This document shows positions 1 to 40,771 of a stretch of 40,771 nucleotides of DNA, piece after piece. A program made the translations under genes and the position numbers. The notes below the pieces were generated by a model. That model had not been told where the DNA came from. It saw nothing but the letters and a program-made list of their open reading frames with translations, and did no database searches. The DNA is taken from assembly GCA_022564695.1 (NCBI GenBank), contig JADFKX010000001.1, positions 1-40,771 of the forward strand. Reading direction: 5' to 3'. The DNA is from Chloroflexota bacterium. Its GTDB lineage: Bacteria > Chloroflexota > Dehalococcoidia > SM23-28-2 > RBG-16-64-32. Each line of letters starts with the position of its first letter. The first letter of the stretch is position 1.

Positions 1-63
1 TAGGACTGCATCAGAGGCCCTGGAAAGCTATTTGGTGTACATCTAGCGGAAGGAGGAAACGTC

Positions 64-105
64 ATGAGGTACGCGATTTACGTTCGCCTGAGCAAGAGCG
101 ACGCT
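64..105 (+). pseudogene. Possible orphan 5' end of a serine recombinase (resolvase / large serine integrase) gene
   Basis: GGAAGGAGG Shine-Dalgarno lies 7 nt before ATG(64). The first 13 codons, MRYAIYVRLSKSD, fit the N-terminal catalytic-serine motif of serine recombinases (e.g. ..Y.R.S...). After about codon 13 the frame runs into the repeat unit, becomes Pro/Ser-rich with no family resemblance, and stops at 252. Confidence 0.3.
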
Positions 106-245
106 GGGCGGGGCGGCTGTCAAACGCCCCTGCCACCCTCCCCCTCCGCGCTCTCCCGCACCCACCCTACACTAAACACAAACCTCTGCGTTCCATCTGC
201 GCTAACGTGTCCGCCTCAGGCGGATCTGCGGCCAATAAAAGGAGG
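73..245. repeat. Imperfect direct repeat, copy 1 (long form, carries a 19-nt hairpin insertion at 205-223)
   Basis: Shares these identical blocks in the same order with copy 2: GGCTGTCAAACGCC, TGCCACC, TCCCCCTCCGCGCTCTCCCGC, CCCACCCTACACTAAACAC, GTTCCATCTGCGCTAA, ATCTGCGGCCAA, AAAAGGAG. The leading CGCGATTTACGTTCGCCTGAGC resembles CGCGATTCTGCGCCTGGGC of copy 2. Confidence 0.8.
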
Positions 246-266
246 TTCGTAACGCCTCGCTGCCGG

Positions 267-401
267 CGCGATTCTGCGCCTGGGCTGGGCGGCTGTCAAA
301 CGCCGCGTGCCACCTCCCCCTCCGCGCTCTCCCGCGCCCACCCTACACTAAACACGTAATCTGTGTTCCATCTGCGCTAATCTGCGGCCAAAAAAAAGGA
401 G
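267..401. repeat. Imperfect direct repeat, copy 2 (short form)
   Basis: Same ordered identical blocks as copy 1. It ends in A8-GGAG, 7 nt before an ATG (409) whose ORF is antisense to nuoN and looks non-coding. Confidence 0.8.
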
Positions 402-590
402 CCCCACCATGTCCCAAGCCGTGCCCGCCTCAGGAAGAGTAGGTAGGCCTGTCGAAGGACCAAAAACAATCAAACACATCGCCCGCGCCCCAGATTCGGA
501 CCCGCCCCCCAAACGAGAACTTTTTCGGAAAATCAATCAGACGCCGGATACGCCCCGGCCAAATCAACCAACCGCCGGATGTGGCCCCCC

Positions 591-2075
591 CTACGGCGGC
601 GCCGTCACCGTGCCGAAGGCCTCGGACGCCGCCATCATCGCCACCGCCCCCTCCTCCACCAGGTCGAACACCGGCTGCGGGTACAGCCCCACCACAAACA
701 CCCCCGCTATCAGCAGCGTCAGCGCCCCGTACTCCAGCCAGGGCGTCGGGAAGCGGGTCGGCTCCGCCGGCTTCCCCAGGTACATCTCCTTGATCACGAT
801 CAGATAGTAGTACAGCGACACGAAGCTGAAGAACACCGCTATCGATGACAGCCACAGCAGCCCCTGCTCCGCCGCCGCCTGGAACAGGATGAACTTCGTC
901 GTGAACCCCGCGAACAGCGGCATCCCCGCCAGCGAGAAGAACGCTATGCTCAGCGTTAGCGCCAGGTACGGCGCCCGCTCCGCCGCCCCCGCGAAGTCCG
1001 ATATCTCCTCCTTGCCCGTCCAGTTGTAGTAGATGATAATCGCCACGAACACCGCCAGGTTGCTGACCACATACCCCACCAGGTGCAGCACCAGCGCGCT
1101 CGCCGCATCGGCGTTCTCCGGCGTCAGCGCCGCGATCCCCATCATCAGGAACCCCACCTGGCCAATGCTGGAGTAGGCCATCAGCCGCTTGATGTTTTTC
1201 TGCTGGATCGCCACCAACGTCCCCAGCGCCATCGTCATCGCCGATAGCACGGCGATGAACACCCGCCAATCGTCCACCAACGGGATGAACGCCTGTCCGA
1301 ACAGCTTCAGGAACAGGGCGAACCCCGCCGCCTTTCCCAGCGCTGAGATGAGCGCCGTGATCGGTAGCGGCGCCCCCTCGTAGGCATCCGGCGTCCACAT
1401 GTGGAACGGCACCACCGCCACCTTGAACCCCAGACCGGCGATTATCAGCACCAGCCCCAGGAACATCGCCATGTCGAAGCCCGCCGTGTCCCCGGACAGC
1501 GCCACCGCTATCTCGCTGAACCGCGTCGAGCCGCTGACACCGTAGATCATGCCGATCCCGTACAGGAATATCGCCGAAGAGAAGGCGCCCAGGAGCATGT
1601 ACTTCAGGCCGCCCTCGTTGGAGCGCAGGTCAAACTTGGCGTAAGACGTGAGGACGTACAGGCAAAAGCTCAGCAGCTCCAGCGAGATGTACGCCGTCAG
1701 CAGCTCGCTGGAGGCGGCCATCAGGTTGGCGCCCAGAACGCTAAGCAGGATGAGGCCGTAGTACTCGCCTGCGTGCAGCAGATTATCCTTCACGAAGCGG
1801 GCTGAGGCGACGCAGGCGAACACGCCGATGAGGCCAAAGAAGACGCGGAACAGCGCCGTGTAGTTATCGATATCGATGAGGTTGGCGAAGTTCGTGTCGT
1901 CGTTCACCCAGATGAGCGCGGTCAGCGCCGAGATGAGCGCGCCCGCCGCCGCCACGTACGCCAGCTGATCCTTTCGCAGCCGCCCCCAGAACAGATCCAG
2001 AAGCACCACCATGCCCGCCCAGCCGGCCAGGATGTACTCCGGCGTCAGGAGAGACCACTGGAGGTTAAGGTCCAC
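591..2075 (-). CDS. nuoN: NADH:quinone oxidoreductase subunit N (ND2-like antiporter subunit)
   Basis: 494-aa polytopic membrane protein with the FHMWTPDAYEGAP motif typical of NuoN. Last gene of the nuo operon; overlaps the nuoM stop by 11 nt. Confidence 0.93.
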   Translation of the reverse strand: MDLNLQWSLLTPEYILAGWAGMVVLLDLFWGRLRKDQLAYVAAAGALISALTALIWVNDDTNFANLIDIDNYTALFRVFFGLIGVFACVASARFVKDNLLHAGEYYGLILLSVLGANLMAASSELLTAYISLELLSFCLYVLTSYAKFDLRSNEGGLKYMLLGAFSSAIFLYGIGMIYGVSGSTRFSEIAVALSGDTAGFDMAMFLGLVLIIAGLGFKVAVVPFHMWTPDAYEGAPLPITALISALGKAAGFALFLKLFGQAFIPLVDDWRVFIAVLSAMTMALGTLVAIQQKNIKRLMAYSSIGQVGFLMMGIAALTPENADAASALVLHLVGYVVSNLAVFVAIIIYYNWTGKEEISDFAGAAERAPYLALTLSIAFFSLAGMPLFAGFTTKFILFQAAAEQGLLWLSSIAVFFSFVSLYYYLIVIKEMYLGKPAEPTRFPTPWLEYGALTLLIAGVFVVGLYPQPVFDLVEEGAVAMMAASEAFGTVTAPP

Positions 2076-3576
2076 TGGCTCCCACCCGAAGGATGAATTC
2101 CACGCTCTCGCTTATGCGGTCGATGAACGGCGCCGGCCAGACGCCCATGAAAATGATAAAGGCGATGAGCAGCGCCCCGCCAAACTGCTCGCCCCGGCGC
2201 ATCTCCTTCAGCCCGGCCCAGCGTTCGTTGAACGGGCCAAAGAACACCATCGCCAGCATGCGCAGAATGTAGGTGGCGGTGATGGCGGCGGCAAGGATGC
2301 CCAGGGCGCCCGCCCAGGGGTAGGTATTGAAAGCGCCCACGAAGATGTGGAACTCGGCGACGAACCCGGCCAGCCCCGGCAGGCCCAGGGATGACAGCCC
2401 GGCGATAGCGAAGAAGGCGGCCAGGCGCGGTGTCTTCTGGGCCAGCCCGCCGAACATCGTCATATCCCGTACGTGCGCCTGATCGTAAACGGCGCCCACC
2501 ATGGCGAACATGAGCGCCGTCATCACCCCATGGGCGAACATCTGGAGCACCGCCCCGTTGACGCCGATAGTGGTCAGCGTGGCCAACCCCATCAGCACAA
2601 AGCCCATGTGGCTCACGCTGGAGTAGCCCACCATGTACTTCAGGTCACGCTGCGCCATCGCTGAGATGGCGCCGTATAGCGCCCCCGTCACGCCCAGCGT
2701 CATCAGCACCGGCGCCCAGAACTGCGCCCCCTCCGGGAACAGCGTTATCGCTACCCGCAGGATACCGAAGGCGCCCAGCTTCATCAGGACGCCGGCGTGC
2801 AGCATGGACACGGCCGTTGGCGCCGCCACATGGCCATCGGGCGACCAGGTGTGGAAGGGCCACAGGCCGGCCAGAATCCCAAACCCAAGCGCGTATAAGG
2901 GGAAGACCACCTTCTGAAAGTTCTCGTCATAGGTGACGGCGCCCAGCACCGGCAGATCAAACGTGCCCTGGCCCGCTTCCATAAACGTCGCGAATATGCC
3001 GACAAAGATCAGTGCGCTGCCCCCCACCAGGTACAGCACCAGCTTCATCGCCGCGTACTCTTTGGGTCGGGTAAACGTGCCGAAGTGGCTGCTGGTGCCC
3101 CACACGGCGATCAGTAGGTACATCGGCAGCACCGCCACCTCGTAGAAGAAGAACAGGAAGAACAGGTCCAGCGACAGGAACACGCCGAATACGCCGCTGA
3201 CCAGCAGGAACAGCAGCACGAAATAGTCCTTGTTGCGGTAGTCGATGTTCCAGGAGATGAACACCCCGGCGAAGATGACGATGCCCGTCAGCAGCACCAT
3301 CGGCGCCGAGATCCCGTCCACCGCCAGGTGCAAGCTGATCCCGTCCTTGCCCAAGAATGCCACGTTCTCCAGCCATGCCAACTGCAGATCGAACCGAAAG
3401 CCGCTGCCGCCCTCGAACTCGTACTTGACGAACACCAGCACCGACAGCGCGAACATGGCGAACCCGGACACCAGCGCTACGTTGCGCACAAGCTGCGGAT
3501 AGCGCGAGGGTATGAGCATGAACACCAGCACAGCCCCTATCGGGATGGCTATCAGCGCTAGCAGCACCCAGTCCAT
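2065..3576 (-). CDS. nuoM: NADH:quinone oxidoreductase subunit M (ND4-like)
   Basis: 503 aa, multi-TM. The FHTWSPDGHVAAPTAVSMLHAGVLMKLG motif is characteristic of NuoM. Operon context. Confidence 0.93.
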   Translation of the reverse strand: MDWVLLALIAIPIGAVLVFMLIPSRYPQLVRNVALVSGFAMFALSVLVFVKYEFEGGSGFRFDLQLAWLENVAFLGKDGISLHLAVDGISAPMVLLTGIVIFAGVFISWNIDYRNKDYFVLLFLLVSGVFGVFLSLDLFFLFFFYEVAVLPMYLLIAVWGTSSHFGTFTRPKEYAAMKLVLYLVGGSALIFVGIFATFMEAGQGTFDLPVLGAVTYDENFQKVVFPLYALGFGILAGLWPFHTWSPDGHVAAPTAVSMLHAGVLMKLGAFGILRVAITLFPEGAQFWAPVLMTLGVTGALYGAISAMAQRDLKYMVGYSSVSHMGFVLMGLATLTTIGVNGAVLQMFAHGVMTALMFAMVGAVYDQAHVRDMTMFGGLAQKTPRLAAFFAIAGLSSLGLPGLAGFVAEFHIFVGAFNTYPWAGALGILAAAITATYILRMLAMVFFGPFNERWAGLKEMRRGEQFGGALLIAFIIFMGVWPAPFIDRISESVEFILRVGASGP

Positions 3577-3579
3577 CGC

Positions 3580-5496
3580 CTACACCCGCACCGCCATGAA
3601 CACAATCGCCAGGACGATCACGCCGGTGACGATCGCCAGGGCATAGTTTGGCAGCTTACCCGTCTCCAGAAACTTCATCCCGTACCCGGCTAACACGCCC
3701 AGGCCGGCCGAGCCATCCACACCCGTATCGTTAACCACGTTACGGTCGAACCAGGCGAGCACCCCGCCGGCGGCCAGTACCACCCGGTCAATCGTCCACT
3801 GGTATATATCGTCCATGTAGAACTTGCGCTTCAGTATCTTGTATGCGGGCCGGAAAAGCTCTCCCGCCCGGCGGGCCGGCTCCGCCTCGCCCGACCAGAA
3901 GTAGAAACCTCCGACCAAGCCAGCCACCGCCGACAGCGTCGACAGGACCGCCACGTCCCAGGGGAAATGGAACGCCTCCGGCCCCTCCAGGAAAACGAAC
4001 TCCCCTATGCCGCCGGGGAAGCCCAGCGCCTCTCCCACCCCGTCGAAGACGACGAAGCCCGCCAGCACTGTTAACCCGGCCAGCAGGAGAAGGGGCAGAG
4101 TCATTACCGGCTCCGCGTCGTGGGCGTGCTGGTGCGCCTCGCGGTCACCCGGCTCTCCCAGGAAGGTAAGAATAACCACGCGCGTCATGTACAGAGCGGT
4201 TATGAATACGCTGAGCATCAGGAACCCGTACACGACAAAGTTCTGGCTATCACCGACGACGTTGAGGATCTCGTCCTTAGCCCAGAAGCCGGCTAACGGA
4301 ACGATTCCCGCCATAGATAGCGCCCCCACAGCGAACACCGCCGCCGTCACCGGCATCCGCCTCGCCAGGCCACCCAGATCGCTCAACTCCTGCCGATCAG
4401 TAGCGTGGATCACTGACCCTGCGGCCAGGAAGAGGAGCGCCTTGAAGAAGCCGTGAGCGAACAGGTAGAGCATCGCCGCCGATACGGAGAGTGAGCCCAG
4501 CGCCACCATCATCAGCCCCAGGCTGTTGATGGTGGAGTAGGCGATCACCCGCTTGAGGTCCGTGGCTACCAACCCCATCGTGGCGGACATCATCACCGTT
4601 GTCAGGCCGACGGCGGTGATGATGTTGAGCGCTATCGGGTCGGCGACCACGAACAGCGGCATCAGGCGCGCCACCAGGTACACCCCGGCCACCACCATGG
4701 TGGCGGCATGAATGAGCGCGGAGACCGGCGTTGGGCCCTCCATGGCATCCGGCAACCACACATGCAAGGGGAACTGGGCCGACTTTCCTACCGCGCCGGC
4801 GAACAGGAACAGCACCGCCGTCGTCAGGTACGCGGTGCTGTAGCCGCCAGCCTCAGCAAACTCGAATATCTCCGATATGTCGAAGGTGCCGGCCTCGCGC
4901 CAGAGCAGGATGATGCCGATGAGCAGCCCCACATCGCCGATGCGCGTAGTGATGAACGCCTTCTTCGCCGCCTCGGCGGCGGAGCGCTTCTCGTGCCAGA
5001 AGCCTATGAGCAGGTAGGAGCCGAAGCCCACACCCTCCCAGGCCGCATACAGCAGCAGGAAGTTGTCCGCCAGCACCAGGGCGAGCATCGCCGCCGCGAA
5101 CATCGATATCGCGGCGAAGTACCAGCCGTAGCGCGGGTCGTCCTTCATGTAGCCGGTGGAGTACACCATCACCATGAGGGTGACGAACGTCACCACGGCC
5201 AGCATCACCACGGCCAACTGGTCCACGAAGAAGCCCAGCCGCAGCTCGAACTCCAACCCCGAGGGCAGGTCGAACCGCACCCACTCGATACTGGACGTGA
5301 CGCCCACGAAATCCGGTTTGCCCACCTCCCCCAGGAGGTCGATGAGCACCGCGAAGAAGAGGACGAAGGCCGCCGCCATGGCGCCTATCGCCAGCCAGTC
5401 GCCACGGCGGGGAAGGTACTTGCCGACCAGGAGGAGGATGACGAATGCGGCGGCCGGTATCGCCGGTATGAGCCAGGCTTCCCCCATGCCTACCAT
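3580..5496 (-). CDS. nuoL: NADH:quinone oxidoreductase subunit L (ND5-like)
   Basis: 638 aa with the PLHVWLPDAMEGPTPVSALIHAATMV motif and a long C-terminal lateral-helix region. Two candidate ATG starts exist (5496, overlapping the nuoK stop, or 5487). Confidence 0.93.
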   Translation of the reverse strand: MVGMGEAWLIPAIPAAAFVILLLVGKYLPRRGDWLAIGAMAAAFVLFFAVLIDLLGEVGKPDFVGVTSSIEWVRFDLPSGLEFELRLGFFVDQLAVVMLAVVTFVTLMVMVYSTGYMKDDPRYGWYFAAISMFAAAMLALVLADNFLLLYAAWEGVGFGSYLLIGFWHEKRSAAEAAKKAFITTRIGDVGLLIGIILLWREAGTFDISEIFEFAEAGGYSTAYLTTAVLFLFAGAVGKSAQFPLHVWLPDAMEGPTPVSALIHAATMVVAGVYLVARLMPLFVVADPIALNIITAVGLTTVMMSATMGLVATDLKRVIAYSTINSLGLMMVALGSLSVSAAMLYLFAHGFFKALLFLAAGSVIHATDRQELSDLGGLARRMPVTAAVFAVGALSMAGIVPLAGFWAKDEILNVVGDSQNFVVYGFLMLSVFITALYMTRVVILTFLGEPGDREAHQHAHDAEPVMTLPLLLLAGLTVLAGFVVFDGVGEALGFPGGIGEFVFLEGPEAFHFPWDVAVLSTLSAVAGLVGGFYFWSGEAEPARRAGELFRPAYKILKRKFYMDDIYQWTIDRVVLAAGGVLAWFDRNVVNDTGVDGSAGLGVLAGYGMKFLETGKLPNYALAIVTGVIVLAIVFMAVRV

Positions 5497-5798
5497 TTCA
5501 GCATGTCCACTTCGTCCACGTTGGACGTGCCCTTGTTGCGGAAGATACGCAGGATTATGCCCAGGGCAAGCCCGACCTCAGCGGCGGCGATGGTTATCAC
5601 GAAGATGGCGAAGATGAGGCCGGTGAACTGCTCCGGGTACAGGTACACCGCAAAGGCGATGAAGTTGATGCTCACCGCCTGCAGCATTAGCTCCACCGAC
5701 ATGATGATGAGCACAGCGTTGCGTCGCGCCAGCACACCGTATATCCCAATCGAGAACAGGATGCTGCTGAGCACCAGGAAGTTCTCAATCGGGATCAT
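5490..5798 (-). CDS. nuoK: NADH:quinone oxidoreductase subunit K (ND4L-like)
   Basis: 102-aa protein with 3 TM segments. ATGA overlap with the nuoJ stop. Position between J and L. Confidence 0.9.
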   Translation of the reverse strand: MIPIENFLVLSSILFSIGIYGVLARRNAVLIIMSVELMLQAVSINFIAFAVYLYPEQFTGLIFAIFVITIAAAEVGLALGIILRIFRNKGTSNVDEVDMLKW

Positions 5799-6292
5799 TC
5801 GCCCTCCTCGCCGCGGGCCAGGACGATCGCGCCTATGAGCGCCACCAACAGCACCAGCGACGCCACCTCGAACGGCACCGCCCAGTCGCGGAACAGCGCC
5901 TCGCCCATCTCGCGGAACGGCACGACGGTTATCTCCCTCGTCTCGCCCGGCCAGTCGGAGGACAGCGCCGCCAGGACGGACAGCACCAGGAAGGCGCCGG
6001 CGGCGAGGGCGGCGAACGGCCGTTGCGGCCCGTCCAACGCCTGCGGCATATCCCGCACGCGGGTCAGCATCATGACGAACAGGATAAGGATGGTCACCGC
6101 GCCCCCGTATATCAGGATCTGGACGATCGCCAGGAACTCCGCGGAGAGCAGAATGAAAACGCCCGCCACCGCCAGCAGAGCGAGGATGAGGAACAGTGCG
6201 GAGTGGACGACGTTACGGGTGAGAACCACCCCCAGAGCGCCAAGGACGGTCACTGCGGCCACGAAATAGAATATGACCTCTTCGTAGCTCAT
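5795..6292 (-). CDS. nuoJ: NADH:quinone oxidoreductase subunit J (ND6-like)
   Basis: 165-aa hydrophobic protein at the conserved operon position between nuoI and nuoK. Confidence 0.88.
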   Translation of the reverse strand: MSYEEVIFYFVAAVTVLGALGVVLTRNVVHSALFLILALLAVAGVFILLSAEFLAIVQILIYGGAVTILILFVMMLTRVRDMPQALDGPQRPFAALAAGAFLVLSVLAALSSDWPGETREITVVPFREMGEALFRDWAVPFEVASLVLLVALIGAIVLARGEEGE

Positions 6293-6325
6293 AGGGCTAG
6301 CGCCGTCTCAACGACAACTCTGCGT

Positions 6326-6883
6326 CTACTCCTCTCCACTCTCCTCTTTGGCCGCCACCTCCTCCTTTTCCTCCTCCGAGCGTACCTTGGGCGTCCAGCC
6401 GGAGTGGGCTACACCCATCGGCTCGCGGAACGGGTCCTTCAATTCGCCGGATTTGGACTGAACCATCAGCTGGTCCACGTCCAGCACCAGGTCGTGGCGG
6501 TCGTAGCGAGCAAGCTCCACGCCTTCCCAGGTGTTGTTCATCACAATGGCGTCAAAGTTGCAGACCTCAACACAGATGTCGCAGCGCATGCAGCGCGCGT
6601 AATCGATGTAGAACTTGTCCACAATCTTCTTGCGCTTGCTCTTCCCCTCCGCGTACAGCGGGTTATCCTTCATCGTCACCGTCATGCAGTCCACCGGGCA
6701 GTAGCGGGCGCAGACCTGGCAGCCGGTGCAGAACGGCTCCTCCACGTCGAAGTCCCAGAGGAGGACGGGCAGCCCGCGCGAACGGTGCGGAAGCTCCTTC
6801 TTAACCGAGGGGTACTGCACAGTAACGGGCTTACGCAGCGCCGTCGAGATAGTCGTCTTTATCGCCTTCAACAGTCCCAGCAT
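6326..6883 (-). CDS. nuoI: NADH:quinone oxidoreductase subunit I (2x[4Fe-4S] ferredoxin-like)
   Basis: Two CxxCxxCxxxCP-type motifs (CTGCQVCARYCP, CMRCDICVEVCN). 185 aa with an acidic C-terminal tail (EEEKEEVAAKEESGEE). Confidence 0.92.
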   Translation of the reverse strand: MLGLLKAIKTTISTALRKPVTVQYPSVKKELPHRSRGLPVLLWDFDVEEPFCTGCQVCARYCPVDCMTVTMKDNPLYAEGKSKRKKIVDKFYIDYARCMRCDICVEVCNFDAIVMNNTWEGVELARYDRHDLVLDVDQLMVQSKSGELKDPFREPMGVAHSGWTPKVRSEEEKEEVAAKEESGEE

Positions 6884-8014
6884 CTACAACACGCTCCCAA
6901 CTCTATGTAATCGAGGCGAGACCGGCTCTTCGGCCGCCTGCCGCGCCGCCCGATAAGTGAGATAGCCCGCCACCAGCGTGAGCGCCCCGGACGAGACGCC
7001 CAGCGTCCAGTCCGGCCAGCCGTAAACGAGCACCCAGCCGTTGATTATTATCTGCAGGAGGGCGAAGGGCAACAGCACCTGCCAGCAGAACTGCATCATC
7101 TGGTCAATGCGCAGGCGCGGCAGGCTGAACCGCAGCCATATGAAGAGCAGGATAAAGAATGAGGTCTTGACTAAGATCAGCGGTATCTGCAGGGCGATCC
7201 CCGCCCCGTTGCCCAGCGGCCAGTTCCAGCCGCCCAGGAAGAGCAGCGCCGCCAGCACCGAGATGAGCACCATGCTCACGAACTCCGCCATCTGGAACAT
7301 CGACCAGCGGATGCCGGAGTATTCGATGAACGGCCCGCCCACCACCTCGGACTCCGCCACCGGTATGTCGAACGGCTGCCGGTACAGCTCCGCCAGGCCG
7401 GCTACCAGGAAGATGAAGAACGCCAGCGGCTGCCAGACGATGAACGGCACCCGCCCCTGCCCATCAACGATCTCGACCAGGTTGAGGGATCCCCGGCCCG
7501 CTTCTGGCGTATACGCGATCATCGCCACGGCCACCACAGCCAGCACTAGCGGTATCTCGTAACTGATGAGCTGGGCGGCCGCGCGCGCCCCGCCTAGAAG
7601 GGCATACTTGTTGTCCGAGCCCCAGCCCGCCATCACGAACCCCACTATCGACACCCCGGACACAGCGATGATGAAGAACAACCCTAGCCCCAGGTTGCGC
7701 ACGAACAGGTCGGCGGTGAAGGGCAGCGTCACGAAGGCCAGAAACACCGGCACCACCACCACGAACGGCGCCAGCTCAAACGTCCAGCGGTCGGCGGTCT
7801 GCGGCCGCAGGTCCTCCTTGGTGAGCAGCTTGATGGTGTCCGCCAGCCCCTGAAACAGGCCGTACGGCCCCACACGCATCGGCCCCAGCCGCTGCTGCAT
7901 CCTTCCCGATATCTTACGCTCCACGTAGGTGAGGATGATGACGGCCAGCGGCATCGCCAGCGCGATGATGCCCATGCGGACTAGGCCGTCCAGCCAGGGG
8001 TTGTCAGCGATCAA
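6884..8014 (-). CDS. nuoH: NADH:quinone oxidoreductase subunit H (ND1-like)
   Basis: 376-aa membrane protein with the N-terminal ERKISGRMQQRLGP motif. TTG start forms a TTGA overlap with the nuoD stop. Confidence 0.92.
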   Translation of the reverse strand: MIADNPWLDGLVRMGIIALAMPLAVIILTYVERKISGRMQQRLGPMRVGPYGLFQGLADTIKLLTKEDLRPQTADRWTFELAPFVVVVPVFLAFVTLPFTADLFVRNLGLGLFFIIAVSGVSIVGFVMAGWGSDNKYALLGGARAAAQLISYEIPLVLAVVAVAMIAYTPEAGRGSLNLVEIVDGQGRVPFIVWQPLAFFIFLVAGLAELYRQPFDIPVAESEVVGGPFIEYSGIRWSMFQMAEFVSMVLISVLAALLFLGGWNWPLGNGAGIALQIPLILVKTSFFILLFIWLRFSLPRLRIDQMMQFCWQVLLPFALLQIIINGWVLVYGWPDWTLGVSSGALTLVAGYLTYRAARQAAEEPVSPRLHRVGSVL

Positions 8015-9147
8015 CGGTCCACCTCGCAGAGGACGATGTCGATGGAGCCCAGGGTGATGATCGTGTCGGCGACGTAGCTGCCGATGCTCATCGCCCTAAG
8101 CGCCGAAAGGTTGGAGAAGGCGGGGGAGCGGATCTTCAGCCGGTAAGGCTTGTCGCCGCCCTTAGATATCAGGTAGATGCCGTACTCCCCCCGGGGCGTC
8201 TCGTTGCGCATGTACACTTCGCCCTCAGGCAGGCGCAGCGTTCGCTTCAGCCCCTCGGCCATGATCGGCCCTTCCGGCATCCCCTCCAGCGCCTGCTCTA
8301 CGATGCGGACCGACTGGCGCATCTCCTCCAGGCGGACCAGGTAACGGTCGTAAACGTCGCCCCGTGTGCCCGTTGGGATGTCGAACTCAAACCGGTCGTA
8401 GATGCAATAGGGCTCGGCGCGGCGCAGGTCGTGCGCCAAGCCCGTGGCCCGCAGCATCGGCCCCGTCATGCCCCAGTTGATGGCGTCTTCCGGCGTCACC
8501 GGACCGAGACCACGACAACGGGCGATGATCACCTCGTTGTCCGTCATCAAGCCGTCTATATCTCCGATACCCTTGCGTACAGCGCCCAGGATCTCACGGC
8601 AGCGCTCGCGGAAGTCATTCGGCACATCCCAGGCCACACCGCCGGCGCGGAAGTAGGCGTACATCATCCGCTCCCCGGTGACCTCCTCAAACAGGTCCTG
8701 GATAATTTCCCGATCGCGGAACGTATACATGAAGGCCGTACCGAATACGCCGATGTCCGTGCCGAAGGCGCCCATAAACATGTAGTGGCTGGCGATGCGG
8801 TTCAGCTCCGCCAGGATGACGCGGATGTAATTGGCTCGCTCCGGCGGTTCGATGCCGGCCAGCTTCTCCAGGGCCAGCACGTAGCAGAGCTCGGTGTTGA
8901 ACTGGGCCAGGTAATCGGTGCGGTCCTGGTAGCCGATAGCCTGGCGGTAGTCGCAGTTCTCGGACAGCTTCTCAGCGCCGCGGTGCATGTAGCCGATGAT
9001 CGGGTCCACGTCCACCACCTGCTCGCCATCGACGGTGAGCACCATCCGGAACACGCCGTGGGTAGCGGGGTGCTGCGGCCCCACGTTGACGTTGATGTCT
9101 ATCGTCTCCAGGTCTTTCCCCGGCGTGACGCGGTACTCCGTAGTCAT
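8011..9147 (-). CDS. nuoD: NADH:quinone oxidoreductase subunit D (49-kDa subunit)
   Basis: 378 aa with GPQHPATHGVFR near the N-terminus and a conserved C-terminal ...DIVLCEVDR. Followed directly by nuoH. Confidence 0.94.
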   Translation of the reverse strand: MTTEYRVTPGKDLETIDINVNVGPQHPATHGVFRMVLTVDGEQVVDVDPIIGYMHRGAEKLSENCDYRQAIGYQDRTDYLAQFNTELCYVLALEKLAGIEPPERANYIRVILAELNRIASHYMFMGAFGTDIGVFGTAFMYTFRDREIIQDLFEEVTGERMMYAYFRAGGVAWDVPNDFRERCREILGAVRKGIGDIDGLMTDNEVIIARCRGLGPVTPEDAINWGMTGPMLRATGLAHDLRRAEPYCIYDRFEFDIPTGTRGDVYDRYLVRLEEMRQSVRIVEQALEGMPEGPIMAEGLKRTLRLPEGEVYMRNETPRGEYGIYLISKGGDKPYRLKIRSPAFSNLSALRAMSIGSYVADTIITLGSIDIVLCEVDR

Positions 9148-9156
9148 GGCTGCCGC

Positions 9157-10074
9157 CTACCCGCCCTTCTCCTCGGCTGCGAGCGCCTTGAGCGCTTCCG
9201 CCACCGCCTGCCGCTCCTCGTCCTGCGAAGCGCCGCGGGCGCGCGCCTCGTCACGAGTCTTCTTTATGAGGGCGGCCTTCTTCTGGGCCAGCACTATCTT
9301 GGCGGCACGGTCGTCGGCGGGCTTTGCCGGCGCTTCCGCAGGCTTAGGCTCCGCCTTGGCCGCTTCCTCCTCCTCAAACGCCTTGAGAGCGGCCCTAACC
9401 GCCGCCTTCTCCTCGTCCCCGGACAGCCCTCTGCCCCTGGCCTCCTCGCGCGCCTTCTTGATGACCACCGCCTTGTTCTGGGCCAGCGCTATCTTGCGTG
9501 CCCTTTCGTCCATGGGCACGCCGGCTTCCGCCGCCGCCTGCGTCACCGCCTCCTCGGCGGCCTTCAGATAGTCCTCCTGCCACTCCTCGATCTCGGCTAG
9601 AGGATGAGTCTTACGCATGATGAAGTAGCCCAGCCCCTCCTCCGTCAGCAGGGGACGCAGGTCGGGGTGGCCGTCGAACACGAACCCGAACAGCTCGGCC
9701 GCCTCGCGCTCGTGCCAGTTGGCCGTCTGCCACAGGTGGCTGACCGTGGGCATGTGAGCATCGTCGAACGGGCAGCGCACCTTGATCGCCACCGCATGGC
9801 CCAGGCTGTACGAGTAGAGGTGATAGACCACCTCAAGATCGTCAAGGTGGTCAACGCCCGATAGGCTGCGCATGAAGTCGAACGCCAGGCGCTCGTCCTC
9901 CTTTGCGGTCTGCATCACCCTGAGCAGGTCTTCGCGACGAACGGTAATGGCGACATCGAGTGCGGCCTGCTCCGCAATCATCTGGATGCCCGGCAGGGCC
10001 TCACGGAACAGGTCGGCCACAGAGCCCGGGGGCGGCTCAGCGGTGGACGTCTCCTGGCTGCGCTCCTGGGTCAC
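9157..10074 (-). CDS. nuoC: NADH:quinone oxidoreductase subunit C (30-kDa subunit) with a ~140-aa C-terminal extension containing two ~50-aa repeats
   Basis: Residues ~20-160 carry the NuoC core (..WQTANWHEREAAELFGFVFDGHPDLRPLL..). Residues ~165-305 form a Lys/Arg/Glu/Ala-rich extension with an internal duplication. Confidence 0.9.
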   Translation of the reverse strand: MTQERSQETSTAEPPPGSVADLFREALPGIQMIAEQAALDVAITVRREDLLRVMQTAKEDERLAFDFMRSLSGVDHLDDLEVVYHLYSYSLGHAVAIKVRCPFDDAHMPTVSHLWQTANWHEREAAELFGFVFDGHPDLRPLLTEEGLGYFIMRKTHPLAEIEEWQEDYLKAAEEAVTQAAAEAGVPMDERARKIALAQNKAVVIKKAREEARGRGLSGDEEKAAVRAALKAFEEEEAAKAEPKPAEAPAKPADDRAAKIVLAQKKAALIKKTRDEARARGASQDEERQAVAEALKALAAEEKGG

Positions 10075-10076
10075 GC

Positions 10077-10691
10077 TCAGCGCCCGATCTTCCCCCGCTC
10101 CTCCATGATCTTCTTCTGGAGGGCCAGGAAAGCGTCCATCAGCGCCTCAGGCCTAGGCGGACAGCCGGGAACGTAGACGTCCACCGGAACGATCTTGTCC
10201 ACCCCCTGGAGCACGCGGTCGTAGCGGGTGTAGGGTCCGCCGTTAGTGGCGCAGGCGCCCATGGAGATCACCCACTTGGGGTAGGGCATCTGCTCGTACA
10301 GCAGCTTGACCGCCGGCGCCATCTTCTTGGTCACCGTACCGGAGACGATCATCACGTCCGATTGCCTGGGCGATGGAAAAGGGATGATGCCGAAGCGGTC
10401 TAGGTCATGCCGGGCCATGAAGGTGGATATCATCTCGATGGCGCAGCAGGCGAGGCCGAACGTCATCGGCCACAGGGACGACTTTCGCCCCCAGGCGATA
10501 ATCCAGTCCGCGGGGAACTGGAGTATCCCCGGCAGTAGCTGGCGGTACAGCGCTTGCCCCTGGCCCGGGTGGAACTCCGTTGGCGTCAGCTTCTTGATCT
10601 CCCGCCGAATATCGGGGGAGACGGCATCGCTGATCGCCTGCTGGGGGTCGTCCTGTATCTCGTGGATCTCTATGAGCGTCTTGTCAGCCAT
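10077..10691 (-). CDS. nuoB: NADH:quinone oxidoreductase subunit B (20-kDa, N2 cluster)
   Basis: Carries the [18 protein letters not shown] and VPGCPPRPE motifs. 204 aa. Confidence 0.94.
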
Positions 10692-10700
10692 GTTAGCCTC

Positions 10701-11069
10701 CTACCTCCAGCTCAACACACCCTTTTTCCAGGCGTAGAGAAGCCCGAATCCGAGTATCAGCATGAAAAACAGCATCTCGTAGAAGGCGGCCTTACCGATG
10801 TCCAGGAATACGACCGCCCAGGGGAACAGGAACACCGCCTCAATATCGAAGATCAGGAACAGGATCGCGAACAGGTAGTAACGGAAGTGAACCTGGGTAC
10901 GGCTGCGGCCGATGGGCAGCATGCCGCATTCGTAGGTCAGGCTCTTGGCGCGGCTGGCCTGGCGGGGGGCGAGGATGTAGTTGCCCATGAGCGCCCCGCC
11001 GACCAGGAGGATGCCCAGAATCGCGGCGATGAGAACGGCTATGTAGTCGGCGAAGAGGTCCTGAATCAT
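10701..11069 (-). CDS. nuoA: NADH:quinone oxidoreductase subunit A (ND3-like)
   Basis: 122 aa, 3 TM segments, YECG motif. First gene of the operon, downstream of a strong promoter-like site. Confidence 0.9.
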   Translation of the reverse strand: MIQDLFADYIAVLIAAILGILLVGGALMGNYILAPRQASRAKSLTYECGMLPIGRSRTQVHFRYYLFAILFLIFDIEAVFLFPWAVVFLDIGKAAFYEMLFFMLILGFGLLYAWKKGVLSWR

Positions 11070-11125
11070 CGCTGGGGATCGCGACAGAGAGGGAAGCTAG
11101 CCATTTGTTCCATTTGCCACAAGCG

Positions 11126-11154
11126 ATGCTAGCACGGGCTCCAGCTACTGTCAA
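11126..11154 (-). promoter_or_regulatory. Sigma-70-type promoter for the nuo operon
   Basis: On the minus strand: TTGACA (11154-11149), a 17-nt spacer, then TAGCAT (11131-11126), about 55 nt upstream of the nuoA ATG. Confidence 0.6.
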
Positions 11155-11254
11155 TTTAGGAAGCTGTCGCTTGGTTAATGCTTATCGAACCCCGCTCGTG
11201 GTTAGCCTATCGAACCATCCTGCGACAAGCTCAGGATGAGCGGAGCCCGCATCG

Positions 11255-13927
11255 TCACTCCAGCTCCGCCAGCCTCTGACGCAGCCCCTCCAACCGCGCC
11301 CTCGCCGCCGCCAGCTTCTCCTCCTCATTGGCCACCACAGCCGCCGGCGCCTTCTCTCGGAACGCCGCGTTCGCCAGCTTGCCTTCCAGCCGCTTCACCT
11401 CCGCCTCCGCCTCCGCCAACTGCTTGGACATGCGAGCCCGCTCCGCTTCCACGTCGATGAGCCCGGCCAGCGGCAGGATGACCTGGGCCTGCGCCAGGAC
11501 GGCTGAGGCCACTCCGCTCCTGGGCGCCTCTCCCGCGTCCCCGATCAGGTGCAGAGGCCTCACACGCGCCAGCGACTCCAATATCTGCCTCGCCGCCTCC
11601 AGGTCCGGCCTCGGCCCGTCGGCGGCCACGTACGCCTCAACGTAGCGCGAAGCGTCCACCCGCCTTTCGGCGCGGATGTTGCGGATCGCCTTCACCACCT
11701 CCATCACAACCTGCGCCTTCGCCTCAGCCTCGTGGTTCACCCAGACCCGCTCGGCCTTCGGCCAGGAGGCGACGATGAGCGCTTCCTCGTCCGCCCAGCC
11801 AATGCGCTCCCGTAGGTTCTGCCACAGCGCCTCCGTGACAAACGGCATGAACGGATGCAGCAGCCGCAGGCAAGTGTCCAATACGTAGGCGAGAACCGGT
11901 AGGGGCGAGCGGTCGCCGGCCTTGAGGCGAACCTTCGCCATCTCGATGTACCAGTCCGCGTACTCACTCCAGAGGAACTCGTGCAGCCGGTGTCCCGCCT
12001 CGCCGAGCTGGAAGCGGTTGAGGAGCCGGTCCACCTCCGTGACGAGGCGCTGCAGCCGTGACATGACCCAGAGGTCCTCGTTGGGCATCCCGGCCCGCCG
12101 CTTCCGGTCTGGCGCCTGGAGCTGCTCGTCGCCGATGCTCTGGATCACGAAGCGGGAGACGTTCCATATCTTGTTGGCGAAGTTGCGCCCGCCCTCCAGC
12201 CGCTCGTCGGACAGGCGAAAGTCGTTGCCGGGGGCGCCGCCGGTGGCCAGCACGAACCGCAGGGCGTCGCAGCCGTACTTGTCGATCGCCTCAATCGGGT
12301 CCACCACATTACCCAGACTCTTACTCATCTTGCGGCCCTCTTGGTCGCGGATGAGCCCGTGCAGGTAGACGTGGCGGAACGGAACCTCTCCCGTGTTGTA
12401 GAGGCCCGTCATAATCATGCGGGCAACCCAGAAGAAGAGGATATCGTAGCCTGTCTCCAGCACCGATGTAGGGTAGAAGTAGCGCAGCTCATCCGTCTCT
12501 TTAGGCCAGCCCAACGTCGAGTGCGGCCACAGCGCCGACGAAAACCAGGTGTCCAGGACGTCGGCGTCCTGCTCCAGCTTGCCGGAGCCGCACTTCTCGC
12601 AGGCGCTGGGGTCGTCTACGGCCACGGTAAGCTCGCCGCAGTCACCGCAGTACCAGACCGGGATGCGATGCCCCCACCAGAGCTGCCGCGAGATGCACCA
12701 GTCGCGGATATTCTCCATCCAGTTCATGTACACCCGCGCGAAGCGGCGGGGGATGATCTCGATTCGTCCGTCCTTCACCGCCTCGATGGCGGGCCCGGCC
12801 AGCGGCTCCATGCGCACGAACCACTGCTCGCTGACAACCGGCTCCACAACGGTGTCGCAGCGGTCGCAGCGGCCAATCGAGTGCTGATGCTGCTCCGTCT
12901 TCTCCAGAAGCCCCAGCCGCTCCAGGTCAGCGACAATGACGTCCCGACACTGGAACCTGTCCATCCCCTTGTAGGGCCCGGCCTCCTCGTTCATCGTCCC
13001 GTCCGGGCCCACGGCGACGATGGCGGGCAGGCCGTGCCGCTCCCCGATCTCGAGGTCGACGATGTCGTGACCGGGGGTGATCTTGAGCGCGCCGGTCCCG
13101 AACTTCGGGTCCACCGCGTCGTCGGCGATGATCGGAATCTGCCGCTCGATAATGGGAAGCAGCGCCTTGCGGCCGACGATCTTCTGCCAGCGCTCCGCCT
13201 TGGGGCTCACCGCCACCGCCACATCGGCCACGATCGTCTCCGGCCGCGTGGTAGCGATGACAATATACTCGTCCGTCAGGTTGCCGGAGTCGTCCAGCAG
13301 AGGATAGCGGACGTACCAGAGCTTGGCGGACTGCTCCCTGTGCTCCACCTCCAGATCGGACAGCGCCGTCTGGCAGCGGGGGCACCAGTTGATCATGCGC
13401 TCGCCGCGGTATATGAGGCCGTCCCGATACAGCTTCAGGAAAGTGGTGCGCACCGCCAGTTGCGGCCCCTCATCCATCGTGAACACCTCTCGCTCCCAGT
13501 CACAGGAAACGCCCAGACGCATGTGCTGGCGGCTGATCACGCTGCGGTATTTAGCCACCCACTGCCACACGCGCTCCACGAACTGCTCGCGGCCGAGATC
13601 GTGGCGGCTCACGCCTTCCTTGGCCAGCTCCCGCTCCACCACGTTCTGAGTGGCGATGCCGGCGTGATCGACGCCCGGGAGCCAGAGGGTGGAATCGCCT
13701 CGCATGCGATGCCAGCGGATAAGGGCGTCCTCCACGGTAGCCGTTAAAGCGTGCCCTAGGTGCAGCTCCCCAGTCACGTTGGGCGGCGGCATGATAATGC
13801 AGAACGGCTGCTTATCGGGCTCTATCCTGGACGCGAAGTAACCCCCGTCCAGCCAGAACTGGTACAGGCGGCCCTCCACCTTGGAGGGATCATACGCTTT
13901 GGGGATCTCTTCACCGTCCCTAGCCAC
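11255..13927 (-). CDS. valS: Valine--tRNA ligase
   Basis: Class I aaRS with HIGH (PNVTGELHLGHA) and KMSKS (KMSKSLGN) motifs, a long editing domain and a C-terminal coiled coil. I prefer GTG at 13927 (AGGAGG 9 nt upstream; the N-terminus then reads ARDGEEIPKAYDP) over the track's TTG at 13948. Confidence 0.93.
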   Translation of the reverse strand: MARDGEEIPKAYDPSKVEGRLYQFWLDGGYFASRIEPDKQPFCIIMPPPNVTGELHLGHALTATVEDALIRWHRMRGDSTLWLPGVDHAGIATQNVVERELAKEGVSRHDLGREQFVERVWQWVAKYRSVISRQHMRLGVSCDWEREVFTMDEGPQLAVRTTFLKLYRDGLIYRGERMINWCPRCQTALSDLEVEHREQSAKLWYVRYPLLDDSGNLTDEYIVIATTRPETIVADVAVAVSPKAERWQKIVGRKALLPIIERQIPIIADDAVDPKFGTGALKITPGHDIVDLEIGERHGLPAIVAVGPDGTMNEEAGPYKGMDRFQCRDVIVADLERLGLLEKTEQHQHSIGRCDRCDTVVEPVVSEQWFVRMEPLAGPAIEAVKDGRIEIIPRRFARVYMNWMENIRDWCISRQLWWGHRIPVWYCGDCGELTVAVDDPSACEKCGSGKLEQDADVLDTWFSSALWPHSTLGWPKETDELRYFYPTSVLETGYDILFFWVARMIMTGLYNTGEVPFRHVYLHGLIRDQEGRKMSKSLGNVVDPIEAIDKYGCDALRFVLATGGAPGNDFRLSDERLEGGRNFANKIWNVSRFVIQSIGDEQLQAPDRKRRAGMPNEDLWVMSRLQRLVTEVDRLLNRFQLGEAGHRLHEFLWSEYADWYIEMAKVRLKAGDRSPLPVLAYVLDTCLRLLHPFMPFVTEALWQNLRERIGWADEEALIVASWPKAERVWVNHEAEAKAQVVMEVVKAIRNIRAERRVDASRYVEAYVAADGPRPDLEAARQILESLARVRPLHLIGDAGEAPRSGVASAVLAQAQVILPLAGLIDVEAERARMSKQLAEAEAEVKRLEGKLANAAFREKAPAAVVANEEEKLAAARARLEGLRQRLAELE

Positions 13928-13946
13928 CCAACTACGCCTCCTACGC

Positions 13947-13973
13947 AAGGAATCCGCCGGAGGCGGATTCCTT
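13947..13973 (-). other. Perfect 12-bp stem / 3-nt loop hairpin between the ABC operon and valS
   Basis: AAGGAATCCGCC-GGA-GGCGGATTCCTT. It sits just downstream of the predicted valS -10 box and just upstream of the valS SD. No U-tract follows it. Confidence 0.5.
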
Positions 13974-13981
13974 CAGGGCGC

Positions 13982-14011
13982 ATTCTACCGCCGCCCGCTA
14001 GGAGCGGTCAA
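13982..14011 (-). promoter_or_regulatory. Sigma-70-type promoter for valS
   Basis: On the minus strand: TTGACC (14011-14006), an 18-nt spacer, then TAGAAT (13987-13982). Confidence 0.5.
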
Positions 14012-14061
14012 CGAAGGGGCTCTGGCGCCGGCTGCGCGAACCTGGCAGGGAGATCGTCTGA

Positions 14062-15057
14062 TTAGCGGGAGCCGCGCAAGCGCGGGTCCAGTATGTCACG
14101 CAGGGCGTCGCCAAGCATGTTGAAGCCGTACACCGCAACGAAGATAGCCAGCCCGGGGATCAGCATCAGGTATTCGTGGCCTACGCCGTAGTGGCGGCCC
14201 TCGTCCGCCAGCATGCGGCCCCAGGTGGGGAACGGGGCCTGGATGCCGAAGCCCAGGAAGCTGATAGTCGCCTCCGCCAGGACGGCGATGCCCAGGTTCA
14301 GCGTCGCCAGGATGATGACCACGGGCAGGATGTTGGGGAGCACGTACCGCAGCATGATGCGCGTGTCCGTCGCCCCCAGAGCCCGCGCCGCCTCTATGTA
14401 GACGTTCTCCCTGATGGACAGCACGGCGCCGCGGATGACTCGCGAGCCGTAGCCCGCGAAGATGATGCCCAGAGAGAAGATCACCACAGTGCTGCGGAAG
14501 AACGTATACCAGATCCAGTCGCCGTCCCTGGGTTGCAGCCCCACGTCCGGCCCGCGGCCGATGCCCAGGAAGCCGGTGCCGCCGGTGCCCAGGACGGCAA
14601 CGAACGTCAGGAGAAGAAAGATCGCCGGCAGCGCCACCCATACATCCACCACCCGCTGCGCGACCATGTCCACCCAGCCGCCCAAATAGCCGCTCACACC
14701 CCCGATAACCAGGGAGATGACGGCGGCCAGGATGACCGTCCCCAACCCCACCAGGACTGTGACCTGGGTACCAAGGACTACGCGGCTGAAGAAGTCCCGC
14801 CCCAGGTGGTCCGTCCCGAACCAGTAGGTGCTGTTGGGGTCGGTCAACGAGTCGGCAAAGTGCGGCTCGTCATAGGGGAAGCGGACGATCCAGGGGGCGA
14901 ACACGGCGACGACTACGGTCAGTATCAGGATCAACGCCCCGAACGCGCCCAGGGGCTTGCGCCGGATAAAGGTACCGATAGCCGCCAGCAACTGCCACCA
15001 TAGGGGCGACGGCGCCCCTTCCAGCGGGATGGCGAGAACTTCTTCACGCGTTGCCAT
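14062..15057 (-). CDS. ABC transporter permease, peptide/nickel (DppC/OppC-like) family
   Basis: 331-aa polytopic protein with an EAA-loop region (IEAARALGATDTRIMLRYVLPN) and a C-terminal ..DALRDILDPRLR typical of this family. Confidence 0.9.
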   Translation of the reverse strand: MATREEVLAIPLEGAPSPLWWQLLAAIGTFIRRKPLGAFGALILILTVVVAVFAPWIVRFPYDEPHFADSLTDPNSTYWFGTDHLGRDFFSRVVLGTQVTVLVGLGTVILAAVISLVIGGVSGYLGGWVDMVAQRVVDVWVALPAIFLLLTFVAVLGTGGTGFLGIGRGPDVGLQPRDGDWIWYTFFRSTVVIFSLGIIFAGYGSRVIRGAVLSIRENVYIEAARALGATDTRIMLRYVLPNILPVVIILATLNLGIAVLAEATISFLGFGIQAPFPTWGRMLADEGRHYGVGHEYLMLIPGLAIFVAVYGFNMLGDALRDILDPRLRGSR

Positions 15058-15069
15058 GGCTAGACCAAT

Positions 15070-16050
15070 CTAAGCGTAGCGGATCCGCGGGTCCAGGAAC
15101 GAGTAGGCGATATCCACCACGAAGTTCGTCACGACGATCAGGGAGGCGATGAGCAGGTTAATCGCCAGCACCGCCAGATACTCTCGCTGGAAGAGCCCAT
15201 CAAGCAGCATCCGCCCAACGCCCGGCAGTCCGAAGATGCTCTCCAGAACAACGGAGCCGCTGATAAGAATGGGAATCTGCACACCAATGAGGCTGAGCAC
15301 CGGAATGAAGGCGTTCTTGACGGCATGCCGCATTATCACCGTTCGCTCGCGGAGGCCCTTGGACCAGGCCGTCCTGATGTAGTCCTGGCGAAGCACCTCC
15401 AGCATCTGCCCGCGGGTGAGCCGCATCACGCCTCCCGCCAGAGCGAAGGCCAGTATGGTCGCCGGCGCCCACATCTGCTTCAAGTTGCCACCTAAGTTCT
15501 CCCACGGATCCTGGTAGATTAACGGCGGTAACAGCCAGTCCGCCCACCGCCCCACCAGCACGAAGAACATTACGCCCAGCCAGAAACCGGGCACGGCCAG
15601 CATGAAGATCGCCAAGCTGCGGAAAACATAATCGATCGGCGTGTCCTGCCGGATGGCGGATAGGACACCGATCGGTATAGCGATGATGAGCGATAGCACC
15701 AGCGCCATCCCTGCCAGCTGCAGGGTGACCGGCGCCCTCACCTCTAGCTCATGACCCACCGGCTTGCCGCCGCGGAAATAATCGCCGAAGTCGCCCCGGA
15801 CGACGCCGCCCATCCACTCCCACCACTGGGGTAAGAACCCAAGTTCACTTAGGCCGAACAGCTCTTTGTCCAACCCCAGGTCTGCCTCTATCTTCTCTTT
15901 GGTCAGGTTGGCGTTGAACCCGCCCGATTCGGCGAGAATGATGTCAGCCGAGTTCCCCGGCAGCAGCTGGAGCAGGCCGCTGATGAGCAGGCTCACGCCC
16001 AGTATCGTGGGTACGATGAGCAGCGCCCGCCGAAAGATATACTGACGCAT
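15070..16050 (-). CDS. ABC transporter permease, peptide/nickel (DppB/OppB-like) family
   Basis: 326 aa. N-terminal MRQYIFRRALLIVPTILGVS and central YIRTAWSKGLRERTVIMRHAVKNA motifs; ends ..FLDPRIRYA. Confidence 0.9.
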   Translation of the reverse strand: MRQYIFRRALLIVPTILGVSLLISGLLQLLPGNSADIILAESGGFNANLTKEKIEADLGLDKELFGLSELGFLPQWWEWMGGVVRGDFGDYFRGGKPVGHELEVRAPVTLQLAGMALVLSLIIAIPIGVLSAIRQDTPIDYVFRSLAIFMLAVPGFWLGVMFFVLVGRWADWLLPPLIYQDPWENLGGNLKQMWAPATILAFALAGGVMRLTRGQMLEVLRQDYIRTAWSKGLRERTVIMRHAVKNAFIPVLSLIGVQIPILISGSVVLESIFGLPGVGRMLLDGLFQREYLAVLAINLLIASLIVVTNFVVDIAYSFLDPRIRYA

Positions 16051-16092
16051 AGAAGGAGCCCTAAGCCACCTCCCCTCCTCCCGGTTTGCTCC

Positions 16093-17925
16093 TTACGCCT
16101 TGTCCAGCCAGAGGTTGACGGCGGTCTCTAGTCCGTAACCGTAGCCTCGGATAAGCTGGATGTTCTTGACCCAGGGCTGGAAGATGTAAGCGACAGATTC
16201 TCCCGTCCAGGGGATCAGGTACATGCTCTCCGCCATCATCCGCTGTACGTCCCGCACCAGCTCCACCCGCGTATCGAAGTCCGTCTCCGCCGCCTGCTGG
16301 CTCCACAGAGCCAGCAGCGCGCCGTCGCCCGCAGGCGAGCCATCGCCTTCGATCGGCAGCTGATCCGCAGGAACAGGATCCGAGCCCTCCACGTCGGCGG
16401 TTCGCCCCCAGTTGTGGCGGGCGCTGCCCGGGTGGAAGATGGTAGAGAAGATGTTGTGGGGGTCCATGGGGCTGCCCATAAGCGGTGCCAAGCCCAGCTC
16501 GTTATCTCCCATTACACCGTAGAAGCTGGTGCTGATGTAACCCCCGTACTCCTGGAGGTTAAGCTCCATGCGGAATCCGGCCTCGGCGGCGCTTGCGGCG
16601 AACGCCTCCATCTGGGCGCCGAAGCCAGGGCCGTAGGCGCTGGAGGAGGAGGCTGTCAGGTCCACGCCGTTGGGGAAGCCGGCCTCCGCCAGCAAGGCTT
16701 TGGCCCCCTCCACGTCGCGCTGATAGTACTTGGCGTTGTCACCAAAGGTGGCCGCGTCGTTGATCGGGTCCACGTAGAAGTCAGCGTACTGGACAACGTG
16801 GGTTAGCCCGCCGCCCGCTGCTCCCGGCTGGTCCAGGGCACCCAAAATTCCCTTGCGATCAATGGCCATCGAGAGCGCCTGCCGCACCCTCTTGTCGTTG
16901 AACGGTGGGCGGCCGAAGTTGAAGAAGGCACCACCCCAAACCTGCTCGGGGCCCGTGAAGAACTGGGCATCCGGCATCTCGCTCAGACCCCGGTCCCATA
17001 GCTCGGCCGACCATAGACTCGCGTCCAGGTTACCCGCCGCTAGGTTCTGCAGGATCGTCTCCGGATCGCCGACAAGGGAGTTTTCGATGACGTCGATGTA
17101 GGGCTTGGGTGCGTCGTAGTAGTTGGGGTTCTTCCGCCAGCGCATCACGACGTCCGGCTCCCAGCTGTCAAATATCCACGGGCCAGAGCCGATGGGCTTA
17201 GTGTTGGACAGCTCCTCACTGTCGATCACTTCCGAGGGGATGATCCAGGGCCCGCCGTCGTTGTTACCGAACAGAACCTGGAAGGCGGGGCCGAAGGGCT
17301 GCCTGAGGGTGATCTTCAGCGTCTTGTCGCCCGTGACCTCCACGCTCTCCACGGCGGTCAGCCAGTTACCCCGGTTAGGCGACTCTGTAGCAAAAAGGTC
17401 GAAAGCCAGCTTCACATCCTCGGCGGTTACCGGCCGGCCGTTGACCGGCGGCACGTCGTGGAAGTTCAGGTTATCGCGAATCTTAAAGTTGAATACCGTA
17501 CCCGTGTCGTCTATCTCAGGCAGGCTCTCCGCCGCGTCGCCCTCTACGTTGCTGAAGTCAACGGGAATGCTGGGCACGCCGTTCACTTCCCCCGGCGTGG
17601 GCGGGATATTCTTAATGAGCCGGCTGTAGTGGTAGGCGGCAGGAATCTGGGCCAGGTAAGTCAACTGCCTCTGGGAGTCGAGAGTGGGCGGGTTGATCGT
17701 TGAGAGGCCCACCAGCGTCCCCTTAAGCGTGCCGCCCATCTTCGGCCCGGCATCGGTAGGTGACCCCGCCGGAGTAGCCGTGGCCCCCGAATCTCCGTCA
17801 TCGCCGCAGCCAACGACTCCCGCGACCGCCAATCCGGCAGCGCTGATGCCTGTCGCCTGCAACAAGCGCCGGCGGCTCAGCCGTCTCCTCCAGAACCGAG
17901 TCCAGTAACGGCTTTCAGGAGCCAT
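16093..17925 (-). CDS. ABC transporter substrate-binding lipoprotein (family 5, peptide/nickel type) with Tat signal
   Basis: 610 aa. Has a twin-arginine motif (SRRRLLQATG) followed by a lipobox-like VVGC. GAGAGGAGGAG SD precedes the ATG. Upstream of two cognate permeases. Confidence 0.88.
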   Translation of the reverse strand: MAPESRYWTRFWRRRLSRRRLLQATGISAAGLAVAGVVGCGDDGDSGATATPAGSPTDAGPKMGGTLKGTLVGLSTINPPTLDSQRQLTYLAQIPAAYHYSRLIKNIPPTPGEVNGVPSIPVDFSNVEGDAAESLPEIDDTGTVFNFKIRDNLNFHDVPPVNGRPVTAEDVKLAFDLFATESPNRGNWLTAVESVEVTGDKTLKITLRQPFGPAFQVLFGNNDGGPWIIPSEVIDSEELSNTKPIGSGPWIFDSWEPDVVMRWRKNPNYYDAPKPYIDVIENSLVGDPETILQNLAAGNLDASLWSAELWDRGLSEMPDAQFFTGPEQVWGGAFFNFGRPPFNDKRVRQALSMAIDRKGILGALDQPGAAGGGLTHVVQYADFYVDPINDAATFGDNAKYYQRDVEGAKALLAEAGFPNGVDLTASSSSAYGPGFGAQMEAFAASAAEAGFRMELNLQEYGGYISTSFYGVMGDNELGLAPLMGSPMDPHNIFSTIFHPGSARHNWGRTADVEGSDPVPADQLPIEGDGSPAGDGALLALWSQQAAETDFDTRVELVRDVQRMMAESMYLIPWTGESVAYIFQPWVKNIQLIRGYGYGLETAVNLWLDKA

Positions 17926-18014
17926 GGTCTCCTCCTCTCAGGACGATAACCGTTCGGCCTTCGTCTCCAAGGACGCCTGTGGAGGCAACTGTGTTACCCG
18001 CCAACTTGATACTT

Positions 18015-18043
18015 TTTATAGGTGCATACTCACTCAGTGTCAA
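18015..18043 (-). promoter_or_regulatory. Sigma-70-type promoter for the ABC importer operon
   Basis: On the minus strand: TTGACA (18043-18038), a 17-nt spacer, then TATAAA (18020-18015), about 90 nt upstream of the binding-protein ATG. Confidence 0.6.
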
Positions 18044-18095
18044 GACCATGACAACCCATAACTGACGTTAATTTTTCGCGGATTGCGCTTCAATG

Positions 18096-18776
18096 CTAAC
18101 GTCGAGCTGGTCGTAGCTGGGCCAACATCGCCAGACCCTTACGGGTGTCGCTGGCGACCCGCGCCGGGTCGGCGTTACTCACTCGATGCTTAAATAGCCA
18201 ATATGTGAACTCGCGCAAGTCGCCCGGAGAGAGCTCGCCGCCGGAGAGTCCGCCCGCCTGACGGAACTTTTCTAACAGCTCCTGACGGGTGGCGCCGTAG
18301 ATGCGGCTACAGACCTCCTCGTCTACGTGGCCGTTCTCCCCTACCTGGCACAGCCGCTCCTTGTGCACCTCCTGAGCGACGCCTAGCTGTAGCGCCTGCT
18401 CCACCTTAACTCCGTAGAAGAAGTTAAGGTGTGCGCGGTGCTTAGCGGGCCCCAGCAGCCGACGAAACTCCTCCTCAGACACCTCCATTGGAAAGCGTCC
18501 GTGCGTCAAGAGCGCCTCGCGCTCATCCTCGGGCGTCACGTCCGCCAGCGCCTTACACAGCCGCTCCGCCAGCAGCAGCCAATCGAACGCCTCGCCGCCG
18601 ATCAAGTAGCAGTAGCGGCGGCCGTCCACCTCTTCTTCCGCCAGCGGCCACTGGCCCGCCCCCTCCAGAACCGCTGTGAACCAGTGGCGCTCACCGCTCT
18701 CCACTAACTCCCGCAGCCGGACGAGGAGATCGTCTACCTGCGGGTCACAGTCAGGGGAAGCTGCTCGACGGGGCAT
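18096..18776 (-). CDS. Hypothetical protein (226 aa), co-oriented with secA and 11 nt downstream of it
   Basis: Open frame with high third-position GC. ATG at 18776 avoids the 100-nt overlap with secA implied by the track start (18887). I recognise no family motif. Confidence 0.6.
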   Translation of the reverse strand: MPRRAASPDCDPQVDDLLVRLRELVESGERHWFTAVLEGAGQWPLAEEEVDGRRYCYLIGGEAFDWLLLAERLCKALADVTPEDEREALLTHGRFPMEVSEEEFRRLLGPAKHRAHLNFFYGVKVEQALQLGVAQEVHKERLCQVGENGHVDEEVCSRIYGATRQELLEKFRQAGGLSGGELSPGDLREFTYWLFKHRVSNADPARVASDTRKGLAMLAQLRPARR

Positions 18777-18786
18777 CGTTCCAACC

Positions 18787-21618
<2,832 letters not shown>

Positions 21619-21727
21619 TTTTCTATCTGCACACCTTCCAGCTCTATCTGTACGACGTGCCCGTAAAGGGCATCGTTTCAATCATAGCAGCTTCGGTGCA
21701 GTGGAGAGGGCAGTGTGTGGCCGCCTA

Positions 21728-22723
21728 CTATTCGTCGAACAGGGCGCCCACGGACTGGCCGGTGTGGATGCGCCGGATCGCCTCCCCCAGCAGAGGAGCC
21801 ACGGAGATTATCTTGAACTTCGGCAGCCGCTTCTCCGGCGATAGTGGGATCGTGTCCGTGAACACCAGCTCCTTGATGGGCGATTTCTCCAGCCGCTCCA
21901 CGGCCGGTCCGGACAGGATAGGGTGCGTGGCGGCAGCGTAGACCTCCTTCGCACCGTTACGCAGCACCATCTCCGCCGTGGCAACCAGAGTGGCGGCAGT
22001 GTCCACCTCATCGTCGACTATCAGGGCGTTCCTGCCCTTCACCTCACCGATGATGCTCACCGCCTCCACCTTCTCCTGGTTGCCGATTCGCTTCTTTTCG
22101 ACTATGGCGATAGGCGCGCCGAGCCGATCAGCCATGTGGCCTGCCCTCTTAGCGTCTCCTACATCAGTGGCCACCACGGTGAGATCTCTGAGTTTCTTGT
22201 CGCGGAAGTGGTTGGCCAGCAAGGAGAGCGCGGTTAACTCGTCCACCGGGATGTTGAAGAAGCCCTGCACCTGGCCGGCGTGGAGATCGACCGTCAGCAG
22301 ACGGTCCGCCCCCGCCGTTTCGATAAAGTTGGCGATCAGGCGGGCGGTGATCGGTACCCGTGGCTGGTCTTTCTTATCGCTGCGGCCATAGCCGTAGTAA
22401 GGGACCACCGCTGTGATGCGGCCCGCGGAGGCCCGCTTTGCGGCGTCTATCATGATGAACAGCTCCATCAGCCGCGTGTTCACTGGAAAGGCGATTGGCT
22501 GGACCAGAAAAACGTCGCGGGCGCGGATGTTCTCCAGAAAACGGACGAAGATGTTCTCGTTGCTGAACTCGAACACCTCGCACTGGCCTAAGGACTTCTC
22601 CAGGTACTCACAGATACTGCCAGCCAACGCCGGGTGGGCGTTGCCCGTGAACACCTTTAGCTCTTGATAAAGAGGTGTTTCTATCACCGATGCGAGTGTA
22701 AGCGCTTCCGCGGCCCGTGACAA
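21728..22723 (-). CDS. prs: Ribose-phosphate pyrophosphokinase
   Basis: Motifs LKVFTGNAHPALA, VVPYYGYGRSDKKD, DLHAGQVQGFF and the PRPP loop ALIVDDEVDTAATL. Start is uncertain (TTG 22723 or GTG 22687). Confidence 0.92.
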   Translation of the reverse strand: MSRAAEALTLASVIETPLYQELKVFTGNAHPALAGSICEYLEKSLGQCEVFEFSNENIFVRFLENIRARDVFLVQPIAFPVNTRLMELFIMIDAAKRASAGRITAVVPYYGYGRSDKKDQPRVPITARLIANFIETAGADRLLTVDLHAGQVQGFFNIPVDELTALSLLANHFRDKKLRDLTVVATDVGDAKRAGHMADRLGAPIAIVEKKRIGNQEKVEAVSIIGEVKGRNALIVDDEVDTAATLVATAEMVLRNGAKEVYAAATHPILSGPAVERLEKSPIKELVFTDTIPLSPEKRLPKFKIISVAPLLGEAIRRIHTGQSVGALFDE

Positions 22724-22741
22724 CCGCTTCCCCAGCCCCGA

Positions 22742-22770
22742 TTGACCCTCAAGATGCGCTCAGATACTCT
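22742..22770 (+). promoter_or_regulatory. Sigma-70-type promoter for the EamA-family gene
   Basis: TTGACC (22742-22747), a 17-nt spacer, then TACTCT (22765-22770). It lies inside the 5' part of the track ORF 22717..23751, which argues for a later start. Confidence 0.45.
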
Positions 22771-22830
22771 AAAGGATACACGCACCTGTTCTCGCCGGTC
22801 GCATCCTGGAGCCCTTTAGCCCTATCTGAC

Positions 22831-23751
22831 GTGACACCTAAGGCATTACTCGCTCTTCTGTCGCTGGGCGCCATCTGGGGCGCCTCGTTCCTGTTCATCA
22901 AGGTGATCGTGGATGAGACGTCGTCCCTGGAGGTGGCAGAGGGACGCATGTTCTTCGGCGCTCTGGCCGTTGGCGTGGTGATCGCGATACGAAAGATGCC
23001 CCTTAGCCGTCCACCCGCCCTCTGGCTCAAGGTAGCGGTTTGGGCGCTAGTTGGCATAGTGGTCCCGTTCATCCTCATCGCCTGGGCGGAGGAGCATATC
23101 GACAGCGGCACCGCATCCGTCCTGAACTCCAGCATGCCGCTGTTCACGGTGCTGTTCGCCGCCATTTTCCTCATCGAAGAGCGGCTCACGCCGGCCCGCG
23201 TAGCCGGCCTCGGCATCGGCTTCGTGGGAGTCATCGTCCTCACCGGCGGCGACGTCTACGACCTCCGCGATTCCACCGTTCTGGGCCAGCTGGCGGTGGT
23301 GGTCGCGGCCGCTTGCTACGGCGCCGGCGCCGTCTACGCCCGCAGTCTGCTCAAGGAGGAGGACCCTGTAAGCCTGACTGGCGGCCAGCTTGTGCTGGGA
23401 ACCGTGATGGTGCTGCCGCTCATGCTGGCAGTACGGGGCACGCCGGACTACTCGCTGAGCGTGGAGGCCTGGCTCTCCCTCCTGGCCCTCGGCGTGTTGG
23501 GGACCGGGATAGCCATCATCATCTATCTGTGGCTGGTGGACAACGTCGGCAGCGTCCGCAGCTCACTGGTAACCTACATCATCCCCATTATAGGGTTGTT
23601 TCTGGGCTGGGCCGTGCTGGACGAATCGATAGGCATAAACACAGTCCTGGGCTGCGCCCTCATCATCGCCGGCGTCGCCGCCGTCATGCGCGGTCAGGCG
23701 CCGTCCAGCCAGCGGTTACCGGTAGCCGCCGACGCGACCGCTGCGGATTGA
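22831..23751 (+). CDS. EamA/DMT-superfamily transporter (10-TM drug/metabolite exporter family)
   Basis: Two tandem EamA-like 5-TM halves. The first TM begins at KALLALLSLGAIWGASFLFI. In-frame GTG at 22831 is preferred, because the track start at 22717 overlaps the divergent prs start and the predicted promoter. The 5' end is uncertain. Confidence 0.85.
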   Translation: MTPKALLALLSLGAIWGASFLFIKVIVDETSSLEVAEGRMFFGALAVGVVIAIRKMPLSRPPALWLKVAVWALVGIVVPFILIAWAEEHIDSGTASVLNSSMPLFTVLFAAIFLIEERLTPARVAGLGIGFVGVIVLTGGDVYDLRDSTVLGQLAVVVAAACYGAGAVYARSLLKEEDPVSLTGGQLVLGTVMVLPLMLAVRGTPDYSLSVEAWLSLLALGVLGTGIAIIIYLWLVDNVGSVRSSLVTYIIPIIGLFLGWAVLDESIGINTVLGCALIIAGVAAVMRGQAPSSQRLPVAADATAAD

Positions 23752-23775
23752 GCCGGACCGGGTGGATTTTCAACG

Positions 23776-23804
23776 TTGACATCCCTCCAGGCCGGTGCTA
23801 CACT
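23776..23804 (+). promoter_or_regulatory. Sigma-70-type promoter for rpoBC
   Basis: TTGACA (23776-23781), a 17-nt spacer, then TACACT (23799-23804), about 120 nt upstream of the rpoB ATG (SD GAGGAG). Confidence 0.6.
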
Positions 23805-23928
23805 AGCTATTCGATGGCCGGTTTGTGTCCCCCATCATTCGCATCCCCATTTGATCTACGTCGATAGGTATCGTCTGCCTTCTGCTCGCAAGAGACTTGC
23901 CTAATTTCCTTTTGAGGAGTGCTTCCGC

Positions 23929-32263
<8,335 letters not shown>

Positions 32264-32382
32264 ACAACCCGTCACGGACCGACTGGCTAAGCCCCCGGAG
32301 CGTATCTCTAGGCCCCGGTGACGAATACGAACAGGTAGGTGTCCTCCTGAGCAGCGACATCTCCGGCTTCAGCCCACGCGCC

Positions 32383-32568
32383 GTGCTCTTCATGTCCGAT
32401 GAGACGGAGGCCACCGACGCCGAGAGGCTGGCAGCAACCGTGGCCGAGCCGGTGGATGTCATCGTCTACGAAGGGGACGCCGCCCATGGGGTGCAGCTCC
32501 TTGCCAACCCCCGGGCGAAGCTGGCCATCCGCGATTGGCTGGCCGCGAACCTAGCCCTCGAAGAATAG
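32383..32568 (+). CDS. Candidate small acidic protein (58-61 aa), unknown function
   Basis: ORF with about 80 percent G/C at third codon positions (my count: 50 of 61 codons), like the flanking genes. Starts at GTG 32383 or ATG 32392. No convincing SD and no family recognised. Confidence 0.3.
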   Translation: MLFMSDETEATDAERLAATVAEPVDVIVYEGDAAHGVQLLANPRAKLAIRDWLAANLALEE

Positions 32569-32663
32569 TCCCCATGCAACCGCCCGGCTATCGCCACCGA
32601 AACAGCGGCGCGGAGAACGTCTCGCGAAGAGCATACCTTCGTAACCTTTCCACACAGTGCGCG

Positions 32664-32692
32664 TTGACATGTATGAGGCTACCTGCTAGCTT
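32664..32692 (+). promoter_or_regulatory. Sigma-70-type promoter driving the riboswitch leader
   Basis: TTGACA (32664-32669), a 17-nt spacer, then TAGCTT (32687-32692). The aptamer begins about 20 nt downstream. Confidence 0.55.
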
Positions 32693-32710
32693 CAAGACAA
32701 TCTAATACTG

Positions 32711-32848
32711 AAATCCGCGCCTAATCCCTGCCTCTGGCGGGGAGCGGGGGAACCACCCGCAGATGCGGGCTCCGGGGTGAATCTCGTCAAAAGCGAGTAG
32801 GCCAACTCCTTCGGCCGAACCCGTCAGCTAACCTCGCAGGCGTAGAAG
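32711..32848 (+). promoter_or_regulatory. ydaO/yuaA-type cyclic-di-AMP riboswitch aptamer
   Basis: Contains the conserved ydaO elements in the correct order: CGCGCCTAATCC..., GGGGGAACCAC, variable hairpin CCCGC-AGAT-GCGGG, GGGGTGAATC, hairpin CTCG-TCAAAAG-CGAG, TAGG, CCGAACCCGTCAGCTAACCTCGCAGGCG. Confidence 0.85.
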
Positions 32849-32872
32849 GAGAGGCTAGGTTCAAACCACTTT

Positions 32873-32903
32873 GAGGGGCGTGAGGCTAGGTCTCCCGCCC
32901 CTC
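32873..32903 (+). promoter_or_regulatory. GC-rich hairpin, probable riboswitch expression platform (terminator-like, no U-tract)
   Basis: GAGGGGCG, a 15-nt loop, then CGCCCCTC (8 perfect bp), 25 nt after the aptamer and 18 nt before ATG 32921. Confidence 0.4.
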
Positions 32904-32920
32904 TCGTCGTCCTCATACCC

Positions 32921-33556
32921 ATGGCTACGCGGGAAGGCGTCCGCATTATGACTCGACGCGAAGACGAGTCTGCCCCACCAGCGAGGCTCGGTTTCGTCTG
33001 GCGGCTGGAGTATACTCTCCTGATCGGCGTCGCCCTGCTGATGACCGCCTTCGCCATCGCCTTCTTCTATTTCGGCGCTGACACAAGCAACCTCAAGTCC
33101 TGGGGCTACGCCGGTATCTTCCTCATCAACGTGGTGGGCAGCGCCTCCATCCTCCTGCCCTCGCCGGCCGTGGCCAGCGTCGTTGGCGGCGGCGCTCTGC
33201 TCGACGATCTCCTCGGGGTGCCCGCCTTCATCTGGGTGGGCCTCGTCGCCGGCACGGGCGAGGCGCTCGGCGAGTTCACCGGCTACGCCGCTGGCTACGG
33301 CGGCCGCATCATCTTTGAGAACCGGCCGGAGTATGCGCGTGTCCAAAGATGGATGGAGCGCCGCGGCACGTTAACCATGTTTCTGCTCTCCATCTTTCCC
33401 AACCCGCTGTTCGATCTGGCCGGCGTGGCAGCGGGAGCTGTCAGGATGCCGATCCGGCGCTTCTTTCCGGCCGTACTAGCCGGAAAGATCATCAAGGATA
33501 CCTACCTGGCCGCTATCGGTGGCGTGGGCGCTTCCATCCTTACCCATCTCGTCTAG
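32921..33556 (+). CDS. YqaA-like / DedA-superfamily (VTT/SNARE-associated domain) membrane protein
   Basis: 211 aa, multi-TM, with the family-typical ..GEFTGYAAGYGG.. and ..FPNPLFDLAGVAAGAVRMPIRRFFPAVLAGKIIKD.. segments. Alternative start ATG 32948 is preceded by GGGAAGG. Confidence 0.85.
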   Translation: MATREGVRIMTRREDESAPPARLGFVWRLEYTLLIGVALLMTAFAIAFFYFGADTSNLKSWGYAGIFLINVVGSASILLPSPAVASVVGGGALLDDLLGVPAFIWVGLVAGTGEALGEFTGYAAGYGGRIIFENRPEYARVQRWMERRGTLTMFLLSIFPNPLFDLAGVAAGAVRMPIRRFFPAVLAGKIIKDTYLAAIGGVGASILTHLV

Positions 33557-33569
33557 CAAACTGCTAACT

Positions 33570-33599
33570 TTGACAGCCAATTTTGGCACGCAGTATACT
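33570..33599 (+). promoter_or_regulatory. Sigma-70-type promoter for yacL-ispD-ispF(-cysE-cysS)
   Basis: TTGACA (33570-33575), an 18-nt spacer, then TATACT (33594-33599), leaving a ~110-nt leader before ATG 33716. Confidence 0.6.
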
Positions 33600-33715
33600 C
33601 CAGCCAGGTTGAGCCACGCCGATGGCCAGCGCTGGTCCAAAGCTGTCTTAACTGAGGAGAGGACTCCCATTGAGGCGTGTCCCTCCGCCCAGGTGGGGTG
33701 GGGAGCAATTATCGG

Positions 33716-34771
33716 ATGACCGAAAACCTGACCGTCGTAGTCCGCGTCCTGGGCGCGATCTTCTTCGGTTTCCTCGGCTTGTACTCCGGCCTGGCTCTGG
33801 CCGAGGGTGATAGCGGACTGACACGCGTCCTGTTCTTGGTGGCAACGCCCGTGGGTTTCATTCTTTTCGGTACGTTGGTAACTCCCTTCATCATCATGTC
33901 CCCCCTCCAGAGGCTCCAAGAGTGGTCCAACACCATCCCGCCCCTGCAACTTGTTCTGGGCGCAATCGGCCTGTTTGCCGGGTTCCTGCTGGGCGCCTTG
34001 TCCACCCCCTTCCTTATCACCCTGCCGGGCGTCGGCGCCTGGGTTGCGCCTTTCGTCGTGAGCTTCCTATTCGGGCTGATCGGCGTTGTCGTTATGATCG
34101 GCCGCGAAGAGGAGTTAGCCGGCTTCCTCTCCCGCTACCTGCCGGGCGCAGCCAAATCCAACAACGGACGCCCCCGTGAGATCATCGTCGACACCAGCGT
34201 CATCATCGACGGACGCATCGCCGACGTGGCGATGACCGGCTTCCTCCAGGGCACCCTTATCGTCCCCCGCTTCATCCTTGATGAGCTCCGCCACGTTGCC
34301 GATTCGCAGGAGACCCTGCGACGCAACCGCGGCCGCCGCGGGCTGGATATGCTCAACCGGCTCCAGAAGGAGGCGCCTATCCCCGTACTGGTCAGCGAAG
34401 AGGACTTCCCTGACGCCCGCGACGCGGACGCCAAGCTCATCCGGCTGGCCATCAAACTCAAGGCGCCAATCCTCACCAATGACTTCAACCTGAACCGCAT
34501 CGCCGAACTGGAGGACGTCAAGGTGCTGAACATCAACGACCTGGCCAACGCTGTTAAGGTCGTCATCCTACCCGGCGAGGAGATGGCCGTGCACATCATC
34601 CAGGAGGGGAAAGAGGCAGGCCAGGGCGTCGGCTTCCTAGACGACGGCACTATGGTCGTCGTCGAAGGCGGCCGCCGCTATCTCAACGAGAAGATTGACG
34701 TCATAGTCACCCGCATCCTACAGACCGTAGCTGGGAGGATGATCTTCGCCCAGCCCAAGGGCGCCGCCTAG
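33716..34771 (+). CDS. yacL: Membrane-anchored PIN + TRAM domain protein (YacL family)
   Basis: N-terminal 4 TM segments; PIN region (IVDTSVIIDGRI ... DAKLIRLA ... ILTNDFNLN); C-terminal TRAM-like beta region (GQGVGFLDDGTMVVVEGG). Conserved position upstream of ispD-ispF. ATG 33716 is preferred over the track's GTG 33677. Confidence 0.9.
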   Translation: MTENLTVVVRVLGAIFFGFLGLYSGLALAEGDSGLTRVLFLVATPVGFILFGTLVTPFIIMSPLQRLQEWSNTIPPLQLVLGAIGLFAGFLLGALSTPFLITLPGVGAWVAPFVVSFLFGLIGVVVMIGREEELAGFLSRYLPGAAKSNNGRPREIIVDTSVIIDGRIADVAMTGFLQGTLIVPRFILDELRHVADSQETLRRNRGRRGLDMLNRLQKEAPIPVLVSEEDFPDARDADAKLIRLAIKLKAPILTNDFNLNRIAELEDVKVLNINDLANAVKVVILPGEEMAVHIIQEGKEAGQGVGFLDDGTMVVVEGGRRYLNEKIDVIVTRILQTVAGRMIFAQPKGAA

Positions 34772-34778
34772 GCCTATC

Positions 34779-35465
34779 GTGAGCGCTCTCTCATCCGCAA
34801 GCGCCATCGTCGTTGCCGCCGGCAGCAGCGCCCGCATGCGTGGCGCCGATAAGCTGTTCGCCCCACTGGCCGGACGCCCCCTCCTGGCCCACGTCTTGTC
34901 CCGCTTCCAGGAGTCGCCTGCCGTGAACCGTATCGCGCTCGTCCTCTCGTCCGAGAATCTTGAACGGGGCCGTGATCTGGCGGCCGAGTACGGCATGACC
35001 AAGATCTCCCCCATCTGCCTGGGCGGGCCCCGCCGCCAGGACTCCGTCCGCCTGGGACTAGAGGCCCTTGGCGAATGCGATTGGGTGCTCGTGCATGACG
35101 GCGCCCGTCTACTCGTCAACCCGCTCATATCGGAAGGGCTGGAGGCGGCGCAAGAGACCGGCGCCGCCGTCCCCGCCGTGCCCATCACCGACACCGTCAA
35201 GTCGGCCGGCCCGGACGGGACCGTGGAACGCACGCTGGACCGCAGCCGCCTCTGGGCCGCCCAGACCCCGCAGGTCTTTCGCTATGATCTCCTGCTCCGC
35301 GCCCACCGGGAGATCACCGCCGATGTGACGGACGACGCCGCCATGCTGGAGGCGCTGGGCCTGCCGGTCAAGCTATACTTGGGCTCACCCTTGAACATCA
35401 AGGTGACCAACCTGGAAGACCTCCGCACGGCGGAAGCGCTACTGGAGGGCGCGACAAGCCCATGA
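34779..35465 (+). CDS. ispD: 2-C-methyl-D-erythritol 4-phosphate cytidylyltransferase
   Basis: 228 aa. N-terminal AIVVAAGSSARMRGADKLF nucleotide-binding motif and ..TDTVK.. / ..QTPQVF.. motifs. GTG start. Confidence 0.93.
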   Translation: MSALSSASAIVVAAGSSARMRGADKLFAPLAGRPLLAHVLSRFQESPAVNRIALVLSSENLERGRDLAAEYGMTKISPICLGGPRRQDSVRLGLEALGECDWVLVHDGARLLVNPLISEGLEAAQETGAAVPAVPITDTVKSAGPDGTVERTLDRSRLWAAQTPQVFRYDLLLRAHREITADVTDDAAMLEALGLPVKLYLGSPLNIKVTNLEDLRTAEALLEGATSP

Positions 35466-35495
35466 GCCATCACCCCTAACCTATCGCAGATCGAC

Positions 35496-35975
35496 ATGCG
35501 TATCGGCATCGGCTATGATATACACCGCTTCCAGGAGGGGAGACCCCTCGTCCTGGGAGGCCTGACGCTGCCCGGGGAGACCGGCCTCGGCGGCCACAGT
35601 GACGCCGATGTTCTCCTCCACGCCGTGATCGACGCTCTCCTGGGCGCCGCTGGTCTGGGTGACATCGGCCAGCGCTATCCGCCGGACGACCCCGCTTGGG
35701 CGGGCGCCGACAGCCGCCTCCTCCTGATCGAGGTTAAAGCCGCGGTGGAGGAGGCCGGATACCGTCCGGAGAACGTGGACGCCACGGTCATCGCCGAGCG
35801 GCCCAAGCTTGGCCCGCACCTGTCGCAGATGCGACAGGTGATTGGCGAAGCGCTGGGGCTGGACGCGGGCCGAGTCAACGTCAAGGCCACCACGAACGAG
35901 GGGATCGGCGCCATAGGCAGCGGCGAAGGCATCGCCGCCATCGCCGTAGCGCTCCTGGGAGAAGCGGAGCGATGA
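35496..35975 (+). CDS. ispF: 2-C-methyl-D-erythritol 2,4-cyclodiphosphate synthase
   Basis: 159 aa with MRIGIGYDIHRF, GHSDADVLLHAVIDALLGA and ..AERPKL.. motifs. Confidence 0.95.
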   Translation: MRIGIGYDIHRFQEGRPLVLGGLTLPGETGLGGHSDADVLLHAVIDALLGAAGLGDIGQRYPPDDPAWAGADSRLLLIEVKAAVEEAGYRPENVDATVIAERPKLGPHLSQMRQVIGEALGLDAGRVNVKATTNEGIGAIGSGEGIAAIAVALLGEAER

Positions 35976-36060
35976 TAGAACGGCAGCGTCAGCAACCACC
36001 ATCCCTCAGCGAGGGGCCGGGCCTCCGTCCCAGCGCCGCCCTGCGCTGCGCCTGTAATGA

Positions 36061-36084
36061 GGCCTCGACATCACAGTCGAGGCC
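36061..36084 (+). other. Perfect 9-bp hairpin in the ispF-cysE spacer
   Basis: GGCCTCGAC-ATCACA-GTCGAGGCC with no following U-tract. A second 6-bp hairpin, CAGCGC-CGCCCT-GCGCTG, lies at 36031-36048. Confidence 0.4.
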
Positions 36085-36131
36085 GGCAGCAGCGAACACC
36101 TTCGTACACCCCGGAAAAGGACGGACGGCCA

Positions 36132-36800
36132 ATGGGGCTCTTACAAAGCGTTAGAAGTGACATACAGGCGGCCAAGGAGCGCGATCCCGCCGCCACCTCC
36201 ACTCTGGAGATCATCTTCGCCTATCCCGGCTTTCACGCCAGACAGCTGCACCGCCTCGCCCACACCCTCCACACGCACGGGCTGCGCCTGCCTGCCCGCA
36301 TCATCTCTCACCTGGGCCGCGCCCTGACCGGCATCGAGATCCACCCCTGCGCTCAGATCGGCGAGAAGTTCTTCATAGACCACGGCATGGGCGTGGTGAT
36401 CGGGGAGACCACCGTCATCGGCAATAACTGCCACCTTTACCAGGGTGTCACCCTGGGCGGCACCAGCACCAAGCGTGCCAAACGACATCCCACCCTGGGC
36501 GACGGCGTGATCGTCGGCGCCGGCGCCAAGATCATCGGCGCCGTCAACATCGGCGATGACGCCAAGATCGGCGCCGGTTCCGTCGTCGTGACCAACGTCC
36601 CCCCCAACGCCACCGTCGTCGGCGTCCCCGGCCACATCGTCGCCTACGCCGACCCCGGCGACGAGACCATCCTCAAACTGCCTGACCCTGAGTGGGACGT
36701 CATCCAGCAGCTGGAAAACCGGGTCGCGGAGCTGGAGCAGCGCATCGTCGAGCTGGAGAGCCACAAGCAGACCGCCTCTGCGCCGGTGAAGGACGAATAG
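36132..36800 (+). CDS. cysE: Serine O-acetyltransferase
   Basis: N-terminal SATase helix region (IQAAKERDPAA..LEIIFAYPGFHA) and left-handed beta-helix hexapeptide repeats (GVVIGETTVIGNNCHLYQGVTLGG...). ATG 36132 is preferred over the track start at 36057. C-terminal coiled-coil-like tail. Confidence 0.92.
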   Translation: MGLLQSVRSDIQAAKERDPAATSTLEIIFAYPGFHARQLHRLAHTLHTHGLRLPARIISHLGRALTGIEIHPCAQIGEKFFIDHGMGVVIGETTVIGNNCHLYQGVTLGGTSTKRAKRHPTLGDGVIVGAGAKIIGAVNIGDDAKIGAGSVVVTNVPPNATVVGVPGHIVAYADPGDETILKLPDPEWDVIQQLENRVAELEQRIVELESHKQTASAPVKDE

Positions 36801-36806
36801 AGACCC

Positions 36807-38180
36807 GTGAAACTGTACAACACCCTGAGCCGCCGCGTGGAGGAGTTCTCTCCCTCAGGCGACGAGGTGAAGATGTACGTCTGCGGCCCCAACGTCTACG
36901 CCCCCTGCCACATCGGCCACGCCATGAGCTACATCGTCTTCGATGTCCTCCGCCGCTACCTGGAGTACTGCGGCTATAAAGTGAAACACGTCCAGAACTT
37001 CACAGATATCGAGGACAACATCATCAACCGCGCCCGTGCTGAAGGCTCCACGATCGATGAGCTGGCCGAACGACACATCGAGCAGTTCTTCGAAGATTTT
37101 GCCCCGCTGAACATCCTCAAGGCGCACATCTACCCCCGCGCCACCCACGAGCTCCCCTCCATAATCGAGATGGTCCAGCGGCTCATCGATAACGGCAACG
37201 CCTACCAGGCGGGCAGCGATGTCTACTTCCGCGTGAACAGCAGGCCGGACTACGGCAAGCTCTCCTCCCGCGACCTCGATTCGATGCTGGCAGGCGCCCG
37301 CATCCAGCCCGACGAAAACAAGGAGCACCCCGGCGACTTCGTACTCTGGAAGGCATCCAAGCCCGGCGAACCCGCCTGGGACAGCCCCTGGGGCAAGGGC
37401 CGCCCCGGCTGGCACATCGAGTGCTCCGCTATGTCCCTCAAGTACCTCGGCCACCCCCTGGACATCCACGGCGGCGGCCAGGACCTCATCTTCCCCCATC
37501 ACGAAAACGAGATCGCCCAGAGCGAGAGCTACACCGATGACCGCAAGCCGTTCGTCCGCTTCTGGCTGCACAACGGCCTCATGCGCCTCGCCGAGAGCGA
37601 AGAGAAGATGACCCGCCACCTGGGGAACCTGGTGCCCATCCGCGATGTCGTTCACCGCTACGGCGGCGACGGCCTTCGCATCTTCATCCTCAACTCTCAC
37701 TACCGCAGCCCCATCACGTTTGCGGAGGAGAGCCTGGAGGCCTCCAAGCGGGCGGCGGAGCGGCTGCGCACGGCCGTCGCGACACCCGGCGGAGACGCGG
37801 ACCCAGCCGCCGACCCGGCCCCCCTCAAGCAACGCTTCCTGGACGCCATGGACGACGACTTGAACACCGCCGGCGCCCTGGGAGCACTCTTCGACCTGGC
37901 ACGCGAGATCAACCGCGCCCGCGACGACGGCCGTAAGACTGAGGGGGCGCAGGCCGCCCTTCGAGAGCTGGCCGGCGTGCTCGGCCTCACCCTCGCCGGG
38001 CCCCAGACCGACGGCGACGCGTCCGCCGAGCCGTTCATTGAGCTTCTAATGGAGCTGCGCGACGACCTGCGCGACGCCAAGCAGTATGAGCTTTCAGACA
38101 AGCTGCGGGAACGCCTCTCCCAGATGGGCGTGATCCTTGAGGATTCCGCCCAGGGAACCCGTTGGCGGCTGAAGAGCTAA
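36807..38180 (+). CDS. cysS: Cysteine--tRNA ligase
   Basis: 457 aa with HIGH (CHIGHAMS), zinc/cysteine-binding WHIECSAM and HGGGQDLIFPHHENEIAQ, and an anticodon-binding domain (DDDLNTAGALGALFDL). GTG start. The KMSKS position reads KMTRH. Confidence 0.94.
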   Translation: MKLYNTLSRRVEEFSPSGDEVKMYVCGPNVYAPCHIGHAMSYIVFDVLRRYLEYCGYKVKHVQNFTDIEDNIINRARAEGSTIDELAERHIEQFFEDFAPLNILKAHIYPRATHELPSIIEMVQRLIDNGNAYQAGSDVYFRVNSRPDYGKLSSRDLDSMLAGARIQPDENKEHPGDFVLWKASKPGEPAWDSPWGKGRPGWHIECSAMSLKYLGHPLDIHGGGQDLIFPHHENEIAQSESYTDDRKPFVRFWLHNGLMRLAESEEKMTRHLGNLVPIRDVVHRYGGDGLRIFILNSHYRSPITFAEESLEASKRAAERLRTAVATPGGDADPAADPAPLKQRFLDAMDDDLNTAGALGALFDLAREINRARDDGRKTEGAQAALRELAGVLGLTLAGPQTDGDASAEPFIELLMELRDDLRDAKQYELSDKLRERLSQMGVILEDSAQGTRWRLKS

Positions 38181-38204
38181 ACGGGGCTCAGATTGGCGCC
38201 GTTT
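38179..38204 (+). terminator. Candidate intrinsic terminator after cysS
   Basis: AAACGGGGC-TCAGATTG-GCGCCGTTT (8 of 9 bp paired) followed by CCTT. It directly abuts the -35 box of the tRNA promoter. Confidence 0.35.
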
Positions 38205-38206
38205 CC

Positions 38207-38236
38207 TTGACTTTTGCGGAAAGTGGCCCCTATACT
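38207..38236 (+). promoter_or_regulatory. Sigma-70-type promoter for the tRNA-tuf cluster
   Basis: TTGACT (38207-38212), an 18-nt spacer, then TATACT (38231-38236). Confidence 0.6.
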
Positions 38237-38293
38237 ACGGGTGGGTCGCTCCTTGTGGGCGAGCCTTGAATTTTAGGCACCCGAAAGGGGCAG

Positions 38294-38368
38294 GCCGAAG
38301 TGGCGCAATGGTAGCGCAAGCGATTTGTAATCGCTAGGTTGGGGGTTCGATTCCCTCCTTCGGCTCCA
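38294..38368 (+). tRNA. tRNA-Thr (anticodon TGT), CCA encoded
   Basis: Manual cloverleaf fold: acceptor GCCGAAG/CTTCGGC, D stem GCGC/GCGC, anticodon stem AGCGA/TCGCT with loop TTTGTAA, T arm GGGGG-TTCGATT-CCCTC, discriminator T, CCA. Confidence 0.9.
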
Positions 38369-38462
38369 GGAGCAACAGGTAGGTAGTAACCATAGGAGGC
38401 CGGAGTGGTCCCTGTGGACACTGAAGCCGATTCCCAACCTCCTGCATCGGAGCGGAACCAGC

Positions 38463-38550
38463 GGCGGGGTGGGTGAGTGGTTAAAACCACCGGGCTGTAA
38501 ACTCGGCGCCCTGACGGGCTACGCAGGTTCGAATCCTGCCCCCGCCACCA
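38463..38550 (+). tRNA. tRNA-Tyr (anticodon GTA), long variable arm, CCA encoded
   Basis: Acceptor GGCGGGG/CCCCGCC, anticodon stem CCGGG/CTCGG with loop CTGTAAA, long variable arm, T arm GCAGG-TTCGAAT-CCTGC, discriminator A, CCA. Confidence 0.9.
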
Positions 38551-38621
38551 GAGACAAACGCCAAGTCTAAGGAGGTAGCAGGCTGGGGGCACGGCAAGAC
38601 TCCCGCCACCGTTGCAGACCG

Positions 38622-38697
38622 GCCCACGTAGCTCAGCTGGAAGAGCGCGTTCTTGGTAAGAACGAGGTCACCGGTTCGAATCCGGTCGTGGGCTCCA
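38622..38697 (+). tRNA. tRNA-Thr (anticodon GGT), CCA encoded
   Basis: Acceptor GCCCACG/CGTGGGC, D arm TAGCTCAGCTGGAAGAGC, anticodon stem CGTTC/GAACG with loop TTGGTAA, T arm CCGGT-TCGAATC-CGG, CCA. Confidence 0.92.
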
Positions 38698-38794
38698 CCA
38701 GTGGAAAATAAAACAAAGCCAGAGTAATATCAGGGTGGGTCAGAAACGTCTTGACCCCTAACCCAAGAGCCATAACATAGGAGGAACTCCCAGC

Positions 38795-39994
<1,200 letters not shown>

Positions 39995-40007
39995 AGCGAT
40001 CTGAAAC

Positions 40008-40172
40008 ATGGCCCGGAAGGACGACCGAGTAGCGGTGGAGTTAGCCTGCTCTGAGTGCAGGAACCGTAACTATGCGACGACAAAGAACCGCCGCAACGAC
40101 CCCGACCGCATGGAGTTGCGAAAGTTCTGTCCCCGTTGCCGCAGCCACCGCATGCACAAGGAGGCGCGATGA
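40008..40172 (+). CDS. rpmG: 50S ribosomal protein L33
   Basis: Not in the ORF track because it is under 60 aa. My translation, [54 protein letters not shown], has the L33 CxxC...CxxC zinc ribbon and the NYxTxKN motif. Confidence 0.9.
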
Positions 40173-40492
40173 GCCGCGCTCTGAGACGCCACCCGCCTAG
40201 CAAGGCTAAGGGCAGCCGGGGCAGGGCCGGAGCCCGGCCGATACCCCGTACAGGCGCCACCCGCGCCGCTCCCCGTGGCGAGGGCCGATCCGGCCTTAGC
40301 GCGGTCGCCTCCTGGCGCCCACGTTTCGTCATGGACATTATTAGCGAGCTGCGCAAGGTAGCATGGCCTAGCCGCCAGGACACCACCTACCTCACGATCG
40401 TTGTCCTGATCGTCTCTGCTATTGTAGGCGCCGCCCTCGGCGGCATCGACATCGGCTTCGGCTGGCTAATCGATAACACGCTTCTAACATAG
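40169..40492 (+). CDS. secE: Preprotein translocase subunit SecE (with Arg/Pro/Gly-rich N-terminal extension if the upstream start is used)
   Basis: C-terminal [35 protein letters not shown] is the SecE core helix. ATG 40169 forms an ATGA overlap with the rpmG stop. A short form starting at ATG 40331 ([10 protein letters not shown]) is equally possible. Confidence 0.85.
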
Positions 40493-40502
40493 GTTGGTTA
40501 AA

Positions 40503-40771
40503 GTGGCTAGAAGGAAGAAGAGCGCGGAGACCGTCCTGAAAGATAACCCCCCAGAGGACACCTCTAAACTCCAGGCGGAAGCTGCGGAGGAATCCGAACA
40601 GGGTCCCGTCATCACAGATGAGGAGATGTTCCGGCCGGGACGTGCCTGGTACGTCATCCACACCTACTCCGGCTATGAGGACAAGGCCTGCACCAACCTG
40701 GAGCAGCGCATCAAGTCCATGGACGCAGAAGACCTCATCCACCATGTCGTCGTTCCCTCTGTAAACGAGAT
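40503..40771 (+). CDS. nusG: Transcription termination/antitermination factor NusG (5' partial, runs off the window)
   Basis: The frame reads ...RAWYVIHTYSGYEDKACTNLEQRIKSM...VVVPSVNE, the NusG NGN-domain signature. Start is GTG 40503 (acidic N-terminal extension) or ATG 40626. Confidence 0.85.
   Translation, partial: MARRKKSAETVLKDNPPEDTSKLQAEAAEESEQGPVITDEEMFRPGRAWYVIHTYSGYEDKACTNLEQRIKSMDAEDLIHHVVVPSVNE

Follow-up and report, generated by a model that had tools for sequence, protein, structure and literature searches.

The window, i.e. the complete stretch of 40,771 nucleotides that was analysed, is core genome. It carries, in this order, the nuo operon, valS, an opp-type ABC system, secA, prs, the gene of an EamA transporter, rpoB and rpoC. 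rpoC is followed by the unit studied here, which consists of a riboswitch and the gene of a VTT-domain membrane protein, and then by a PIN-TRAM gene, ispD, ispF, cysE, cysS, three tRNA genes and tuf. When all 40.8 kb of the window were compared to Rfam 15 by means of cmscan, four matches were obtained, namely the three tRNAs and one riboswitch, which belongs to family RF00379 (c-di-AMP). The score of the latter is 95.2 bits (E 2.1e-21), compared to a gathering score of 38. The features of the locus are compiled in Table 1.

Table 1. Features of the riboswitch, the VTT gene and the adjacent PIN-TRAM gene. Positions refer to the window.
Feature	Position	Strand	Basis or remark
-35 hexamer TTGACA of the leader promoter	32664–32669	+	read in the sequence; conserved in relatives
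Extended -10 element TGCTAGCTT (TGn + TAGCTT)	32684–32692	+	17-nt spacer from -35; read in the sequence; conserved in relatives
Weak -10 hexamer TAGCTT	32687–32692	+	part of TGCTAGCTT
c-di-AMP aptamer (RF00379)	32708–32858	+	cmscan and covariation
Aptamer helix P1	32718–32721/32839–32842	+	
Aptamer helix P2	32725–32743	+	
Aptamer helix P3	32744–32749/32832–32837	+	
Aptamer variable hairpin	32756–32769	+	
Aptamer GGG/CCC helix	32775–32777/32820–32822	+	
Two further aptamer hairpins	32783–32797 and 32800–32816	+	
Pseudoknot 5' strand CUCCUUC, in the P7 loop (last aptamer hairpin)	32806–32812	+	complementary to 32845–32851
Pseudoknot 3' strand GAAGGAG, followed by AGGC	32845–32851	+	pairs with CUCCUUC
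Candidate switching sequence GGAGAGGC	32848–32855	+	overlaps the pseudoknot strand; repeats the inner 5' arm of the terminator
Terminator-type hairpin GGGGCGUGAGGC-UAG-GUCUCCCGCCCC	32875–32901	+	12-bp GC-rich stem with one U.C mismatch
Pyrimidine/U tract UCUCGUCGUCCUC	32902–32914	+	after the hairpin; weak in the window genome
VTT gene, probable target of the riboswitch; codes for a 211-aa membrane protein (DedA superfamily, YqaA-like)	32921–33556	+	Pfam PF09335, hhalign
Promoter TTGACA-N18-TATACT of the PIN-TRAM gene	33570–33599	+	11/12 matches in the promoter scan
PIN-TRAM gene, next after the VTT gene	33677–34771	+	

Aptamer, leader promoter and terminator-type hairpin

The match to RF00379 covers positions 1–134 of the 134 model positions without truncation, and all upper-case (highly conserved) nucleotides of the consensus are matched by the window aptamer in the cmscan alignment. 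The first-pass annotation, which was made from the sequence alone, had read a ydaO-type c-di-AMP riboswitch from the segments TAATCC, GGGGGAACCAC, GGGGTGAATC, TAGG and CCGAACCCGTCAGCTAACCTCGCAGGCG. All of them are present in the order given there, and the covariance model of Rfam now bears out the assignment. By sequence and predicted fold, the element is confirmed as a well-formed, ordinary member of the known ydaO/yuaA class of c-di-AMP riboswitches. RNAs of this class bind c-di-AMP selectively, with two ligands per RNA. What the alignment establishes is the conservation of the core nucleotides, from which we infer that the window aptamer binds c-di-AMP. The previously assigned interval 32711–32848 stops somewhat too early on the 3' side, as the 3' strand of the pseudoknot runs past 32848.

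The two strands of the window pseudoknot correspond to cucUuu and aaaGaG of the Rfam consensus. In a MAFFT alignment of 19 leaders, 95.6% of the pair cells of the Rfam helices, the pseudoknot and the hairpin hold standard pairs, and 13 pairs show double-sided (compensatory) changes. For the pseudoknot, 99.2% of the cells are paired and the variation is restricted to G-U wobbles. In 500 shuffles, the pairing and covariation observed for these leaders were never attained. Sliding the 3' partners by one to three columns, which served as a register-shift control, lowered pairing to 46–56%.

The region upstream of the aptamer is best explained as a sigma-70-type promoter of the form TTGACA-N17-TGnTAGCTT that would start a leader of about 220 nt. 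The promoter TTGACA-N17-TAGCTT had been noticed before and is present at 32664–32692. Among the 18 loci found in related genomes (see below), most possess TTGACA at the equivalent position, and their -10 element at the same place reads TGnTAGCTT, TGnTACGGT or TGnTATAGT. Since TTGACA and TGnTAnnnT are kept at the same place, the leader promoter can be regarded as conserved. It was absent from the list produced by a generic promoter scan of the window, because TAGCTT fits TATAAT at only three of six positions. Transcription would start near 32699–32701, a few nucleotides ahead of the Rfam match.

A spacer of about 20–25 nt separates the aptamer from the terminator-type hairpin, whose free energy is about -22.7 kcal/mol if the flanking GA/UC pairs are included. 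Each of the 37 leaders with a riboswitch possesses a hairpin at this place. For this hairpin alone, 92.6% of the cells are paired, compensatory changes are found at two positions (eight sequences, for instance, have A-U in place of G-C), and the covariation score was reached by no shuffle. The 3' end of the hairpin sits 17–19 nt before the ATG at 32921. The probable regulatory unit extends past 32848 and comprises the aptamer, the hairpin and its tail up to this ATG. Clear U tracts such as UUUUUUCGUC, UUUUUUUGUG, UUUCUUGUU and UUUGUUCGU lie behind the hairpin in many relatives, and good ones are found at loci L004, L009, L010, L014 and L026. In the window and its nearest relatives the tract is U-poor and degenerate, with four U among the first 10 nt past the full stem in the window. 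Intrinsic termination may therefore be inefficient in this clade.

Occurrence of the riboswitch among relatives

One genome per GTDB species was searched with an alignment of the downstream protein. The search yielded 18 loci with protein identities of 64–99%, all of them from Dehalococcoidia/Chloroflexota MAGs, and RF00379 lies directly upstream of the orthologue in each of the 18, with scores of 89–99 bits. A metagenome scan, for which a broader protein alignment of 12 sequences served as the query, added 80 loci with identities ranging from 82% down to 37%. Every locus found was scanned with Rfam, and a pattern search of the metagenome loci agrees with these scans. At identities of at least 59%, 18 of the 19 assessable metagenome loci contain the riboswitch. 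When genomes and metagenomes are pooled, 36 of the 37 assessable loci at or above this identity have both riboswitch and hairpin ahead of the orthologue. The survey of related genomes for the pairing of riboswitch and YqaA-type gene, which the first-pass annotation had proposed, thus found it widely kept. Overall, the RF00379 scores in the relatives amount to 78–99 bits, and all riboswitch-positive relatives stem from Dehalococcoidia/Chloroflexota MAGs or from metagenomes.

Among more distant homologues (identity of at most 56%), the riboswitch is present in none of the 43 assessable metagenome loci. These riboswitch-free homologues include positional orthologues, which occupy the same context of rpoC, VTT gene and ispD-ispF. 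Loci L037, L038, L039 and L041 (52–56% identity) have rpoC upstream or PIN-TRAM or ispD/ispF downstream and are free of the riboswitch. At L037 and L038, nothing but a short TGnTATCAT promoter separates the VTT gene from the rpoC terminator upstream of it. Rfam scans of the riboswitch-less positional orthologues detected no weak or degenerate riboswitch, even at E≤1.

The single exception at high identity is L024. At this locus the core is deleted, and a match to RF00379 is absent even at E≤1. Still in place are P1 and P2, a tail with GGAGAGGC and a hairpin that resembles a terminator. Judging from the parts that are left, L024 is a decayed riboswitch remnant. The riboswitch thus marks one clade of the orthologue group, and it was either gained there or lost outside.

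The probable target gene and its protein

DedA/VTT proteins are nearly universal, and their substrates are still debated. For the YqaA-type branch, we know of almost no functional data. The start codon of the window gene was assigned by comparison of the leaders. The ATGGC at 32921 is conserved in most of them, including divergent ones, and the second ATG at 32948 is not; therefore, the start at 32921 was kept. The alternative start at 32948, which is preceded by GGAAGG and at which the annotation of many database homologues begins (202 aa), was rejected for this lack of conservation.

In Pfam, the protein matches PF09335 (VTT) alone, with 45.4 bits compared to a cut-off of 33.9, over residues 89–199. 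The VTT domain named in the first-pass annotation is hereby corroborated. The same domain is carried by all 120 homologues listed, and no NCBIfam model matches the protein. An exhaustive search of 1.84 billion representatives gave 707 clusters at E≤1e-10, whereas a threshold of E≤1e-30 left only 27. Close orthologues therefore form a small group within a broad family, whose members have 190–230 aa. A 30-member family alignment was compared by means of hhalign to E. coli representatives of the three DedA subfamilies. The value for YqaA (COG1238) is 94.6% (E 6.5e-8, 107 columns), whereas those for YdjX (COG0398) and YqjA (COG0586) are 15.6% and 0.1%, respectively. YqaA is the closest of the three, in line with the original reading of the protein as YqaA-like.

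The AF2 model of the VTT protein is confident, with a pLDDT of 86.2 and a pTM of 0.75. Its helices are broken at residues 76–81 (LLPSP) and 159–161 (PNP), and the model contains two putative re-entrant helix-loop-helix elements, RH1 and RH2, around P80-P82 and P160-P162. Of the prolines concerned, P82 never varies in the family alignment, and P80, P160 and P162 hardly do. A sequence-profile search of the PDB returned nothing at E≤1. Foldseek comparison of the model to the PDB gave only meaningless matches with TM values below 0.25, such that no solved structure resembles it.

With E. coli YqaA, the window family shares the RH2 motif P..D.....AG..R, followed by GK. In a joint alignment, PNPLFDLAGVAAGAVR of the family is aligned with P-VVGDLLCLLAGWMR of YqaA, and the window residues D165, R175 and K189 coincide with YqaA residues D98, R108 and K123. 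The tip of RH2 lacks arginines, as it does in COG1238. On the other hand, the window protein comprises 211 aa compared to 142 aa in YqaA and has an additional N-terminal tail and transmembrane helix. Compared to YqaA, an invariant GE..GE motif (E114/E118) is specific for the window family and a 7-residue insertion, LGVPAFI, for the window clade. A further difference concerns the RH1 tip. COG1238 is characterized by a conserved acidic residue at this position (PMC10127716), which is E25 (PGNSE) in YqaA. The window family contains Ala, Val or Gly instead (PSPAVAS or P.PG..) and neither Asp nor Glu. Owing to the missing acidic residue, the family is YqaA-like but not a strict member of COG1238, and "YqaA-like VTT protein" is an accurate label on the basis of these alignments.

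COG0586, which includes E. coli YqjA and YghB and B. subtilis UptA, i.e. proposed undecaprenyl-phosphate flippases, shares with the window protein PF09335 and the general predicted topology with two re-entrant helices. Members of COG0586 are distinguished by two arginines at the RH2 tip and by acidic residues at RH1 (PMC10127716). In the window family, the arginine positions are occupied by Ser/Ala and Leu/Phe, and RH1 is devoid of the acidic residue that is present at its tip in YqjA as well. A link to lipid-carrier recycling had been suggested for the regulated gene; it is weakened by the absence of these arginines and acidic residues and by the hhalign value for YqjA, and a designation as lipid-carrier recycler is not supported. 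The VTT protein probably serves ion, osmotic or membrane homeostasis and not the flipping of undecaprenyl phosphate, and a general role in the homeostasis of envelope or membrane is possible.

Proposed control of the VTT gene and its possible place in c-di-AMP signalling

In principle, read-through beyond the VTT gene could place the PIN-TRAM gene and/or ispD-ispF, which belong to the MEP isoprenoid pathway, partly under the control of c-di-AMP. The order VTT-(PIN-TRAM)-ispD-ispF is kept in nearly all loci, gaps of about 70–100 nt without an obvious terminator are found at L008, L010, L011, L017, L024 and L025, and no terminator-like site lies right after the stop of the window gene at 33556. 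However, this stop is followed by the strong promoter of the PIN-TRAM gene, and a promoter of this type is conserved behind the VTT stop at L001, L004, L005, L006, L009 and L028. Where ispD directly follows the VTT gene, a -10 box is located 6–12 nt before the ispD ATG. Moreover, the riboswitch-less positional orthologues display the same gene order; therefore, the synteny looks ancestral and not regulatory. We consider a longer regulated transcript rather unlikely. The promoter at 33570–33599 is the probable 3' limit of the riboswitch-controlled unit, and across the loci compared the VTT gene is the only gene consistently tied to the riboswitch.

For the control of this gene, a transcriptional OFF switch by means of premature termination is, with good confidence, the preferred explanation; the YqaA-like VTT gene would then be expressed when c-di-AMP is low. 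The OFF polarity is assumed because the arrangement of aptamer, spacer, GC-rich hairpin, U tract and start codon is that of characterised c-di-AMP riboswitches. The first ~150 nt of the ~220-nt leader initiated at the sigma-70-type promoter would fold as the aptamer with its pseudoknot. Binding of c-di-AMP would lock P1, P3 and the pseudoknot. With the aptamer locked, the GC-rich hairpin would form, and transcription would stop in the U/pyrimidine tract, about 10–20 nt before the ATG. At low concentrations of c-di-AMP, the polymerase would read through and the single downstream VTT gene would be expressed.

This proposal is modelled on the RF00379 leaders of Bacillus, namely those of B. subtilis kimA (ydaO) and B. 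thuringiensis kdpFABC. They have the same aptamer architecture, core and pseudoknot, and an expression platform of hairpin plus U tract follows the aptamer likewise. For the Bacillus elements, experiments have established OFF switches based on intrinsic termination (PMC6488665). In the B. thuringiensis kdp leader, c-di-AMP raises intrinsic termination in vitro and represses expression in vivo (PMC6488665). The window locus differs in several respects. The gene downstream codes for a YqaA-like VTT protein here and in Bacillus for a transporter of K+ or osmolytes or for an enzyme of the cell wall. Furthermore, the host is an uncultured, GC-rich Dehalococcoidia lineage. The U tract of the window genome is weak, and an antiterminator is not evident.

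A candidate for the missing antiterminator is the purine tail GGAGAGGC. Freed from the pseudoknot, it could compete for the 3' arm of the terminator, GCCUCUC. The tail is a copy of the inner 5' arm of the terminator, which reads CGAGAGGC in the relatives and CGUGAGGC in the window. This repeat of tail and 5' arm grows to at least 10 nt in two separate clades, and at L035 both copies share the same A-to-G change. As an antiterminator, the tail would nevertheless be kinetically not compelling, because the true 5' arm is nearer to its partner, the 3' arm, and pairs with a longer part of it. In 19 sequences, the nascent leader was folded by MFE as far as the terminator loop and showed no consistent partner of the 5' arm, and searches with RNAduplex for duplexes between either terminator arm and the aptamer gave no consistent antiterminator. 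In these searches, the C-rich 3' arm often paired with the G-rich P2-3'/P3-5' segment GGGGAGCGGGGGA at -18 to -26 kcal/mol. This pairing is probably compositional and long-range; it is listed as a candidate only and was not adopted.

The lack of a defined antiterminator in folding and duplex searches and the degenerate U tract in the clade of the window would also fit a control that does without intrinsic termination. Rho-dependent termination, RNA stability or translation initiation could be the regulated step, and the hairpin would be a structural or pause element. Additionally, there is no Shine-Dalgarno sequence before the ATG at 32921, so that initiation may be unconventional. We nonetheless judge such a mechanism to be unlikely: the U tracts of many relatives are good ones, terminators are used by characterised members of the class (PMC6488665), and the start codon and the region from -5 to -13 lie outside the hairpin. 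Translational control as the main mechanism was rejected, as the hairpin leaves the start codon free and does not overlap a Shine-Dalgarno sequence.

In the 40-kb window, there is no gene of a diadenylate cyclase (DAC, PF02457); thus, the presence of the ligand in the host is deduced only from the intact aptamer. A relic without activity, or a specificity variant unresponsive to c-di-AMP, is a most improbable reading of the element: the remnant at L024 demonstrates that this lineage can lose the riboswitch and no cyclase gene is seen in the window, but the match is full-length and high-scoring with all conserved core nucleotides intact, and compensatory changes over 36 loci, down to 59% protein identity, indicate purifying selection.

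The regulon that is active at low c-di-AMP is known to contain K+ and osmolyte importers and cell-wall remodelling enzymes. The OFF switch preferred here would extend it into Chloroflexota and provides a modest functional lead for YqaA-like DedA proteins, which would be expressed at low c-di-AMP alongside K+/osmolyte uptake and envelope remodelling. A more far-reaching reading, which we advance tentatively and hold to be possible at best, is that the YqaA-like VTT family is a genuine effector of the osmotic and K+ homeostasis regulon of c-di-AMP. Induced at low c-di-AMP, it would move a cation, an osmolyte or an uncharged or cationic lipid in order to adjust the turgor or the properties of the membrane. 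If true, c-di-AMP signalling would for the first time be linked through regulation to the DedA superfamily, whose function is enigmatic, and the uncharacterised branch that resembles COG1238 would gain a concrete functional clue.

According to a review, c-di-AMP riboswitches are associated with K+ transporters, amino-acid transporters, cell-wall remodelling and osmotic-shock genes (PMC7266159). A literature search found no paper that links the c-di-AMP riboswitch or ydaO to DedA, YqaA, TVP38, VTT or SNARE-associated proteins, which fits the original remark that the gene is not a classical target. In the literature searched, the pairing of a c-di-AMP riboswitch with a VTT gene is unreported, though the founding surveys (Block 2010, Nelson 2013) may tabulate it, and nothing relevant was found on c-di-AMP in combination with Chloroflexi or Dehalococcoidia. 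While the riboswitch class itself is already known, the regulated gene family is new, and so is the phylogenetic pattern, in which the riboswitch occurs in one Dehalococcoidia clade, is absent in positional orthologues and is decayed in one case. The practical impact is moderate, because the understanding of the riboswitch class is unchanged and the host is uncultured.

Taken together, the orthologues with a riboswitch, those without one and the decayed copy document riboswitch turnover in one and the same gene neighbourhood. The positional orthologues with and without the riboswitch constitute a natural comparison for the purpose of the regulation. In the loci checked, radA/disA was not found upstream of the riboswitch; the genes located there in the relatives checked are TetR, ABC-transporter, P450 or glutamate-dehydrogenase genes.

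Leader variants of the VTT gene

The terminator stem lies between the riboswitch aptamer and the ATG; about half of 35 distinct leaders (aligned riboswitch-positive 5' regions of VTT orthologues) conserve an internal mismatch halfway along it. The window belongs to this half and contains U.C, whereas the relatives in this half contain A.C; the remaining half possesses an A-U pair at this position. The mid-stem mismatch could serve to adjust how stable the terminator is.

A decayed c-di-AMP riboswitch was found in locus L024, 5' of a VTT orthologue with 62% identity. The aptamer core is deleted, but L024 keeps a P1/P2-like start (GACGCC..ATCCCGCTGCGGCGGG), a terminator-like hairpin and, as the tail, GGAGAGGC. 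An Rfam search of the upstream region of L024 yielded no match, even with a cut-off relaxed to E<=1.

In the loci L037, L038, L039, and L041, the VTT gene is a positional orthologue (52-56% identity) with a shared rpoC / PIN-TRAM / ispD-ispF neighbourhood, and no riboswitch was found at these four genes. In L037 and L038, the rpoC terminator is followed by the VTT gene, and the sole element between them is a TGnTATCAT -10 box, located a few nt 5' of an ATG. The arrangement is of a short-leader or leaderless type.

Genes flanking the riboswitch-VTT unit

Nine of the 18 genome loci contain a divergent gene for a TetR-family regulator, located 150-250 nt 5' of the riboswitch promoter; the C-terminal domain of the regulator is of the BetI type (PF13977). 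This suggests that, in these lineages, a second, protein-based control layer acts on top of the riboswitch. The gene is absent from the window and from its closest relatives.

The gene order in the window is VTT, PIN-TRAM (YacL-like), ispD, ispF, cysE, cysS. It is similar to that of the B. subtilis block disA-yacL-ispD-ispF-gltX-cysE-cysS. The c-di-AMP-sensing unit thus occupies the position of the c-di-AMP cyclase gene disA in Firmicutes. Among the relatives checked, neither radA nor disA was seen upstream.

In loci with ispD immediately 3' of the VTT gene, the ispD ATG is preceded, at a distance of only 6-12 nt, by a -10-like box (TACAAT, TATAAT, or TATAGT). This short distance suggests that ispD transcripts may be leaderless or near-leaderless in Chloroflexota with VTT-ispD adjacency.

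Locations of the features in the window and in related loci
Feature	Location	Strand
Terminator-stem mismatch	window 32880-32896; alignment A6 column 66/80	
Decayed riboswitch	L024:1360-1470	
Divergent TetR gene	L004:1997-2593; L005:1938-2621; L008:1404-2174; L012:1858-2589	-
Divergent TetR gene, further loci	L007, L009, L010, L016, L017	-
VTT positional orthologue regions without riboswitch	L037:1316-1501; L038:1268-1501	
VTT to cysS	window 32921-38180	
-10-like box before ispD	L008:3162-3190; L025:665-690; L016/L017:3600-3625	
-10-like box before ispD, further loci	L024:2130-2175; L026:2118-2180	
61-aa ORF	window 32383-32568	+
T-box leader	L046:800-1097	
tRNA-Thr(UGU), tRNA-Tyr(GUA), tRNA-Thr(GGU)	window 38294-38697	
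tuf	window 38795-39994	

Further features of the neighbourhood

A small ORF of 61 aa is located between rpoC and the riboswitch. Its identity is 85-90% in the closest relatives and 51-67% in L006 and L014; it had no match in Pfam or NCBIfam. The metagenome contig of L046 contains a distant VTT homologue and, just 3' of it, a T-box leader (RF00230, 96.2 bits), which has no relation to the riboswitch-VTT finding. In the window, tuf is located 3' of three tRNA genes, an arrangement similar to the tRNA-tufB cluster known from other bacteria. In L011, L024, and L026, the tRNAs are likewise located 3' of the VTT/ispDF block.
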